From Longimicrobiales bacterium (GTDB taxonomy: Bacteria; Gemmatimonadota; Gemmatimonadetes; Longimicrobiales; Gaopeijiaceae): a stretch of 64,000 nucleotides of DNA. The notes under the pieces were generated by a model. The model did no database searches, had not been told where the DNA came from, and saw only the letters and a program-made list of their open reading frames with translations. Numbering within the stretch: the first letter of the stretch is position 1; each line of letters starts with the position of its first letter. A program made the position numbers and the translations under genes. Shown here in pieces: positions 1 through 64,000 of the stretch. The stretch is from contig OZ242008.1 in the NCBI GenBank assembly GCA_965204735.1, forward strand, positions 896,001-960,000, written 5' to 3'.

Positions 1-480
1 CCACTCAGGCGGGGTTCGTTCGGTATGGTCGACCGACAGCGAGTAGTTGCCGTCCGCCGGAGGGTTCTCTTCCACATAGCGGATGTTGCGCAGGATGCCG
101 GCCGGCGTCTCTGGACCGAAGGGCCTGGACACCGAAGCGACTGCGCCGTCTTCGACCGACGCCGCATGTTGCGCCAATGGTTCGGCAACGGCGACGAGCA
201 GGTATGCGGTCACTCCCGCGACCAAGCCGGCCCGCAAGGCGTCCGCCGCGCCTCTTTGACCCAGGACGCCGTGAAGCCGGCAACCCGCCGCGAACGCCGC
301 GAAGGGGAGCACGAACCCCAAGTCCCTGGCCACGATCCCCAGCCAGTCCAAGATCGATCTGGAACGGCCATGGGGCCCGCCGACGAACTCGAAGCCGAGG
401 AGCAGCAACGTCAGCGCACCAGCCCATCCGAAGGCAGCCCCAAGGGCTGGAACGACGCGTCCGACGGTTCCGCGTCGGGT
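1..480 (-). CDS. Membrane protein, partial (runs off the window start; start codon unresolved)
   Basis: Hand translation gives a stop-free minus frame with hydrophobic segments (VVPALGAAFGWAGALTLLLLGF, DLGFVLPFAAFAAG, AGLVAGVTAYLLVAVA). Not in the ORF track because it has no stop inside the window. Confidence 0.55.
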
Positions 481-496
481 TCCTCTGGAGGAGGCG

Positions 497-712
497 CTAA
501 TGTCGGTTGCCTCCGCACTCTTCGTCGGACTTGCAGCTGGCGGGGGAAAACCAGCAGCAGTCTCGGCAACAGTAGGCCTCGGGACCCTCGCCTCGGCAGC
601 AGTCGACGGGGCCGGTCGAGGCCGGTTGCGGCTGTGGACGTGCCGACATTCGGCCCCCGAATGCCAGCAGGGCGTTCAGGACGACGAGAGCTGCGATGAT
701 CCGCTTCTCCAT
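497..712 (-). CDS. Small secreted cysteine-rich peptide (71 aa, 8 Cys)
   Basis: MEKRIIAALVVLNALLAFGG signal-like N-terminus; mature part DCCRGEGPEAYCCRDCCWFSPASCKSDEEC; AGGGA upstream of the ATG at 712. Confidence 0.75.
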   Translation of the reverse strand: MEKRIIAALVVLNALLAFGGRMSARPQPQPASTGPVDCCRGEGPEAYCCRDCCWFSPASCKSDEECGGNRH

Positions 713-1209
713 GATGTGTTCCCTGTGTGGTTGGTGCGAATGATGTGGTTGGTCGGTGATGCCGCTATCTCGCGCAGCTTGGTGCCGTGACCCTCTGCCA
801 CGACCTGCCCATCTCGGTCGAGGGCGAAGACCCACGGCGTCCGACGAACGATTGCCCCGTCAGCCGTCCCGACGGCAACGCCCCATGCTTTGGCTCCCGC
901 GTACGCCGGGCTTGGCGACAAGGCGATCACCGCGAACGGGCGTTCATCCGACTCCCTCAACCACTGGACCCAATCGGCCGCGACCCGGTCGGAGTGGGGG
1001 CATTCGGGATCGAAAACGAATGCTAGGAGCGGCGTGCCGGATGCCAGACGACGCCCCGTACCGTCAGGGCCCGTGAAGCGGACGCTCGACAAGTCGGCAC
1101 CAACACCGATCGGCCCGGAATTCGTGCTTGGCCGTTCCTTTCCCATCGCAAACACCTGGACGCCCGCCAGAGCCAAAAGGCCGATGCTGCACACTCGGCT
1201 CGCGCTCAT
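676..1209 (-). CDS. Thioredoxin-fold (TlpA/redoxin-like) exported protein, CxxS
   Basis: Signal/TM segment; LLAFVFDPECPHS; RRTPWVFALDRDGQVV (cis-Pro loop). Confidence 0.65.
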   Translation of the reverse strand: MSASRVCSIGLLALAGVQVFAMGKERPSTNSGPIGVGADLSSVRFTGPDGTGRRLASGTPLLAFVFDPECPHSDRVAADWVQWLRESDERPFAVIALSPSPAYAGAKAWGVAVGTADGAIVRRTPWVFALDRDGQVVAEGHGTKLREIAASPTNHIIRTNHTGNTSWRSGSSQLSSS

Positions 1210-1808
1210 GGTGCGGACTGTACCGCAAAGTGTGGAATCGGCGCTCCTGCTTCAACCCATTCCTGGATCTCTCCAAGCCCCACCATCCGTGCAAGCACGC
1301 GTTCGTTGGCAACTGACCGCTGGTCGCCTTCGACCGCCAGGGTCCGACGGACAATGATGATCTGCGGCGTTCCGGCCGGACCAGGCAGGTCCTCGTATAC
1401 GTATCTGCGGATGCCTTCGTTGAACCATCCGTGTCCAGCTGTCGTCTCGTCGAACGCACCAAATTTCTGGAGGTGCTTCATGCCTGTGGCTGCACTGCGG
1501 TCGCGGGCGATCCCCACGGCCGCGAACGCCGCACCGGCCGACTGAACGCGCCGTTGAAGGTTGATCTTCAGCTTTCGCACGAGATACGGGAGGCCCGGAG
1601 CGTTGGACCAGTAGCAAGAGGAGGATCCCAGGTAGACCAGGAGAACCTCTTCCCCGGGTTCGACCGGGGACGCGGGAACGTACCGACTGGACTCGACGGC
1701 GGGCACTCGCCATGCGATACTCACGTCCGGCACCGGCATCAAGCCCACAGCGCCGAGCATGAAGCCGATGCCGAGCACAGTGCCAGCCGCAACCAGATTG
1801 CGTCTCAT
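1206..1808 (-). CDS. Membrane-anchored thioredoxin-fold-like protein (single Cys)
   Basis: N-terminal TM; VLLVYLGSSSCYWS; GTPQIIIVRR; 4-nt overlaps with both neighbours. Confidence 0.55.
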   Translation of the reverse strand: MRRNLVAAGTVLGIGFMLGAVGLMPVPDVSIAWRVPAVESSRYVPASPVEPGEEVLLVYLGSSSCYWSNAPGLPYLVRKLKINLQRRVQSAGAAFAAVGIARDRSAATGMKHLQKFGAFDETTAGHGWFNEGIRRYVYEDLPGPAGTPQIIIVRRTLAVEGDQRSVANERVLARMVGLGEIQEWVEAGAPIPHFAVQSAP

Positions 1809-3040
1809 GTCGCCTCCCGTTGCTTGGGGAAGACGCGGACTTCAACTGCAGGATAGGGATCAGTGTATACAGCCACGTACCGATTTGCTCCGACCGCCTT
1901 GATCATGGGCAACGAGTCGCTGATCCAAGCCCCGTGACCCGAGTTCACGTCTACAAGATAGCTGCGAACGGTTTGCCCGACCGGCTTTGTCGGATCGTCT
2001 TCCCGGGGTCCTTCGAGATACGATTGCAACAGGAGCACGCTTCGCGACACGCGGACTGCCCCCTCGATTGTTTCCGATGGTCCGTCGCCTGTGAACTGTA
2101 CATATGGAGTGCCGTTGGGCTCCATGCCGGAAGTGATCTGCATTTGAGCGAAGTCCTCCACCCATGCAGACCAAAGCGAAGTTCGTTGCATCAGCTCGTA
2201 TGATCGCACAATCGGCAGGTACTGAAACGCGTACACGACGCGCGGTGGCGAATCGAAGCAACCAATCGGTCCGTCCGACAGCTGGTTGCCAATGAGGGCG
2301 TGTCGCGTACGGTACCCCTCCCCGAAGTGTTGGACCATCTCGCCTTCGTGGACGTCCACCTCGTGGATGATCGTGTTGTCCTCTTCCCATCCCGACACGA
2401 AGACGCGGCCTTTCACCGAACAGATGCCTTCAGGAACCAGCGGGACACTCGCCGTCCTGACGTACTTGTAGCCGTCGTCCGATCGGGCGAAGATCTTCAG
2501 CTGGTTGCCGCGATCCGCAACGACCATCAGATCGTCGGCCAGCACTTCAATCCCCTTGGGGTCTCTGAACTCGCTGGGCCCCTCGCCCGCGTCGCCGACG
2601 GCGAAAAGGTACTCTCCCGTCGGATCGAAAACGCGCACTTGGTGATTTCGTCGGTCGAGCACGAACAGGTTGTCGTCCCCGTCCATCGCAACGTCGGCGA
2701 CGAGGCCGAAGACTTCCGGCCCCGTCGAATCGAGGCCCAGCTCACCGAGCCTGACGACCGGCTGGGCAGCGAGAAGAGCGTCCCGCGCTGCGAGCCATGC
2801 GAGGGAGTCGTCCGGCGAAAGCACACCGTCCGGAAAGGGACCGCCGACGATTGTGGGACTGCCCGCCGCGGGAACGTTCTCTGGTGTGGGGTGGAACGTA
2901 GGGCTCGGCGTGGCATCCACGCACGCCAGCGTCGCCAGCACGAGAATCGACGGAGCTGGCCGTCGGCTCGATGCGGTGCCGGTTCGAAACATCAGCATTT
3001 CCACAGCTCCTGTATCTTGGGTGTGGTAGGAGAAGATCAT
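1805..3040 (-). CDS. 6-bladed beta-propeller (NHL-repeat) probable lipoprotein
   Basis: LATLAC lipobox-like; FGLVADVAMDGDDNLFVLDRRNHQVRVFD and GEGPSEFRDPKGI repeats. True start may be a later Met. Confidence 0.75.
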   Translation of the reverse strand: MIFSYHTQDTGAVEMLMFRTGTASSRRPAPSILVLATLACVDATPSPTFHPTPENVPAAGSPTIVGGPFPDGVLSPDDSLAWLAARDALLAAQPVVRLGELGLDSTGPEVFGLVADVAMDGDDNLFVLDRRNHQVRVFDPTGEYLFAVGDAGEGPSEFRDPKGIEVLADDLMVVADRGNQLKIFARSDDGYKYVRTASVPLVPEGICSVKGRVFVSGWEEDNTIIHEVDVHEGEMVQHFGEGYRTRHALIGNQLSDGPIGCFDSPPRVVYAFQYLPIVRSYELMQRTSLWSAWVEDFAQMQITSGMEPNGTPYVQFTGDGPSETIEGAVRVSRSVLLLQSYLEGPREDDPTKPVGQTVRSYLVDVNSGHGAWISDSLPMIKAVGANRYVAVYTDPYPAVEVRVFPKQREAT

Positions 3041-3110
3041 TCCAAGCGGCTCTCCGGCCAGAGGCCGCGACTAGCATTAGTAGCGACCTCTGGCCGGAGA
3101 CTGTGGGGCC

Positions 3111-3361
3111 TCAGGCGGGCCGGCACGCGGTTGTCTTGCAGCCGCTGCCCTGCATCGTGCAGGCGGTGCCCTCGCCAGGGTTGTCCTGGCACCACCGCCC
3201 GCGTTCGCACTCGTCCGCCTCGCAGGCGGGCCCCTGTGCTTTTGCCGGCGGTGGGGTCACCAGCCCGGCAACGATGGTGCCGCCGATGCCGCCGACGGCC
3301 AGGACCCGAGGAGTCCCAGGCTTGTCGCCAGGATTCTCGGGATTCGGGAAACGAGGTCCAT
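3111..3361 (-). pseudogene. Secreted Cys-rich peptide (6 Cys) split by a 1-nt frameshift at about 3305-3307
   Basis: GAGGAGG RBS plus ATG at 3361 (MDLVSRIPRILATSLGLLG) continues in another frame as VLAVGGIGGTIVAGLVTPPPAKAQGPACEADECERGRWCQDNPGEGTACTMQGSGCKTTACRPA. One extra G in the GGG run restores the ORF. Confidence 0.65.
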
Positions 3362-3544
3362 GTCTTCCTCCTCTCGGTTGCGTGTTGGACCTGTACTCTG
3401 ACAACCGAATACGTGGAAAAACGTGGAAGGACGGAGTTCCGCAAGGGTGTTCCGAGCGTTGTTCCGGCTGGCGGAGAGCGTTGCCGCCAAAGGGCTTGGC
3501 CAAGTCCAGGACCACCGTAAGAGCGGAGAGGAAGCTGGCGGCGG

Positions 3545-3684
3545 CTTCCCCGGGAAGGGGCTTGGCACCGCGTCGCGTACTCGAGTCCACCTATCGGCGC
3601 GCCGCCTGGCCCTTGGCCTCGGCGTCGGCCAGGTCCCAGGCGACGGCCTCCACGAATCGCTTGTTCTTGGCCAGTCCGAAAATG
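3545..3684 (-). mobile_element. IS1380-family transposase relic, internal fragment
   Basis: Minus frame IFGLAKNKRFVEAVAWDLADAEAKGQAARR*, then LEYATR in a shifted frame; resembles the IS1380 FGLAKN...ARR...Y.T segment. Confidence 0.55.
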
Positions 3685-4121
3685 GGCTCTTCCCCTGTTT
3701 CGGTGGGCCGTAGTAGGATGAACGGGAGGACGGCGTGACTCTTGGAGCGAGGAGAGCGAACGGAGATGCGGGAGTGGGTGGAGCGGCTGATGGGGCTGGG
3801 GCCGGAGTGGCGGATCGAGCACGTGGACGAGGACTCGGAACGCCAGGAGGCGCGGGTGGTGCTGGCGTGCAGGGCGGGCTCGCCTTTGCGGTGCCCGGAG
3901 TGCGGGCGGACGTGTCCGGGCTACGACGTGCGGCGCCGGGAGTGGCGCGGGCTGGACGCATGGGGATACAAGACGTTCGTGGTCCACGACGTGCCGCGGG
4001 TGGAGTGTCCGGAGCGCGGGGTGGTGCCGACGCGTGTGCCGTGGGCGGAGGGGCGGTCGAGGTACACGGCGGCGTTCGAGTCGCTGGTGATCGGCTGGTT
4101 GCGCGAGGCGAGCGTGCTTGC
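3685..4121 (+). mobile_element. ISL3-family element, left end and truncated transposase
   Basis: GGCTCTT terminus at 3685; ATG at 3766; CPECG zinc ribbon, [30 protein letters not shown]. Confidence 0.85.
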
Positions 4122-4199
4122 GGCCGCTTGGCGCAGGAGCCGTGCGCCGGCGTTGGACGAGACGGCCCCGCCGTCGAAGGCGGCCACCACCTTGCGTCC
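4122..4199 (-). mobile_element. IS1380-family transposase relic, N-terminal fragment
   Basis: [22 protein letters not shown] matches the IS1380 N-terminal FDGG.. S(D/N)AG.LL motif. Confidence 0.7.
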
Positions 4200-5433
4200 G
4201 CTCAAGGCTTGCTGGTCCGTGGTGGCGTTGAGCGCGGTGGCGCCGTCGCTCTTTCCTGTGTCCGGCACGCCGCTTCGGGCTCAAGACGTCCTTCCGCTCC
4301 CCGCCGCCGACCAGCCGCTCGAGGGCGACCTGCAGAACGTCTACCGGATCGGCGGCGCCGACGGCGAAGCATGGGAAAGCTTCGGCAGCATCGACGGGCT
4401 GGCCTTCGACTCCGAGGGGAGACTGCACGTGTTCGACGGGACGTCGCTCCAGATCGTGGTCGTCGACCCGGAGGGCGGCTTCGTCCGCATGGTCGGCAAG
4501 AAGGGAGAAGGACCTGGCGAGTTCAGTTCCGCGGCGGGGGCGAGCTTCACCGTCTTGAGGAGCGGTCGCGTCGTCGTGTACGAGATGGTTCGGAGGACAT
4601 TCCACGTCTTTGGTCCCGCCGGCGACTTCGAGCGCACGGTTCCTCTGCCTTCTGATGGTTCCTATCTCGTCCGGATCCCCGGACTGCAAGCCACTGCCGA
4701 CGGAGATGTGATCTCCACCGGGGCTGTGGGCCGCTTCATGCGAGACGAGGACGGTCTGTCTTCCGCGACGGCTGCTTTCGTGGAGCGCTTTGTTCTGGCC
4801 GGCGAGGAGGCCGTTTCGGAGGCCGTTGTCGAAGCGTGGCGGCCGGACGGCGAGCTGGCCTTGGCGCCCGAGCTGTTCGCAGGAACCCTTCCCGACGGGG
4901 GCGTCGCGTTCTCCGACACGTCGACGTACGCGATCAAGATCGTGGCCTCCGGCAACGCCAACGCCGTGTCTCGCGTGCTCGCGAGGCCCTTTCTGCCCGC
5001 GTCCGTGACAGACCGCATTCGCGACGCCCACAGAGAGGACTTGCTGGCCCAAGCCGACCGGATGGAGCGCAACGCCGAGCGAGCCGGACTGAGTGGATTG
5101 GCCGCCATGGGCGTCAACTTCCTTCGGCAAGAAGCCAAGGACGCCGAATTCTACCACGAGTTTCCGGTCGTCGGCGGCCTGAAGACCGGCTGGGACGGCG
5201 CGATCTGGGTCCAGCGCAACGGCGATCTGCCGGGCGAAGAAGGTCCCATCGACATCTTGACCGCCGACGGTCGCTACTACGTGGGCACCATGGCCCCCGG
5301 CTCGCCCGCCATGCCCGACGCGTTCGGCCCCGAAGGACTTCTCGCCTTTGAAGAAGCCGACGAGCTCGACGTGCCGGTCGTCGTCGTGCGTCGGTTGCCG
5401 CCGGAGTTCCTGAAGCCACCGAGTCGCCAGTGA
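4192..5433 (+). CDS. Secreted 6-bladed beta-propeller protein
   Basis: Signal ending [36 protein letters not shown]-terminal [13 protein letters not shown]. Start (TTG 4192) uncertain; in frame with the ISL3 fragment. Confidence 0.75.
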
Positions 5434-5700
5434 CCTCTTGGTCTGGATCGCCCCAGGAACTCCTCCGTTCGCTGAGCCCCGCGGAGATTGAGGCTGCGCC
5501 AGAGTGCCTCTACTGGAAGGGGGCGCCGCTCGTTGCTGGACGTCGGAACCGGGTGGCGGTGGTCGGGTCGCGCCGGGCTACAGCCCAGGGACTGGCCCAG
5601 GCAGAGGCAGCTAGCTAGCTAGCTAGGCTAGGCTAGTGTCCCAGTTTCCGCCTGGAACGCTTCCGCAACGCGCCAACTTCCCCCGCCGAAACCCTGCTGG
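5430..5700 (+). pseudogene. dprA: DprA/Smf DNA-processing protein, internally deleted
   Basis: PECLYWKG...VAVVGSRRAT, stop within a CTAG array, then LVSQFPPGTLPQRANFPRRN. Confidence 0.75.
5611..5636. repeat. CTAG micro-array (6 copies)
   Basis: ctagctagctagctaggctaggctag. Confidence 0.95.
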
Positions 5701-5820
5701 AGGAAGGCACTTTGGATCGCGTGATCGACGACATGCCCTACCGAAGCGGTGAATCGCTTGTCTTCTGACGTCGTCCGGTTCGGATCGTCGCTTGTCTATC
5801 GTCCAGGCCTGCTGCGCAGG

Positions 5821-5892
5821 AACGTCCTCGAGGCCGCGGTCAACGCCGTTGCCCACCGGGACTACGCCATCAAGGTCTCGTTGCGGGTCTGA
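5821..5892 (+). pseudogene. Fragment of a HATPase_c_4 (RecG-C-like) domain gene
   Basis: NVLEAAVNAVAHRDYAIK in a short frame with no clear start. Confidence 0.55.
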
Positions 5893-5979
5893 CGATCCGC
5901 GGCAGGTGGCTGGACGAGGATTGCGAGGCAGGCCATATTGTAAGCTTGGGTCCCCCAAATCTCAGGTGAGGAGCATGCC

Positions 5980-6399
5980 ATGGCCAGTCCCCATCACGAC
6001 GACTACCCTCGCGCCGCCCGCCGGCACTTGGTCGACGCCACGGTGCTCAAGACGCGCCAGCGCTACGACGGCGCGGCCTATCTTGCGGGATACGTGGTCG
6101 AATGCAGCCTCAAGGCACTGATCAAGGCGGAGACGGGACAGGTGGACCGAACTCACGACTTGTCCAGGTTGCGCGACACCCTAACTCGCCTCATCCGCCT
6201 TGCCGATGCTCGAACCGCTCGACTTGCCGAACCTCTGGTTGGTCTTCTGCGGTGCTCTGGGGTTCTCGCATGGGACCCCCAGATGCGTTACCGGACTTCC
6301 GAGGTTGGGGCCGATCAAGCACAAAGATGGGTTCTCGATGCACAAGTCGTCTATTCGGCCGTAATCGGCGCTATGACTATGGACGGTCTGATCCCATGA
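5980..6399 (+). CDS. HEPN domain protein
   Basis: YDGAAYLAGYVVECSLKALI, THDL, WDPQMRY; GAGGAG RBS. Confidence 0.8.
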   Translation: MASPHHDDYPRAARRHLVDATVLKTRQRYDGAAYLAGYVVECSLKALIKAETGQVDRTHDLSRLRDTLTRLIRLADARTARLAEPLVGLLRCSGVLAWDPQMRYRTSEVGADQAQRWVLDAQVVYSAVIGAMTMDGLIP

Positions 6400-7739
6400 A
6401 CCCCAGGTCGCTGGCCGCGAACGGCCCAATACGCCACTTCGACGACGCGTATGCGAACGCTGTTGCTTCCCTGGGAGACCTGCTCCAGACGAAGGCCGAC
6501 GGTTGGCGAGCCCTTCTGATCGCGGACCTGACCGGGCGGCTGCGCATCATTCTTTGGTGTCCCCCTGGGAGTTGGGACGAGGGGCAACGCAGCTTCGCCC
6601 AGGCGATGATCTCCGCCTGCGGACCGTACTGGTCGGGCGATGTTGTGCAGGGTCGCACGGGCAATGATCACCCGGATGCTTCTTGGCAGGAAGAGGCTTG
6701 GGAACAAGCGGAGAGCGTCGAAGGGCCTTGCCGCCGCTTGAGGACGATGCAACGGCACAGGGCCAAGTCGGCTTGGTTCGACACTCCAAACGACCCGCCG
6801 TGGCCAGGCGGCGAGAACAGCTGCACGATCGCGCTCTTCTACTCGTTCAAGGGGGGTGTTGGTCGCTCCACAGCCCTCGCCGCGGCCGCGTTGCGACTGG
6901 CCGCCGACGGAGAACGCGTTGTCGTCGTGGACGCCGACTTCGACGCTCCGGGCGTGGGGTCGTTCTTGCCCGATCGCGACGGCGCCACCTCCCGTCACGG
7001 AGCGGTCGACTACCTGCTTGAGCAACCCGTCTTGGCGACCGGCGATGCGGATGCCGTCATTGATGACTACCTTCACAGATGCTCCTTCACGCATTCCGGC
7101 ATCGACGGGGAAATACTTGTCCTTCCCGCCGGAACACTGAACACCGCCTTCATCCACAAGCTTGCGCGAGTAGGCTACGCACGTTCGTCGTCCGACGACA
7201 CGCATCCTTTTGTGTCTTTGTTGCAGACGATTCGAAAAACCCTGGAGCCTAGTTGGATACTGGTGGATTCGCGGGCGGGACTTGGGGAGATTTCCGGTCT
7301 TCTGACAAGCGGCCTGTGTCACATAAACGTGCTGTTCGGAGCGCTTGCGGAGGCAAGTTGGCATGGCGTCGGACTGTTGCTTGATCGACTGGGCGCGAGT
7401 CGGATGCGTGGAACAGCGTCTCGGCCTCAGGCGGAGTGCGTCTGGGTCGCTTCCATGGTGCCGCGTCGAGAACACAACACGATAGCCGCAAGGTTCGAGG
7501 AGCGGTCTCGCGACTTGTTTTCGGAAAGCTACTACGCCGACCCGAGCCTCGGAGAAAAATACTGGACGTTGGACGACTTGGAAGACGACGATGCTCCTCA
7601 TGTCCCAGTGACGGTGCTCTACGACTCGGCCCTCGCTGATATCGCGAACGTGAACGACGTCGCCGAGCACTTGCTTCAGTCATGGCCTTATAAACGCCTT
7701 GTCGATCGCTTGCGCACCTGTCGCGGGCGCTTGCCGTGA
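6396..7739 (+). CDS. ParA/MinD-like ATPase (KGGVGRS variant) with N-terminal extension
   Basis: FYSFKGGVGRST, VDADFDAPG, LVDSRAG; ATGA overlap with the HEPN gene. Confidence 0.85.
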   Translation: MNPRSLAANGPIRHFDDAYANAVASLGDLLQTKADGWRALLIADLTGRLRIILWCPPGSWDEGQRSFAQAMISACGPYWSGDVVQGRTGNDHPDASWQEEAWEQAESVEGPCRRLRTMQRHRAKSAWFDTPNDPPWPGGENSCTIALFYSFKGGVGRSTALAAAALRLAADGERVVVVDADFDAPGVGSFLPDRDGATSRHGAVDYLLEQPVLATGDADAVIDDYLHRCSFTHSGIDGEILVLPAGTLNTAFIHKLARVGYARSSSDDTHPFVSLLQTIRKTLEPSWILVDSRAGLGEISGLLTSGLCHINVLFGALAEASWHGVGLLLDRLGASRMRGTASRPQAECVWVASMVPRREHNTIAARFEERSRDLFSESYYADPSLGEKYWTLDDLEDDDAPHVPVTVLYDSALADIANVNDVAEHLLQSWPYKRLVDRLRTCRGRLP

Positions 7740-7749
7740 GGAAGTGGCG

Positions 7750-9252
7750 GTGACAGTCATGAAGCCGCTCACCAAGGCTCGTTGCGCGGCTCTCCGTTGG
7801 CAGCTGCGGGATCTCGGCTACGGCCAAGCCGAAGCCGAGTTGCCGGAGATGTTTCCCGTTAGACTGTATCCGGTTGCCGATCACCTGAGGGCCCTTGACC
7901 CGAGAGTGGTTTTGGTCGTCGGCTCGAGAGGGGCGGGAAAGAGCGAGCTGTTTCGAACTTTCTTCAAGCAAGAAGCAGATGTGCGCCACTCGGTCATGGG
8001 CTACGCCCCGTTCGCCAAGTCCCGGGTGCCGTCGTTCGAGAGCGCCCAATGGTTGCCCGCCTATCCCCAGGGCACGAACTTCCCGGACCAGTTATCTCTC
8101 AGTCGCAACATCCAGACCGACGAACAGGCTCAGCATGCATGGCATGCGATGCTTGTACGGTGTCTGCAGGACGAGCTTGACGAGAAGTTGTTGCATGAAC
8201 TCCAACCGATTCTTCAGCCCCGGGCAGCCGAGTTGGAGGCGATCCTGGAAGGAATGGAGTCGCTGACGGTTAGTCCGACCGTCGCATTGGACGCTTTGGA
8301 AGAAAGGTTGGCACATGAAGACAGGTGGCTGTTCGTGGGCTACGACGAACTGGACACGCTGGGCGGAACCCAGTGGTCCTTGATGGCAAGAATGATTAGA
8401 GGATTGATGGCGTTCTGGTCCGGCTACGGCAGGCGGTGGCAGCGCCTGCGAGCCAAGATTTTTCTCCGATCCGACCTCTTTCGGCGACACGCCGACATGG
8501 GCACTGCCGATTTTGCCAAGCTCGCCGCCAATCGTGCCGAGCTAGTGTGGTCGAACGCGGCGATCCTTGGGATGTTGGTCAAGAGGATCGCGAATACGTC
8601 GTCGGAGCTGGCGGAGTACTGCAGGGGTACGAAAACCAAAATCGGGTTCGAACAGCATGCCCGGCTGGGACTCATTCCACGAGTGGAGCGTCCAGAGGAC
8701 GCATTTCCGTTGTTGGAACGAATGGTTGGCGAGCACATGGGAGCCACCAGGAAGAAGGGCTATGTTCGCAACTGGATATTCACGCACTTGCATGACGGCA
8801 ACAAGCATATAAGCCCTCGAACGATGGTCCGGCTATTCGAGAACGCTGCCACCAAGGATGCGGCGAACCAACTAGTGTCCGCACCTCGGCTGCTGCACCC
8901 TACTGCCCTTCGGCAGGGCCTGAGCGACGTAGCGAGAGACCACGTCACCCAAGGACATCACGAGTGGCCGTGGCTGGAAGGGGTCGAACGTCGTCTCGCC
9001 GTGGAGCCGCTCGTACCATGGCCACGCAGGCGCTTCAATGCGCTGTTGTCGAAAGAGTGGAGCGGGGATTGGCATGCTTCCGGTCCTGCTGTTCGACCGC
9101 CGACCGATCGACCGGCCGACCTTGCCGACTACCTGATTGAACTGGGAATCGTGCGAAAGCGCACGGACGACAGGATCGACGTTCCTGATCTCTATCTGTT
9201 TGGTCTTGGCCTTCGACGCAAGGGAGGGGTCAAGGCGAGAGCTGGCGCGTAG
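7750..9252 (+). CDS. P-loop NTPase (Sll1717-like/STAND-like)
   Basis: Walker A VVGSRGAGKS, Walker B FVGYDELD, KIFLRSD, C-terminal VPDLYLFGLGLRRKG. Start uncertain (7744/7750/7759). Confidence 0.8.
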   Translation: MTVMKPLTKARCAALRWQLRDLGYGQAEAELPEMFPVRLYPVADHLRALDPRVVLVVGSRGAGKSELFRTFFKQEADVRHSVMGYAPFAKSRVPSFESAQWLPAYPQGTNFPDQLSLSRNIQTDEQAQHAWHAMLVRCLQDELDEKLLHELQPILQPRAAELEAILEGMESLTVSPTVALDALEERLAHEDRWLFVGYDELDTLGGTQWSLMARMIRGLMAFWSGYGRRWQRLRAKIFLRSDLFRRHADMGTADFAKLAANRAELVWSNAAILGMLVKRIANTSSELAEYCRGTKTKIGFEQHARLGLIPRVERPEDAFPLLERMVGEHMGATRKKGYVRNWIFTHLHDGNKHISPRTMVRLFENAATKDAANQLVSAPRLLHPTALRQGLSDVARDHVTQGHHEWPWLEGVERRLAVEPLVPWPRRRFNALLSKEWSGDWHASGPAVRPPTDRPADLADYLIELGIVRKRTDDRIDVPDLYLFGLGLRRKGGVKARAGA

Positions 9253-9422
9253 CAGGCAGGGCCGTCCGCGACGCGGCGGAGCCAGATGGCGGGCCTGCCG
9301 CCCCCCGGTAAGCATCCGGCTTCTTCGGCGTATCCTTGGGACCGCTCCGCGCAACGCGGGCGGGACGAACCCGGATCCCGCGCGACCGCAGGGACCCATC
9401 CCCCCGAGGAGAACCATCCGAA

Positions 9423-10697
9423 ATGAGAATCGAGACGCTGGCCGTCCACGCCGGCTACGAGCCCGACCCGACCACGAAGGCGGTGGCGGTGCCGATCTAC
9501 CAGACCACCGCCTACGCCTTCGACGACACCCAGCACGGGGCTGACCTCTTCGACCTGAAGGTCGAGGGCAACATCTACACCCGGATCATGAACCCGACCC
9601 AGGCGGTGCTGGAGCAGCGGCTGGCGGCGCTGGAAGGGGGCGTCGGCGCCCTTGCGCTCTCGTCGGGACAGGCCGCTTCGACCTACGCGGTCCTGACCAT
9701 CGCCGGCGCTGGCGACAACATCGTCAGCACGTCCACCCTCTACGGGGGCACCTACAACCTCTTCGCCCACACCTTCCCGCAGCTCGGGATCGAGACGCGC
9801 TTCGTGGCGCCGAACGACTTCGACGCAGTCGCGGCGCAGATCGACGAGCGGACCAAGGCGGTCTACTGCGAATCGATCGGCAACCCCGCCGGGAACGTGG
9901 CGGACGTGGAGCGGATCGCCGAGGTGGCCCACGCCCAGGGCGTGCCGGTGATCGTCGACAACACGGTGCCCACCCCCTACCTCTCCCGCCCCTTCGAGCA
10001 CGGCGCCGACATCGTGGTCCACTCGATCACGAAGTACATCGGAGGACACGGCACGATCATCGGCGGCGCCCTCGTCGACTCGGGGACCTTCGACTGGGCT
10101 GCCCACCCGGAGCGCTTCCCGAGCCTCACCCAGCCCGACGCCTCCTACCACGGCATGGTCTACACCGAGGCCGTGGGCGAGCTGGCCTACATCGTCCGGG
10201 CCAGGGTCGTGCCGCTCCGCAACATCGGCGCCGCCATCTCGCCCCACACCGCGTTTCTCGCCCTCCAGGGGCTGGAGACGCTCCCGCTGCGGATGGACCG
10301 GATATGCGACAACGCGACGGCGGTGGCCGAACACCTCCGGCAGCGTCCGCAAGTCGAATGGGTGCGCTACGCCGGACTGGCCGACAGCCCCGAGCAGCCT
10401 CTCCTTAAGAAGTACGCGGGCGGGCGCGCGGCGGGCATCCTCAGCTTCGGGATCAAGGGCGGTCGGGAAGCCGGCGCGCGCTTCATCGACGCGCTGCAGC
10501 TCGTGACCCGCTTGGTGAACATCGGCGACGCCAAGTCGCTGGCCACCCATCCGGCCACCACCACGCACCGGCAGCTTTCGGAGAAAGAGCTGGCGGACAC
10601 CGGCGTCACGGAGGACTTGGTGCGGCTCTCCATCGGGATCGAGCACGTGGACGACATCGTGGAGGACCTGGACCAGGCGCTGGCAGCGGCAGAGTAG
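9423..10697 (+). CDS. metY: O-acetylhomoserine aminocarboxypropyltransferase (sulfhydrylase)
   Basis: PIYQTTAY, IYTRIMNPT, HSITKYIGGHG (PLP Lys), NIGDAKSL, RLSIGIEH. Confidence 0.92.
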   Translation: MRIETLAVHAGYEPDPTTKAVAVPIYQTTAYAFDDTQHGADLFDLKVEGNIYTRIMNPTQAVLEQRLAALEGGVGALALSSGQAASTYAVLTIAGAGDNIVSTSTLYGGTYNLFAHTFPQLGIETRFVAPNDFDAVAAQIDERTKAVYCESIGNPAGNVADVERIAEVAHAQGVPVIVDNTVPTPYLSRPFEHGADIVVHSITKYIGGHGTIIGGALVDSGTFDWAAHPERFPSLTQPDASYHGMVYTEAVGELAYIVRARVVPLRNIGAAISPHTAFLALQGLETLPLRMDRICDNATAVAEHLRQRPQVEWVRYAGLADSPEQPLLKKYAGGRAAGILSFGIKGGREAGARFIDALQLVTRLVNIGDAKSLATHPATTTHRQLSEKELADTGVTEDLVRLSIGIEHVDDIVEDLDQALAAAE

Positions 10698-10965
10698 AGG
10701 AGTCGGGCCGGCGCTGGCCGGACGGTTTCGGGCCGACGACCTGCCTCTCCGACCAGCCGCAGACGCGACCTCTCAACCCCTCCGGACTCGGTCGCCGTGG
10801 GGTCGGAGGCGCGCCCGGAACCAAGGCGCGTCTCCGGTCCCATGGCGTCCGCGGTCCCGTGCTCCCACCTTGCAGTGCATTCCCAGCAAGCGCCCGCCGC
10901 ACGCTTCCGGGTCGCCCGGCGGCAGTGCTTGGGCTTGCCACCACCGACCCCCATCGGAGTTCGTC

Positions 10966-11607
10966 ATGAAGTCTTGGACCCAAGCCCCGGCGGCATCCGT
11001 CGCCCTCGCGATCGTCGCTGCGGTCGCGGTCGCAGCCGGCTTCGCGCCCAGCGCCTTCGCCCAGACCCGGGTCCTCGGCCCAGCGGACGGCCACGACCTG
11101 CCCGCCACCGATCTGGAGCGCGTGGCCGTGGGCGCCGAGGCCCCGCTCTTCGCCTTGGAGTCCTTCGGCGGCGGGACCGTCGCCCTGGCGGAGTACCGAG
11201 GCGTGAAGAACGTCGTTCTCGTCTTCTACCGCGGGCACTGGTGACCCTGGTGCGCCCGTCAGCTCGGCGAGCTGAGAGACCTCTTGCCCCCGCACCTGAC
11301 GGCGGAAACCGAGATCGTGACGGTTTCGGTGGACGACCAGGAGAAGCAGCAGATGATGATCGACAGGATCGTGGCGGAAGGCGGCGCGGTCCCGGACTTC
11401 ACCATGCTCTCCGACCCGGACCACCGCGTGATCGACCGCTACGGCCTCTTCAACCCCGACTCGCGTCCGAACCGACCGGTTCCCCATCCAGCGACCTACG
11501 TGATCGACAAGGAGGGGATCGTGCGGTGGGGGTTCGTCGAGGTGGACTACCGGCTGCGGCCCTCCAACGAGGACGTCTTGGCGGCCCTGCAGGCCCTGGC
11601 AGGCTAG
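10966..11607 (+). CDS. Exported AhpC/TSA peroxiredoxin-like selenoprotein (UxxC)
   Basis: Two track ORFs are in one frame across TGA 11242-11244: FYRGHW-U-PWCARQLGEL; later PATYVIDKEGIVRW. Confidence 0.88.
11259..11275 (+). promoter_or_regulatory. Candidate bacterial SECIS hairpin
   Basis: tcagctc-ggc-gagctga stem-loop starting about 15 nt after the in-frame TGA. Confidence 0.55.
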
Positions 11608-11779
11608 CGCCGGCCGTCCAGCTGGCGGGCGCGGCCGGCCCGCTTTCCCAACGAAAAATGCGGGGTTCGCCAGCGGAAAAAAAATAGTCCCAACGAGACA
11701 TGGGAACGCCCATCGGGGGGTATTAAACTCGGGTCACGCGGATCGAAGGCCCACCTTCCACCCATCCCGAGTCCTCCAG

Positions 11780-12448
11780 ATGAACCCTCCTCGTTGGCTC
11801 GCGCCTGGTCCTGCGCGGCGCTCTCTCCCCTCTCGGGGACGCAGCCGCCGGGCCGCAGCTCTGTCGATACTCCTCGCGACGCCGCTGACGGCGGCCGCCG
11901 CGGGGTTCATGGCAGCCGACCCGATGCGCTTGAGCCGCGCGGCAGCGCGGGCGCAGGTGATGGTCCTTGGGGGGACCTACGAAGGACGAGAAGGGGTGAT
12001 CCTGCAGTCGGGGATGAACGACTGCGGACCGGCTGCGCTGGCGAACGTGCTGAAGGTCCTCGACATCGACGCGACTTCTCTGGATTCCCTGGAAGCGCTG
12101 GCCGGCACGGGTCCAGAGGGAACCTTGGCGAGCGGCCTCGTCCGCGCCGCCGCGGCGTTCGGCCTCCAGCTCGCCCTGACGCGAGTCGAATGGGAGCGGC
12201 GGGGGCAGGTGCCGACGCCGTTCATCGCGTGGGTTCACGAGAGCCACTTCGTCGCCGTGACGGAACGGACCCAGGGCCGCTTCACGGTCTTGGATCCCCA
12301 GATGGGCCGCTACTCGATCGACGAATCCGCGTTCCGGTCGATCTGGACCGGGCAAGCGATCGTCCTTGCCCACCCGCCCAGAACTGCCGCGGCGACGCAC
12401 GTCGCGGTCCCCCGATCCCCCGATTCTCGGGAGGAGGAAGCATCATGA
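11780..12448 (+). CDS. Stand-alone C39-family cysteine peptidase with N-terminal hydrophobic segment
   Basis: ILQSGMNDCGPAALA, ESHFVAV, VLDPQMG, FRSIWTG; no ABC domains. Confidence 0.9.
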   Translation: MNPPRWLAPGPARRSLPSRGRSRRAAALSILLATPLTAAAAGFMAADPMRLSRAAARAQVMVLGGTYEGREGVILQSGMNDCGPAALANVLKVLDIDATSLDSLEALAGTGPEGTLASGLVRAAAAFGLQLALTRVEWERRGQVPTPFIAWVHESHFVAVTERTQGRFTVLDPQMGRYSIDESAFRSIWTGQAIVLAHPPRTAAATHVAVPRSPDSREEEAS

Positions 12449-12741
12449 GCAAGTCTCGCGCTCTCGTTCTCGCCCTGTCCCTTTCGGTTGGCCTAGCCGG
12501 GATGAACGCAGGGCTTCCCGCAGGCGCCGCCGAAGCTGCACCCACCAGCGTCACGGCCTCGCCAGACACCCTGTCGGTCGCCGAAGCTCCGATCCCGACC
12601 GCTGTCGACGTGATGGGCAGCGGCCGCTGGTGGGGAAAGGCTTGGCGGCTGGCCAAGTGCGTCGGTCTCGGGATCCTCACCGGGCTTGTCAACCCAGCGT
12701 ACAGCGGCGTCAAGTTCATGACCTGCTACTTCAGCGCCTGA
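12445..12741 (+). CDS. Peptide precursor 1 (98 aa)
   Basis: GGAGGAGG RBS; signal; DVMGS/G; core GRWWGKAWRLAKC...MTCYFSA. Confidence 0.8.
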   Translation: MSKSRALVLALSLSVGLAGMNAGLPAGAAEAAPTSVTASPDTLSVAEAPIPTAVDVMGSGRWWGKAWRLAKCVGLGILTGLVNPAYSGVKFMTCYFSA

Positions 12742-12832
12742 CTCGCTGCCGTCCCTTCGTCCGGGCTAAGCGTGCCGCGACAACCAAGTGTCGAGGCATT
12801 CCCACTCAACCCGTCTTCTCGGGAGGAACACC

Positions 12833-13126
12833 ATGAAGAAGTCCCGCAGACTCGTCTTCGTCCTGGCTCTTTCGACCGGACTCCTCGGCATGAACGCTGG
12901 ACCTCCAGGCGCACTGCCGGCGCGCCCGGGTGCCGACGCCCCGTCGGCCATGCTCGGGGCTGTTCCGACCCCAGTCACCGACGCCCTCGACATCGCGGGC
13001 AGCGGCACGAAATGGAAGAGGTGGGCGTGCTGGACATGCTTCGGCGTCGGCGTTGCCGTCACCATGAGCCCCTTCGCAATAGTGGGCGCCCTCATCCTTG
13101 TCGGATGCGGAAAGGCGTGCTTCTAG
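12833..13126 (+). CDS. Peptide precursor 2 (97 aa)
   Basis: GGAGGA RBS; signal similar to precursor 1; DIAGS/G; CWTC...CGKAC. Confidence 0.8.
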   Translation: MKKSRRLVFVLALSTGLLGMNAGPPGALPARPGADAPSAMLGAVPTPVTDALDIAGSGTKWKRWACWTCFGVGVAVTMSPFAIVGALILVGCGKACF

Positions 13127-13227
13127 CCTAGCACACTCTCTGCCCCCTGCTCGCTACCCTCTGGCTGGCCGCGGCGACCTGCGCCGCGGACTTCATTCGC
13201 TCATCTACCCACATCGGGAGACATGTC

Positions 13228-13521
13228 ATGAACAATTCTCGTTCTCGCACGGTCGTTCTCGCCCTCGCTCTCTCGCTCGGCCTCTCCGCACCGGGCGCCA
13301 CCCTGTCTTCGCCGTCGCCAAGCACGAGTCCTACGTCGGCCACGGTCGCCGATGTCCAGGGCGCAGGCTGGGGTGCAATCCTGGCCTGTGCGGGCTGTGT
13401 TGCCGGAGCCGTCGCCCTCATCGCGTCGGGTGGGAGCGCGGTCGCTGCGGCGCTCTCCGTCCGAGGGTCGTCGCTCGCTGCCGCAGTATGCGTCGCCGCC
13501 TGCGTCGAAGCGTTGAGGTAG
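13228..13521 (+). CDS. Peptide precursor 3 (97 aa)
   Basis: Signal; DVQGA/GW; CAGC...CVAAC. Confidence 0.8.
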   Translation: MNNSRSRTVVLALALSLGLSAPGATLSSPSPSTSPTSATVADVQGAGWGAILACAGCVAGAVALIASGGSAVAAALSVRGSSLAAAVCVAACVEALR

Positions 13522-13561
13522 CAGGCTTCCTTCCTCACCCCAAAACCAAAGGACACTAGCC

Positions 13562-13855
13562 GTGAGATACACAACACTTCGCCTGGCGGTGGCACTGCTG
13601 GCAGCCTTGTCCCTCGCCCAGTCCACAGCGACAGGCTACGTGCCGGTCGAACCGGCGGCAACAGACGTTCGTCCCGCACCGCTCGCAACGGCGGAAGGCG
13701 GCCTCGTCGGAGCTGGCTGGTTCTCTACGGCCGTCTGCATCGGATGCATAGCAGGGGCCTTAGTCACCGGCGGAGCCAGCATCGCCGGACTAGTCCTGTG
13801 GGTGGCGGCGCATCCCATAATCACAGGGTTCTGCATCGGAGCCTGCGTAGCCTGA
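13562..13855 (+). CDS. Peptide precursor 4 (97 aa)
   Basis: AAGGA RBS plus GTG; signal; GLVGA/GW; CIGC...CIGAC. Confidence 0.8.
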   Translation: MRYTTLRLAVALLAALSLAQSTATGYVPVEPAATDVRPAPLATAEGGLVGAGWFSTAVCIGCIAGALVTGGASIAGLVLWVAAHPIITGFCIGACVA

Positions 13856-13928
13856 CGCCCGTCGGCTCGTTGGCCCGGGCGCGTCGAGTCGATGCGCCCG
13901 GGCCTTCTCCCCCCAACCACGAGCGAAC

Positions 13929-14492
13929 ATGACGTTCTCGACTTCCCCCGCAAAGAAGAAGGCGATGGCCGCGGTCTCGGCGGCTGGCGCCCTCGCTCTC
14001 GCCGGGGCCCCCTTTCTGCTGCTGGACGCACCCGGAACCACAAGAGGACCGCCCGAGCCCCCCTGGTCCTTTCCGGCCGTCGCGGCGCAGGGCCTGCAGG
14101 GCCATCGCTGGAGCTCTACGGCCGACTTGGCTCGGCCGGCCGCTCTCATGTACGTCGACGAAGCGTGCGTTCACTGCAAGGCGGAGCTGCGCACCTGGGA
14201 ATCGCTGGCTCCACGGGCCGACGGGGCGGAACTCTGGATCGTCGCTTCGCCGTCTTCGGACACGCGACAGGCTTCCTGGGCGCCGAGCTCGCTCCGAGGT
14301 CGCGTGCTCAGCGACGCCGACGGAAGCGTCGCGAGGGCACTGAACGTGAAGGCCGTGCCGGTCACCTTTTGGATCGATGCGACCGACACCGTGCGGTTCG
14401 TGCATGTCGGACGCAGCCCACGCCAGCGAATCGCGGAAACCATGCAGTCGATCGCCCGGACTGCACCAGCGCTGGAGACTCGTCCGAAATGA
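13929..14492 (+). CDS. Membrane-anchored thiol-disulfide oxidoreductase (TlpA-like)
   Basis: N-terminal TM; YVDEACVHC; VKAVPVTFWID. Confidence 0.8.
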   Translation: MTFSTSPAKKKAMAAVSAAGALALAGAPFLLLDAPGTTRGPPEPPWSFPAVAAQGLQGHRWSSTADLARPAALMYVDEACVHCKAELRTWESLAPRADGAELWIVASPSSDTRQASWAPSSLRGRVLSDADGSVARALNVKAVPVTFWIDATDTVRFVHVGRSPRQRIAETMQSIARTAPALETRPK

Positions 14493-15139
14493 CCGACGCG
14501 AGTTCGCGGAGCCTTTCCGCGGTCAAGAGGTTTCCCGGCCACTTGGTCCCGGGCATGGACGACATCCGCGCCCACAAGCCCATCCTGGCGCCCGTCGTCG
14601 CGGGGTGGCTCCTTGCCTTCGCCTCGGCCTGGTCCCTTTGGCCTTTCATGACGAGCGCGCTGCCCCCCGAGCAGATCGACGCCGTAGGCGTGCTGTTCTG
14701 GGGATCGGCCGTGCTGGCTCCCTTCTTGATGCTGGCGAAGGCCGGCGTGCTGGCCGTCGTGGGCTGGGCAGTCCTGATTCTGTCCAACTCAGACCGGCGC
14801 CTGCGTTCTCTATACTCGATTCTGCTGTACGGCGAGGCCGTTCTGGCGGCCCAGGGCGTCTTCGCGGCAATCTTGCTGCGGGCGACCACCGACGGCGCGC
14901 CACACTCTCCGGAAGACCTCAAGGCCGCCTTGGGGCTCGCGGCGCTGGCGCCTGCGTCCAGTCCGGTCTTGCAGGCCATGGCCAGCGGCCTTACGCTGCT
15001 GCATGTTGCTTGGTACGCCTTCCTGTATGTCTGCTTTCGACGAGCGCTCGATCTGGGGCGGCTTCCGGCGTGCGCGCTGGCTGCGCTGTTCTGGCTCGCG
15101 CTGCTGGGGTTTGCAGTCGCAGGAGCTTCGTTCCTCTAA
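14489..15139 (+). CDS. Multi-pass membrane protein, Yip1-like
   Basis: About 5 hydrophobic helices with Yip1-like spacing; ATGA overlap. Confidence 0.6.
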   Translation: MTDASSRSLSAVKRFPGHLVPGMDDIRAHKPILAPVVAGWLLAFASAWSLWPFMTSALPPEQIDAVGVLFWGSAVLAPFLMLAKAGVLAVVGWAVLILSNSDRRLRSLYSILLYGEAVLAAQGVFAAILLRATTDGAPHSPEDLKAALGLAALAPASSPVLQAMASGLTLLHVAWYAFLYVCFRRALDLGRLPACALAALFWLALLGFAVAGASFL

Positions 15140-15161
15140 CCAGCTGAGCTGATCGCGATCA

Positions 15162-15887
15162 ATGGTGAGCCTGAAGGAACTCAGCGTTCAGTATCCCAAC
15201 TTCCGCCTTGAACCACTGAGTCTCGAATTCAGCGCTGGAGAGAAGGTCGCTCTGGTGGGCGCCAACGGCGCCGGCAAGAGCACCACGCTGAAGGCCATCG
15301 CCGGCCGATCCAGGGAGTACGAGGGCGCCGTGGAGATCCGCGGCCGGGAGGTGCGTTCCCAGCTCCCGGAGATCCGCACGAAGATCGGATTCCTCCCGGA
15401 ACGCCTCCTGGGGTTCGGGTGGATGTCGGTGGAGGAGCACTTGGCCTTCCTCTCCAACTTCTTTCCGACCTGGGACCACGGCTACGCGAGGGATCTCCTC
15501 CGCCGTCTCGACCTGCCTTCCGGCTCCAAGGTCGGCACGCTCTCGAAGGGGATGGCCGTAAAGCTCTCATTGGTCGCGGCCGAGGCGTTTCGTCCGCCCA
15601 TCCTCATTCTCGACGAGCCTACGTCCGGCATCGACCCGCTCATGCGCGGCGAGCTGCTGGAAGTGGTCAATGAAGCGGTGCCCGACGGACACGACCGCTT
15701 GGTTCTATTCTCGAGCCACATCCTCGAAGACATCGAGCAGGTCTCGGACCGGGTGGTCATGTTGCGCCAGGGCAAGCTGGTAGGCGACACCACCATTGCC
15801 GACCTTCGCGCCCGCGACCCGGAATCTTCCGTCTCCCAACTCCTCTACTCCGCACTGGCGTCCGATGAACCAACATCACCTGCGTAG
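15162..15887 (+). CDS. ABC transporter ATP-binding protein
   Basis: GANGAGKST, LSKGM, ILDEPTSGID, SSH. Confidence 0.95.
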   Translation: MVSLKELSVQYPNFRLEPLSLEFSAGEKVALVGANGAGKSTTLKAIAGRSREYEGAVEIRGREVRSQLPEIRTKIGFLPERLLGFGWMSVEEHLAFLSNFFPTWDHGYARDLLRRLDLPSGSKVGTLSKGMAVKLSLVAAEAFRPPILILDEPTSGIDPLMRGELLEVVNEAVPDGHDRLVLFSSHILEDIEQVSDRVVMLRQGKLVGDTTIADLRARDPESSVSQLLYSALASDEPTSPA

Positions 15888-16572
15888 CCTTCTCCGGGTC
15901 GAGCTCCGTCGCAACCGCAGACACATCCTCGTAGGGCTCGGCCTAGCGGCTGCGGCTGTTCCGGTGCTGAGCCTCTTCGACCGCGCCGACCCTTCGCCCC
16001 TGGGCGCTGTGTTGCTTGTGGCCACGATGAGCAGTGGTATTGGAGTCGTGGGCAACACGTTCAGGGACAAGTTCAACGGGCAACTCGAGTTTCTTACGAC
16101 ACTCCCGGTGCGCAGCAGCACTCTCGCCGCTGCCGTTTTCCTGGCAAATGCGCTGGCGTTCCTTCCCGTCCTTGCAGTTGCCACGGGCGTCGTGCACTGG
16201 GCGCTCTTGCCGAAGCTGGGTGTCGACGCCGGGGGCTGGTCGTGGGGCGCAGCTGCGGCAAGCTGGCTCCTTGTTTCGGCGTTCGCAGGCCTGAGCTGTG
16301 GGATGGTAGTACGCTTCGACATCAACAAGCTCAGTCTCGTGCCAGCTGCGGGGGTCGTCGTGGGTGTCCTGGGCGGCGATCACATCGATGGATGGGTGCG
16401 TGCCAAGGCACCGGCCGTCCTCGAGCTCGCGGCCGCCAGTGCCGACATGGCCTGGGTTCTTGGCGCGGCCGCCTTCTTTCTGCTCTTCGGCACGATGCTA
16501 GGCGCCGGCTTCTTCGTGGCTTGCCAAGGCTATGAGCGCTACCGGCCCAAGCCCGACGTCCTCGAGTGGTGA
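15865..16572 (+). CDS. ABC-2-type permease
   Basis: About 6 TM; DKFNGQLEFLTTLPVRS. Confidence 0.8.
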   Translation: MNQHHLRSLLRVELRRNRRHILVGLGLAAAAVPVLSLFDRADPSPLGAVLLVATMSSGIGVVGNTFRDKFNGQLEFLTTLPVRSSTLAAAVFLANALAFLPVLAVATGVVHWALLPKLGVDAGGWSWGAAAASWLLVSAFAGLSCGMVVRFDINKLSLVPAAGVVVGVLGGDHIDGWVRAKAPAVLELAAASADMAWVLGAAAFFLLFGTMLGAGFFVACQGYERYRPKPDVLEW

Positions 16573-16593
16573 GCCCCCGGCTCGATTGGCGAG

Positions 16594-18960
16594 CTACGGG
16601 CCCGGGAACGGCTCCTGCGCCGGCGTCCGACGCCAGGAGGTCAGCCCGGGAAGGGCGGCCAGCGCCGTCGTGCCTGCCACCAGCGTGCCGAGGATCACCG
16701 CCGCGCCGAAGCGCCGCGTGGGCGGAAAGTCGGAGAGGGCGAAGATTCCGAATCCGGCGACGATCACCGCGCACGCCGTCGCAATGGGCTTGGCCAAGTC
16801 GTCGCGGGCAGTGCGCCACGGGCCGCCTGGCCGCGCCGAGCCGCCGCCCAGGCGATGCACTCGCGTCACGAGGTGGATCATGGAGTCCACACCCATCGCC
16901 AGCGCCACGTTGGCCGCCGGCGACGTGACGATGTCCACGGCCACGCGCGCGTGCCCAAAGGCACCGAGGACGATTGCGGGAACGGCGGCCAAGCAGGCCA
17001 GCATCGCCGCGGCCGTCGCCATCGAACGGGAAACGAGAAAGCCTACCAGCAGAAAGAGACCGAGCAGGCCCCCCAGGCCCACCTTGAGGCTTCCGGCGAC
17101 CAGCTTGCCCAGCCTGTCCTGCAGGTCGTACAGCCCCCCAGTGGCACTCACCGCCAGTCCGGCTCTCTCCGCCCGGCCCGCCAACCGCTCGACCACCGCC
17201 TCCCTGGGCTCCGTCCTGCCGCCCTCGATCATGCGCACCGAGTAGAGCGCCTCCCTTCGGTCTTCGCTCACGAACCCCCTGGCGATTCCGCCGAACTCGG
17301 GGCGCTCCAGGAATCCGATCAGCAGGGAGACCGGCAGGAAGTTCGCAAGCGGAAAGGTTCGGGCGTGGGCCAGGATCGGCGCCGGCGACAGCACGATGCC
17401 CGTGGCCGAGTCCGCTTCCAACGACTCCTGAAGGCGCCACATCCGACGGTAGCCCTCGTCGTTGTCGAGCCTCTCGTCGTCGGAGGACCTTACTGCAAGC
17501 AGCAGTGGACTGCTCCCTCCTTCCCGGTCGACGGCTTCGAGCCCAGGACGGATCGGCCCTCCGGAGTCGAAGTAGCTCAAGAGCCCCGGGTCCGTGTTCA
17601 GGCGGAACACTCCCGTGCCGACGAGGACCGCGAGAACTCCCATGGCGGCCAGAGGGAAAGGTCCAGGAAGGGACCACCCGGGAGGGCGTCGGCCGGTCGG
17701 CCGTTCCAACGCGTACAGGAGCGCTGGTCCCGACCCGACCCGCGCCCATGCGGGAAGGCGCCGGCCGGTCGGAGGTTCCAACCCGTCGACGTCGTCCGCG
17801 ACCGGCGCGTCCCGCCTCGTCGCCTCCGCCCGCCCCGCCGCTTCGGCCCGCCTCGTCGCGCTCGCCAGCCACCCCGGCAGCACCGCGAACGCGCACGCCA
17901 GCGCAACCACCGTGCCCATTGCGCCTGCCGTTCCCAGCTCGCGCAACGGCTTCGCCGAGGCTGCCCACAGACTGACGAACCCCGCAAGGGTCGTGGCCAT
18001 GCACCACAGCGAAGGCTTGATCGTCCGAGCCGCCGCCCGGCTCGCAGGGCACGAGGCCGATCCGGCGTCGGCATCCGGTCCGTCCCGGCTTTCGGCCCGG
18101 GCGCCCATCTCCCGACGCCACGCTGCCGTCAGGAAGACCGTGTGCGACAGCGTCAGCACGAAGGCGATCGTGACGATGTTCGCCGTCAGGAGCCCGATCC
18201 CGACGCCGGCGACCGCGGTGGCCAGCAGCGTCCCGGCGCAGGCGCAGATGCAGGACAGCATCGTGCCCGCGACGAGCCGGGCGTCTCGGTACGCAATGGC
18301 GGCGACGAGCCCGAAGACCAGGAGCGCGGCTGCGCTGAAGACGCCCAGGTCCCGCGCGAGTCCCCGGCGGATCAGCTCCACGATCACCGGAACTCCCGAC
18401 GCGAGAAGGCGGAACTCCCCGCGCTCGTGCTCGTCCAGCGCCGCTTCGATCTGCCGCGTCAGGGCCGCCGCGTCCGCTCCGTCCACCTGCAGTACCAAGT
18501 TCGTCGCGCCGGCAGGCGTCGCAGGGCCGCCTTCCTCGACGCCCCTCCTGCCCGACGGAACGAGCACGCGGCTCCACAGCGGGCTGGTCGGGTCCTGATT
18601 GGCCACGGAGAAGACTTCGCCGACGCCCGGAAGTCCTTCCAGCGCATCGCCCAGCGCAGCCACCCGATCCGCGTAGAGGGCTGCGCCGACGTCCGGCGCC
18701 TCGGCCCGCACGATCACCAGCTCGCCGCCCCCCGAGTACCGCTCGGTCAGCTCCCGCGACTCGCGCAGCTGCGGGTCGCCGGGGGCGAAGAAGAAGTCCG
18801 CCTCCACCTGCGGAGCCAAGTCCACGCGAAGGACGACTCCGGCGACCAGCGTCGCCGCAACCACGACCGACGCAACCGGCGCAAGCCGTGGAAGTCGACG
18901 CCAGACCCACGGCAGCGGGCTCGACTGGGACCGGACGAACCGGGACACGGTGTCGACCAT
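16594..18960 (-). CDS. MMPL/RND-family transporter
   Basis: Two repeats of TM, soluble domain and TM bundle; TTLAGFVSL, GVDSMIH, SDFPPTRRFG. Confidence 0.85.
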   Translation of the reverse strand: MVDTVSRFVRSQSSPLPWVWRRLPRLAPVASVVVAATLVAGVVLRVDLAPQVEADFFFAPGDPQLRESRELTERYSGGGELVIVRAEAPDVGAALYADRVAALGDALEGLPGVGEVFSVANQDPTSPLWSRVLVPSGRRGVEEGGPATPAGATNLVLQVDGADAAALTRQIEAALDEHERGEFRLLASGVPVIVELIRRGLARDLGVFSAAALLVFGLVAAIAYRDARLVAGTMLSCICACAGTLLATAVAGVGIGLLTANIVTIAFVLTLSHTVFLTAAWRREMGARAESRDGPDADAGSASCPASRAAARTIKPSLWCMATTLAGFVSLWAASAKPLRELGTAGAMGTVVALACAFAVLPGWLASATRRAEAAGRAEATRRDAPVADDVDGLEPPTGRRLPAWARVGSGPALLYALERPTGRRPPGWSLPGPFPLAAMGVLAVLVGTGVFRLNTDPGLLSYFDSGGPIRPGLEAVDREGGSSPLLLAVRSSDDERLDNDEGYRRMWRLQESLEADSATGIVLSPAPILAHARTFPLANFLPVSLLIGFLERPEFGGIARGFVSEDRREALYSVRMIEGGRTEPREAVVERLAGRAERAGLAVSATGGLYDLQDRLGKLVAGSLKVGLGGLLGLFLLVGFLVSRSMATAAAMLACLAAVPAIVLGAFGHARVAVDIVTSPAANVALAMGVDSMIHLVTRVHRLGGGSARPGGPWRTARDDLAKPIATACAVIVAGFGIFALSDFPPTRRFGAAVILGTLVAGTTALAALPGLTSWRRTPAQEPFPGP

Positions 18961-19011
18961 GGATTTCGACGCCTTGCTGGCCCCTTGAGGGGACGCCTTG
19001 CAGCCTTCTGC

Positions 19012-19079
19012 GGACGGGTCGGGGAACGGCTTGGACGGGTCGGGGAACGGCCCTTGGACGGGTCGGCGAACGGCCCCTT
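19012..19079. repeat. Tandem repeat, 3 x 21-24 bp
   Basis: ggacgggtcggggaacggc(c)ntt repeated in the divergent intergenic region. Confidence 0.9.
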
Positions 19080-19186
19080 CGCACGGCCGGAGCGCGGGCT
19101 GGACCGGAGCGCGCCGGGGTGGCTTGCGGGGCCGATTACAATAAGTGTATAGGCCGAAGCGATGCGACAGAGGAGGGAGGAGCGGC

Positions 19187-19687
19187 TTGAAGACCTTGAG
19201 GCTGGCCCTGGCAGGCGTTGCCGTCGCCGTTCTGGCGCCTGCCCTGCTCGGGGCGGCAGCGGTGCTCTCGACCGGAGCGACTCGGCCCGACCAGGCCCGC
19301 GACCCCGAGTCCCAGGTGCGTGCCGCCGTCGTTGCGGCGCTGGAAGCCTGGACGACCGGCGACTTCGAGAGCCTGGCCGGCCACTACCGCCCGGACGCAA
19401 GAGGGTTCTTCCTCGAAGGAGCGCCTCTGGCGCGCGGCTTCGACGCGACAGCGCTGCAGCTGGCGTGGGACGCGGGGCTGCGCGCCGACATGTCGGTCCG
19501 CGACCTGGACGTCCAAGTCCATGGAGAGACGGCTGCCTCCGTGGCCTACGTGGACGGGACCCTCGCCATGCCGGGCGGAGAGCCCCCGATCGCCGGCACC
19601 TGGCGCTACTCCGAGGTGCGGATCGCCTCCGACGGCGCCTGGAAGGTCGTCCAGTACCACTTCTCGCGTCTTGCCGAAACGCCCTGA
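19187..19687 (+). CDS. Secreted NTF2/SnoaL-like (DUF4440-type) protein
   Basis: Signal; AWTTGDFESLAGHY; GAWKVVQYHFS. Confidence 0.8.
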   Translation: MKTLRLALAGVAVAVLAPALLGAAAVLSTGATRPDQARDPESQVRAAVVAALEAWTTGDFESLAGHYRPDARGFFLEGAPLARGFDATALQLAWDAGLRADMSVRDLDVQVHGETAASVAYVDGTLAMPGGEPPIAGTWRYSEVRIASDGAWKVVQYHFSRLAETP

Positions 19688-19713
19688 CGCTACCCCGCCC
19701 GACGGACCCGGCC

Positions 19714-21468
19714 ATGTCTGAAACCGATCTGACCCCTCTCGAAGCCTTTCTCGCCGACACCTCCGTCGATCTTGGATGGAGTCTTGTCCAGCGCTATTCG
19801 GTCCTCGTGCGGGAGTCCGGCACGCCGGACGAGCGCGACGCGGCCAACTTCGTCATCACGCAGCTGCGCGAGCGGGAGATCCGCGTCGAGGTTCACCAGC
19901 CCGACCTCTACCTGTCCGTTCCCGTCAGCGCGTCCGTGAGCGCGGCCGGGGCGGAGTTCGAGGCCAAGGCGCCTTCGTTCTCGGCGTCCACCACGGCAAG
20001 GGGACTCGCCCGCAAGCCCGTCTTCGTCTCGGCGAAGCCGGCCGAGGAGACCGACGACATCCTCGAGGACGACAACGCCGACCCGCCGCCGGACGTGAAG
20101 GACAAGATCGTGGTCACCGAGGGCTACCCGACGCCGGTCTCCGTGGCCAAGTACGAAGCCGCCGGCGCCGCCGGCCAGATCTACATCAACCCGGGCACGC
20201 GCATCCACTGGGGCACCTGCACCACCATATGGGGCTCACCCGGCGACTCGCAGCGGGATCAGCGGCCCAAGACCCCCGTCGCGGCGATCAGCCGGCTCGA
20301 CGGCAACAAGCTCGTCGCCGCCATCGAGGACGGCCTGGACAAGGTCAATGTGCGCACCGAGCTGCGGGAGGGGTGGTCGCAATGTCTCGTGCCCGTGGCG
20401 CGAATCGACGGCAAGACGGACGAGTTCGTCCTGGTGCACGGACACTACGACTCGTGGGACGTGGGGATCGGCGACAACGCAGTGGGCGACGCGACCCTGC
20501 TCGAGCTCGCCCGGATCTTCCACGAGAAGCGGGACCGCATGCGCCGCTCCCTCCGGGTCGCGTGGTGGCCGGCTCACTCCACGGGACGCTACGCGGGCTC
20601 GGCTTGGTACGCCGACGCCTTCGCCCACGAACTCTCCCGACTCTGCGTCGCCACCGTCAACATCGACTCCCCGGGTTGCTGGCAGGCCACGGAGTACGAC
20701 GAGGTGCCCTGGATGGCCGAGGCGGGGTCGGTCTGCCGCGAAGCGATCAAGTCCGTGGCGGGCGTGGAACCCCAGGGTCGGCGTCCGCCGCGCGCCGGCG
20801 ACTACTCCTTCAACCAGCTGGGGCTCACGTCGTTCTTCATGCTCCTTTCCAACATTCCTGCGGAGGAGCGGGCCCGCCTGGGCTTCTACCCCGTGGGAGG
20901 GTGCGGCGGCAACATCGTCTGGCACACGGAGAAGGACCGACTGGACGTTGCCGACCGGACCAACCTGGAACGCGACTTGCGGGTGTACGTCACGGCCGTC
21001 GGGCGCTTCCTTGCCGACGAAGTGCTGCCCCTGGACTTCCGAAAGACCGCCGAAGAGCTCGGCGAGGCCCTGGCAGGCTACGAGCCGAAGGTCGACAAGA
21101 AGGTTCTCTCGCTCCTTCCCCTGCGCAAGGAGTTCGAGAAGTTTCGCACCCAGCTGAACACCTTCTACGAACGAGTCGAGGCTGGGAGCATCAAGCCCTC
21201 GGTGGCAAACGAGGCCATCATGGAGCTTTCCCGCGCCTTGGTCCACCTGGGGTATGCCGAAGGAGGCCGGTTCGAGCACGATTCGGCCACGCCCAAGGTT
21301 CCCATTCCCAAGTTGGCCCGAATCCACGACCTGGCCCAAGCGGAGGAGTCGGAGCCCGAACGCGTGCCCTTCATCTACACCGAGCTTCGCCGCCAGCTCA
21401 ACAAGGTCTTCGATCTTCTCTACCGAGCATCGCAGGCGGTGGCTCGGGCGAACAAGCAGGCGACATGA
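19714..21468 (+). CDS. M28-family metallopeptidase with PA domain
   Basis: VHGHYDSW, GDNAVG, NIDSPG, WHTEKD. Confidence 0.85.
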   Translation: MSETDLTPLEAFLADTSVDLGWSLVQRYSVLVRESGTPDERDAANFVITQLREREIRVEVHQPDLYLSVPVSASVSAAGAEFEAKAPSFSASTTARGLARKPVFVSAKPAEETDDILEDDNADPPPDVKDKIVVTEGYPTPVSVAKYEAAGAAGQIYINPGTRIHWGTCTTIWGSPGDSQRDQRPKTPVAAISRLDGNKLVAAIEDGLDKVNVRTELREGWSQCLVPVARIDGKTDEFVLVHGHYDSWDVGIGDNAVGDATLLELARIFHEKRDRMRRSLRVAWWPAHSTGRYAGSAWYADAFAHELSRLCVATVNIDSPGCWQATEYDEVPWMAEAGSVCREAIKSVAGVEPQGRRPPRAGDYSFNQLGLTSFFMLLSNIPAEERARLGFYPVGGCGGNIVWHTEKDRLDVADRTNLERDLRVYVTAVGRFLADEVLPLDFRKTAEELGEALAGYEPKVDKKVLSLLPLRKEFEKFRTQLNTFYERVEAGSIKPSVANEAIMELSRALVHLGYAEGGRFEHDSATPKVPIPKLARIHDLAQAEESEPERVPFIYTELRRQLNKVFDLLYRASQAVARANKQAT

Positions 21469-22529
21469 CGGCGCGGAGCGCGTTCCTGCTGTCGGCGGTC
21501 GCGCTTGGGGCGCCCGGGGCGTCCCTCGGCCAGGAACAGGAACGCGTGTACGTGGCCAACCAGGCGTCGGCCAGCGTCTCGGTCGTCGACGCCGCCAGCG
21601 GCGAAGTCGTGGAGACGATCGACTTGACCCGCTACGGCTTCGACGGCGACTCCCGGCCCCACCACACGGCGGCAGCCCCCGACGGAAGCCACTGGTACGT
21701 CTCCTTGATCGGCGGCGGCCACGTCCTGCGCTTCGACGCCGACAACCGGCTCGTGGACCAAGTCCCCTTCGAGACGCCCGGGCTGCTGGCGGTCGACCGG
21801 GACTCGCACCGCCTCTACGTGGGCCGCTCGATGATGGCGGTGAACCCGCCCCGGCGGATCGGCGCAATCGACCGGCGGGACATGTCCATCGAAGAGGTGG
21901 ACGTGTTCTTTCCGCGCCCCCACGCGTTGGCCGTCGATCCCCAGGGGGACCGGGTCTACGCGGCTTCGCTGGTCGAGAACCGGATCGCAGTGCTGAACGG
22001 CGCCTCCGGCGAGCTCGAGCTGGTGGACGTGGAAGGACCCGCCCACACCTTCGTGCAGTTCGCCCTCTCGCCCGACCGGAGCACTTTGGTCGCCACCGCC
22101 CAGCTTACCGGCAAGCTGCTGGTCTTTGACGCCTCGGGAAGCCGCCTGGAGCTCGTCCGTCAAGTGGACGTGGGAACCCAGCCGTGGCATCCCGTCTTCT
22201 CGCCCGACGGCGCCCGCGTCTACTTCGGGGCCAAGGACGACGACGCCGTGGTGGTCGTGGACGCGGGAACGTGGAGCGTGGCGGAACGGATCGAGGCGCC
22301 GGGGATCGTCGAGCCCCACGGCAGCGCGGTCACCGCGGACGGGCGCTGGCTCTTCGTCTCCAACCGCAACCTGAAGGGGACCTACGCTCCCCGGAGGGCC
22401 GCGGAGAAGAACTCGGACGTGGGGACGGTCGTGAAGATCGACACGCGAACCTTGACGGTGGTCCAAACGATCGAAGTGGGCGCCTATCCGGCGGGGATCT
22501 CCATTGCGCCGACGGGCGGGGGCGGATGA
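21465..22529 (+). CDS. YncE/YVTN-type beta-propeller, secreted
   Basis: VYVANQASASVSVVD; repeated PH motifs; IEVGAYPAGI. Confidence 0.85.
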   Translation: MTARSAFLLSAVALGAPGASLGQEQERVYVANQASASVSVVDAASGEVVETIDLTRYGFDGDSRPHHTAAAPDGSHWYVSLIGGGHVLRFDADNRLVDQVPFETPGLLAVDRDSHRLYVGRSMMAVNPPRRIGAIDRRDMSIEEVDVFFPRPHALAVDPQGDRVYAASLVENRIAVLNGASGELELVDVEGPAHTFVQFALSPDRSTLVATAQLTGKLLVFDASGSRLELVRQVDVGTQPWHPVFSPDGARVYFGAKDDDAVVVVDAGTWSVAERIEAPGIVEPHGSAVTADGRWLFVSNRNLKGTYAPRRAAEKNSDVGTVVKIDTRTLTVVQTIEVGAYPAGISIAPTGGGG

Positions 22530-24481
22530 GGCTTCGGCGGCCCCCGGTCGTTCCGCCGTTCGAGCCCAGGCGCGCCCTTCTGCTCGGCGTCCTCGGCGTG
22601 GCGTCCTCGGCGTTGGCGTGCGGACCACCCTCCCCGCCGCCCGGCGCGCCAACTCCCGCGTCTCCCACGTGGGAAAGAGTCGTGTACGACATCGAAGTCG
22701 TCGACTCCGCCGGCCGGCGGATCGCCCACCCCTTCCTCGGCGGGCTCAACTTGCCCCGGCCTCAGCTGGCCGACGCCGACGGGGACGGCGACCTGGACCT
22801 GTTCGTGCAGGAAGCTTCGGATCAGGTCATGTACTTCGAGAACGCGGCGGAGAGGCCGATGACGGGGGCGGGCCGAGGGACGCCCGAGTACCGCTGGGTC
22901 ACCGACGCCTTCGGGGACCTCTCGGTGGGGGAGTGGTACCGCTTCGCCGACGTGGACCTGGACGGCGACCTGGACCTTCTGGCCGAGGAGCCGTTCAGCC
23001 GCATCCGCTTCTACCGCAACGACGGCGGCTCCGGCTCCGCGTCGTACGTGCTCGCGGCCGACACGCTCAGGGACGTGGACGGAGAGGCGATATTCTCCGA
23101 CCGCCAGAACATACCCAACGCCGCCGACATAGACTGCGACGGACGCCTGGACCTGCTGATCGGACGCTTGACGGGGACGATCACCCGCTACGAGGCCGAG
23201 GGCGCCGACGAGGACGGGGTACCCCGCTTCCGCCACGTCACCGACTCCTTCGAGGGCATCGAGATCGTCGGCGCCCTGCAGGGAAGCCGCCACGGCGCGA
23301 ACACGATGGCGCTGGGCGACGTGGACCAGGACGGGGACTACGACCTCTTCTGGGGCGACTTCTTCGAGGCGGGCCTGCTCTACATCGAGAACACGGGCAC
23401 GTGCGCCCGCCCCGTGCTGCGGGGGGCTCCTCGTCCCTTTCCTCTCCGCGCTCCGGTGGCCACTTCCGGCTACAACGCCCCGGCGCTGGGCGACGCCGAC
23501 GGGGACGGGGACGTGGACTTGGTCATGGGCGTGCTGGGAGGTGCCTTCAACCCCAACCGCACCACGGTGGACAACCTCCACCTCTTCGAGCAGGACGACG
23601 AGGGCGGCTTCACGGCCGCGACCTCGCGGCTCCTCCCCGCGCTGGACGTGGGCAGCGAGTCCCTGCCCGCGCTCTCGGACCTGGACGGCGACGGCGACCT
23701 GGACCTCCTGGTCGCGAACAAGATCGAGCCCACGAGCACGCGGACGGGAGCCCTGTACGCGTTCGAGAACACCGGCTCCCGGGAGGCTCCAGCCTTCGCC
23801 GCCCGCGGCGCGGCTCCCGGACTTCCCGAAGCGTACCACTACGCCCCCGCCTTCGGCGACCTGGACGGCGACGGTGACGAAGACCTCCTCCTGGGCCAGT
23901 GGCGGGATCGCGTCGCGTACTACCGGAACGACGGCCCCGGCCCGGGGCTGCTGCCTCGGTGGACCCTGGCGGACTCGGCGGCCGCCGTCCTCACCCGCGG
24001 CCGCAACACCACCCCCGCCCTGGGCGACCTGGACCGCGACGGCGATCTGGACCTCCTGGTCGGCGAGGCGTCCGGCGTCCTCAACTACTACCGGAACGAA
24101 GGCGGCCCGACGGCGCCACGCTTCCAGCTGGTGACGGACCGCTTTCTGGAGATCGACGTGGGCCGGCGCAGCGTTCCCGCCCTGGTCGACCTCGACGGCG
24201 ACGGCGACCTGGACTTGGCGGTGGGCACGGAGGCTTCCGGCCTGCGGCTCTTCTTGAACGAGGGCGCCGCCGCCGGAGCGCCCAGCCGCAGCCGCGCTGC
24301 TCGCCCTGTCGGCGCTGCCGCCGACCCGCTCTTCGTCGAGACGGCGCCTTTCGGTCCCGACGTGCCGGCGTTCGCGACGCCCGCCTTCGCCGACATCGAC
24401 GGCGACGGCGACCTGGACTTGGTCCTCGGCGGAGCGGGAGGCGGGCTCGTCGTGTACCGGCGAGCCGGGGCCGTTCCGTGA
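22526..24481 (+). CDS. FG-GAP/VCBS repeat lipoprotein
   Basis: Many DxDGDGDLDL repeats; ALAC lipobox. Confidence 0.9.
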   Translation: MRLRRPPVVPPFEPRRALLLGVLGVASSALACGPPSPPPGAPTPASPTWERVVYDIEVVDSAGRRIAHPFLGGLNLPRPQLADADGDGDLDLFVQEASDQVMYFENAAERPMTGAGRGTPEYRWVTDAFGDLSVGEWYRFADVDLDGDLDLLAEEPFSRIRFYRNDGGSGSASYVLAADTLRDVDGEAIFSDRQNIPNAADIDCDGRLDLLIGRLTGTITRYEAEGADEDGVPRFRHVTDSFEGIEIVGALQGSRHGANTMALGDVDQDGDYDLFWGDFFEAGLLYIENTGTCARPVLRGAPRPFPLRAPVATSGYNAPALGDADGDGDVDLVMGVLGGAFNPNRTTVDNLHLFEQDDEGGFTAATSRLLPALDVGSESLPALSDLDGDGDLDLLVANKIEPTSTRTGALYAFENTGSREAPAFAARGAAPGLPEAYHYAPAFGDLDGDGDEDLLLGQWRDRVAYYRNDGPGPGLLPRWTLADSAAAVLTRGRNTTPALGDLDRDGDLDLLVGEASGVLNYYRNEGGPTAPRFQLVTDRFLEIDVGRRSVPALVDLDGDGDLDLAVGTEASGLRLFLNEGAAAGAPSRSRAARPVGAAADPLFVETAPFGPDVPAFATPAFADIDGDGDLDLVLGGAGGGLVVYRRAGAVP

Positions 24482-24990
24482 ACCTTGCCGACGTGCTGGC
24501 CGTCATCGAGAGCGCCAAGGTGCGGGACGAAGGGCGGCTGGAGGAGTTCGTCCGCGTCAAGGCGCCGCTGGCCACCCAGGAAGAGGTCGTCCAGGCGGCG
24601 GAGCTCGCCGTCGAGGTGATCGACACGGTGCCCGTGCTCCTCGCCCGCGCGGCCCAGGCCGCGAATCAACGGCGACTGGCCGTGGTGGTCATGCCCCTCC
24701 TCGACCATGCCGCCCGGTACTTCGTGGACCCGGTGGACCTGATCCCGGAGATGACCCAGGGGCTGGCCGGCCTCCTCGACGACACGTACTTGGCCCTACG
24801 CATCCTCCAAAACCTGAACCGCGGACCCGAGCCCCTCTTCGATGCCGAGTTCGAGGAGCCTCTCCGCTTCCTCCGACGCTTGGTGGGCCGCGAGATCAGC
24901 CGCAAGCTGGACGCCGCGTCGATCTTCGCCCTGCAGGACGTTTCGACGGAGGTGGGCCGGGCGTGGGCGGCGATGGGACGCCAGTCGTAG
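24478..24990 (+). CDS. DUF1232/YkvA-like protein
   Basis: YFVDPVDLIPE...GLLDD. Confidence 0.65.
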   Translation: MNLADVLAVIESAKVRDEGRLEEFVRVKAPLATQEEVVQAAELAVEVIDTVPVLLARAAQAANQRRLAVVVMPLLDHAARYFVDPVDLIPEMTQGLAGLLDDTYLALRILQNLNRGPEPLFDAEFEEPLRFLRRLVGREISRKLDAASIFALQDVSTEVGRAWAAMGRQS

Positions 24991-24994
24991 AGAC

Positions 24995-25036
24995 GACCCG
25001 TTGCCCGTTCCCGCGGACCCGTTGCCCGTCCCCGCG
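24995..25036. repeat. 21-bp tandem duplication
   Basis: gacccgttgcccgt(t/c)cccgcg x2. Confidence 0.85.
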
Positions 25037-25122
25037 ATGGAACAGACGTTGAACCACTGTCGTAGAACCCTGAGATGGGCGACCTTGCTGGTGCGCAGCG
25101 TTCCACAAGACTGGGAGGCGAC

Positions 25123-25401
25123 ATGCTGATCATCGAGATGGCCGTCGGCGGGGCGGCAGCACTCTTCGGCCACGTGAAGTCGAAGGACTTCGTGCGCCGC
25201 CGGCTCCGCTACACGAGCGTGGTCGAGAAGCCGAGCGTCGGGATGGGGGTGGCGGCCGGCGCGGTCACCGCGGCGGGCGTGGCCGCCCTGCCCTTTGTGG
25301 GCATGCTGCCCATAGGACTGCTCGTCGGCGCCGGCGTGGGAACGGGCGTCGCCGCCGGGATCAAGCACGCGCGCAAGGGCGGGCCGTCGGACGGATCGTG
25401 A
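25123..25401 (+). CDS. Small membrane protein
   Basis: GGAGG RBS; Gly/Ala-rich hydrophobic helices; overlaps the next gene. Confidence 0.65.
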   Translation: MLIIEMAVGGAAALFGHVKSKDFVRRRLRYTSVVEKPSVGMGVAAGAVTAAGVAALPFVGMLPIGLLVGAGVGTGVAAGIKHARKGGPSDGS

Positions 25402-26660
25402 CGGAGCTCGGCTCCACCACGCCAATCCACCTGAACCGGCGAACCGTAGGGTCCTGGGCCCTCTTCGACTTCGCCAACTCCGTCTATCCGGCGGTCATGA
25501 CGACGGCCGTCTTCCCGGTCTTCTACGTCCAGCACGTAGTGGGAGGAGACGGCGGCGAAGGGGAGCTGTGGTGGAGCTGGGCTGTGGCGCTGTCGGCGCT
25601 GCTCGTCGCCTTCTCCACCCCGTTCTTGGGCGCGCTCGCCGACCGCGCAGGCGCCCGCAAGCGCTTCTTCGTCTCCTACGTGGTGCTCTGCCTGGCCGGC
25701 GTCGCCGCCATGTCCACGCTGGAGGCGGGCATGGTCGTCCGGGGCTTCCTGCTCTTTGTGGTCGCGAACGTGGGCTTCGAGAGCGCCCTGGTCTTCTACA
25801 ACTCCTACTTGCCCAGCATCGCGCCGCCCGAGAAGCAGGGACGGGTCTCGGGCCTCGGCTTCGGCGTGGGCTACGTGGGCTCGGCGCTGGGCCTGATGAT
25901 GGCGATTCCGTTCGTGGACACGATTTGGATCGTCTGGCTCCTGGTCGCCGGCTTCTTCCTCCTCTTCTCCCTGCCCGCGTTCTTCTTCCTTCCCGCCGAC
26001 AAGGGTCGGCGCAACGACGCCCCGGCCTCGACCGAACCCGGAGCACAGCAGAGTCTGGCCGCAATCGTCGTCGAAGTCTGGCGGCTCAAGAACCTCAGGA
26101 ACTTCCTCGTCTCCTACTTCTTCTACATCGACGGCGTTCTGACGATCATCGCCATGGCCGGCGTCGTCGCGGTCGGCACCTTCGGGTTCGACCAAGAAGG
26201 CGTGATCGTGCTGTTCTTGATCGTGCAGTTCTCTGCCCTGATCGGCGCCTTCGCCCTCGCCAAGCCCACCGACAGAGCCGGTCCCAAGAAGGTGCTCGGC
26301 GGCGTGCTGACGCTCTGGATCGCGGCGGGCGTCGCGGCGTACTTCATCCAGGGCCAAACCGCGTTCTACGTGCTGGCCATCATCGCCGGACTGGGCCTGG
26401 GCTCCGTCCAGTCCGCCAGCCGCGCCGCCATGGCGTCCCTGATCCCCAAGGGCAAGGAGGCCGAGATGTTCGGCTTCTACGCCCTGTGCGGGAAGTCCTC
26501 GTCGGTGCTGGGACCGCTGCTCTTCGGCGGCGTCACCTATCTGGTCGGCGGGAATCAGCGCCCCGGCTTCCTGGTCCTGACCGCCCTCTTCGTCGTCGGC
26601 CTGATCCTCCTTCAGCGAGTCCGCGACCCGAAGGCTCCGGCTACTCCTTCCTACCGATAG
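25398..26660 (+). CDS. MFS transporter (UMF1/Atg22-like)
   Basis: SWALFDFANS, GALADR, QSASRA, EMFGFY. Confidence 0.9.
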   Translation: MTELGSTTPIHLNRRTVGSWALFDFANSVYPAVMTTAVFPVFYVQHVVGGDGGEGELWWSWAVALSALLVAFSTPFLGALADRAGARKRFFVSYVVLCLAGVAAMSTLEAGMVVRGFLLFVVANVGFESALVFYNSYLPSIAPPEKQGRVSGLGFGVGYVGSALGLMMAIPFVDTIWIVWLLVAGFFLLFSLPAFFFLPADKGRRNDAPASTEPGAQQSLAAIVVEVWRLKNLRNFLVSYFFYIDGVLTIIAMAGVVAVGTFGFDQEGVIVLFLIVQFSALIGAFALAKPTDRAGPKKVLGGVLTLWIAAGVAAYFIQGQTAFYVLAIIAGLGLGSVQSASRAAMASLIPKGKEAEMFGFYALCGKSSSVLGPLLFGGVTYLVGGNQRPGFLVLTALFVVGLILLQRVRDPKAPATPSYR

Positions 26661-27780
26661 CTCCGCCCCACGCGAAGGCGGCGACTCCGCCCGGGTGGTC
26701 CTTCCAAGCGTCCAGCGAGCGACGCCACGCCTCGAACTGCTCCGGGGCGACGACGCCGTGCTTGGTGGCCGCCTCCACGACGTCCGCTCCGAAGAACCAC
26801 TCGCGGAGGAAGCCGTGGAAGAACTCCCTGTCCGCATCGGTGTGGAAGAGTTCGAAGGAGCCGTTCGCCTCCACCTCCGCGAAGCCGGCGTCGCGCAGGA
26901 TTCCCTTGATCTTCGTGCCCATCTGGGGGTGACCGCCGTTGCCGGCCAAGAGGGCGGCGTAGGCGCCCCATGCCTGGTGCAGGCTGTCGAAGTCGGGTTC
27001 GATGAACGAGGAGGCGGTGTTCAGCTCCCGGACCGAGACGATGCCGCCGGGCTTCAGCACCCTCGCGACCTCGGCGAGGGCGGATGCGGTGTCGGGCACG
27101 TGCATGAGGACGGCGTTGCAGTGCACGACGTCGAACCAGCAATCCTCGAAGGGCAGGTCCGTCGCGTCGCCGACCTGAAAGGTGGCGTTCTCGTGGCCTC
27201 CCGCCTTGGCCGCCTCGGTCGCGGCCACCACCTGGGACGCCTCCACGTCGATCCCGTGGAGCTCGCCGGGGTCCACCGCCTTCGCCAAGCCGACCGAGAT
27301 CGTGCCCTGTCCGCACCCGAAGTCGAGTACCCGCATTCCCGGACGCAGAAGGGGAAGAAGGTCGGCCGCGTGGGTCTCCGCGCTCCGACGCTTGAGCACC
27401 TGAAGAAACTCCTCGCCGTAGCCCATCGTGTAGGCAGGCCGGGGAGGATCGTCGGTTGCCGGCCCGCCGGGCGCCGGCCCGTCCGGTGGGGCGCCCCGAT
27501 CTGATCCTTCGCGGTCTCCGGAGTCGCGCAGCGTGTCCCTCAGCTTCGCGTATCCTGTCCGCAGCTCGTCGGCCAGCCCCTCGGCCGTCGCCCGCACGTC
27601 TTCGGTGACTTCGCTGAGCTCGATCTCCGACAGGCGGGCCACGAACGACTTCCACTTGACCTCCATGCCGTCCAGCTCGTCGCGGACCTCCTCCGTCGCC
27701 CGGCGAGCCCTGCGGCGAAGTTCGTTCCGCTCGCCTTCCAGCCGCGATCTGAGATGCTCGACCCGTTCCTTCCAATCCAT
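26641..27780 (-). CDS. Class I SAM methyltransferase with N-terminal coiled-coil domain
   Basis: VLDFGCGQG, LPFEDCWFD, RVLKPGG; ATG at 27780. Confidence 0.8.
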   Translation of the reverse strand: MDWKERVEHLRSRLEGERNELRRRARRATEEVRDELDGMEVKWKSFVARLSEIELSEVTEDVRATAEGLADELRTGYAKLRDTLRDSGDREGSDRGAPPDGPAPGGPATDDPPRPAYTMGYGEEFLQVLKRRSAETHAADLLPLLRPGMRVLDFGCGQGTISVGLAKAVDPGELHGIDVEASQVVAATEAAKAGGHENATFQVGDATDLPFEDCWFDVVHCNAVLMHVPDTASALAEVARVLKPGGIVSVRELNTASSFIEPDFDSLHQAWGAYAALLAGNGGHPQMGTKIKGILRDAGFAEVEANGSFELFHTDADREFFHGFLREWFFGADVVEAATKHGVVAPEQFEAWRRSLDAWKDHPGGVAAFAWGGAIGRKE

Positions 27781-27918
27781 CTTGCCCGTCTCCTTGGCGC
27801 GCCGATCGGGCCGCGGGTTGTCCGCCGCCCCGCGAAACATGATCGTATGTACCTTCCACTTCAAGGAGGCTGGGGAGACATCGCAGGCTTGGGAGAAGCC
27901 ACAACGGAGGTGAATCGA

Positions 27919-28785
27919 ATGTCGATAGATGCGAGCGAGCTCCGTCGCGCCGTCCGTGATCGCTACGGCAGAGCGGCGGTGGAGGAGCAGGGGTGCTGCG
28001 GCCCGTCCAGCTGCGGCTGCGGGTCGGCGGAGGCGTCGCAGGCCGGCGAGGACGGCGGCGTGGCCACGGCGGACCAGATCGGGCGAGCAGTGGGATACGA
28101 CGACGGCGAGCTGTCGAGCGTCCCCGAGGGGGCCAACCTGGGGCTGGGGTGCGGGAATCCCGTCGCCGTGGCCTCTCTGGCGCCGGGGGAAACGGTGGTC
28201 GACCTGGGATCGGGCGCCGGCTTCGACTGCTTCCTGGCGGCGGCGCGGGTCGGTCCAGCGGGGAAGGTGGTCGGCGTGGACATGACCCCCGAGATGGTGG
28301 AGCGCGCCCGCGACAATCAGGTCAAGGGCGGCTTCGCCAACGTCGAGTTTCGGCTGGGCGAGATCGAAGCGCTGCCCGTGGCCGACGGCCAGGCCGACGT
28401 CGTGATCTCGAACTGCGTCCTCAACCTCTCTTCGGACCGTCCGCGCGTGCTTGCGGAGGCGATGCGCGTGCTCAAGCCGGGAGGCAGGCTGATGATCTCC
28501 GACTTGGTTTCGGAGACGGAAGCGCCCGCCTTCGTCGCCGCGTCCAAGGAGGCGCTGGTGGGGTGCCTCCCCGTGCTCGCCTCGGAGTACGAACGGGACT
28601 TGGCGGAGGCTGGCTTCCAGGACGTGAGAGTCGAGCAGGGCCGGCCCTACCCGGCGGAGCACATCTTCGGCGACCCCCAAGTGCAGGCCGTGGTGCGGGA
28701 CGACTCCGAACGGGCCGCCGAAGCGAGGGCCTTTGCCGAGTCGATCCACGGAGGCGTCATCCAGGCGGTGAAGCCGCGGCCGTGA
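27919..28785 (+). CDS. arsM: Arsenite methyltransferase
   Basis: [39 protein letters not shown]. Confidence 0.88.
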
Positions 28786-29291
28786 CTTCGCCGTCGCGGC
28801 CCGAGCAGCCCCCCAAGCAGCCTTCGGAGTCGGTGTCGGTCATCTCCGAACTCATGATGCCGCACCAGGTCAACAACGCCGGCAACATCTTCGGCGGCGA
28901 GCTGCTGGCGATGGTGGACCGCGTCGCGGCCGTCTGCGCCATGCGCCACGCCGGCCAGCCGTGCCTGACGATCGCCATCGACCGGGTCGACTTTCGGGAG
29001 CCGATCTTCGCCGGCGAGCTGGTGACCTGCACCGCCCGGGTCAACTTCGTCGGCCGGACCTCGATGGAGATCGGCGTCGACGTGGAGGCCGAAGACCTGT
29101 TGTCGGGAGCGAAGCGGCGCACCAACACGTGTCTGTTGACCTTCGTGGCCGTCGGGACCGACGGCCGCCCCGTGCCCGTGCCTTCCCTGAGCCTGTGCGA
29201 CAACGCCGCCGAGCGCCGCTTCAACGAAGGGAAGTTCCGCCGCAAGCTGCGCTTGGCCCTGGATCGCGGAGTGGTCGAAGAGGAGTCCTAG
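28782..29291 (+). CDS. Acyl-CoA thioesterase (hotdog fold)
   Basis: NNAGNIFGG, VGRTSMEIGV, LTFVAV. Confidence 0.9.
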   Translation: MTSPSRPEQPPKQPSESVSVISELMMPHQVNNAGNIFGGELLAMVDRVAAVCAMRHAGQPCLTIAIDRVDFREPIFAGELVTCTARVNFVGRTSMEIGVDVEAEDLLSGAKRRTNTCLLTFVAVGTDGRPVPVPSLSLCDNAAERRFNEGKFRRKLRLALDRGVVEEES

Positions 29292-29293
29292 CC

Positions 29294-31210
29294 CTAGCCT
29301 AGCCCGTCCCGCGCGCCGCGCCCGCGACCTTGCCGCTCCGCCCGGTACCAGTCCTGCCGCAACCAGTCCGCCAGCAGCCCGATCTCGTCGTCCGTCAGGA
29401 CGCCGTCGCGGGCGAACGCCGGCATCCGGTCGTTGCGCTCGCCGTAGAACGTCGGGTGCGCGGGGTCGCCGATGATCCCGAGCAGCCATTCCCTCGACCC
29501 GTAGCCGGTCAGCGCTGGACCCCGCGGGACGTCCACGACGCCCTGGAACTCGTGGCATTCGGTGCAGCCCATCGACTGAGAACGGATCAGCGCCTCGCCC
29601 TCGGCAATCTCGCTTCGGTCGGCGGAATCGGCTGCTGCCTGATAGGACAACGCCGCCTGCGCCGACAGCGCCTTCACCACCTTGGCCAGGTCCTGCTGCT
29701 GCCCGTGGTCGAACCCGGCGACCCGGCGCTGCACCATGCGCACCATGCGTCCTCGGGCGAAGGCGGTGCCGCCGAAGTACTCCGGCGTCGCGACCCGCAC
29801 CGGGTCCAAGAGGCCCGCGACCCACTCTCGGCTGGCGAATCCGTTCAGGTCCGGGGCCGTCGGCGGCTCGGCCAGCGCGCGGCCGCGGCCGTCGTGTCCG
29901 TCGAAGGCGTGGCAGCTGGCGCAGCGCTCTGCGAACAAGCGCGGCCCACGGGTCGACGGGTCGCTCCGCAACATGGCCAGGGCGCCGGCCGGCGGAATGC
30001 CCTGCGGTCCCAGCGCGAGCTCGACGGCTCGGGCCGCCTCGGCGCGGGCGTTCTCTTGGGCGAACACGAATTCGGGGTCCTGTCGGTCTTGGCGGTAGGC
30101 CTGCCAAGTGAGCAGCGCCGCTCCGATCAGGACGGCGGCGCCCACGCCCAGGTTGAAGCGGTGGCCCAGGCGCCACCGGCCCGCCACGGGCATCATCGCC
30201 ACCAAGCCCAGCACCAGACCGGGGATCGCGATGGCGCCCAGCACCTCCGTGCCCGCCGGGAAGTACTTGAGCCACTGGAAGAGGAACATGAAGTACCACT
30301 CGGGGCGGGCCGCGGCGTACGGCTCGCTGGGGTCGGCGGGCGCTCCCAGCGTCGGACCTCCCGACAGGGCGACCAGCAGCAGCACGGCCGCCATCACCGC
30401 CAAGCACGCCACGGCGTCCCGCAACGCCTGGTCCGGCCAGAAGACTCCGTCCGGCGGGGCGCCGCGCCCGGCTACGGCACGGTCTTGGCCGCCCCCCGAC
30501 TCGGCGCCAGTCTTGGCCGCGGCGCGGTCCCGGCCGACCCGCCTTCGCGCCGCCGGCTTCGCCGCCGTCAGGCCGTGTCGCCGGAAGAGGAAGACGTGCC
30601 CCGCCACCAAGAGCACGAGCGCCCCCGGCAGCACGCCGGCGTGGAGCGCGAAAAAGCGGGTCAGGGTCAGGTGGCCGTAGTCGGCGCCGCCTACCAGCAC
30701 CTTCTGCAGGGCGGGGCCGATCACCGGCGCGACCGAGGCGATGCTGGTCGCCACCTTGGTGGCCCAGTAGCCCTTCTGGTCCCACGGGAGCAGGTAGCCC
30801 GTGAGCAGCAGCCCCAGCACCACGTGAAGCAGCGCCAACCCGAACCAGAAGTTGACCTCGCGCGGCGCCCGGTACGCGCCGTCCACGACGACCTGCATCA
30901 GGTGAAGGACCAGCAGCACCACGGTGGCCTGGGCCATGTAGTGATGGATGCCGCGAAGCAGCCAGCCGCCCGCCATGACGTTCTGCACGTAGTGGACGCT
31001 CTCCCACGCGCCCTGCGCATTGGCGCTGTACGCCGCCCACAGCGCCACGCCGGTCGCGAACTGCACGACGATCGCGAACGCCAGCGTGCTGCCCCACACG
31101 TACCGCCACCGCGCGCCTCCCGGCACCGGTTCCACCAAGAGCTTGCGCAGAAGCTCCCGGTACCCGGTCCGGTCGTCCAGCCAAGCCAAGACCGGCTTTG
31201 CGAAGCTCAC
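29294..31210 (-). CDS. Cytochrome b fused to a di-heme cytochrome c domain
   Basis: GWLLRGIHH, GYLLPWDQ, TRFFALH, PEWY, then CASCH and CTECH. Confidence 0.9.
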   Translation of the reverse strand: MSFAKPVLAWLDDRTGYRELLRKLLVEPVPGGARWRYVWGSTLAFAIVVQFATGVALWAAYSANAQGAWESVHYVQNVMAGGWLLRGIHHYMAQATVVLLVLHLMQVVVDGAYRAPREVNFWFGLALLHVVLGLLLTGYLLPWDQKGYWATKVATSIASVAPVIGPALQKVLVGGADYGHLTLTRFFALHAGVLPGALVLLVAGHVFLFRRHGLTAAKPAARRRVGRDRAAAKTGAESGGGQDRAVAGRGAPPDGVFWPDQALRDAVACLAVMAAVLLLVALSGGPTLGAPADPSEPYAAARPEWYFMFLFQWLKYFPAGTEVLGAIAIPGLVLGLVAMMPVAGRWRLGHRFNLGVGAAVLIGAALLTWQAYRQDRQDPEFVFAQENARAEAARAVELALGPQGIPPAGALAMLRSDPSTRGPRLFAERCASCHAFDGHDGRGRALAEPPTAPDLNGFASREWVAGLLDPVRVATPEYFGGTAFARGRMVRMVQRRVAGFDHGQQQDLAKVVKALSAQAALSYQAAADSADRSEIAEGEALIRSQSMGCTECHEFQGVVDVPRGPALTGYGSREWLLGIIGDPAHPTFYGERNDRMPAFARDGVLTDDEIGLLADWLRQDWYRAERQGRGRGARDGLG

Positions 31211-31911
31211 GCGACGGGCGTCTTGTTCGGCGTCCCCGGCCGAAAGTTCTGGAAGCGGACCCACACTTCGCCGCCGTCCCGCACCTCGACGTCCAGCGCG
31301 TCCAAGCCTCGCGGGCTGGGGCTGGACGGATCGTTCACGGCCCCGTCCAGTCCGAAGCTGCTCTTGTGGCAGGGGCACACGAACCGGGACCGGTCGGCGG
31401 CCAGCGTCACGAAGCACCCCGCGTGAGGGCAGACCACGTTGAACGCCTTGACGCCCGCCGCGTCGCTCCGCCCGGCCGCATCGGGCAAGTTCTCCGCGTC
31501 CGGCCCGTCGTCCGTGCCCTGGGTCGTGCCGCCCCCGCTCTCGAGCCGCCGCAGATAGACTGCCCCCACGGGCACGCTCGCGAAGGTGTTCCAGGCGTCC
31601 ACGCGGCTTGCGACCACCGGGAACTTGCGCGGCGCCCCGTCGTCCGGCAGCGCCGACAGCGTCGTGACTCGCACGAACCCCGCCTCCCTGCGTCGTCGGC
31701 GCAAGGGGTCCAGGGCGACACGCAGCCCGGACCAAAGGGGCGCCAGCAGAGCGAGCCCGACCGCTCCCGCTGCCGCCGCGCCCGCCAGGAAGCGCCGCCG
31801 GGCTGTCGAGCCGCTGGAATCCGCCATCTGCTCTCGGTCAACCCTCTGGGACGCCGTCCTACCCTCCCGCGCTCCGCCGGGGTCGTCGGCACTGGGGCGG
31901 GAAGAGGCCAT
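31207..31911 (-). CDS. Rieske 2Fe-2S protein (Tat)
   Basis: RRRFL, CPHAGC, CPCHKS. Alternative start at 31827. Confidence 0.9.
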   Translation of the reverse strand: MASSRPSADDPGGAREGRTASQRVDREQMADSSGSTARRRFLAGAAAAGAVGLALLAPLWSGLRVALDPLRRRRREAGFVRVTTLSALPDDGAPRKFPVVASRVDAWNTFASVPVGAVYLRRLESGGGTTQGTDDGPDAENLPDAAGRSDAAGVKAFNVVCPHAGCFVTLAADRSRFVCPCHKSSFGLDGAVNDPSSPSPRGLDALDVEVRDGGEVWVRFQNFRPGTPNKTPVA

Positions 31912-32336
31912 GTGGGTTCCCTGCTGAAGGATCGGGGGTCGAAAGAGGCGGGTCGGAACTCGGCGAGCTGCCTGCGCAAGGAAGGCGCCTGTGGACAGCG
32001 TTCTGCGAGCACGCAAGATATTGGTCCCGGCGGTCGCGGCGGGCAACATCCCGGGCCGTCGTCGCCACGACGTCGACCTGCGCATCGGACGTGCCGTCGC
32101 CGAACGCCAGGACGCGCCGGCTTGGGGGGACGTCGGCCCGGCGGCGGCGGGAGGCGGCCAAGGCCCGGGCGGCTGTTCCCCGCACTCGGTTCGGCCTATC
32201 ATGTATCCGTCGGCGTCGCCCCCGCGCCCGCGGACCGACTGCGATCACCGCTTGCACGAGGACGGCTCGATGAGCGTCGCCCCTCGCGCCCCGCGGACCG
32301 ACCACCTGCCACGCACAGCCCCCAAGGGACCCGCCA

Positions 32337-35300
32337 ATGATCAGGATCGCGCGCCTCGTCGCCGTCGCTGCCGCCGTCGCAACCACCTCACTGGCAGGAC
32401 TCGCGCCGCCCGCGCCCGGCAGCGCCCAGAGCGCGAGCAGCGCCGACAGCCCGAACGCCTACCCGGAGAGCCTCTTCGCCGGATTGCGCTACCGCTACGT
32501 GGGGCCGTCGAGGGGAGGACGGGTCACGGCCGTGGCGGGACACCGGGCGCATCCGTCCACCTTCTACATGGGGGCCACCGGCGGCGGCGTCTGGAAGACG
32601 ACCGACTACGGCCACGTCTGGCGGAACCTCTCCGACGGCTACTTCGCCACTGCGTCCATAGGGGCGATCCGGGTCGCCGACTCGGACCCCAGCGTGGTCT
32701 ACGTCTCCACGGGCTCCGACGGCATCCGCAGCAACGTCATCATCGGCACGGGCGTCTACAAGTCCACCGACGCGGGAGAGAGCTGGCGCCACATGGGCTT
32801 GGAGCGGACGGGCAACACCGGCGCGATACTGATTCACTCCGAGGACCCGGAGCTGGTGTACGTGGCGGCGATCGGCAACCCCTTCGCGCCGAACCCGGAG
32901 CGGGGCGTCTACCGAAGCCGCGACGGCGGCGACAGCTGGGAGAACGTCCTCTTCGTCTCCGACAGCACGGGCGCGGTGGACCTGGAGTTCGCGCCCGACG
33001 ACCCGTCCACGATCTACGCCAGCATGTGGCGCGGCGAACGCAAGCCCTGGACGATCATCTCCGGGGCGATGGAGGGCGGGGTCTACCGCTCCACCGACGG
33101 CGGCGACAGCTGGGAGCAGGCCACGGCCGGCCTCCCCACCGGCCTTCGCGGCAAGTCGGACTTGGCGGTGAGCGCCGCAGACCCGGACCGGGTGTACGTC
33201 CTCATGGAAGCGCCGGCCGACAGCGGCGGCGTCTTCCGTTCCGACGACCGGGGAGTCACGTGGCGGCACGTCTCGGACTTCGGCCCCATCCGCACCCGCG
33301 CCTTCTACTACACCAACCTGGAGGCGCACCCCACCGACCCCGACGTGCTCTGGGGAATGACCGAGGGCCATTGGATGTCCACCGACGGCGGCGAGAGCTG
33401 GACCGCCCAGCCCACGCCCCACGGGGACAACCACGACATGTGGATCAACCCGGACAACCCGGAGATCATGGTCCAGTCGAACGACGGCGGCGCGAACGTG
33501 TCGCTGGACGGCGGCGAGACCTGGTCCACCCAGTACAACCAGCCCACGGCCGAGCTCTACCAGGTCGACGTCTCCGACGACTTCCCGTACCGGCTGTACG
33601 CGGGCCAGCAGGACAACTCGACGATCTCCGTGCCCAGCCTTCCCGAGCGTTCCGAGCCCGGCGGTCCCCAATCGGCGTGGGAAGCCCACGGCGGATGCGA
33701 GACCGGTCCCGTGGTGCCCAAGCCCGGCGACCCGGAGATCGTGTACGCCAACTGCAAGGGCCGGTTCGGGCTCTACAACCGGCGGACGGGACAGGAGAAG
33801 CAGTACTACGTCGGCTTTGCCAACCTGTACGGCCACAACCCGAGGGACCTGGAGTTCCGCTTCCAGCGGGTGGTGCCGATCCACGTGTCGCCTCACGATC
33901 CGAACAAGGTGTACCACGGCTCCCAGTACGTGCACGTGACCACCAACGGGGGAGAGCTCTGGGAGACGATATCTCCGGACCTGACCGCGTTCACGCCCGA
34001 GACTCAGGTCGTGTCGGGGACGCCGATCACTCTCGACGTGACCGGCGAGGAGCACTTCTCGGTGCTCTACGACATCCAGGAATCGGTGCTGGAGCCGGGC
34101 GTGATCTGGGCGGGCGCCAACGACGGCCCGGTCCACGTGACTCGCGACGGCGGCGAGAACTGGGCGGACGCGACTCCGCCGGGGATCGGCCCCTACGGGC
34201 GAGTGCAGACGATCGCCGTGTCCCACCACGATCCGGCCAAGGCCTACGTCGCCGTCCTCCGCTACCAGCTGGGCGACTTTGCGCCGTACGCCTACCGGAC
34301 CAACGACTACGGCGCGAGCTGGACGCGCATCACCACCGGCGACAACGGCGTCCCCGGCGATCATCCCGTGCGGGTCCTGCGCGAGGATCCGGAGAGGGAG
34401 GGCCTGCTTTACCTGGGAACCGAGTTCGGCGTGTTCGTGTCCTTCGACGACGGCGGCCGCTGGCAGCCCTTCCAGCTCAACCTGCCGGTCACCCCGATCA
34501 CCGACATGAAGGTGGTGCAGGGCGACTTGGCGCTCTCCACGATGGGACGCGGCTTCTGGATACTCGACAACCTGACGCCGCTTCACTCCTTGGACGCCGG
34601 GACGGCCGACGGCGGCGCTCACTTCTTCCCGGTGCGCGACCCCTACCGGCACCGCTACGGCGGCGGTGGCGGCGGGCGCTTCGGTCGGCGGGCGCCCCAC
34701 TTGCCCGAGTACCCGCCCGCGGGCGCCAACATCGACTACGTGTTGCCCGAGGGGGCCGCAGGGCCGTTGACGCTGGAGATCGTGGACGCGGACGGGGCCG
34801 TGGTGCGCTCCTTTTCCAGCGACGCTCCCGGCGAGTACGAGGTCCCGGCCGAGCCCGGAATGCGGGAGTGGCGGCTGGAGCGCTTCGGCACGCCGCGCCT
34901 GCCGGTTGGCCCCGGCGCTCACCGCTTCGTCTGGGACTTGGCCTACCCGGGGCCGTGGGACGCGAACCCGAACCGCTCGGGGCGCGGCGGCCCCATGGTC
35001 CCGCCGGGCGCCTACACGGCGCGCCTGACAGCTGGCGAGTGGAGCGCAAGCCAGAGCTTCGACGTGCGGATGGACCCGCGAGTCGTGGACGAAGGCGTCG
35101 GCGCGGCCGAGGTGCGGCGGCAGGTCCACTTGGCGCTCCAGGTCCGGGACGCCCTGAGCGACGCCCGCCTGGCGGTCCGTCGCATCGGAGAAGCCCGGGA
35201 GCAGGGCGGCGGCAGCCTCTCCGCCGAAGTGGAGGCTGTCGAGCGCGAGCTGGTCACGGCTCCGATCCGCTACTCCCGTCCCATGCTTGTGGACCAGCTC

Positions 35301-35453
35301 CAGTACCTGTACGGCAACCTGACCCGCGCCGACCAGGAGCCGGGCCAGGACGCGGTCCGCCGCTACGAGCAGCTCGACGCCGCGCTGCAGGAGCACGTCC
35401 GCGCGCTGGAGCGGCTGCTGCGGGCCACGGTGTCGGACGGGAGCCCGGAGTGA
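32337..35453 (+). CDS. Secreted BNR/VPS10-repeat glycosyl hydrolase-like protein
   Basis: GPSRGGR; many SxDxGxxW Asp-boxes; HGDNH; NDGG. Confidence 0.9.
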   Translation: MIRIARLVAVAAAVATTSLAGLAPPAPGSAQSASSADSPNAYPESLFAGLRYRYVGPSRGGRVTAVAGHRAHPSTFYMGATGGGVWKTTDYGHVWRNLSDGYFATASIGAIRVADSDPSVVYVSTGSDGIRSNVIIGTGVYKSTDAGESWRHMGLERTGNTGAILIHSEDPELVYVAAIGNPFAPNPERGVYRSRDGGDSWENVLFVSDSTGAVDLEFAPDDPSTIYASMWRGERKPWTIISGAMEGGVYRSTDGGDSWEQATAGLPTGLRGKSDLAVSAADPDRVYVLMEAPADSGGVFRSDDRGVTWRHVSDFGPIRTRAFYYTNLEAHPTDPDVLWGMTEGHWMSTDGGESWTAQPTPHGDNHDMWINPDNPEIMVQSNDGGANVSLDGGETWSTQYNQPTAELYQVDVSDDFPYRLYAGQQDNSTISVPSLPERSEPGGPQSAWEAHGGCETGPVVPKPGDPEIVYANCKGRFGLYNRRTGQEKQYYVGFANLYGHNPRDLEFRFQRVVPIHVSPHDPNKVYHGSQYVHVTTNGGELWETISPDLTAFTPETQVVSGTPITLDVTGEEHFSVLYDIQESVLEPGVIWAGANDGPVHVTRDGGENWADATPPGIGPYGRVQTIAVSHHDPAKAYVAVLRYQLGDFAPYAYRTNDYGASWTRITTGDNGVPGDHPVRVLREDPEREGLLYLGTEFGVFVSFDDGGRWQPFQLNLPVTPITDMKVVQGDLALSTMGRGFWILDNLTPLHSLDAGTADGGAHFFPVRDPYRHRYGGGGGGRFGRRAPHLPEYPPAGANIDYVLPEGAAGPLTLEIVDADGAVVRSFSSDAPGEYEVPAEPGMREWRLERFGTPRLPVGPGAHRFVWDLAYPGPWDANPNRSGRGGPMVPPGAYTARLTAGEWSASQSFDVRMDPRVVDEGVGAAEVRRQVHLALQVRDALSDARLAVRRIGEAREQGGGSLSAEVEAVERELVTAPIRYSRPMLVDQLQYLYGNLTRADQEPGQDAVRRYEQLDAALQEHVRALERLLRATVSDGSPE

Positions 35454-35564
35454 CGTCTGCCGTGCCGGCGTCTCGCGCTTGCTGCCGGACGTGCGCGAGG
35501 GGCTGTTGGTGAGACAAGGTTCCGGCACATGGGCGACGAGTACTCGATCCTGTCCGAGAATCGA

Positions 35565-36338
35565 ATGAGACCGACAACGCTGTTCCTTGCGTGGCAGGAC
35601 AAGCGTGAACGGAGATGGTTTCCGGTGGGCAGGCTGGATGCCGATGGAGGACGTTCGCAGTACGTCTTCCGCTACACGCATGGTGCCGGCATCGCGAAGC
35701 GAGACAGCGGATTCGCCCCTCTGTACGACTTTCCTCGTCTCGAGGACGTATACGAATCTCGTCGTCTGTTCCCGCTGTTCGAGAATCGAGTCATGAACCG
35801 GGGAAGAAGAAGCTTTCGAGACTACCTCGAGCTCTTGGCCATCGAGAACCCCGACCCGGACCCATTGGAGATCTTGGCGATTGACGGGGGACGCCGAATG
35901 ACCGACAACTTCGAGGTGTTTCCGAAGATCGAGAAGAGCGACGACGGTGAGTTTCGTTGCCGCTTCTTGCTCCATGGCTCCCGGCACGTCAGCCGTCCGG
36001 CGCAGGAGCGGCTGCTCAGGCTGGCGGAAGGAGAACGGCTGCACGTGGCCCTCGAGCTTACCAATCCGGCCATGCCACTCGCGGTCCAGCTTCAAACCGA
36101 AGACTACCACATGATCGGGTGGGCGCCTCGATACTTGGTCGCCGACTTGGCCGAGGCGATGGCTCACGCCCCGACCGAGTACAAGGCCAATGTGGTCAGG
36201 ACCAGCACAGAGGCGCTGTTCAAGCACAGCGTGTTGATCGAACTGAGCGGCTGCTGGCCCGAAGAGCACGAGCCCATGTCGTCCGAGAGCTATCAGCTGC
36301 TGGGCGGGGACGAGGAGGACGCGCTTCCATGGACCTGA
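35565..36338 (+). CDS. HIRAN-domain protein with HipA-N-like N-terminus
   Basis: LFLAWQD...WFPVGRL...FRY; LFPLFENR; IGWAPRYL. Confidence 0.75.
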   Translation: MRPTTLFLAWQDKRERRWFPVGRLDADGGRSQYVFRYTHGAGIAKRDSGFAPLYDFPRLEDVYESRRLFPLFENRVMNRGRRSFRDYLELLAIENPDPDPLEILAIDGGRRMTDNFEVFPKIEKSDDGEFRCRFLLHGSRHVSRPAQERLLRLAEGERLHVALELTNPAMPLAVQLQTEDYHMIGWAPRYLVADLAEAMAHAPTEYKANVVRTSTEALFKHSVLIELSGCWPEEHEPMSSESYQLLGGDEEDALPWT

Positions 36339-37105
36339 AGCTCCAAGGCAAAGTCGCCGCCGTGACCGGGGCCAGCCGAGGGCTGGGCTTCGCGATCGCG
36401 CGTTCTCTGGCGCAGGAAGGCGCGACGCTGGCGATCTGCGCCCGCGACGCTGGCGGGCTGGAGGCTGCCGCCGAGAGGCTTCGCCAGACGGGCGCCCAGG
36501 TGCTTGCGGTCCCGGCCGACGTCGCCGAAGGGGCCGCCGCCGGGCAGTTCGTGACGGCCGCCGCCGAGCGGTGGGGCAGGTTGGACGTGCTGGTCAACAA
36601 TGTGGGCGGCAACCGTCGCGGCACGTTCGAGCAGACGACCGACCAGGACTGGCTGGAGATTGTCGAGCTCAACGTCTTGTCGGCGTTTCGGGCCAGTCGC
36701 AGCGCCATTCCCTGGATGCGGAAGGAAGGCGGGGGCGCAATCGTCTTCGTGTCGTCGGTCTTCGGACGGGAGAAGGGCGGTCCGGGGCTGTCGGTCTACA
36801 ACACGACCAAGTCGGCGCTCATCTCCGCCGCCGGCATCATGGCGCTGGAGCTTGCTCCCGAAGGCATTCGCGTGAACTGCGTCGCCCCCGGCTCCATACG
36901 GTTCGAAGGGGGCAGCTGGGACAAGCGAGTCAAGGCGGATCCGGAAGGAATGAAGAAGTTCGTCGAGGCGAACCTGCCTCTTGGACGCTTCGGCCGGGCG
37001 GAAGAGGTGGGCGACATGGTGGCGTTCCTGGCGTCGGACCGGGCCAGTCTGATCACGGGAGCATGCGTTCCCGTGGACGGTGCCCAGGGAAGGTCGCTGG
37101 TGTAG
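36329..37105 (+). CDS. SDR oxidoreductase
   Basis: TGASRGLG, NNVG, YNTTK. Confidence 0.92.
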   Translation: MDLKLQGKVAAVTGASRGLGFAIARSLAQEGATLAICARDAGGLEAAAERLRQTGAQVLAVPADVAEGAAAGQFVTAAAERWGRLDVLVNNVGGNRRGTFEQTTDQDWLEIVELNVLSAFRASRSAIPWMRKEGGGAIVFVSSVFGREKGGPGLSVYNTTKSALISAAGIMALELAPEGIRVNCVAPGSIRFEGGSWDKRVKADPEGMKKFVEANLPLGRFGRAEEVGDMVAFLASDRASLITGACVPVDGAQGRSLV

Positions 37106-37107
37106 CT

Positions 37108-37132
37108 CTAATCTAACCTAACCTAACCTAAC
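37108..37132. repeat. CTAA(C/T) pentamer x5 at the island boundary
   Basis: ctaatctaacctaacctaacctaac. Confidence 0.95.
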
Positions 37133-37283
37133 TTGACAGCACGTTACGCTCCCTCCGTTGGCGGATGGACAGGTCGCAAGGCGCTCAGGCCCGCGTCCAA
37201 CGATTGCCGATCAGGTACTGCGAGGATCCGCGACTCCAGGACCTCCCAAACATCGCCGGCACGGGCCCTGCGACTCGCCCAGA

Positions 37284-40199
37284 TCAGTCATCATCGATCA
37301 GCCCGAGTTCCCGGAGCGGTTCCAGGACACCGTTTTCCAGCTTGGCCTTGTCGAGCGCACCTTTCGCCTCGACGTTGATGGAGATCCTGTCGGCCAAGGC
37401 CGCGAGGTTGGCGAGAGCGTTCCACGCGCCGTAGAGGGTGTCCCGATCTGCGCTGAACGAAAGAGCGACAGCGTCCGCATCCAGGGTGGCCGGCGTCGTC
37501 GAAGCACTTGGCTCGGGGCTGTCCGGCGTCTCGCGTACCAACCCGGTGCTGAGCTCGGGGCTCGACCAAAGTTCCGCTCCGTCAACAGCTTCGGGCTGAG
37601 CGGGAAGCGCGGCCGGGAGGATCAAGAACCCCGAATCGAGATCGATTTCGTCCTCGGCTACGCCGCGGTCGAAGGCGACTTGGCTCGTGTCGATTCGATA
37701 ACGGCCGTCCTCGCCAAGGGTCGGTCGGCCCGTGAAGTAGCCGAAGAAGCTGTTCTCGACGCCACGGGCGATGGCTCTGCGCACCACGTTGCCGGAAAGC
37801 AAGCGCGGGAAGCCAAGGAAGGAGAAGAACCCGGCAACCACCCGGGAGGTCGGAATTCCCGGCTCGGCGGATTCGACTTCTCCCAACCTGAACAGCTCGA
37901 CGATCTTCCCCGGTGCCACGTCTTCGAAGACTCTGCGGTGCACCATCGTCAGCAGCTCCATCATGCGATCGTGGATCCGGGCGCGCTTCTTCTCGTCGAG
38001 GGTCGTCTGGAGCGGCCGACCTCTCATGCCGACGGCGTCCAACGACAGCGAACCGCTGTCCGTCGTCGGCAGCCGGATTTCTTCGTACAACTTAAGCATC
38101 GCGGATTCGACCGCCGTTCTTTCGGTGGCGTCTCGTTCTCTGAGCTGACCCCTCTGCGCATCTGTAAGGTTGTGCTGCCGCCACCTCTGCAGGACCCGTT
38201 CGACGGCCGTCAGGTAGCGGACAGAGCGGCGAAGGCTCTCGACTTGGTCAGCCGACGGCACGGCGAGTCCAAGGCCATTGCGGAATTCGCGGGTACGGTT
38301 CCCGTGGTTCTCACAGAGATCTCTAGCTGTTTCTTTTTGCTCCCCCGTGGACTTGGCTGCGAACTCGAGCGGCAGATACGCGATCAGGAACCGAGATTCC
38401 TGGTCTGGTACGTCCGCCGATGTGGCCGGCCACACGATCGCCGAGCGCTGGCCCGCAAGCCTCTCTTCGATCAGCGTCTTTATCTTGGTCCTGATACGGC
38501 CCTCGTCCCGGCCCACCGCTTCGGCTTCCTGCTCGACCAGCAACGTGACGTTGGGGTCCCGCTTGAAGCAGTACCGAACGCCGTCGAAGTGCAGGTAGAG
38601 ACACTGTTCCTTGAGCTCCTTGAGACAGGCCTGAACGGTGGTGCTGTCGAGGTCTGGACCGACGCCGATGCTCAGCAGGTCGGGCTCGCTGATCCCGGGC
38701 GGCAACAGATCGCCGGCCGTGTCTTCCGAGCGGCGCAGGCCGCCGAAGGAATACATCAGCATGCATGTTGCCAGACGGGTAGCCGAGTGCTTGCCGGCCT
38801 CGGAGGTCACCTCCCGCGCGCGTCGGTCGTCGATCCGGCGGGTGCGAGCGTTTGTGCCGACGAAGTCATGCTCCAGACAAGCCTGAAAATCCTCCCGCTG
38901 TCCGACCTCTTTGAAGAAGGCGAGGCGTACATCCGCGTCGTGCACGGGAACGTCGCCCGGGCCGAGCAAGAGGCGCGAGCTGCCGGCACGGTGAGCAGCG
39001 CGCAGGCAGGAAGCGAGAAACCGCAGGGCACCGCGAGTTCTCTGGAAATCGGGAATGGCCGCCCAACGCTCCCGCATCACGTCGATCAGGGCCGGATGGA
39101 ATGGATAGGAAGACTGGATGCGATTCTGGAGCACCAAGCCGTCCTCTTCCGCCTGCTGCCGTTCCGACTCGCCGTGCGCTCGGGCGCGCCGCATCTGAGT
39201 GACTACGTCTCCGTAAGCCTTGGCGACGCTTCCCGCCACTTCCCGGTCCGGGGCTCCAGCCAGTAGCCGCCGCTGGATCACATTCAGGATCTCGTTGCCC
39301 TCGACGGGCTCCCGCCGCTGGTCCTTGCGCGCCGCGAGATGCTCCACTGTGCGGAGCAGGCCCGTGTACTCGAGGGATTCGCGGTTGCTCGACTGCAACG
39401 AGTATACGAGCACCGCGTTATCCACGTTGCCGACCGCGACCGTAAGGCGTTTCAGAAATGAAAGCGTCTCGTCCCGAAGGGTGGTCTGCTCGATGCGCAC
39501 CCCGCCAGCGCTAATGAGGTACTCCAGAACCTCGTCCAGGAGGATCAGGCTCGGGCCGTGCTTGAGCAGCTCGATGATCTGGTCTCCGCCTGGAGCAACT
39601 CGGCTATTGTCGTGCTCCCGGACGATCTCGTAGCCTTCCCGGCCCGCAAGTGCCCAAGCGATCCACCCCCAGACGGTCTTCGCGACGAAGCTCTCCTGCG
39701 GCACACGCTTTCCGACTCGAGCGTCAAAGAACTGCCCGTCGACGACTGCCACCCGTACTCCCTCCGGCCGCGGAAGTCCCGTTGCCTCCGGCAGTGCATC
39801 CAGGGCGGCCCTTGATCGGGCGCTGTGTAGCAGCGCGGCCAGCGTGTGCGACTTACCTCCGCCGAACGGTGTCAGCAACTTGAGCACGCGGTTGCCCTGG
39901 GAGCCTGCCAGCCGTCCCAGCACGTCCTCAAGCAGTGACTTCAGGCCGCCGGTAAGGTACGATGTCCCGAAGAAGCTGTCGGCGTCCCGGTAGACGACCG
40001 GAACACGTGGCAACGCCGAAGTCGGAACCTCGAGGTCCCTTCCTATCAGGTGGTCGGCCAGTGCCCCCAGGTCGAGTGCGAAGACGTCCTCCGAGAATTC
40101 TTCCGAGAGCACGTCAGGGTGCAGGTCTACGCATTGCAGCCAGGGTCGCCTAGCTACGTCCATGACTGTCGTTCTCCTGTGTTTAGGTTGGCTGGCCAT
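37284..40199 (-). CDS. DUF499-family AAA+ ATPase
   Basis: LTPFGGGKSHTL, ILLDE, SYPFHP, FQRTRGALR. Confidence 0.9.
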   Translation of the reverse strand: MASQPKHRRTTVMDVARRPWLQCVDLHPDVLSEEFSEDVFALDLGALADHLIGRDLEVPTSALPRVPVVYRDADSFFGTSYLTGGLKSLLEDVLGRLAGSQGNRVLKLLTPFGGGKSHTLAALLHSARSRAALDALPEATGLPRPEGVRVAVVDGQFFDARVGKRVPQESFVAKTVWGWIAWALAGREGYEIVREHDNSRVAPGGDQIIELLKHGPSLILLDEVLEYLISAGGVRIEQTTLRDETLSFLKRLTVAVGNVDNAVLVYSLQSSNRESLEYTGLLRTVEHLAARKDQRREPVEGNEILNVIQRRLLAGAPDREVAGSVAKAYGDVVTQMRRARAHGESERQQAEEDGLVLQNRIQSSYPFHPALIDVMRERWAAIPDFQRTRGALRFLASCLRAAHRAGSSRLLLGPGDVPVHDADVRLAFFKEVGQREDFQACLEHDFVGTNARTRRIDDRRAREVTSEAGKHSATRLATCMLMYSFGGLRRSEDTAGDLLPPGISEPDLLSIGVGPDLDSTTVQACLKELKEQCLYLHFDGVRYCFKRDPNVTLLVEQEAEAVGRDEGRIRTKIKTLIEERLAGQRSAIVWPATSADVPDQESRFLIAYLPLEFAAKSTGEQKETARDLCENHGNRTREFRNGLGLAVPSADQVESLRRSVRYLTAVERVLQRWRQHNLTDAQRGQLRERDATERTAVESAMLKLYEEIRLPTTDSGSLSLDAVGMRGRPLQTTLDEKKRARIHDRMMELLTMVHRRVFEDVAPGKIVELFRLGEVESAEPGIPTSRVVAGFFSFLGFPRLLSGNVVRRAIARGVENSFFGYFTGRPTLGEDGRYRIDTSQVAFDRGVAEDEIDLDSGFLILPAALPAQPEAVDGAELWSSPELSTGLVRETPDSPEPSASTTPATLDADAVALSFSADRDTLYGAWNALANLAALADRISINVEAKGALDKAKLENGVLEPLRELGLIDDD

Positions 40200-40215
40200 C
40201 GGTCCGACCCTCTCC

Positions 40216-43200
40216 TTACAGGAACCATGGCGTGTTCTCCAGCGACGGGTGCAGCTCGAACGGTTCCGACTGTCGCAAGAACGCCGCGGTCAAATAGGCG
40301 ATGTCCTTGGCGTACTTGAGTGTTATTGGCTCTCCACAAAACGCGTCGGTGGACGCCCAGTTCAGCTTCGTAAGGCTCAACACCTGAAGCGCCAGCACCC
40401 GCAAGTCCGGCCGACTGCCACGGTCGTTCGGTCTCTCAATCCATGCTGCTACCTCCAGTGGTCTTGCCGTCCCCATCATGCGACGAAACGGATTGTAACC
40501 TGTGGTGGACAGGTATAGCTTGTTGGTACCCACCTCAACGTAACTCCCTCGACGAAGGCTCCCATCCGTCTCCGGCCTATCATCGTAAAAGCGAACGTTG
40601 TGATGGGAATTGACCGAGACGAAAGCAAAGGTGCCCTCCGGGCGAACAGTTCGCGCCGATCGAAGAATCGCCTTCCGGTCGGCTCGTGCAAACTTCGCTG
40701 AATACTGGAACACCACGCGGGGAGTCGACGACAGTTGGGAATCTAGCCTCTTCAACACATCCTTGGCCAACTCGGCGAGGCGGAGATGTCGATCCTCAAA
40801 GTCAAAATAAGATGTGTTGCCCCGGTAAAACTCCCATCTTCCATATTGGTTGAACACGCTAGCAAAACCCATGATCCGACGGCCATCTCTGGACTGCGTG
40901 TAGGACAACCCCACAAAAAAATCCGCCTCTGGAATCGCATCCGGCAATACCCACGGCCGGACGCCGCACTTTGCACAAATGTTCAAGGCTAGATTCAGAT
41001 CTTTCCAATCTGGATTCTCAAGCGTTGGCGTGTCGACCATCTGACATGGTACGCCTCGTTCCAACAGCAGTCTCTTATTGACGTAGTACGGTGCCAGGTG
41101 GTCGTCTCGAGCATATCCCTCTTCGGGGGTATGGACAAGGAAAATGGATCTAGGATGAAGGTTGGCTCGACTCCTCTGTCGCTGATGCAAGAGACGTTCA
41201 AGTTCTGCATGAATATCATCAACATGGCTCACCGTAGCAATCCCCGAATACCAGAATTTTGTCGCAAACGTTCGTTCGGAGCCGCGATACTTGTACCGAC
41301 CTCCAATCAAACGTTCGATCAGGCCTTCCATTCCTTGACGGACTGCAGTCAGACAAACCGGTACAAGCTCAATCTCCTGTGGGTCATCGCCATAGGAGCC
41401 ATACTGTGTGATGCCGGCCCGGACATCCGGTGACAGCTGGCGCTGCCGAAACTCCACTTCCGGCTCTGGGAGTCGCCGAACGGTCAGTTCCTTTTCCGAA
41501 GGTCGCAGTCGTTCGGAAAGTCGAATCGGGTTGGTAGCGATATCGACGTCAAGATCGCAACATCGCAAAGGAAACAACTTGTCCGACAGATATTTCACGC
41601 TTGCCAGAATCTTTTGAGCCCTCTCCCTAGCGGAACCCGGTCTCGTAACCAAGCTATGCTCTCGAATCGCAGCGGCAAGATCGAACGACGGTTCCTCCTT
41701 GTGCAGCATAGACTTCAACATCTCCACAGTGCAAATGGGAATGACGTCACTGATAGGGATAGTTTCTACCGTGCCGGTGTCAAGGAATCGTACTTCCGCA
41801 AACTCATCGTTAAATCCAGACAGATGTCCCCTGCGCCACTGTCCATTGTTTGCTATGCAACGATGGCCATCAAGTCTGGCTCGTGCAAAATGCTGCTTCA
41901 CAACCGTGAGATTTCTTACGTTGAGAGCAACGCATCTGTAATCGATACACAAATAGAAGCGTTGACCATACTGCCGGACCTGAAATTCGTATGCCGGATA
42001 GAGTCGCACAATAGACCTCACCCCAACCGGTGTGCCGATCTCAGTGCGCCTCATGTGTGCAAGTATTCTGCTGAATCCATCTCGGTGTATGAACCATCCA
42101 TTTCCTTCTAACGCATCGCGAAGCGTTCGCACAAGCTGCCCATAACGTGATCCAAATACCTCATACCCTACCACGTTGTCCTGTTGCCGAAATCTCAACA
42201 GAAACAAATTGCTGAATTCCGTTGCGTTATCGTTGTTTGCCGCCGCTAGGAGCGCGGCTTCGCGCTCTTCCGCCCTGTTCTCAATCTGGATCAATGTCTC
42301 GTTCGAAAGGAGACGATATGAGGGAGCCGGCAACCCGAGGGTCTCCATCGCCGTAACCATCTGCTTCGTGCCCTCGCTAATGGCCTGCACATAGGCCACA
42401 CCACTCGGATCTCTCATTAGCTTCAGCCATTCTAGAAGCTTAGTATTCCTAGGCATCGAATCAAGTATGACGTCTGCCAACGAAAAACGCGGTGGTGGAT
42501 CAGTGTCTCGCTGAATTATCCGGCCTGGATTCTTCACCACGAATGCATCCGTGTACGCCTCGCATTCAATCGGCACCCCGGTTCGATAGTCCCTATGCGC
42601 TAAGGCGTTCACGAGTGCTTCGTCAATGACGGTATAAGGAAATTCGGGCTCTTCGACGAAGCCACCGGTTGGCCGTCGCTTTTGATAGCGCTTAAAGAAT
42701 GCGGACTCTCTGAAGAATGTCCTCGCCTCCCGGATCTGTTTCGTAACCGGACCTGTGAATTTTTGATCGAATGTCGGGAGACCACGTCTGGCATGGTCGT
42801 TGACCACCACTCCAAACCGCATTAGGCGAATGTGAGCTGCCGGAAGGACACGTTGCGGATTTGATCCAAAGAACAGAAGTCCGGCATATGTAAACCAATA
42901 GTCGTCATCGCGGCGAACCAATGCACCTGCCTCATAGAGCAGTCGTTCATCCGAGAAGCGTCTGGTTGCATCGGGGGAAAACACCTTGCGAAATTCTTTC
43001 AGAACGTCATCCGAAAGATCTGCAGGATCGTAGGGGCAGCAGAACGCGTTCTCGAAGTCGGTAAGGTTTTTTCTGTCCCGAAGCCGATCACGCATCGCCT
43101 GCGTGACCAGGACGTTTTGAGGTCCGCGTCGCTCCCAAGCCTTCGGCCTAGCCCGAAGCGTCTCGCAAATGGCATTGGTCGCATAGGGGGCAAATAACAG

Positions 43201-43587
43201 ACAAATAGTGTTGCTTTGGTCGGAATCATCGCGACATTCGTAAAGTCTAGCTTCGACGGCCTGATTGTGAAGGAGGCTCCCAATGTCAGTGAGGCTGTTT
43301 TTCTGACCTTCTGTCAGGTGGTTGACGCCTGCGACGTTGCCGTTGGACTCAATTCCGATCACCAGCAACCCACCTCTAACGTTGCTGTTGGCGAAGGCCG
43401 AAATGGTCTCGGTGATTCCGTCCCGGAGCTTCTTCAGTTGGTTTGTGAGCTCCCTGGGAGGGCTCCCCTTGCGGCCCGCAGCCTTACGATCGAAGTGCTG
43501 GCCCTCGAAATCGTCATCCGAGGACTGGGTCAAGAAGCCCCAGTGACTTGCGGGATCGTCGTAGACTGCCCGTGGGGAGGGTTCCAT
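40216..43587 (-). CDS. Schlafen/AlbA_2-HATPase-long prokaryotic Argonaute fusion (PIWI predicted inactive)
   Basis: EGQHFDRK, SAFANS..GGLLVIGI; EALVNALAHRDY, NPG, EGT; MID YYVNK/PCQMV/NICAKCGVRPW; PIWI FVGLS, RGSY, QVLSLTKLNW, EPITLKYA. Start chosen by the GAGGA RBS. Confidence 0.88.
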   Translation of the reverse strand: MEPSPRAVYDDPASHWGFLTQSSDDDFEGQHFDRKAAGRKGSPPRELTNQLKKLRDGITETISAFANSNVRGGLLVIGIESNGNVAGVNHLTEGQKNSLTDIGSLLHNQAVEARLYECRDDSDQSNTICLLFAPYATNAICETLRARPKAWERRGPQNVLVTQAMRDRLRDRKNLTDFENAFCCPYDPADLSDDVLKEFRKVFSPDATRRFSDERLLYEAGALVRRDDDYWFTYAGLLFFGSNPQRVLPAAHIRLMRFGVVVNDHARRGLPTFDQKFTGPVTKQIREARTFFRESAFFKRYQKRRPTGGFVEEPEFPYTVIDEALVNALAHRDYRTGVPIECEAYTDAFVVKNPGRIIQRDTDPPPRFSLADVILDSMPRNTKLLEWLKLMRDPSGVAYVQAISEGTKQMVTAMETLGLPAPSYRLLSNETLIQIENRAEEREAALLAAANNDNATEFSNLFLLRFRQQDNVVGYEVFGSRYGQLVRTLRDALEGNGWFIHRDGFSRILAHMRRTEIGTPVGVRSIVRLYPAYEFQVRQYGQRFYLCIDYRCVALNVRNLTVVKQHFARARLDGHRCIANNGQWRRGHLSGFNDEFAEVRFLDTGTVETIPISDVIPICTVEMLKSMLHKEEPSFDLAAAIREHSLVTRPGSARERAQKILASVKYLSDKLFPLRCCDLDVDIATNPIRLSERLRPSEKELTVRRLPEPEVEFRQRQLSPDVRAGITQYGSYGDDPQEIELVPVCLTAVRQGMEGLIERLIGGRYKYRGSERTFATKFWYSGIATVSHVDDIHAELERLLHQRQRSRANLHPRSIFLVHTPEEGYARDDHLAPYYVNKRLLLERGVPCQMVDTPTLENPDWKDLNLALNICAKCGVRPWVLPDAIPEADFFVGLSYTQSRDGRRIMGFASVFNQYGRWEFYRGNTSYFDFEDRHLRLAELAKDVLKRLDSQLSSTPRVVFQYSAKFARADRKAILRSARTVRPEGTFAFVSVNSHHNVRFYDDRPETDGSLRRGSYVEVGTNKLYLSTTGYNPFRRMMGTARPLEVAAWIERPNDRGSRPDLRVLALQVLSLTKLNWASTDAFCGEPITLKYAKDIAYLTAAFLRQSEPFELHPSLENTPWFL

Positions 43588-43687
43588 CAGCACTTCCTCT
43601 TCGTGGGACGCCCAAGACGGCAGAGCCGGAATCGCCCAAAGGTTGCGGGCTTGGCCGTGCGTTTCCACCACCGGCGGTTCGCCGCTC

Positions 43688-46492
43688 TCATCGGTCGTCA
43701 TCCTCCAGGGCGAGTTCCGTCTGTCCGAAGATAGGGCCTTCGCTCTCTCGATCATAAGCGGCCCCTTCAACGACACTTCGCCAATTGGCGTTCAGCTTGG
43801 AGAGGGCGCGCAACTCGGTGGTCGTGGTCGCGTCCTGCGCCTCGGGGCGTGAAAGCACTGGCGCACAGAGTGCCTGAGTGACCAACCGGAGCTGCTCCTG
43901 GCTCGGTCGCGCCGACTTCAGGAACTCCCGGACCTGGATCGGCCGGTGGTCGAGCAACCAGAGCAGCCGGTGGATGACGTCGATTAGCGGGGCCTGTCGG
44001 CCGTTCGTACTGATGCCCAGCCCGTCGTCGCTACCGCGCTCCTCGAAGGTCCGGACGCGGAATTTGCTCCTGGACTTCTCGACCAGGCACGGAGGGGGGC
44101 CGGAGAGCCCCTGTGGACCGTCGATCTCGATGCCCTGCGGATAGCAGAACACGTACGCGTCGCCGGCCTGGATGAGGGATTCACGATAGGTAAACCTCCA
44201 TAGGACGTAGAAGCGCGTCTCTGGGTCCACGGAGCCGACGGCTGCTCCACGCAAACCGAAGATCTCGTCAAGCATGACATCAAGTACGACGCCCTCGACG
44301 TCGCGGAGGTAGAGTTCGGCGGGCACGATTTCGCCGTTGGCGTACTCGACCTTGGCGAACCGCGTGTAGGCACGCAGGCCCGCGCCGACCGCAGCCATAA
44401 GGAGGTCTGCACCTCCAATTCCCTTGCCTCCCGCCCATAGGGTCGTCACGCGTTCGCGTGCGATGTGGAGAAGCTCCGGCTTTACCTGTGCCTCGTACCG
44501 CCCGGTCTCGGTCGTTTCGCGGCGGCGAGCGACGAAAAAGATGCTGTCGGAAAGCGCGGCGGCACCGAGCGCGTTGACCCTTCCTCGAGACTCCGTCTGC
44601 ACCGGCCATGCCTCGGTGACCGTGAGCCCCGCCCCAACTAGCGCACGAATCAATGTGGCCCATCCCTCCGTCGTTCGGTGGGCGTAGACGCAGACCAGTG
44701 GGGCACCCGGCTTCAGGACGCGACGGGCTTCTGCGAACGAGCGGCGCATCATGTCTTGATAGTGCATGTTCGCCTTCTTTGCGTCCCCGCCGTGCTCGCT
44801 CGGCTGTGCGACCGCCTCGCGCCGCTTGGGCGGCACAGGCAACGTGAAGTGCTCGGGGTAGAGATCACCGACGATGCGCTTCAGCCATACGTAGAAGAAC
44901 GCGGACAGATCCGCGTAGTATATGCTGCTATAGTACGGCGGGTCGGTGACCACCGCGTCGAAGGTCTCGTCGTTGTAGAACAGCTTTTCCGCGTTGCCGC
45001 GCGCAACAACCGATGGCTGGCCGACCTTGGCGAGCTCTCGAATACAGTACGCTTCCCGGTCCAGCGCGAAGGGGAGGCAGCCCTGGGTGTGCGCTAACCC
45101 ATTGATCTCTGAGAAATCGTAAATCATCTTCAGGGCTTGCCGATCACCAATAGCTCCTATCGTCCTCTGCACTCTGGGCTCCCACCGAGAGAACTTGTTG
45201 AATGTGACGACGAAACGGCCGAACGCCATCGCGAAATAGGTCGACAGCGCTCGTGCCCGGTCCTCGGCCATACCCTCCTTCAGCATTTCGGCGTGGGCCT
45301 GTCGAATGTTTTTGATCAGGGTCAACAGGACCAGTAGCTGTCGAGGCGTGAATAGTTCGCGATACGTATTCACTCCATAGTTAGGAAGTTGGTCACCAAG
45401 TTTCCCTTGAAGCATACCACCAGGAGGCTCACAACCGAGTTCCCCCTCAAGCTTCTCCAAACGCTGCTCTATCTCGTCCGCCGGCAACTCTACCGTGACA
45501 TCCGGGGGCAAGTATACTTTGGTTCGCCTTTTCCTCGATTTACCTTCTGGCGGCAACGAAACCACTACGGCAGCAAGCGATTCTTTCATCCTGTCGACTG
45601 TCGCCATTTCCTTGACGTGATCGGCAGGGGCAGGTGTATTGCATGCGACGCAGACCGCTTGTCCCGCGCCAGTCTGCGCCTCTTGTTGGGAGACTTCTCG
45701 GATGGACGCACCGGAAACGATGTCCCAGCAAAGTCGGTTGCCATCTTCGATTTGGGGAACAGCGGCAACGGCTCCGTTCTTCTTGCGTAGCCAAGCTTGG
45801 CGAACGAGCGGCACCGACGTGCCGCATCCCGGCCGACGACAGGGCACAGTGCGCGCCCAGATGCAAGCGATCAGGGTTGCTTCGCGCGACGGAGTGGGTG
45901 AATCTGATGTCCGGTTTCCGAAGAGGGTGATCTGGGAAGCGACCGCGTCCGATTCAGGTATCCGGACGTCTGGGTAAAGGTCGCCAACATCCTTCTTCAC
46001 GCGTTCGAGGACAACCCGACCCCAGTGTTCGAAGTCGTCGGCCAACTTCGGTCCGAACGTCTGTGGATACGCTAGCGTACATAGTTCGATCAGGTGGGCT
46101 ACCGGGTTGTAGTCGAGCGCGTGGCTCTCGCAACCGAGACGGGCGGCCTCGAGCGGAATCGCACCTCCGCCCGCAAATGGGTCCAGCACCTTCGGCGTCC
46201 GGCCACCGTGCGCCTCCAGGATGTGTCTGCGAGCCTTCTTGACGACTTCCGGATCCGGCTTGAACGCAGCGAGGTTGGCAACGAAAGACGCGGCTTCCCT
46301 ACGCTCGTCGTCCGATTCCGGCGCAGCGACTAGGGCGGCGTAGACCGCGGCGCGCGATGCGGTGATCGGACGGCGAGCGGGCCAGTAGTGGATCATCTCC
46401 ACGTATCGCCGGGGATGCAGCTTCTCGTGGGATGCGATGGCGTTGAGCGCGTCAAGAGGAAGGTAGTCCTCGATCAGTCGGCGGTCATCCAT
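43688..46492 (-). CDS. DUF1156-type adenine DNA methyltransferase
   Basis: RLIEDYLP, HYWPARRP, DPFAGGG, TDPPY. Confidence 0.9.
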   Translation of the reverse strand: MDDRRLIEDYLPLDALNAIASHEKLHPRRYVEMIHYWPARRPITASRAAVYAALVAAPESDDERREAASFVANLAAFKPDPEVVKKARRHILEAHGGRTPKVLDPFAGGGAIPLEAARLGCESHALDYNPVAHLIELCTLAYPQTFGPKLADDFEHWGRVVLERVKKDVGDLYPDVRIPESDAVASQITLFGNRTSDSPTPSREATLIACIWARTVPCRRPGCGTSVPLVRQAWLRKKNGAVAAVPQIEDGNRLCWDIVSGASIREVSQQEAQTGAGQAVCVACNTPAPADHVKEMATVDRMKESLAAVVVSLPPEGKSRKRRTKVYLPPDVTVELPADEIEQRLEKLEGELGCEPPGGMLQGKLGDQLPNYGVNTYRELFTPRQLLVLLTLIKNIRQAHAEMLKEGMAEDRARALSTYFAMAFGRFVVTFNKFSRWEPRVQRTIGAIGDRQALKMIYDFSEINGLAHTQGCLPFALDREAYCIRELAKVGQPSVVARGNAEKLFYNDETFDAVVTDPPYYSSIYYADLSAFFYVWLKRIVGDLYPEHFTLPVPPKRREAVAQPSEHGGDAKKANMHYQDMMRRSFAEARRVLKPGAPLVCVYAHRTTEGWATLIRALVGAGLTVTEAWPVQTESRGRVNALGAAALSDSIFFVARRRETTETGRYEAQVKPELLHIARERVTTLWAGGKGIGGADLLMAAVGAGLRAYTRFAKVEYANGEIVPAELYLRDVEGVVLDVMLDEIFGLRGAAVGSVDPETRFYVLWRFTYRESLIQAGDAYVFCYPQGIEIDGPQGLSGPPPCLVEKSRSKFRVRTFEERGSDDGLGISTNGRQAPLIDVIHRLLWLLDHRPIQVREFLKSARPSQEQLRLVTQALCAPVLSRPEAQDATTTTELRALSKLNANWRSVVEGAAYDRESEGPIFGQTELALEDDDR

Positions 46493-49400
46493 GATCCATG
46501 TCATCCGGTCTCCCGCAAACCTCTGCCTGATCCACCGTCTCCTGATCGAAAGCGGCCTGTTCCACAGCCCTTGCCGGGAGATCATAGTATCGTGCGGCCA
46601 CGACCTCCTTCTTGGCGTAGTCCAAGTGCTTGGCGGGGTTCTGGATCATCAGCGGAGTCGGGTCCGGGTTGTCCAACGGATCCCAGACGACATAAAGCCA
46701 GTAGGTGTCGGCGAGCTGTTGCGCCTTGTACCACTCGTTGGTGGTCAGCCGGACGGGCTGGCCGCGTTGTCGGCCCTTGACCTCGATGCGGCGCACACCG
46801 GTCACAGGGTCCCGGTAGCCCGTCTGTGGGTCCGGCGGCGCCAGGCTTCGAACGTCGAAGCCGATCTTCTGGTGCCCGACCCGCTCGCACTCGCGGCCCT
46901 GGGCCTCCTCATAGGCGACGACAACGTCCTCCGCGGCAACCTCGACCCGCTGCGTCAACGCCGGGTCGGGTTCCTCTCTGAATACGAGGGCGCGCTCCGT
47001 ATCCGTGTCGGGAGGCAGTACCAAGCAGCTCGCTATGTGCCGCACGGGACCGTGCCGGGCGATGCGAAGCCGCTCAATACCGGCCAGGCGCTCCTCCTGT
47101 GTGCGTTGCAGATCGGCAAGATCCTGTTCCGCACGCTGACGTGCCAGCGTTACTTCCGGCTCTTTTGGCTCCCGGGCCCGTAGCCCCATCACCCGATCCT
47201 GCGAGGCACGGGCACGAGCGGCGAAAGACTTCTCGAGATAGTCGCGCGCTACTTCCGCATAGTGGCCGCGTTCGGCCTGGGCGTCTCGCCGCCGCTGCAT
47301 CTGGATCGTCGCCTTGACATAGTCGCCGACGAGGCCTTGGTCGATCCCGGGCAAGGTCACGGACGGACTCGGATGGGCAGGCAGATCGATGAGCGCGTCC
47401 GGCGGCACTGTGCTGAAACGATCCGCAACGGCGATATCTTCGCCGCCCTCCTCCCGCACGGCCACCAGCTCGGAATGTATCGTCGTCGCCTCGCCCTTGG
47501 TGTTCTGGCCCTGTACTGGAATCTCGTAGAAATGGAGACGGTAGGGAGATTTCCCGTGCGGGTCCACGTACACGGCCGTCTGGCCCGCAAGCCGCTCGCC
47601 AAGGCTGTCTTGCAACCTCTCGTCCACGGCGGCGTAGAGCGGATGTCCGGGACCGACGAGTACGGCGTCAAGGTGCCGATCCTGCTCCAGGTGCTCCTTG
47701 TAGAAGGTCAGCTTGCGGTAGCTCGCCTCGGGCTTCCCATGGCGCCGGACCGCGGCAAGGCGCTCGGAGCGGAGCTCGGCGCGCACGTGCTCGATCCGCC
47801 AGAGTCCGTCCGCTCTTGGCTCTGTCCGCAGGCCCACCGCCCTGGCAGCGTTCAAGAAGTGGGATTCGACATAGCGAGGCATGAGCCGCCGCTCCTCCGT
47901 TTCCAAGTTTGCCCGTGCGAAGGACGAAAAATCTACGTGGGCGCGGGCCAATGCAATCCCAGTCGCGTCTTCGTACAGATCGAGCTGCTTCGGATCGATC
48001 CGCTCAATCGCATCGAGATAGTCGTCGAGGCGGCGCGGCTCATAGGCCACCTCCCGAAGCATTTCCGGCAGGTTGACCTTGTTCAGGGAGAGCACTTCGC
48101 CGACGACGTCGAACACTCGATCGCCGAGCGCATCCCGCATCCGGTTCAACTTGCTCAGCAGGCGCTCCAGAATACGTCCTTCGATGACTGGCTGACCGTC
48201 CTGCGACGAAGTGGCGACGAAATTGAAGGCGTACACATCGCGAGACTGCCCGATGCGGTGGATGCGGCCAAGTCGCTGTTCGAGACGGGTTGGGTTCCAA
48301 GGCAGATCGTAGTTGACCATCAGGTGACAGAACTGGAGGTTGATGCCCTCTCCGGCGGCCTCCGTCGCCACGCAGATCTGGCGGCTAGTTCGGAAATCTT
48401 CTTGAGCCTGCTTGCGCTCGTGCGGGTTCATCCCGCCGTGAATTTCGCATGTCGAATACCCCCAGGACTCGAGATGGCTCCTCAGGTGGTTCAGCGTGTC
48501 CCGGTGCTCGGTGAAGATAAGGAGCTTACCGCGTCCGTCCTTCAGTTCGTCGAATTCCGTTCGTTCCAGGCACTCGCGCAATGCGACGAGCTTGGAATCG
48601 AGGCCGCCTTCGCGCAATCGGCCTACGCTCGTCGCGAGGTCCCGTAGCGCCGCGACCTCGGCCCGTAGCTGACCCAAGGCGAGGGCCGCTGTAGTCTCGT
48701 CGATGAGACAATCGCGAGATGCGTCGTCGAGGTCGTCTTCGTCCTGTTCTACGTCGGCAACTTGACCTGATGCCTGCGCGAGTCGTCTCGCCCGCTGGGC
48801 AGGGGGCAAGTTGTCGAGTTCGTCAACCAATTCTCTTAGCCGTGTTCGACGACGAATCAGCGATTCGTGAATTGCGCGGGTAGAGCTGGCCAAGCGACGT
48901 TGAAATACCGTGCGCACGAGAGCGACGCTGTTCTTTCGCCTTCCGGTCGTTTGTGGAAGGAACTCATTGATGTATGCCGTTACCGCCTTGTAAACCGCGT
49001 ACTCTTGTTCGCTGAGCGCAAAGCTGACCGTGTGTACGTGGCGGTCCGCAAACAACCGACGCCCATGCAGGTCCTTGAGGTCTTCCTTGAGCCGTCGAAG
49101 CGACCACGGGCAATCTTGGCCGAGTTGTAGTACATCGCGTCGAACATGAGCGGCTTCTTCGCCTACGCGATGGGGTTCGGGGAACAGGTCCCGGTCGATA
49201 AGCCGGATGAAGTGTGCGAACCGGTCATCGTCACCGTGATGAGGCGTGGCTGTCAAGAGCAGCAGGTGGTCGCAATGTTCGGAGAGCCGCTCGGCGAGCT
49301 GGTAGCGCTTCGTGCGCTCAATCCCGTCCCCGCGACCGGTGGAGTACTTGGTACGAGCACTGCACTTGTGGGCTTCGTCGATGATGACGAGGTCCCAGTG

Positions 49401-50120
49401 CTGCCGCCACACGCGCTCCCGCACCTCGTCCCGCTTGGCGTAGTCGATGGAAGACACGATCTGCGTCTCTCGCTCCCATAGGTTTAGGAACTGCTGCTGG
49501 TCGTTCGCGGAGTGAACGACCTGGAACGTTTCATTGAAGAAGCGGAGTAGCTCGTCCTGCCACTGAATGGTCAACGGTGCCGGAACGAGGATCAGGCAAC
49601 GCTCGACGGCCTCTCGGAGCTTGAGTTCCTTGATGAGAAGGCCGGCCATGATCGTCTTCCCCGCGCCCGGATCGTCGGCGAGCAGGAAACGCAGGCGCGG
49701 CTGTGGTAGCATCCTACGGTAAACCGCGTCGATTTGATGAGGCAGAGTGCGGATGCCGGAAAGGCTGACCGCAAAGTGACGATCGAAGGTGTACGCCAAG
49801 CGGATACGAGCCGATTCGATCAAGAGCCGCATCTCCTCGGGATCGGCGGGTTGCGCCGCAGCGACTTCCCGTGGGTGATCACCCGACGCTACAGCAGCGG
49901 CGGCTTCCTCCGAAGAGATGATGGCCTCTTCAAGCGCTCCGTCGGGCAGGCGCACCCGGCATTCGTAGCCGGCGGAATCAGGTGCCGCAAGCGTTCTGAC
50001 GTCTTCGAGGACGACAGGTACATCGAAGTGCCCCGGTAGCGAGAGTCGTCGTCCGACCCATTCCGACAACTGGGCCTTCGTCTTCCCGTTCGTCTCGTTC
50101 TTGAGTGCCTGTAGCGTCAT
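46485..50120 (-). CDS. SNF2-family helicase with C-terminal DUF3883-type PD-(D/E)xK nuclease
   Basis: LADDPGAGKT, DEAH, TATPH, EQRLGRIHRIGQ; GFDVRS...IEVKG, LTTNEW. Confidence 0.92.
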   Translation of the reverse strand: MTLQALKNETNGKTKAQLSEWVGRRLSLPGHFDVPVVLEDVRTLAAPDSAGYECRVRLPDGALEEAIISSEEAAAAVASGDHPREVAAAQPADPEEMRLLIESARIRLAYTFDRHFAVSLSGIRTLPHQIDAVYRRMLPQPRLRFLLADDPGAGKTIMAGLLIKELKLREAVERCLILVPAPLTIQWQDELLRFFNETFQVVHSANDQQQFLNLWERETQIVSSIDYAKRDEVRERVWRQHWDLVIIDEAHKCSARTKYSTGRGDGIERTKRYQLAERLSEHCDHLLLLTATPHHGDDDRFAHFIRLIDRDLFPEPHRVGEEAAHVRRDVLQLGQDCPWSLRRLKEDLKDLHGRRLFADRHVHTVSFALSEQEYAVYKAVTAYINEFLPQTTGRRKNSVALVRTVFQRRLASSTRAIHESLIRRRTRLRELVDELDNLPPAQRARRLAQASGQVADVEQDEDDLDDASRDCLIDETTAALALGQLRAEVAALRDLATSVGRLREGGLDSKLVALRECLERTEFDELKDGRGKLLIFTEHRDTLNHLRSHLESWGYSTCEIHGGMNPHERKQAQEDFRTSRQICVATEAAGEGINLQFCHLMVNYDLPWNPTRLEQRLGRIHRIGQSRDVYAFNFVATSSQDGQPVIEGRILERLLSKLNRMRDALGDRVFDVVGEVLSLNKVNLPEMLREVAYEPRRLDDYLDAIERIDPKQLDLYEDATGIALARAHVDFSSFARANLETEERRLMPRYVESHFLNAARAVGLRTEPRADGLWRIEHVRAELRSERLAAVRRHGKPEASYRKLTFYKEHLEQDRHLDAVLVGPGHPLYAAVDERLQDSLGERLAGQTAVYVDPHGKSPYRLHFYEIPVQGQNTKGEATTIHSELVAVREEGGEDIAVADRFSTVPPDALIDLPAHPSPSVTLPGIDQGLVGDYVKATIQMQRRRDAQAERGHYAEVARDYLEKSFAARARASQDRVMGLRAREPKEPEVTLARQRAEQDLADLQRTQEERLAGIERLRIARHGPVRHIASCLVLPPDTDTERALVFREEPDPALTQRVEVAAEDVVVAYEEAQGRECERVGHQKIGFDVRSLAPPDPQTGYRDPVTGVRRIEVKGRQRGQPVRLTTNEWYKAQQLADTYWLYVVWDPLDNPDPTPLMIQNPAKHLDYAKKEVVAARYYDLPARAVEQAAFDQETVDQAEVCGRPDDMDHG

Positions 50121-50274
50121 TTGGGCGTGTGATTGGCCAGGAGACAATCCAAGACAGCACGTCAAGATACTACTAGGGAACACGCCGGATGTCCACCGGG
50201 GCCTGGAGAGAGCGGCCTACCACGGCAGAAACGGTCATGTTTGGTCGCATATCCCTATATGATCCAGGGTCCTG

Positions 50275-50420
50275 AACGGGCTGCTGAGGTAGGCGACGGC
50301 GACGAAGTTCTCGGTGGACGCGGTACCGCGGGCCCGGAGTTTCGCCGCCTAGACCAGCGAGTTCATGGCCTCCAGTATCCCGTTTCTGATCCGCGAGCGG
50401 AACCACGCTACGCGATGCCC
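50275..50420 (-). mobile_element. ISL3 transposase C-terminal relic
   Basis: VAWFRSRIRNGILEAMNSLV*AAKLRARG...NFVAVAYL with an in-frame TAG at 50349-50351. Confidence 0.75.
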
Positions 50421-50490
50421 CTCGTCCGGCCGGTCCCCCACAGCCCCGTCCGCCCCGGGCGGAACCCGGAGACCCGGACGCAGGACCGCC

Positions 50491-51585
50491 TCAGACGAAG
50501 CGGTAGAGCCTTACGTCCAGGGACCGCGTCGCCCGTTCGGCGTCCCGCCACTGGACCATGATCGGGCTCTGGTAGGTGCCGCTGGGGATCACGCTGGTTC
50601 CGTCGCCGGCGAGGTCGAGCACAGGGAGGCTGATCTGCCGCTTCATGCGCAGGAAGTGGGAGACGGGGACCGCCAGCGCCCGATTCACGATCCGCTCCAC
50701 GACCGACCTGCGCACGCCCATTCGATCCAGCAGCGTGTTGAGGACCTGCACGGCGTCGAACTGGGCGTAGTTGAGGGTCTTGGCGGGAATGGCCCGGGGG
50801 TCCCGCAAGGCGTTTCGGCCTCGCTCGGCCATGAACCGCAGGGGATCCGCCAGCACTTCCCGCAGGTCGTGCGTCATGAGCAGCGTTTCGTACTCGTTGA
50901 CCGTCAAGCCGGCGTTCCGCTCGTCGGGCGCGAGGGAGACGTCGAGTCGGCCGAAGGACACTCCGTGAGCTTGCGCAAGCTTCCGCAGCTCTTCCATGAC
51001 CCCGAGGTTCGGGTCCCGCAGGTTGCATGCGTCGAGGGCGTGGGACGGCGCCTCCACGTCCAGGGTCAGGCGGGCGACTTCGGTCTCGCCGCCGTAGGCC
51101 ACCACCGTGGTGCGCCGGCGTCTCGTTCCCGCGTCGTGGACCCCGTCGAGCTCCACGAACCACACCGGGTCGTCCCGCTGCTCGTAGGACACGCAGTTCT
51201 TCAGCCCCGCGCCGATGAAGGTGAGGTGCGAGTCGGCGTTCTTGGGCTCGTTGGCCCGCTGCTCCTCCGACAACTCGGTGCGCAGGTGAAGCTTGTCGTG
51301 GACGTAGCCGGCGTCCGGCGGAAAGAGCTTGCGGAAGACCTGGAGGAACTCCTGCACGTTCTCGTCGTCGTGCTCCAGCCTCTCGGCGATCCGCTGGTCC
51401 AGGTAGCCCGCCGTCGTGTGGTCGGAGACGTAGAGCGCCTTGGGGAACTGGGTGAAGCTGCTCCCGAACTCCTTGGCCAGGCTTCCCCGCACGTCGATCA
51501 GCTCGATCCGCGACGAAGGCTTGATTCGCAGGACGGCCTGGAACGGACCGTTGCCCGACGAGCTGCGGTGCTCCAGCTCAATCAC
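50491..51585 (-). CDS. YjbQ-like protein, about double length
   Basis: HTTAG, YVHD, NADSHL, VELDG..RRR; second half has AGLTVNE and GTYQSP. Confidence 0.65.
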   Translation of the reverse strand: MIELEHRSSSGNGPFQAVLRIKPSSRIELIDVRGSLAKEFGSSFTQFPKALYVSDHTTAGYLDQRIAERLEHDDENVQEFLQVFRKLFPPDAGYVHDKLHLRTELSEEQRANEPKNADSHLTFIGAGLKNCVSYEQRDDPVWFVELDGVHDAGTRRRRTTVVAYGGETEVARLTLDVEAPSHALDACNLRDPNLGVMEELRKLAQAHGVSFGRLDVSLAPDERNAGLTVNEYETLLMTHDLREVLADPLRFMAERGRNALRDPRAIPAKTLNYAQFDAVQVLNTLLDRMGVRRSVVERIVNRALAVPVSHFLRMKRQISLPVLDLAGDGTSVIPSGTYQSPIMVQWRDAERATRSLDVRLYRFV

Positions 51586-51813
51586 GGGGACGCTTCTCGA
51601 TCACCGGGCGCTTCCCAGCTCAATCACGGGCACTTCCCTGCAAGAGTTGCCGCCTGCCCAACTGCCGCCGAACCCACCAATTTCCACCGAACAGTCGGAA
51701 ACGGCAAGCCTTGCCCTGCCTTTCGGGCGGCGGCTATCGTTGCGGGTCCAGCCGGGGGGCCGGCAGGGGGCCGGCGGGTCGGGGCGCAAGTCGCAGGGAC
51801 AAGGAGTGGGCCA

Positions 51814-52284
51814 ATGTCGCGAGCCGGGAGTCTGGTCAAGGAGCTGGAGACGTCCCTCAAGTACTTCAAGGCCACGCTGGCCGTCTTCGAAGAGGGCGAT
51901 TCGGGGTTCGCGCCCCGGACCGAGCTGTACACCGTGGCGGGGCACGTCGCCCACACGGCGGACTCGGTGGAGTGGTTCGTCGAAGGGGCGTTCGGCCAGG
52001 GATGGAACACGGACTTCGAGGCGCTGATCGCCGCTGCCCGGGCCGTCGCGTCCTTGTCGGAGGCCGTCGAGTGGCTCGACCGGGCGTATGCGGGAGCGGT
52101 CGAGGCGGTCGGCGCCGCAAGCGACGAAGAGCTGGCCGAACCGATCCCCGACCGGCGGATCATGGCCGGAGCGCCTCGGGCGGCGATCGTCGGCGGCATC
52201 GTGGACCACACCGCCCACCACCGGGGCTCGCTTGCCGTTTACGCCCGACTTCTCGGCAAGACGCCGGCAATGCCTTACGGCTGA
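51814..52284 (+). CDS. DinB-family protein
   Basis: TVAGHVAH, HTAHHRGSL; AGGAG RBS. Confidence 0.85.
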   Translation: MSRAGSLVKELETSLKYFKATLAVFEEGDSGFAPRTELYTVAGHVAHTADSVEWFVEGAFGQGWNTDFEALIAAARAVASLSEAVEWLDRAYAGAVEAVGAASDEELAEPIPDRRIMAGAPRAAIVGGIVDHTAHHRGSLAVYARLLGKTPAMPYG

Positions 52285-52315
52285 TCAGGCGTCAGGCCGG
52301 GCCGGGACGGTTCGC

Positions 52316-53740
52316 CTACACCACCCAGTGCCCGATCAGGGCGCAGATGGGAACCGTGATCAGCGTCCGCAACAGGAAGACGGCCAGCAAGTCGCCGACG
52401 CCCAGCGGCAACTTCGACTTGAGCAGGAAAGCGCCCACTTCCGACATGTAGACGAGCTGGGTCGCCGACGCGCAGGCGACGACGAAGCGCGTCAGCTCGC
52501 TGTCGATTCCCTGGGCCAGGACGACCGGGAGGAACTGGTCGGCGAAGCCTACCAGGAGCGCCGGCGCCGCGGCGGCGGCCTCGGGCAACCGCAGGAGCTC
52601 GACGAACGGGATCAGCGGGTACGAGAGCCACTCGAAGAGCGGAGTGTGGTGGGCGACGGCCAGGGCCGAGGTCCCGACCACCATCACAAGAGGCATGAGC
52701 CCGAACCAGATGTCGAGGGTCGTTCCAGCGCTGCCGCGGGCCAGCGCCCTGGCGGAAGGCGCGCGGGCCGCCCGGGCGATGGCCAGCTCGACGGCTCGGG
52801 AGAGCGCGCCGCGGCCGGTCGGGGTCGCCTCGGGGGGCGGCGGCCCGGCGGGAGAGTAGCGGTCGCGCTTCCGGGAAAGGGGCGGGATGCGCGGCAAGAG
52901 CGCCGCCGCCGCAACTCCGCTGACGACCAGGGCGGCGTACACGAAGAAGAAGCGATGGCCCACGCCCGCCACGTCGGCGACCACCTTGGCGAACGCCACC
53001 GACACCACCGAGAAGCCGAGGGCGATCACCGACGCTTCCCGCTCGGTGTAGTAGCCTGCGTCGAACTGCTTCGTGGTGATGACCACGCCCACCGTCGAAG
53101 AGCCGAACCACGACGCTGCGCAATCCACGGCGGAGCGGCCCGGCAGCGTCAGCACGGGCCTGCACACTGGGCGCGCCAGCGTGCCGACGAACTCCATGAG
53201 GCCGAAGTCGGTCAGAAACGGCATCAGCGCCGACGCGACGAGGAAGACCGCGAAGATCACGGTCATCAGCTCCCGAAGGATCGTCCCGCCGGTGTCGGGC
53301 GATGCGAGCCACGTCGGTCCCGTGTCGAAGAGGACCATGCACGCGCCCGTCGCCGCCGCGACTCGCAGGAGCACGCCGGCAGGAGCGGCGACGAAGGCCC
53401 GGGACAGCTGGCTGGGCCGCTGCCTCCAGCGTGGGCGCATGACCAGTCCATAGGCGGATGCGACCGCCGAAAGGCAGAGAGTCGCCGCGACCAGCCATGG
53501 CAGGGCGCCCCCCAGCAGCGCCTTGACCCCGTCCACCACGATCCCGATCCCGATGTTCAGGCCGTTGCCGGTGGGCAGCGGGGTCAGGAAGAAGAGGACG
53601 CCCAGCGACGACGGCAGCACGAAGCGCGCCAGGGATGGGGGTCTGGCGGGCCCCGACGGGGCGCCGGCGCGGGGACGGATCGGCGCGGAGGAGCGCCGGG
53701 CCCCGGAGCTGCCGGAGCCGGGCGGCGAGGAGTCGCTCAT
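52316..53740 (-). CDS. YjiH-family (nucleoside-gate) membrane transporter
   Basis: DFGLMEFVG, LPGRSAVD, GYYTEREA, YMSEVG. Confidence 0.85.
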   Translation of the reverse strand: MSDSSPPGSGSSGARRSSAPIRPRAGAPSGPARPPSLARFVLPSSLGVLFFLTPLPTGNGLNIGIGIVVDGVKALLGGALPWLVAATLCLSAVASAYGLVMRPRWRQRPSQLSRAFVAAPAGVLLRVAAATGACMVLFDTGPTWLASPDTGGTILRELMTVIFAVFLVASALMPFLTDFGLMEFVGTLARPVCRPVLTLPGRSAVDCAASWFGSSTVGVVITTKQFDAGYYTEREASVIALGFSVVSVAFAKVVADVAGVGHRFFFVYAALVVSGVAAAALLPRIPPLSRKRDRYSPAGPPPPEATPTGRGALSRAVELAIARAARAPSARALARGSAGTTLDIWFGLMPLVMVVGTSALAVAHHTPLFEWLSYPLIPFVELLRLPEAAAAAPALLVGFADQFLPVVLAQGIDSELTRFVVACASATQLVYMSEVGAFLLKSKLPLGVGDLLAVFLLRTLITVPICALIGHWVV

Positions 53741-53800
53741 GGGTTCGCTTCCAGGGACGAGGGCGACGCAATGGCTGGGACCCGCCTATATTGGGCGATC

Positions 53801-54589
53801 ATGATCTCGCTCGCAGGCCGGACCGCCGTGGTCACGGGGGCAGCCAAGGGCATCGGCGCCGCGTGCGCCCGGGCCTTCGCCGAGCACGGCGCCAATGTGG
53901 TGCTGGCCGACGTCCTTGCCGAACGCTGCTCCGAGACCGCCGCCGAGATCGCCGAAGCCACAGGCCGCGACACGCTGGCGGTCGAGGCCGACGTCGGCGA
54001 CGAAGGCGACTGCGCCCGAACGCTGGACGCCTGCACCGAACGGTTCGGGCAGTGCGACATCCTCCTCAACAACGCCGGGATCATCGTCTCGGGCTCGATC
54101 CTGGACGCCGATCCGGCCGACTTCGACCGGGTGCTGGCGGTGAACCTCCGGGGCCCGTTCATCCTCGGCCGGCTGGTCGCCCGCCACATGGTGGAGCGCC
54201 GAGTCGCCGGCACGATCATCAACATGTCGTCCACCAACGCCGTGGTGACGATCCCCAACCAGCTGGCCTACGCCGTCTCCAAGGGCGGAATCGCCCAGCT
54301 CACCAAGGTCATGGCCGTGGCGCTGGCGCCTCACGACATCCGAGTCAACGCCATCGGCCCCGGCACGATATCCACCGACATCGTCGACGCCGTCATCGAG
54401 GACGACGAGGCCCGGCGCACCGTGCTCTCCCGAACCCCGCTGGGACGGTTCGGCGACCCGGCGGAAGTGGCGCGGGTGGCCGTGTTCCTCGCCAGCGACT
54501 ACGCCTCGTACGTCACCGGCGACACGATCTATCCCGACGGCGGCCGGCTCTCCCTCAACTACACCGTTCCGCTGCGCCACGACGGCTAG
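53801..54589 (+). CDS. SDR oxidoreductase
   Basis: TGAAKGIG, NNAG, YAVSK. Confidence 0.92.
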   Translation: MISLAGRTAVVTGAAKGIGAACARAFAEHGANVVLADVLAERCSETAAEIAEATGRDTLAVEADVGDEGDCARTLDACTERFGQCDILLNNAGIIVSGSILDADPADFDRVLAVNLRGPFILGRLVARHMVERRVAGTIINMSSTNAVVTIPNQLAYAVSKGGIAQLTKVMAVALAPHDIRVNAIGPGTISTDIVDAVIEDDEARRTVLSRTPLGRFGDPAEVARVAVFLASDYASYVTGDTIYPDGGRLSLNYTVPLRHDG

Positions 54590-54603
54590 GGCGCCCGCTT
54601 CCC

Positions 54604-57600
54604 ATGCCCAGAGCCCGACTGGCCATCGACATCGGGGGCACCTTCACGGACGTCGCGCTGGAGGCCGACGGCCGACTCTTCACCGTCAAGGCGCTTACCA
54701 CCCGCGCCGCGCCGGAACAGGGCGTCATGGCGGGCGTGGCCATGGCGATGCGGGCGTCGGCGGCTGGAGGGTCCGGCGTCGCCGCCCGGGCGGTCCGACC
54801 CGACGACGTGGGCTTGGCGATCCACGGCACGACCCTCGCCACCAATGCGATCATCGAGCGGAAGGGAGCGCGAACGGCCCTCTTGACCACGGCCGGGCAC
54901 CGCGACGCGCTGGAAATGGCCCACGAGAACCGCTTCGAGCAGTACGACGTCGGGGTGGACCGGCCGCCGCCGCTGGTGCCGCGTCGCCTGCGCTTGCCCG
55001 TGACGGAGCGGGTGGACAGGAACGGGCGCGTGCTGGTTCCCCTGGACGAGGCGTCGCTGCGGACGCTGCTCCCCATCTTGGACGACGCGGGGGTGGAAGC
55101 GGTGGCGGTGGGCTTCATTCACGGCTATGCGAACCCGAGTCACGAGCAGCGGGTGCGCGAGTTCCTGGCTGCGGAGCGTCCGCGAGTGGCGGTGACGCTG
55201 GCGTCGGAGGTGTGCCCGGAGGTGCGGGAGTACGAGCGGCTCTCGACGGCGTGCGCCAACGCCTACGTGCAGCCCCTCATGTCCCGCTACCTGAAGGGCC
55301 TCGCCGACTCGCTTCGGGAGGCGGGGTTCTCGTGTCCGTTCCTCCTCATGACCTCCAGCGGGGGACTCGCGACGCTGGCGACGGCCGTCGCGGCGCCGGT
55401 GCGGCTGGTGGAGTCGGGGCCTGCGGGCGGCGCGATCCTGGCCGCGCACTTGGCGCGGACCCTGGGGCTGGGCGACGTGCTCTCCTTCGACATGGGGGGC
55501 ACCACCGCAAAGCTGTGCATCGTCGACGGGGGAAGGCCGCTGACGTCGCGCACCTTCGAAGTCGCCCGCAGCTACCGCTTCCAGAAGGGCAGCGGTCTGC
55601 CAGTGCGGGTCCCGGTGATCGAGATGGTGGAGATTGGCGCGGGGGGCGGCTCCATAGCCGAAGTGGACGACCTGGGTCGAGTGCGGGTGGGGCCGGCGAG
55701 CGCCGGATCGGACCCGGGTCCGGCAGCGTACGGGATGGGCGGCGAGCGCCCCACCGTGACCGACGCCGACCTGACGCTGGGAAGGCTCGACCCGGCCCTC
55801 TTTGCGGGGGGCGCGATCCCGCTGGACGCCGGGGCGGCCGCTGCCGCCCTAGACGGGCACGTGGGGACCAAGCTCGGAATCGAAGCGGCGGCGGCTGCCC
55901 GAGCGATCGGCGAGGTGGTGGACGAGAACATGGCCAACGCCGCCAGGACCCACGCCGCGGAGTGGGGCAAGGCAATGGCCGGCCGGGCGCTGGTGGCGTT
56001 CGGGGGCGCGGCGCCGATCCATGCGGCGCGCCTGGCGGAGAAGCTGGAGATCGACCGGATCGTGGTGCCCCGCAACGCGGGCGTGGGCTCGGCCGTGGGC
56101 TTCCTGCTGGCGCCCATCTCGTACGAGGTCGTGCGCAGCCGGTACATGCGGCTCTCGCGCTTCGACGCCCCGCTGGTGTCGAAGGTCCTGGCCGAGATGC
56201 GGGCCGAAGCTGCGGAGGTGGTGTCGCAGGGCGCCCCGGGGGCCGTTGCCGACGAGCGGGCCCGCGCCTACATGCGCTACGCCGGCCAGGGACACGAAAT
56301 CGGCGTCGATCTTCCCGACGGAATCGAAGGCGAAGACGGCGGCCCGCTGCTGCGCGAAGCGTTCGACTGCGCCTACGAGGCGATGTTCGGCCGCACGATC
56401 CCCGGCCTCGACGTGGAGGTCCTGAGCTGGACGCTGGCGCTGGCGGCGGACGCGGACGACCACCAGCCGACGCCGGACCGCGCGCCGACGGGTGCGATGG
56501 ACGACCATTGGCCGACGGCGGAACGGGTGCCGACCGAGGGTCGCGTGCCGACGGACGACCGCGTGCGCTCCATAGGCCCCCTTCCGGCGAAGAGCCGCCT
56601 GCGCGCCGAGGCGACGCTCCCGGCGACCGTTGTAACAACCGCCTGGGCGACAGGCGCCGACCGAAGCGCGGTCCCCGTCGCGACGTACCGTCGCCGCGAG
56701 CTGACCCCGGGTGACCGCGTCGCGGGACCGGCCCTCGTGACCGAAGCTCAGACCACCACGGTCGTGCCGGCCGGCTTCCAGGCGGAGACGCTGCCCAGCG
56801 GCGACCTGCTGCTGGTGCGAGGCCGGCTCGCGAGGGACCAGCACGCCGCCGGCGTACAGGCGAGCCGGCCCGCCGCGACGCCGCCAACGCCTCCCGGAGC
56901 TGGGGCCACCGTCTCGCCCGGCCCGAGCGCCGGCACGTCGGACGCCTCGCCCACCAAGCCGGAGGCCGGAAGCGAGTCCCGAGGCGTCCTCGAGGGCCAG
57001 ATCATGTGGAGCCGGCTCCTGTCGGTCGTCGAAGAACAAGCCCGGACGCTGGTTCGGACCGCCTTCTCGACGCCGGTTCGGGAGGCGGGCGACCTCTCGG
57101 CGGGCGTCTTCGACGTGTCCGGACGGATGCTGGCCCAAGCAGTCACGGGCACGCCGGGACACGTCAACGCAATGGCCGAGTCGGTCGCCGAGTTCCTGGC
57201 CGAGTTCCCCGCCCACAAGCTCTCCGAGGGCGACGTGCTCGTCACCAACGACCCTTGGAAGGGCACCGGGCACCTCAACGACTTCACCGTCGTCACCCCC
57301 GCCTTCCACGGCGGACGGCTGGCGGCCCTCTTCGCCGCCACGAGCCACATCGCCGACGTGGGCGGACGAGGGTTCGGAGCGGACGCCGGCCAAGTGTACG
57401 AAGAGGGCATCCGCATCCCCATCGGCCACCTGATTCGCGACGGTCGGCTGGACGCCACTTTGATGCGCCTAGTGCGGGCCAACGTTCGCGAGCCCGACGT
57501 GGCCGAGGGCGACCTGCACTCGCTGGTGGCGTGCAACCGCACCGGGCGCCGGCGACTGTCGGCGATGATGACCGAGTTCGGAATCGACTCGATCGCGGCG

Positions 57601-58647
57601 CTGGCCGACTCGATCGTGGACACGTCCCGACGCTCGATGCTGGAGCGGATCGGTCGGCTGAAGCCGGGCGCCTACCGGAACAGAGCGACAATCGACGGCT
57701 ACGACAGCGACCTGGAGCTGCACTGCGCCTTGACCGTGTCGTCCGCCGGCATTCGGATCGACTTCGACGGATCCTCGCCGGTCTCGGAGTTCGGGATCAA
57801 CGTGCCCCTCACCTACACCCGCGCGTACGCGTCCTTCGGGGTCCGATGCATTGTGGGCCCGGACGTGCCCAACAACGCGGGCTCCCTCGGCGTCGTCGAA
57901 GTCGCGGCGCCTCCGGGCTCGCTCCTCGACGCGCCCTTTCCATCGGCGGTCTCGGCGCGTCATGCGGTCGGCCAGATGCTCCCCGACGTGGTGCTGGGAT
58001 GCCTGAGGCAGGCAATGGACGAACCGGTCCCGGCAGAAGGCGCGTCGTGCCTCTGGAACCCGGTCCTGATGGGCGGGCGAGGGCTCTCGGGCGGCGACTA
58101 CCGCGATTCGGCGCCGTTCGTGGTGAACCCCTTCCACACCGGGGGCACGGGGGCGCGCCCCGGCAAGGACGGGCTCTCGGCCACTGCATTCCCCTCGGGC
58201 GTCCGCAGCACCCCGGTCGAGATCACCGAGACGGTGGCCCCGTTGATCTTCTGGCGGAAGGAGTACGTCGCCGACTCCGGGGGTCCGGGGCAGTACCGGG
58301 GCGGGCTGGGCCAGGTCATGGAAGTTGCCCACGCCGACGGCGCCCCCTTCGCCGTCTCCAAGATGTTCGAGCGGATCAGGAACCCGGCCCGAGGTCGGGA
58401 CGGGGGCGCTCCGGGCGCTCCGGGCCGCGTGCGCGTGGTCGGCCCGCAGGGCGGCGAGCTGCGGGGCAAGGGCAAGGAAGTGGTCCCCCGCGGACACCGG
58501 CTGGTCATGGAGACTCCGGGCGGCGGTGGATTGGGAGACCCGCGCCGTCGGGACCCGGCAATGGTGGAACGGGACGTGCGGAACGGCTACGTGTCGGCGG
58601 AAGCGGCCGCCCGGGTCTATGGAGCGACGACGAAGGACGAGCCGTAG
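54604..58647 (+). CDS. Hydantoinase/5-oxoprolinase A-B fusion
   Basis: DIGGTFTD, ESGPAGG, DMGGTT, GAGGGS; B half TNDPW.GTGHLND, ETPGGGG. Confidence 0.9.
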   Translation: MPRARLAIDIGGTFTDVALEADGRLFTVKALTTRAAPEQGVMAGVAMAMRASAAGGSGVAARAVRPDDVGLAIHGTTLATNAIIERKGARTALLTTAGHRDALEMAHENRFEQYDVGVDRPPPLVPRRLRLPVTERVDRNGRVLVPLDEASLRTLLPILDDAGVEAVAVGFIHGYANPSHEQRVREFLAAERPRVAVTLASEVCPEVREYERLSTACANAYVQPLMSRYLKGLADSLREAGFSCPFLLMTSSGGLATLATAVAAPVRLVESGPAGGAILAAHLARTLGLGDVLSFDMGGTTAKLCIVDGGRPLTSRTFEVARSYRFQKGSGLPVRVPVIEMVEIGAGGGSIAEVDDLGRVRVGPASAGSDPGPAAYGMGGERPTVTDADLTLGRLDPALFAGGAIPLDAGAAAAALDGHVGTKLGIEAAAAARAIGEVVDENMANAARTHAAEWGKAMAGRALVAFGGAAPIHAARLAEKLEIDRIVVPRNAGVGSAVGFLLAPISYEVVRSRYMRLSRFDAPLVSKVLAEMRAEAAEVVSQGAPGAVADERARAYMRYAGQGHEIGVDLPDGIEGEDGGPLLREAFDCAYEAMFGRTIPGLDVEVLSWTLALAADADDHQPTPDRAPTGAMDDHWPTAERVPTEGRVPTDDRVRSIGPLPAKSRLRAEATLPATVVTTAWATGADRSAVPVATYRRRELTPGDRVAGPALVTEAQTTTVVPAGFQAETLPSGDLLLVRGRLARDQHAAGVQASRPAATPPTPPGAGATVSPGPSAGTSDASPTKPEAGSESRGVLEGQIMWSRLLSVVEEQARTLVRTAFSTPVREAGDLSAGVFDVSGRMLAQAVTGTPGHVNAMAESVAEFLAEFPAHKLSEGDVLVTNDPWKGTGHLNDFTVVTPAFHGGRLAALFAATSHIADVGGRGFGADAGQVYEEGIRIPIGHLIRDGRLDATLMRLVRANVREPDVAEGDLHSLVACNRTGRRRLSAMMTEFGIDSIAALADSIVDTSRRSMLERIGRLKPGAYRNRATIDGYDSDLELHCALTVSSAGIRIDFDGSSPVSEFGINVPLTYTRAYASFGVRCIVGPDVPNNAGSLGVVEVAAPPGSLLDAPFPSAVSARHAVGQMLPDVVLGCLRQAMDEPVPAEGASCLWNPVLMGGRGLSGGDYRDSAPFVVNPFHTGGTGARPGKDGLSATAFPSGVRSTPVEITETVAPLIFWRKEYVADSGGPGQYRGGLGQVMEVAHADGAPFAVSKMFERIRNPARGRDGGAPGAPGRVRVVGPQGGELRGKGKEVVPRGHRLVMETPGGGGLGDPRRRDPAMVERDVRNGYVSAEAAARVYGATTKDEP

Positions 58648-58758
58648 CCGTCCGACGCCCCCGAGCCGTAGCCGTCCGACGCCCCCGAGCCGCAGCCGTC
58701 CGACGCCCCCGAGCCGCAGCCGTCCGACGCCCCCGAGCCATAGCTGTCCGACGCCCCC
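58639..58758. repeat. 24-bp tandem repeat x5 beginning in the gene's last codons
   Basis: gagccg(t/c)agccgtccgacgccccc; last copy diverged. Confidence 0.95.
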
Positions 58759-59007
58759 GAAACTGGTCGGGAGATCGGGAGCGCCAAGTCGGGGTGGGAG
58801 CGCCAGGTCGGGAGATCGGGAGTCCCGCTGCCAGGTGTAACATCCGCCCAGATCGTCGTATGAATGTCGCAGAGGGCGCCGACCGTCCGGTCGGAGAACG
58901 GGGCCGCTCGCCGTGAGAACGCTCGGCGGCGTGAGAGCGCCGACCGCTCGCCGCGAGAGTGCCGACCGCTCGGCGCCCGGGGCCTCGCCGCATGAAGGAG
59001 CAGCACG

Positions 59008-59826
59008 ATGAGCGCCGCATCCCCACGTCGGGTCAGGATCCTGGACTTCGCGCGTCGCAAGGAGGCGGGCGAGCCCATCGTCATGCTCACCGCCTACGAC
59101 GCCCTCTTCGCGTCGCTGCTGGACGCGGCGGGGGTGGACGCGATCCTGGTGGGCGACTCCCTCGCCACCGTCCTCTGCGGCAAGGAGACGACCCTTTCCG
59201 CCACGGTGGACCAGATGATCTACCACGGGCGCATCGTCCAGAGAGGGGTGCGACGGGCCTTGGTGGTCGTGGACATGCCGTTCATGAGCTACCAGGTGTC
59301 GCCCGAGGACGCGGTTCGGAACGCGGGACGCATCCTCAAGGAGACGGGGGCGGGCGCCGTCAAGCTGGAAGGGGGCGCGGAGGCGGCGCCGGCGGTCGAG
59401 GCCATCGTCGCGGCCGGGGTTCCGGTCATGGGACACCTGGGCTTCACGCCCCAGTCGGTGCACCAGATCGGGGGCGCGCGGGTCCAAGGACGGGCGGACG
59501 GAGCAGTGGAGAAGCTGGTCCGCGACGCCAAGGCGATCGAAGACGCAGGCGCGTTCTCGGTCCTCCTGGAACTCGTCGTCGGCCCCGTCGCCAAGGAGGT
59601 GACCGACGCCCTGCGCGTGCCCACCGTGGGCATCGGCGCGGGACCTCACTGCGACGGCCAGCTCCTGATCCTCCACGACATGCTGGGACTGAACGAAGGC
59701 TTCAGCCCTCGCTTCCTGAAGCGCTTCGCGGAACTCGGCGCCGAGGTGCGGTCGGCAGTCGGCCGATACGCGCAGGAAGTGCGCGAAGGGGTCTACCCTG
59801 AAGCCGACTATGTCCACTGGGAGTAG
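59008..59826 (+). CDS. panB: 3-methyl-2-oxobutanoate hydroxymethyltransferase
   Basis: MLTAYD, ILVGDSL, DMPF, VKLEGG, GHLGFTPQ, GIGAG. Confidence 0.97.
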   Translation: MSAASPRRVRILDFARRKEAGEPIVMLTAYDALFASLLDAAGVDAILVGDSLATVLCGKETTLSATVDQMIYHGRIVQRGVRRALVVVDMPFMSYQVSPEDAVRNAGRILKETGAGAVKLEGGAEAAPAVEAIVAAGVPVMGHLGFTPQSVHQIGGARVQGRADGAVEKLVRDAKAIEDAGAFSVLLELVVGPVAKEVTDALRVPTVGIGAGPHCDGQLLILHDMLGLNEGFSPRFLKRFAELGAEVRSAVGRYAQEVREGVYPEADYVHWE

Positions 59827-60045
59827 CGGCGAGCGCCCCTCGATGCCGCCCGTCGGTCCTCACGTCTGCCTGAAGCCGACCACGTCCACTGGCAGGTAGC
59901 GACGAGCGCCCCCGTCGATGCCGTCCGTCGGTCCTCACGTCTGCCAGAAGCCGACCCACGTCCACCGGCAGGTAGCGACGAGCGCCCCCGTCGATGCCGC
60001 CCGACCGTCCTCACGTCCGCCCAGGTCATGTCCACCGGGAGTAGC
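59798..60045. repeat. Degenerate 72-76 bp tandem repeat, about 3.3 copies
   Basis: Units start near 59798, 59870, 59945 and 60021; the first overlaps the panB stop. Confidence 0.9.
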
Positions 60046-60230
60046 TGACACAGGGCTGTCCGATTGACTATTTTGGATTTCTACTATCCAAAATGTCCCA
60101 TCGAATGTCCGTTGAACGTCCGTTCCGATGTCCCGCCTGGTGTCCGTGGATGTCCCGTTCGCATGTCCATCCGGAGCCGTTGTCCATCCGGAGCCGTTCG
60201 GATGTCGACCTAGAGCCGTTCGGGCCCCCG

Positions 60231-60674
60231 TCAGTTGTTCGGCGCCCCCGCCTCGATCCAGGCTCGGACGACCGCGATCTCGTTCTCGGGCACCGGGTCG
60301 CCTTCCTCGGGCATGTCGCCTTCGACGATCATCTCGAGGAGGAAGCTGTTCTCGGCGCTCCCCGCTTCGACGACGGACCCGAACTCGGAGCCGATCATCA
60401 CCCGCTCGTACTCCAGCAGGTTGAGGCCGGCTTCGGTGCGGGGCTTGCCGTCGTCCCCCACGGCACCGTGGCACTGGGCGCACCGCTCCATGAAGATCGG
60501 CAGGACGTCGTCGGCGAAGCTCACGGTGTCGGCGGCCGGGCTGGTGGACGCCACCGGCTGGGAAGCGGGGCTGGTCCCGGCGGCGAGGACGACGGCAACG
60601 GCGACGAGGGCCGGCACGCTCCGAGAAGCGCGCCCGCCCTGAAGAGCGCGGCCGGTGGACGGAGAGCGGATCAT
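60231..60674 (-). CDS. Planctomycete-type monoheme cytochrome c
   Basis: SFADDVLPIFMERCAQCHG, MP, WIEAGA. Confidence 0.85.
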   Translation of the reverse strand: MIRSPSTGRALQGGRASRSVPALVAVAVVLAAGTSPASQPVASTSPAADTVSFADDVLPIFMERCAQCHGAVGDDGKPRTEAGLNLLEYERVMIGSEFGSVVEAGSAENSFLLEMIVEGDMPEEGDPVPENEIAVVRAWIEAGAPNN

Positions 60675-60709
60675 GTCGGTGGGCCTCCCTTGGGGGCTTG
60701 TGCGAAGCG

Positions 60710-61357
60710 TCAGCCGATGCCCTCGGCCTTCATGAGAAGCTCCAGGTGCTGGGCCGCCTGGGCCAAGCCGCCTTCGCCCTCGCCCCAGGAGATGCGCCCG
60801 TTGCCGTCGGCGTCCATTCCGGACACGATGGCGTCGGCCATGGCGGCGATCTCCTCGGCCAGCGCGCGCGCCGCGTCCACGTCGGAGGCGGCTTCGACCT
60901 CGGCCGCCTTCTCCTGGATGCTTTGGGCCCAAGCCGCCACGTTCTCCGCCGCCGTCTTGACGTGGACCGAGTGCGCCTTGACCGCGTCCGACGCGTCGTC
61001 GGACTCGCCGGCCATGCCGATGTGCCGGGCCACGGCCTGCGCGGCCTTGACGAGCCCGTAGCCCTTCCCGGGACCGCGCTCGGCGCTGGCGTCCACGGCG
61101 TGGAGGACGTGCATGACGTGGCGCTTGATCCCGTCCAGGTCCGGCGCCGTTGCCGCCAGCTTCGCGTGCTGGGCCGCGATCTCGGCCTCGGCTTGGGCCG
61201 CCGCCAGCAAGCCCATGTTCTCCGGCGTGTCGTTCCACCGGTCAGCCACGTGGCCGACGTGCCGGTGGGCGGCGCTCTGGGCGGAAGCGGTTGCGGCGAA
61301 CCCCACCAGCAGGGTCGCGGTCAGCGCGGTCGTGACTGCCTTCTTCGAGTTGGCCAT
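60710..61357 (-). CDS. Secreted His-rich helical protein with EF-hand-like loop
   Basis: AGGAGG RBS; signal ASA-Q; HRHVGH, HVMHVLH, DADGNGRIS. Confidence 0.7.
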   Translation of the reverse strand: MANSKKAVTTALTATLLVGFAATASAQSAAHRHVGHVADRWNDTPENMGLLAAAQAEAEIAAQHAKLAATAPDLDGIKRHVMHVLHAVDASAERGPGKGYGLVKAAQAVARHIGMAGESDDASDAVKAHSVHVKTAAENVAAWAQSIQEKAAEVEAASDVDAARALAEEIAAMADAIVSGMDADGNGRISWGEGEGGLAQAAQHLELLMKAEGIG

Positions 61358-61485
61358 GGTTCCTCCTTGTCGGCCGGTCCAAGTTCCGGAAGCGTCATAA
61401 TTGCGGCAACCAAGGCGATCCGACAAGATGCACCGCTGGGCCGGCCCCCGCCCTCGCCACTCTCTCGCACGAAAACGGCAGCGCC

Positions 61486-62292
61486 ATGCACTCCTCTTGC
61501 CGCCCAGTCCCCGCCGTCCTCCTTCTGGTGTCGGTGGCCGCTCCCCTGCCGGGGTGTTCGGGCAATGGGGCCTCGACCGGCTCCCAGGCCTCCCAAGCGC
61601 CCCTCGTCCGGATGCTTTCCGACGGCAGCGCCGTGTTCGGGATCTTCCCCGGCGACGCGACGCCCGCGGACGGCGCCGAGCGGGGCCGCAACCGGGAGGT
61701 GGACTTCGTCTTCTACTCGCTGGAGTCGGGGCCCTTCGACATCGAGGCGATGGCGGCCTTCCGGGCCGGGGTCGCCGAGGGCGCCGCGCCGGCGCCGCCG
61801 CATCCGCTCGTGCTCCGCGTGCCGCCGGTTCGGGACGGGGTGGAGCAGGCACGGGCGAACGTGGCCGTGGCGGTGGCGGCGGGAGTGGCCGGGGTCGTGT
61901 TCCCTCACGTGGAGTCGAGGGACGATGCGGCGGCCGCGGTGTCGTCGATGGGCGAGGGATCATGGCCGGGCAACCCCGGCGGGTCGCTGGCGACCATGCT
62001 GATCGTCGAGGACAGGGCCGGCGTCGAGCGGGTGGACGAGATCGTCGCCACCCCTGGCGTGAGCGTCGTCTTCGCCGGGCCGGGCGATCTTCGCCGAGCG
62101 TACGAAGGGGACATGGCCGCCGTCGAGGAGGCGATCCAGGCAGTGCTGGCGGCGTGCATGGCCCACGGCGTTCCGTGCGGGATCACCGCCGGGCCCGGCG
62201 ACGTCGGCCGCCGGATCGAAGAGGGCTTCCGCGTCTTCATCGTGAGCGACCCTGTCGCCGTGACCGTCGGACGGGCGGCCGCGGGGCGATAG
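61486..62292 (+). CDS. HpcH/HpaI aldolase-family protein with lipoprotein-like leader
   Basis: GVVFPHVE, LIVED, FAGPGDL; LPGC. Confidence 0.75.
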   Translation: MHSSCRPVPAVLLLVSVAAPLPGCSGNGASTGSQASQAPLVRMLSDGSAVFGIFPGDATPADGAERGRNREVDFVFYSLESGPFDIEAMAAFRAGVAEGAAPAPPHPLVLRVPPVRDGVEQARANVAVAVAAGVAGVVFPHVESRDDAAAAVSSMGEGSWPGNPGGSLATMLIVEDRAGVERVDEIVATPGVSVVFAGPGDLRRAYEGDMAAVEEAIQAVLAACMAHGVPCGITAGPGDVGRRIEEGFRVFIVSDPVAVTVGRAAAGR

Positions 62293-62393
62293 CCCGAAGG
62301 GGGAGCCGGGCTTAGGCTGGACTTGGGCCGGAGGCGAATGCGCCGGCCCGCGCGCCTCTCCGCGCACGCACGCCCCAACGCCGGACCGAGCCA

Positions 62394-64000
62394 ATGGAAG
62401 TCCACCGCACACGTTCCCACGTCTCCCTGGCCGGCCGCGTCCGCCGGACCCTTCCACCGGGTTCCGTCCTTCTGGCGTGCGCCGCCCACGCCGTCGCCGC
62501 CGGGCCTGCGGCCGCCCATCTCGTCGCCGCCCATGTCGCCGCCGGGCCTGCGGCCGCGCATCTCGTCGCCGCCGACGCTGCCGTTCCATCCCGTCTCGGC
62601 ACTGCCCAAGCCGTCGCGGTCCAGCCCCAAGCCGTCGCGGTCCAACGCCAAGCCGCCCAATCGACCATTCCCTCGCCCGCCGAGTTCTTCGGCCACGAGA
62701 TGGGGGCGGACCGGAAGCTGGCCCGCTGGGACAAGCTTGTGGAGTACTACGAGCTCATCGCGGAGCGCAGCGACCGGGTTCAGGTCGTGCACATGGGACC
62801 GTCCACCCTGGGCGAGCCCTTCCTGTCGATCTTCGTGTCGTCGCCGGAGAACCTGGAGCGGCTTGCAGAGATCAAGCGCATGAACGCGGTCCTTCAGGAT
62901 CCCAGGGGACGCTCCCCGTCCGAGGTCGACGCGGCCGTGCGCGACGGCAAAGTGGTGTTCGTGCAGTCGTACGCGCTCCACTCCACGGAAGTGGCGGCAA
63001 GCCAGTCGGCGGCGGAGATCACCTACCTCTTCGCCACCCGCGACGACCCGGAGATCCGCCAGATACTCGACAACACCCTGTCGATCCTCATCCCCGCCTT
63101 CAACCCCGACGGCATCGGCATCGTCGCCGAATGGTACGACCGCTGGGTGGGGACCGAGTACGAAGGAGCGAGTCTCCCGGAGCTCTACCACCACTACATC
63201 GGCCACGACAACAACCGGGACGCCTTCATGCAGAACACTGTCGAGTCTCGCTACGGCGCCGAGATCCTCTTCCGGGAGTGGGTTCCGCAGGCGTACATCG
63301 ACCATCACCAGATGGGAGCGTACACGGCGCGCATCTACCTTCCGCCCTACGCCGAGCCGATCCGGCCCGAGGGCGACCCGCTGGTGTGGCGCGAGATGTC
63401 GTGGTACGGCGCCCACATGGCGTACCGCATGGAGGAAGCCGGCTTCGAGGGCACGGTGAACGCCGCCATCTACTCGGGCTGGGGGCACTTCGGATTCCAC
63501 TGGATTACGCCGTTTCACAACATTGCCGGAATGCTCACCGAGTCCGCCAGCGCCCGCTTGGCCACGCCGTTGTACGTGCACCCGGACCAGCTCCGGGGCT
63601 CGCGCCAGCTCCCCGAGTACGAGGCGCAGACGACCTTCCCCAACCCGTGGCGCGGAGGGTGGTGGCGAGTGCGCGACATTGTGGAGCGCCAGATCGTGGC
63701 CACGTTCTCGCCTCTGGAGATCGCCGCCAAGAACCGGGAAACCGTGCTTCGCAACGCGTACAACAAGGCGAGCCGCCAGATTCGGCGCGGGACGGAGGGC
63801 GACGTCAAGGCGTATGTGATCCCCGCCACTCAGCACGACCCCCTCACCATGAGGAAGATGGTGAACAAGTTGCTGCTGCAAGGCGTCGCCGTGGCGCGCG
63901 CGCCCTCCGAGTTCGTCCACGAGGGGCGGGTGTACGGCCCAGGCAGCTACGTCGTGTCCCTGGCGCAGCCGAAGCGCGGAGTGATCCGCTGGCTGCTCGG
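62394..64000 (+). CDS. M14 zinc carboxypeptidase-family protein, partial (runs off the window end)
   Basis: Hand translation: IPSPAEFFGHEMG, LHSTE, NPDG, HDNNRD, DHHQMG. Confidence 0.85.
   Translation, partial: MEVHRTRSHVSLAGRVRRTLPPGSVLLACAAHAVAAGPAAAHLVAAHVAAGPAAAHLVAADAAVPSRLGTAQAVAVQPQAVAVQRQAAQSTIPSPAEFFGHEMGADRKLARWDKLVEYYELIAERSDRVQVVHMGPSTLGEPFLSIFVSSPENLERLAEIKRMNAVLQDPRGRSPSEVDAAVRDGKVVFVQSYALHSTEVAASQSAAEITYLFATRDDPEIRQILDNTLSILIPAFNPDGIGIVAEWYDRWVGTEYEGASLPELYHHYIGHDNNRDAFMQNTVESRYGAEILFREWVPQAYIDHHQMGAYTARIYLPPYAEPIRPEGDPLVWREMSWYGAHMAYRMEEAGFEGTVNAAIYSGWGHFGFHWITPFHNIAGMLTESASARLATPLYVHPDQLRGSRQLPEYEAQTTFPNPWRGGWWRVRDIVERQIVATFSPLEIAAKNRETVLRNAYNKASRQIRRGTEGDVKAYVIPATQHDPLTMRKMVNKLLLQGVAVARAPSEFVHEGRVYGPGSYVVSLAQPKRGVIRWLL

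Follow-up and report, generated by a model that had tools for sequence, protein, structure and literature searches.

An Argonaute gene of the SLFN-GHKL long-B family at the hmaB/hmaC junction of an Hma operon in a Longimicrobiales bacterium

Judged from its sequence, the DNA at positions 37284-50120 of the window (the whole 64,000-nucleotide stretch that was analysed) is an intact Hma (Type-1 BREX-related, BR) operon, in which an intact member of the known SLFN-GHKL long-B Argonaute family (SLFN-pAgo, here also Ago) sits at the hmaB/hmaC junction. The locus is built from two described systems. Probably the two are co-expressed and mechanistically independent, and the Ago moves via duplicated junctions. 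The features are listed below.

37106..50480, no strand: strain-variable defence island between convergent SDR and UPF0047-like genes
37108..37132, no strand: (CTAAY)5 array of 5 units at the left island edge
37133..37263, no strand: 130-nt tail co-travelling with hmaC, with homology in genome G402
37284..40163, minus strand: hmaC, DUF499 AAA+ ATPase (PADLOC, Pfam DUF499)
40216..43587, minus strand: SLFN-pAgo, 1123 aa (PADLOC, Pfam, residue alignment)
43668..43691, minus strand: 24-nt relic of a former hmaC start (upstream junction copy), overlapping the hmaB stop (ATGA)
43688..46504, minus strand: hmaB, DUF1156 amino-methyltransferase (PADLOC, Pfam, motifs)
46485..50120, minus strand: hmaA, SNF2 helicase/translocase with a C-terminal NOV_C PD-(D/E)xK nuclease (PADLOC, Pfam)
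50167..50195, minus strand: sigma-70-like promoter candidate upstream of hmaA, 9/12 consensus match
50286..50480, minus strand: ISL3 relic with an internal deletion, its end coinciding with the right island edge

The original prediction described a co-directional operon of helicase-nuclease, methylase, Ago and DUF499 ATPase with the Ago as internal cargo. This was borne out by the ORF list, in which hmaA, hmaB, SLFN-pAgo and hmaC form four co-directional minus-strand ORFs with the Ago gene between hmaB and hmaC, and by PADLOC and Pfam matches. The best PADLOC matches were to HmaA (5e-189), HmaB (9e-108) and HmaC (1e-95); Pfam identified SNF2, Helicase_C and NOV_C in hmaA, DUF1156 and N6_N4_Mtase in hmaB, and DUF499 in hmaC. 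We take NOV_C to be synonymous with DUF3883. HmaA (about 1211 aa, likely start 50120) has intact DDPGAGKT, DEAH, QRLGRIHRIG and D..EVK motifs, and its NOV_C nuclease (PF13020, 3e-15) contains the GFD...IEVK motif. The likely start of hmaB (about 938 aa) is 46504, overlapping the hmaA stop; PF06634 (DUF1156) was found at the N-terminus together with DPFAGGG and DPPY motifs. HmaC (about 959 aa, likely start 40163 in an ORF open to 40199) bears PFGGGKSH and LLDE motifs, and Pfam gave no match to an N-terminal HEPN domain. Matches as good as the promoter candidate are expected 0.1 times in shuffles. The locus therefore contains the co-oriented SNF2 helicase, methyltransferase and DUF499 ATPase of Hma/Type-1 BR, with the NOV_C nuclease on the helicase and DUF1156 plus amino-methyltransferase motifs. 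The flanking genes had been predicted to form a BREX-related methylation-based module, in agreement with the PADLOC assignment to Hma, which is described in the available text of the sources as the Type-1 DUF499-centred BREX-related system (Payne 2021, PMC8565338; Liu 2024, PMC11232893; bioRxiv 10.1101/2025.10.09.681413). HmaA by itself defends against T4 (PMC11232893), and the reported share of Hma loci with cargo is 62.7% or about 66.5%. Membership in Gao_RL/MANTIS (Type-2 BR) was ruled out by the lack of a DUF3780 ORF or a PLD nuclease domain; scores for the NF042962-4 equivalogs at the locus fall far short of cut-off.

The Ago matches the PADLOC pAgo model PDLC02394 with 1547 bits over model positions 2-1121 of 1121. 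It consists of a Schlafen/AlbA_2 nuclease, a GHKL ATPase, MID, and PIWI without catalytic residues. SLFN_AlbA_2 (PF04326) scored above the Pfam cut-off and HATPase_c_4 (PF13749, E 2e-4) below it; a PAZ region is presumed from the family, and a weak Tudor-like Pfam match falls in the region expected for it. Position 43587 was chosen as the likely start because that Met is where both the homologues and the PADLOC model start, and the longer ORF from 43776 overlaps hmaB. The Schlafen nuclease motif E(x)4(D/E)xK (E28, D33, K35) and the SAFAN box (63-67) are present. GHKL E323 and N327 are invariant in 92/92 aligned sequences and correspond to RzAgo E314 and N318, RzAgo residues having been mapped by motif, not by direct RzAgo alignment, with RzAgo D72 left unmapped. 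The MID guide-pocket residues Y834 and K838 are likewise invariant in the alignment of 92 sequences, and the C-terminal tyrosines, including Y1092, are conserved. S895 stands at the site of the first catalytic PIWI aspartate, a placement that we assume from the PIWI motif together with MID-PIWI structure matches, and the PIWI tetrad is absent. R71 occupies a site that is acidic in 86/92 aligned sequences. No close solved structure was found for the Ago, the best matches being MID-PIWI of solved pAgos (E 3e-9). The GC3 of the Ago gene is 0.58 vs 0.72-0.77 in the hma genes.

The length of 1123 aa (family range 1071-1187), SLFN and GHKL domains before the Ago core, nuclease motif, SAFAN box, GHKL E-x3-N, MID Y/K and missing PIWI tetrad are all shared with the RzAgo family; the window Ago differs in that its clade recurs at the hmaB/hmaC junction and in R71 at the usually acidic site. 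RzAgo binds RNA far better than DNA, carries 18-23-nt 5'-A guide RNAs in vivo and takes DNA only as target, not as guide; as a single gene it protects the heterologous host F. johnsoniae, and the SLFN-pAgo family has no conserved partner (bioRxiv 10.64898/2026.05.29.728809). The switch between filament and tetramer and the tRNA cleavage are known for RzAgo only, and the text of that paper mentions neither Hma, DUF499 nor embedding (bioRxiv 10.64898/2026.05.29.728809). Schlafen-fused long pAgos had already been noted (10.1101/366930). By analogy with RzAgo, the window Ago is likely a self-sufficient, tRNA-cutting suicide defence.

The island of 13.4 kb is bounded at about 37106 and 50480, since the SDR gene is joined directly to the UPF0047-like gene in 3/3 same-genus genomes searched (G401, G402 and G403, each with an empty site) and a contig of run X10 spans 37099 to 50480 with 40 other bases between. 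Against these empty sites, the CTAAC array and the ISL3 relic mark the island edges, as had been proposed. The array, missing from the empty sites, puts stop codons in all six frames; perfect period-5 arrays of at least 4 copies number only 5 in the 4.14-Mb genome. At the other edge, 50286-50420 shows 85% identity to the 3' end of an ISL3 in G403 (Pfam DDE_Tnp_ISL3) and 50421-50480 shows 81% identity to the 5' side of the same element; a complete ISL3 with a whole DDE_Tnp_ISL3 transposase was ruled out, the remnant being a 195-bp two-ended relic. No integrase gene lies within 37106-50480 and no target-site duplication was seen when the island edges and empty sites were compared. The 130-nt tail has 78% identity to the DNA that follows a 92%-identical hmaC relic at another G402 locus. 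In the hmaC relics of G402 and run X8, the island is seen decaying. An assembly chimera is argued against because a single 4506-bp contig of run X4, from a different study than the top-ranked run, covers the Ago and both its junctions; this copy is intact, with 16 differences in 4506 bp and 0 gaps. Among the runs listed as containing the sequence, none was an RNA data set.

The arrangement in two related genomes of one family, G426 and G427, is hmaB-hmaC'-Ago-'hmaB-hmaC, the Ago lying between direct repeats of the hmaB/hmaC junction (89% over 245 bp and 92% over 266 bp). The non-coding 'hmaB copies match the resident hmaB at 99/101 and 96/102 positions, vs 84/101 for the other genome's relic. 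The sister genome G446 has a single empty hmaB/hmaC junction that matches the downstream copy of G427 at 98/102 and 94/94 positions. Allele-matched junction duplicates and an empty sister junction point to recombinational transfer between Hma alleles and suggest that the Ago has been swapped between Hma operons; loop-in, loop-out or gene conversion may have caused the repeats. Between G426 and G427, DNA identity is 85.9% for the Ago and 79.5% for hmaB and hmaC. The distal part of each hmaC' relic resembles another allele type (the G427 relic matches G426 hmaC at 37/48 positions vs 29/48 for its own), a likeness that passage between hosts would produce. Both genomes have the same Ago-side relic breakpoint, and the hma genes are mosaic (hmaA G426-G444 96.5%, hmaC 86.7%). 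Other cargo in G446 and G468 is flanked by duplicated hmaA 3' ends. The window's own hmaC relic matches the G426 hmaC start at 20/25 bases, a score reached in 0/300 shuffles. A downstream 'hmaB relic in the window was not above chance (29/300 shuffles), and a 19-nt likeness to the hmaB end after the Ago stop in locus L001 (E 0.5) was not counted. Among the joints listed in four runs, none was a contig joint that bypasses the Ago; an X4 joint, 40395-42421 (42-base side), is contradicted by the gap-free X4 contig and was not counted. The literature on repeats at the junctions or flanks of defence hotspots, and on six-frame stop arrays, gave no description of junction duplication.

Across genomes, 2 of 17 informative Ago loci (at least 3 kb of sequence on each side) were embedded in Hma, 1 was downstream of hmaC and 14 had no Hma match, and close Hma loci found by HmaC held an Ago in 0/9 cases. 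By these counts, the lack of linkage that the original prediction had named as evidence against itself is largely what was found, and the co-occurrence of Ago with DUF499 loci that it proposed to count held within one clade. There, 3/4 close homologues with known context lie at the same junction, with amino-acid divergence of about 25% and 2 or more phyla represented; linkage so limited to a clade fits shared descent and co-transfer. In the tree, locus L001, with an intact Ago and no Hma, nests within the clade of Hma-embedded Agos, and a long branch leads to the pair formed by the window and P0002 Agos. The Ago lies 2 kb downstream of hmaC in L024. Most other SLFN-pAgos are also in or beside DNA-modification systems, the neighbours outside Hma being type I or III RM, DISARM-like, MmeI or dndB genes; in L010 SLFN-pAgo is flanked by hsdM and hsdS, in L004 it follows a drmC-like gene, and in L014 and L019 it follows type III mod. 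Searches for the Ago across 400 further genomes from the window's phylum, and across 300 more from the class of G426, gave 0 matches. The family of G426 contained two additional Agos (46%, 52%), neither with an Hma match in the short flanking sequence available, and the G428 family gave HmaC at 50% identity only. No description of SLFN-pAgo in Hma was found in the literature; preprint figures and supplements may list such loci.

In the explanation that we favour, two layers of defence would act side by side. On the model of Hma/MANTIS homologues, HmaB would methylate host sites, the HmaC AAA+ ATPase probably serving as its loader, and unmarked DNA would be nicked or cut by the HmaA helicase-nuclease. 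Following RzAgo, the Ago would load short transcript-derived RNA guides and rest as a filament; pairing with complementary single-stranded invader DNA would give an ATP-dependent tetramer, whose Schlafen domains would cut tRNA and abort the infection. Restriction plus abortive infection, the output foreseen originally, would be expected jointly. The Ago would have looped in and out, or converted between Hma alleles, the window retaining the 24-nt relic only. It is conceivable, and doubtful, that Hma swaps cargo without integrase via junction repeats, with the Ago cassette shuttled among sponge-associated bacteria of several phyla, locked here by repeat erosion, and maybe acting as a PrrC-like tRNase armed by Hma DNA ends.

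A different history is possible, to be held as tentatively: one old insertion, for example a trimmed tandem Hma duplication, would have had its repeats evened out afterwards through gene conversion with empty alleles that came in, leaving the Ago not excisable today and functioning as above. The identical hmaC' breakpoint and mosaic hma genes fit such an event, as does the absence of a circle or skip joint (in the window, among the joints listed), and the L024 layout is a possible precursor; the distal hmaC' relics resembling another allele type, and an Ago whose divergence is below that of hmaB and hmaC on either side, speak for transfer instead. It is improbable that the Ago decays as a passenger without current function. 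Its long branch, R71 and the decay of hmaC in G402 and X8 would suit that view, but the ORF is full-length with every mapped catalytic residue present, and the near-identical copy in the run of another study is intact.

Coupling of the layers we regard as unlikely. Either host recombination nucleases would resect the nicks or breaks left by HmaA and so supply ssDNA targets that activate the Ago, or the Ago would guard Hma as PrrC guards EcoprrI, firing when Hma is inhibited. Selection for coupling could produce the constancy of the junction, SLFN-pAgos recur within or next to modification-based systems, and PrrC and backup-RNase proposals provide precedent. However, RzAgo defends without a cognate partner, the Ago has crossed between hmaB/hmaC alleles more diverged than itself, L001 keeps its Ago without Hma, and the HmaC-found loci lack one. 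The strong form of the original prediction, that the Ago takes up DNA fragments from the Hma nuclease as guides, is scarcely credible. Here only gene adjacency speaks for it, and long-A pAgos load DNA guides at breaks; RzAgo, however, prefers RNA, and in the window Ago the MID pocket and C-terminal tyrosines are conserved and the PIWI tetrad is missing. Guides fed by Hma are unsupported, since linkage is clade-limited and RzAgo protects alone with RNA guides.

The locus shares with other Hma/Type-1 BR loci the order hmaA-hmaB-hmaC, the SNF2-NOV_C, DUF1156 and DUF499 domains and co-oriented cargo between core genes; it differs in its SLFN-pAgo, which the available literature text does not name as Hma cargo. 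Since HmaC has no N-terminal HEPN match, the Ago could take the suicide-RNase slot of Hma. MANTIS/Gao_RL likewise combines a DUF499 ATPase, a DUF1156-type methyltransferase and an SF2 helicase-nuclease and models the mechanism of the Hma layer best, but requires both a PLD nuclease and a small protein with DUF3780, neither of which is present here (bioRxiv 10.64898/2026.09.23.753747). Like the Hma-embedded systems found through guilt by embedding, the Ago is an autonomous defence gene that is nested, co-oriented and co-transferred; here duplicated hma junctions and a matching empty allele suggest a route of embedding, whereas the available text of that study gives no such mechanism (bioRxiv 10.1101/2024.01.29.577857). 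PrrC in EcoprrI is also a tRNA nuclease placed as backup inside a restriction-modification operon; as far as that text goes, the RM complex keeps PrrC inactive, whereas SLFN-pAgo brings a guide-based sensor of its own and is not known to contact Hma (10.1101/2024.01.29.577857).

We found no earlier report of allele-matched junction duplicates around an Ago. Why and how defence genes embed in restriction-like operons is left open in the available text of 10.1101/2024.01.29.577857. Without answers on the embedding route and the nuclease effect, the locus is a good, new instance of two systems already described. The filled/empty pair G427/G446 with its allele-matched repeats offers a concrete, testable route to embedding, and the locus is a natural pairing for asking if a guide-sensing tRNase is more readily activated in the presence of a restriction-type nuclease.

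Four long, co-directional open reading frames occupy 37284-50120 of the window, all on the minus strand. PADLOC and Pfam searches bore out the original prediction of an operon encoding a helicase-nuclease, a methylase, an Ago fusion and a DUF499 ATPase.

Genes of the operon, with PADLOC and Pfam matches.
Minus strand, within 37284-50120: HmaA; PADLOC 5e-189; Pfam SNF2, Helicase_C, NOV_C
Minus strand, within 37284-50120: HmaB; PADLOC 9e-108; Pfam DUF1156, N6_N4_Mtase
Minus strand, Met at 43587: pAgo; PADLOC model PDLC02394, all 1121 positions matched, 1547 bits; Pfam SLFN_AlbA_2
Minus strand, within 37284-50120: HmaC; PADLOC 1e-95; Pfam DUF499

Hma, a name originating in PMC8565338, is the Type-1 DUF499-centred BREX-related (BR) system of bioRxiv 10.1101/2025.10.09.681413; the related Type-2 system MANTIS requires DUF3780 and PLD, whereas the window operon has neither. 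The catalytic motifs of HmaA, HmaB and HmaC are intact. Four further Hma/BR-like loci lie in the same genome (G000:C1 232-246 kb, 647-676 kb, 1790-1810 kb and 3004-3028 kb), the last with a duplicated hmaB-like gene (2.4 kb at 90% identity) and other repeats.

From Met 43587 the Ago is 1123 aa long, inside the 1071-1187 aa range of the 78-protein SLFN-pAgo family (bioRxiv 10.64898/2026.05.29.728809); Schlafen-fused long pAgos were noted earlier in 10.1101/366930. Mapped by motif rather than by alignment to the characterised member RzAgo, it keeps E28-x4-D33-x-K35, SAFAN, E323/N327, Y834/K838 and Y1092, and S895 replaces the first PIWI aspartate. A HATPase_c_4 match fell below the Pfam threshold. 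The sequence fits membership of this family. Just past the SAFAN box, residue 71 (about 43377) is R, at a position that is acidic (E or D) in 86 of 92 aligned sequences.

The island extends over about 37106-50480, because the flanking SDR and UPF0047-like genes are directly adjacent in all three same-genus genomes searched (G401-G403) and a contig of sequencing run X10 joins 37099 to 50480. The predicted boundaries, a CTAAC array (37108-37132) and an ISL3 relic (50286-50480), do sit at its edges; the relic consists of the two fused ends of an ISL3 that is intact in G403. A gap-free 4506-bp contig of run X4, from a study other than the top holder's, spans Ago and both junctions. GC3 is 0.58 in Ago, 0.72-0.77 in the hma genes and 0.84-0.93 in three host genes, consistent with Ago being the most foreign piece of the locus. 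Record 28 of run X8 carries a decayed hmaC copy with a 1255-bp deletion, and at another locus (L059, G402:C1:1239108-1240266) a decayed hmaC relative retains a 3' third at 92% identity, with Fic and Gabija-like genes after it.

Of the five perfect 4-copy pentamer arrays in this 69% GC genome, four are period-5 arrays of the CTA[A/G]N type, which give stop codons in all six frames:
Array positions: window 37108-37132; G000:C1 1813632, 2771209, 3243007, 901623, 2638588
Each of the two CTAAC arrays borders a stretch absent from same-genus genomes; the CTAAA array sits in a region that G403 also has. A large gene (L123:6486-11001; G000:C1 about 2771.5-2776 kb) has at least 10 paralogues at 70-78% in each of G401-G403. 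A lone HIRAN-domain gene (35529-36338, plus strand; PADLOC PDC-M03B, 1e-76), absent at the same site in G401, has no adjoining partner gene; a second copy (46%) lies at C1:2111692-2112450.

From 453 Ago homologues at E 1e-20 or better, the best 120 were used, and 37 homologue loci (13 genome, 24 metagenome) were each searched with HmaA, HmaB and HmaC. Flanks were tabulated for 27; dropping 10 with less than 3 kb on one side left 17 informative loci, near-duplicates L028/L029 and L009-L011 included. Among the matches listed, Ago lay between hmaB and hmaC in two of the 17 (L002 in G426 and L003 in G427, 76-77% identity) and 2 kb downstream of hmaC in one (L024); the Hma proteins had no match in the other 14. 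Pfam (86 of 107 picked neighbours) placed Ago beside type I RM, type III RM, DISARM-like, MmeI, dndB, HipA and housekeeping genes. By raw occurrence, uncorrected for background, SLFN-pAgo shows a broad preference for DNA-modification operons (L009-L011, L004, L014, L019, L028). It lies between hsdM and hsdS in L010 and after DISARM-like drmABC in L004, follows type III mod genes in L014 and L019, and elsewhere has dndB nearby.

Three of 12 complete Hma loci (HmaC identity at least 67%) contain Ago, namely the window plus the two reached from the Ago side; all nine reached from the HmaC side lack it. Different cargo occupies the hmaA-hmaB gap in seven of the 12 and, judged by sequence, consists mostly of Gabija-like pairs (Pfam on the G402 copy only). 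In a 52-protein tree (quick method, midpoint root), the window, L002, L003 and the Hma-free L001 (73%) share one 25-row clade (SH-aLRT 99), with L001 nested near L002. The locus counts and tree placement therefore make the co-occurrence of Ago with DUF499 loci real, but confined to one clade, and an intact Ago persists without Hma in L001. Shared descent and co-transfer would produce such a clade-limited link.

Along the operon of G426 and of G427, hmaB is followed by 50 codons of hmaC, then by Ago, then by 34-43 codons of hmaB and finally by hmaC. Ago is thereby enclosed in direct repeats, 245 bp long at 89% and 266 bp long at 92%. Among the 27 loci, close flanking repeats occur only in these two; L021 has a weak 128-bp match. 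The non-coding 'hmaB copies match their own genome's hmaB at 99/101 and 96/102, versus 84/101 for the other genome's relic. The sister genome G446, whose hmaC is 94% identical to that of G427, has a single empty junction matching the downstream copy of G427 at 98/102 and 94/94. G426 and G427 have the same Ago-side breakpoint in the hmaC' relic, while at its distal end each relic looks like another type of allele; DNA identity between the genomes is 85.9% for Ago but only 79.5% for hmaB and hmaC. These two related genomes suggest that Ago was inserted once and then recombined repeatedly with resident alleles, through either an excisable cassette or gene conversion. At the hmaB stop the window has a 24-nt relic of a former hmaC start (score reached by 0 of 300 shuffles); its downstream relic was not significant in the shuffle test. 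No excision was seen with reads mapped to the window, which has lost the repeats: among the joints listed, none skips Ago. The 3' ends of hmaA are duplicated around other cargo in G446 (442 bp, 90%) and G468 (241 bp, 78%). In the hmaA-hmaB gaps of G446 (L105/L097) and G468 (L107/L099), stacked cargo is set apart by duplicated hmaA 3' ends and an hmaB fragment, and small antitoxin-like genes are repeated in G427, G446 and G468.

The sequences establish which genes are present, that their motifs are intact, where the island ends, that its cargo varies and that relatives carry the repeats. Hma, SLFN-pAgo and the embedding pattern are all already described: insertions occur in about 66.5% of hma loci, the hmaB-hmaC gap among the sites (PMC11232893), and 931 of 1485 Hma systems have embedded genes, the significance of embedding being left open there (bioRxiv 10.1101/2024.01.29.577857). 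A search of published main texts found none naming SLFN-pAgo in Hma and none on junction duplication around cargo.

RzAgo is described as binding 5'-A RNA guides and recognising single-stranded DNA, passing from a filament to an ATP-dependent tetramer with tRNA cut, and protecting F. johnsoniae as a single gene (bioRxiv 10.64898/2026.05.29.728809). Given those RNA guides, it is very improbable that Hma supplies DNA guides to Ago, as the original prediction suggested for DNA fragments of the primary system. Coupling through DNA ends made by HmaA, or a PrrC-like guard role, would suit a family habitually located in modification systems; we consider it unlikely, if less so than DNA guiding.

In published work, HmaA alone defends against T4 via its nickase (PMC11232893), and in MANTIS the DUF499 ATPase loads the methyltransferase for hemimethylation while the helicase-nuclease restricts unmarked DNA (10.64898/2026.09.23.753747). 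By homology, HmaB and HmaC would mark self DNA and HmaA would attack unmarked DNA; Ago would independently sense invader DNA via RNA guides and abort infection through tRNA cleavage. Hma and Ago are probably layered by co-expression and co-transfer.
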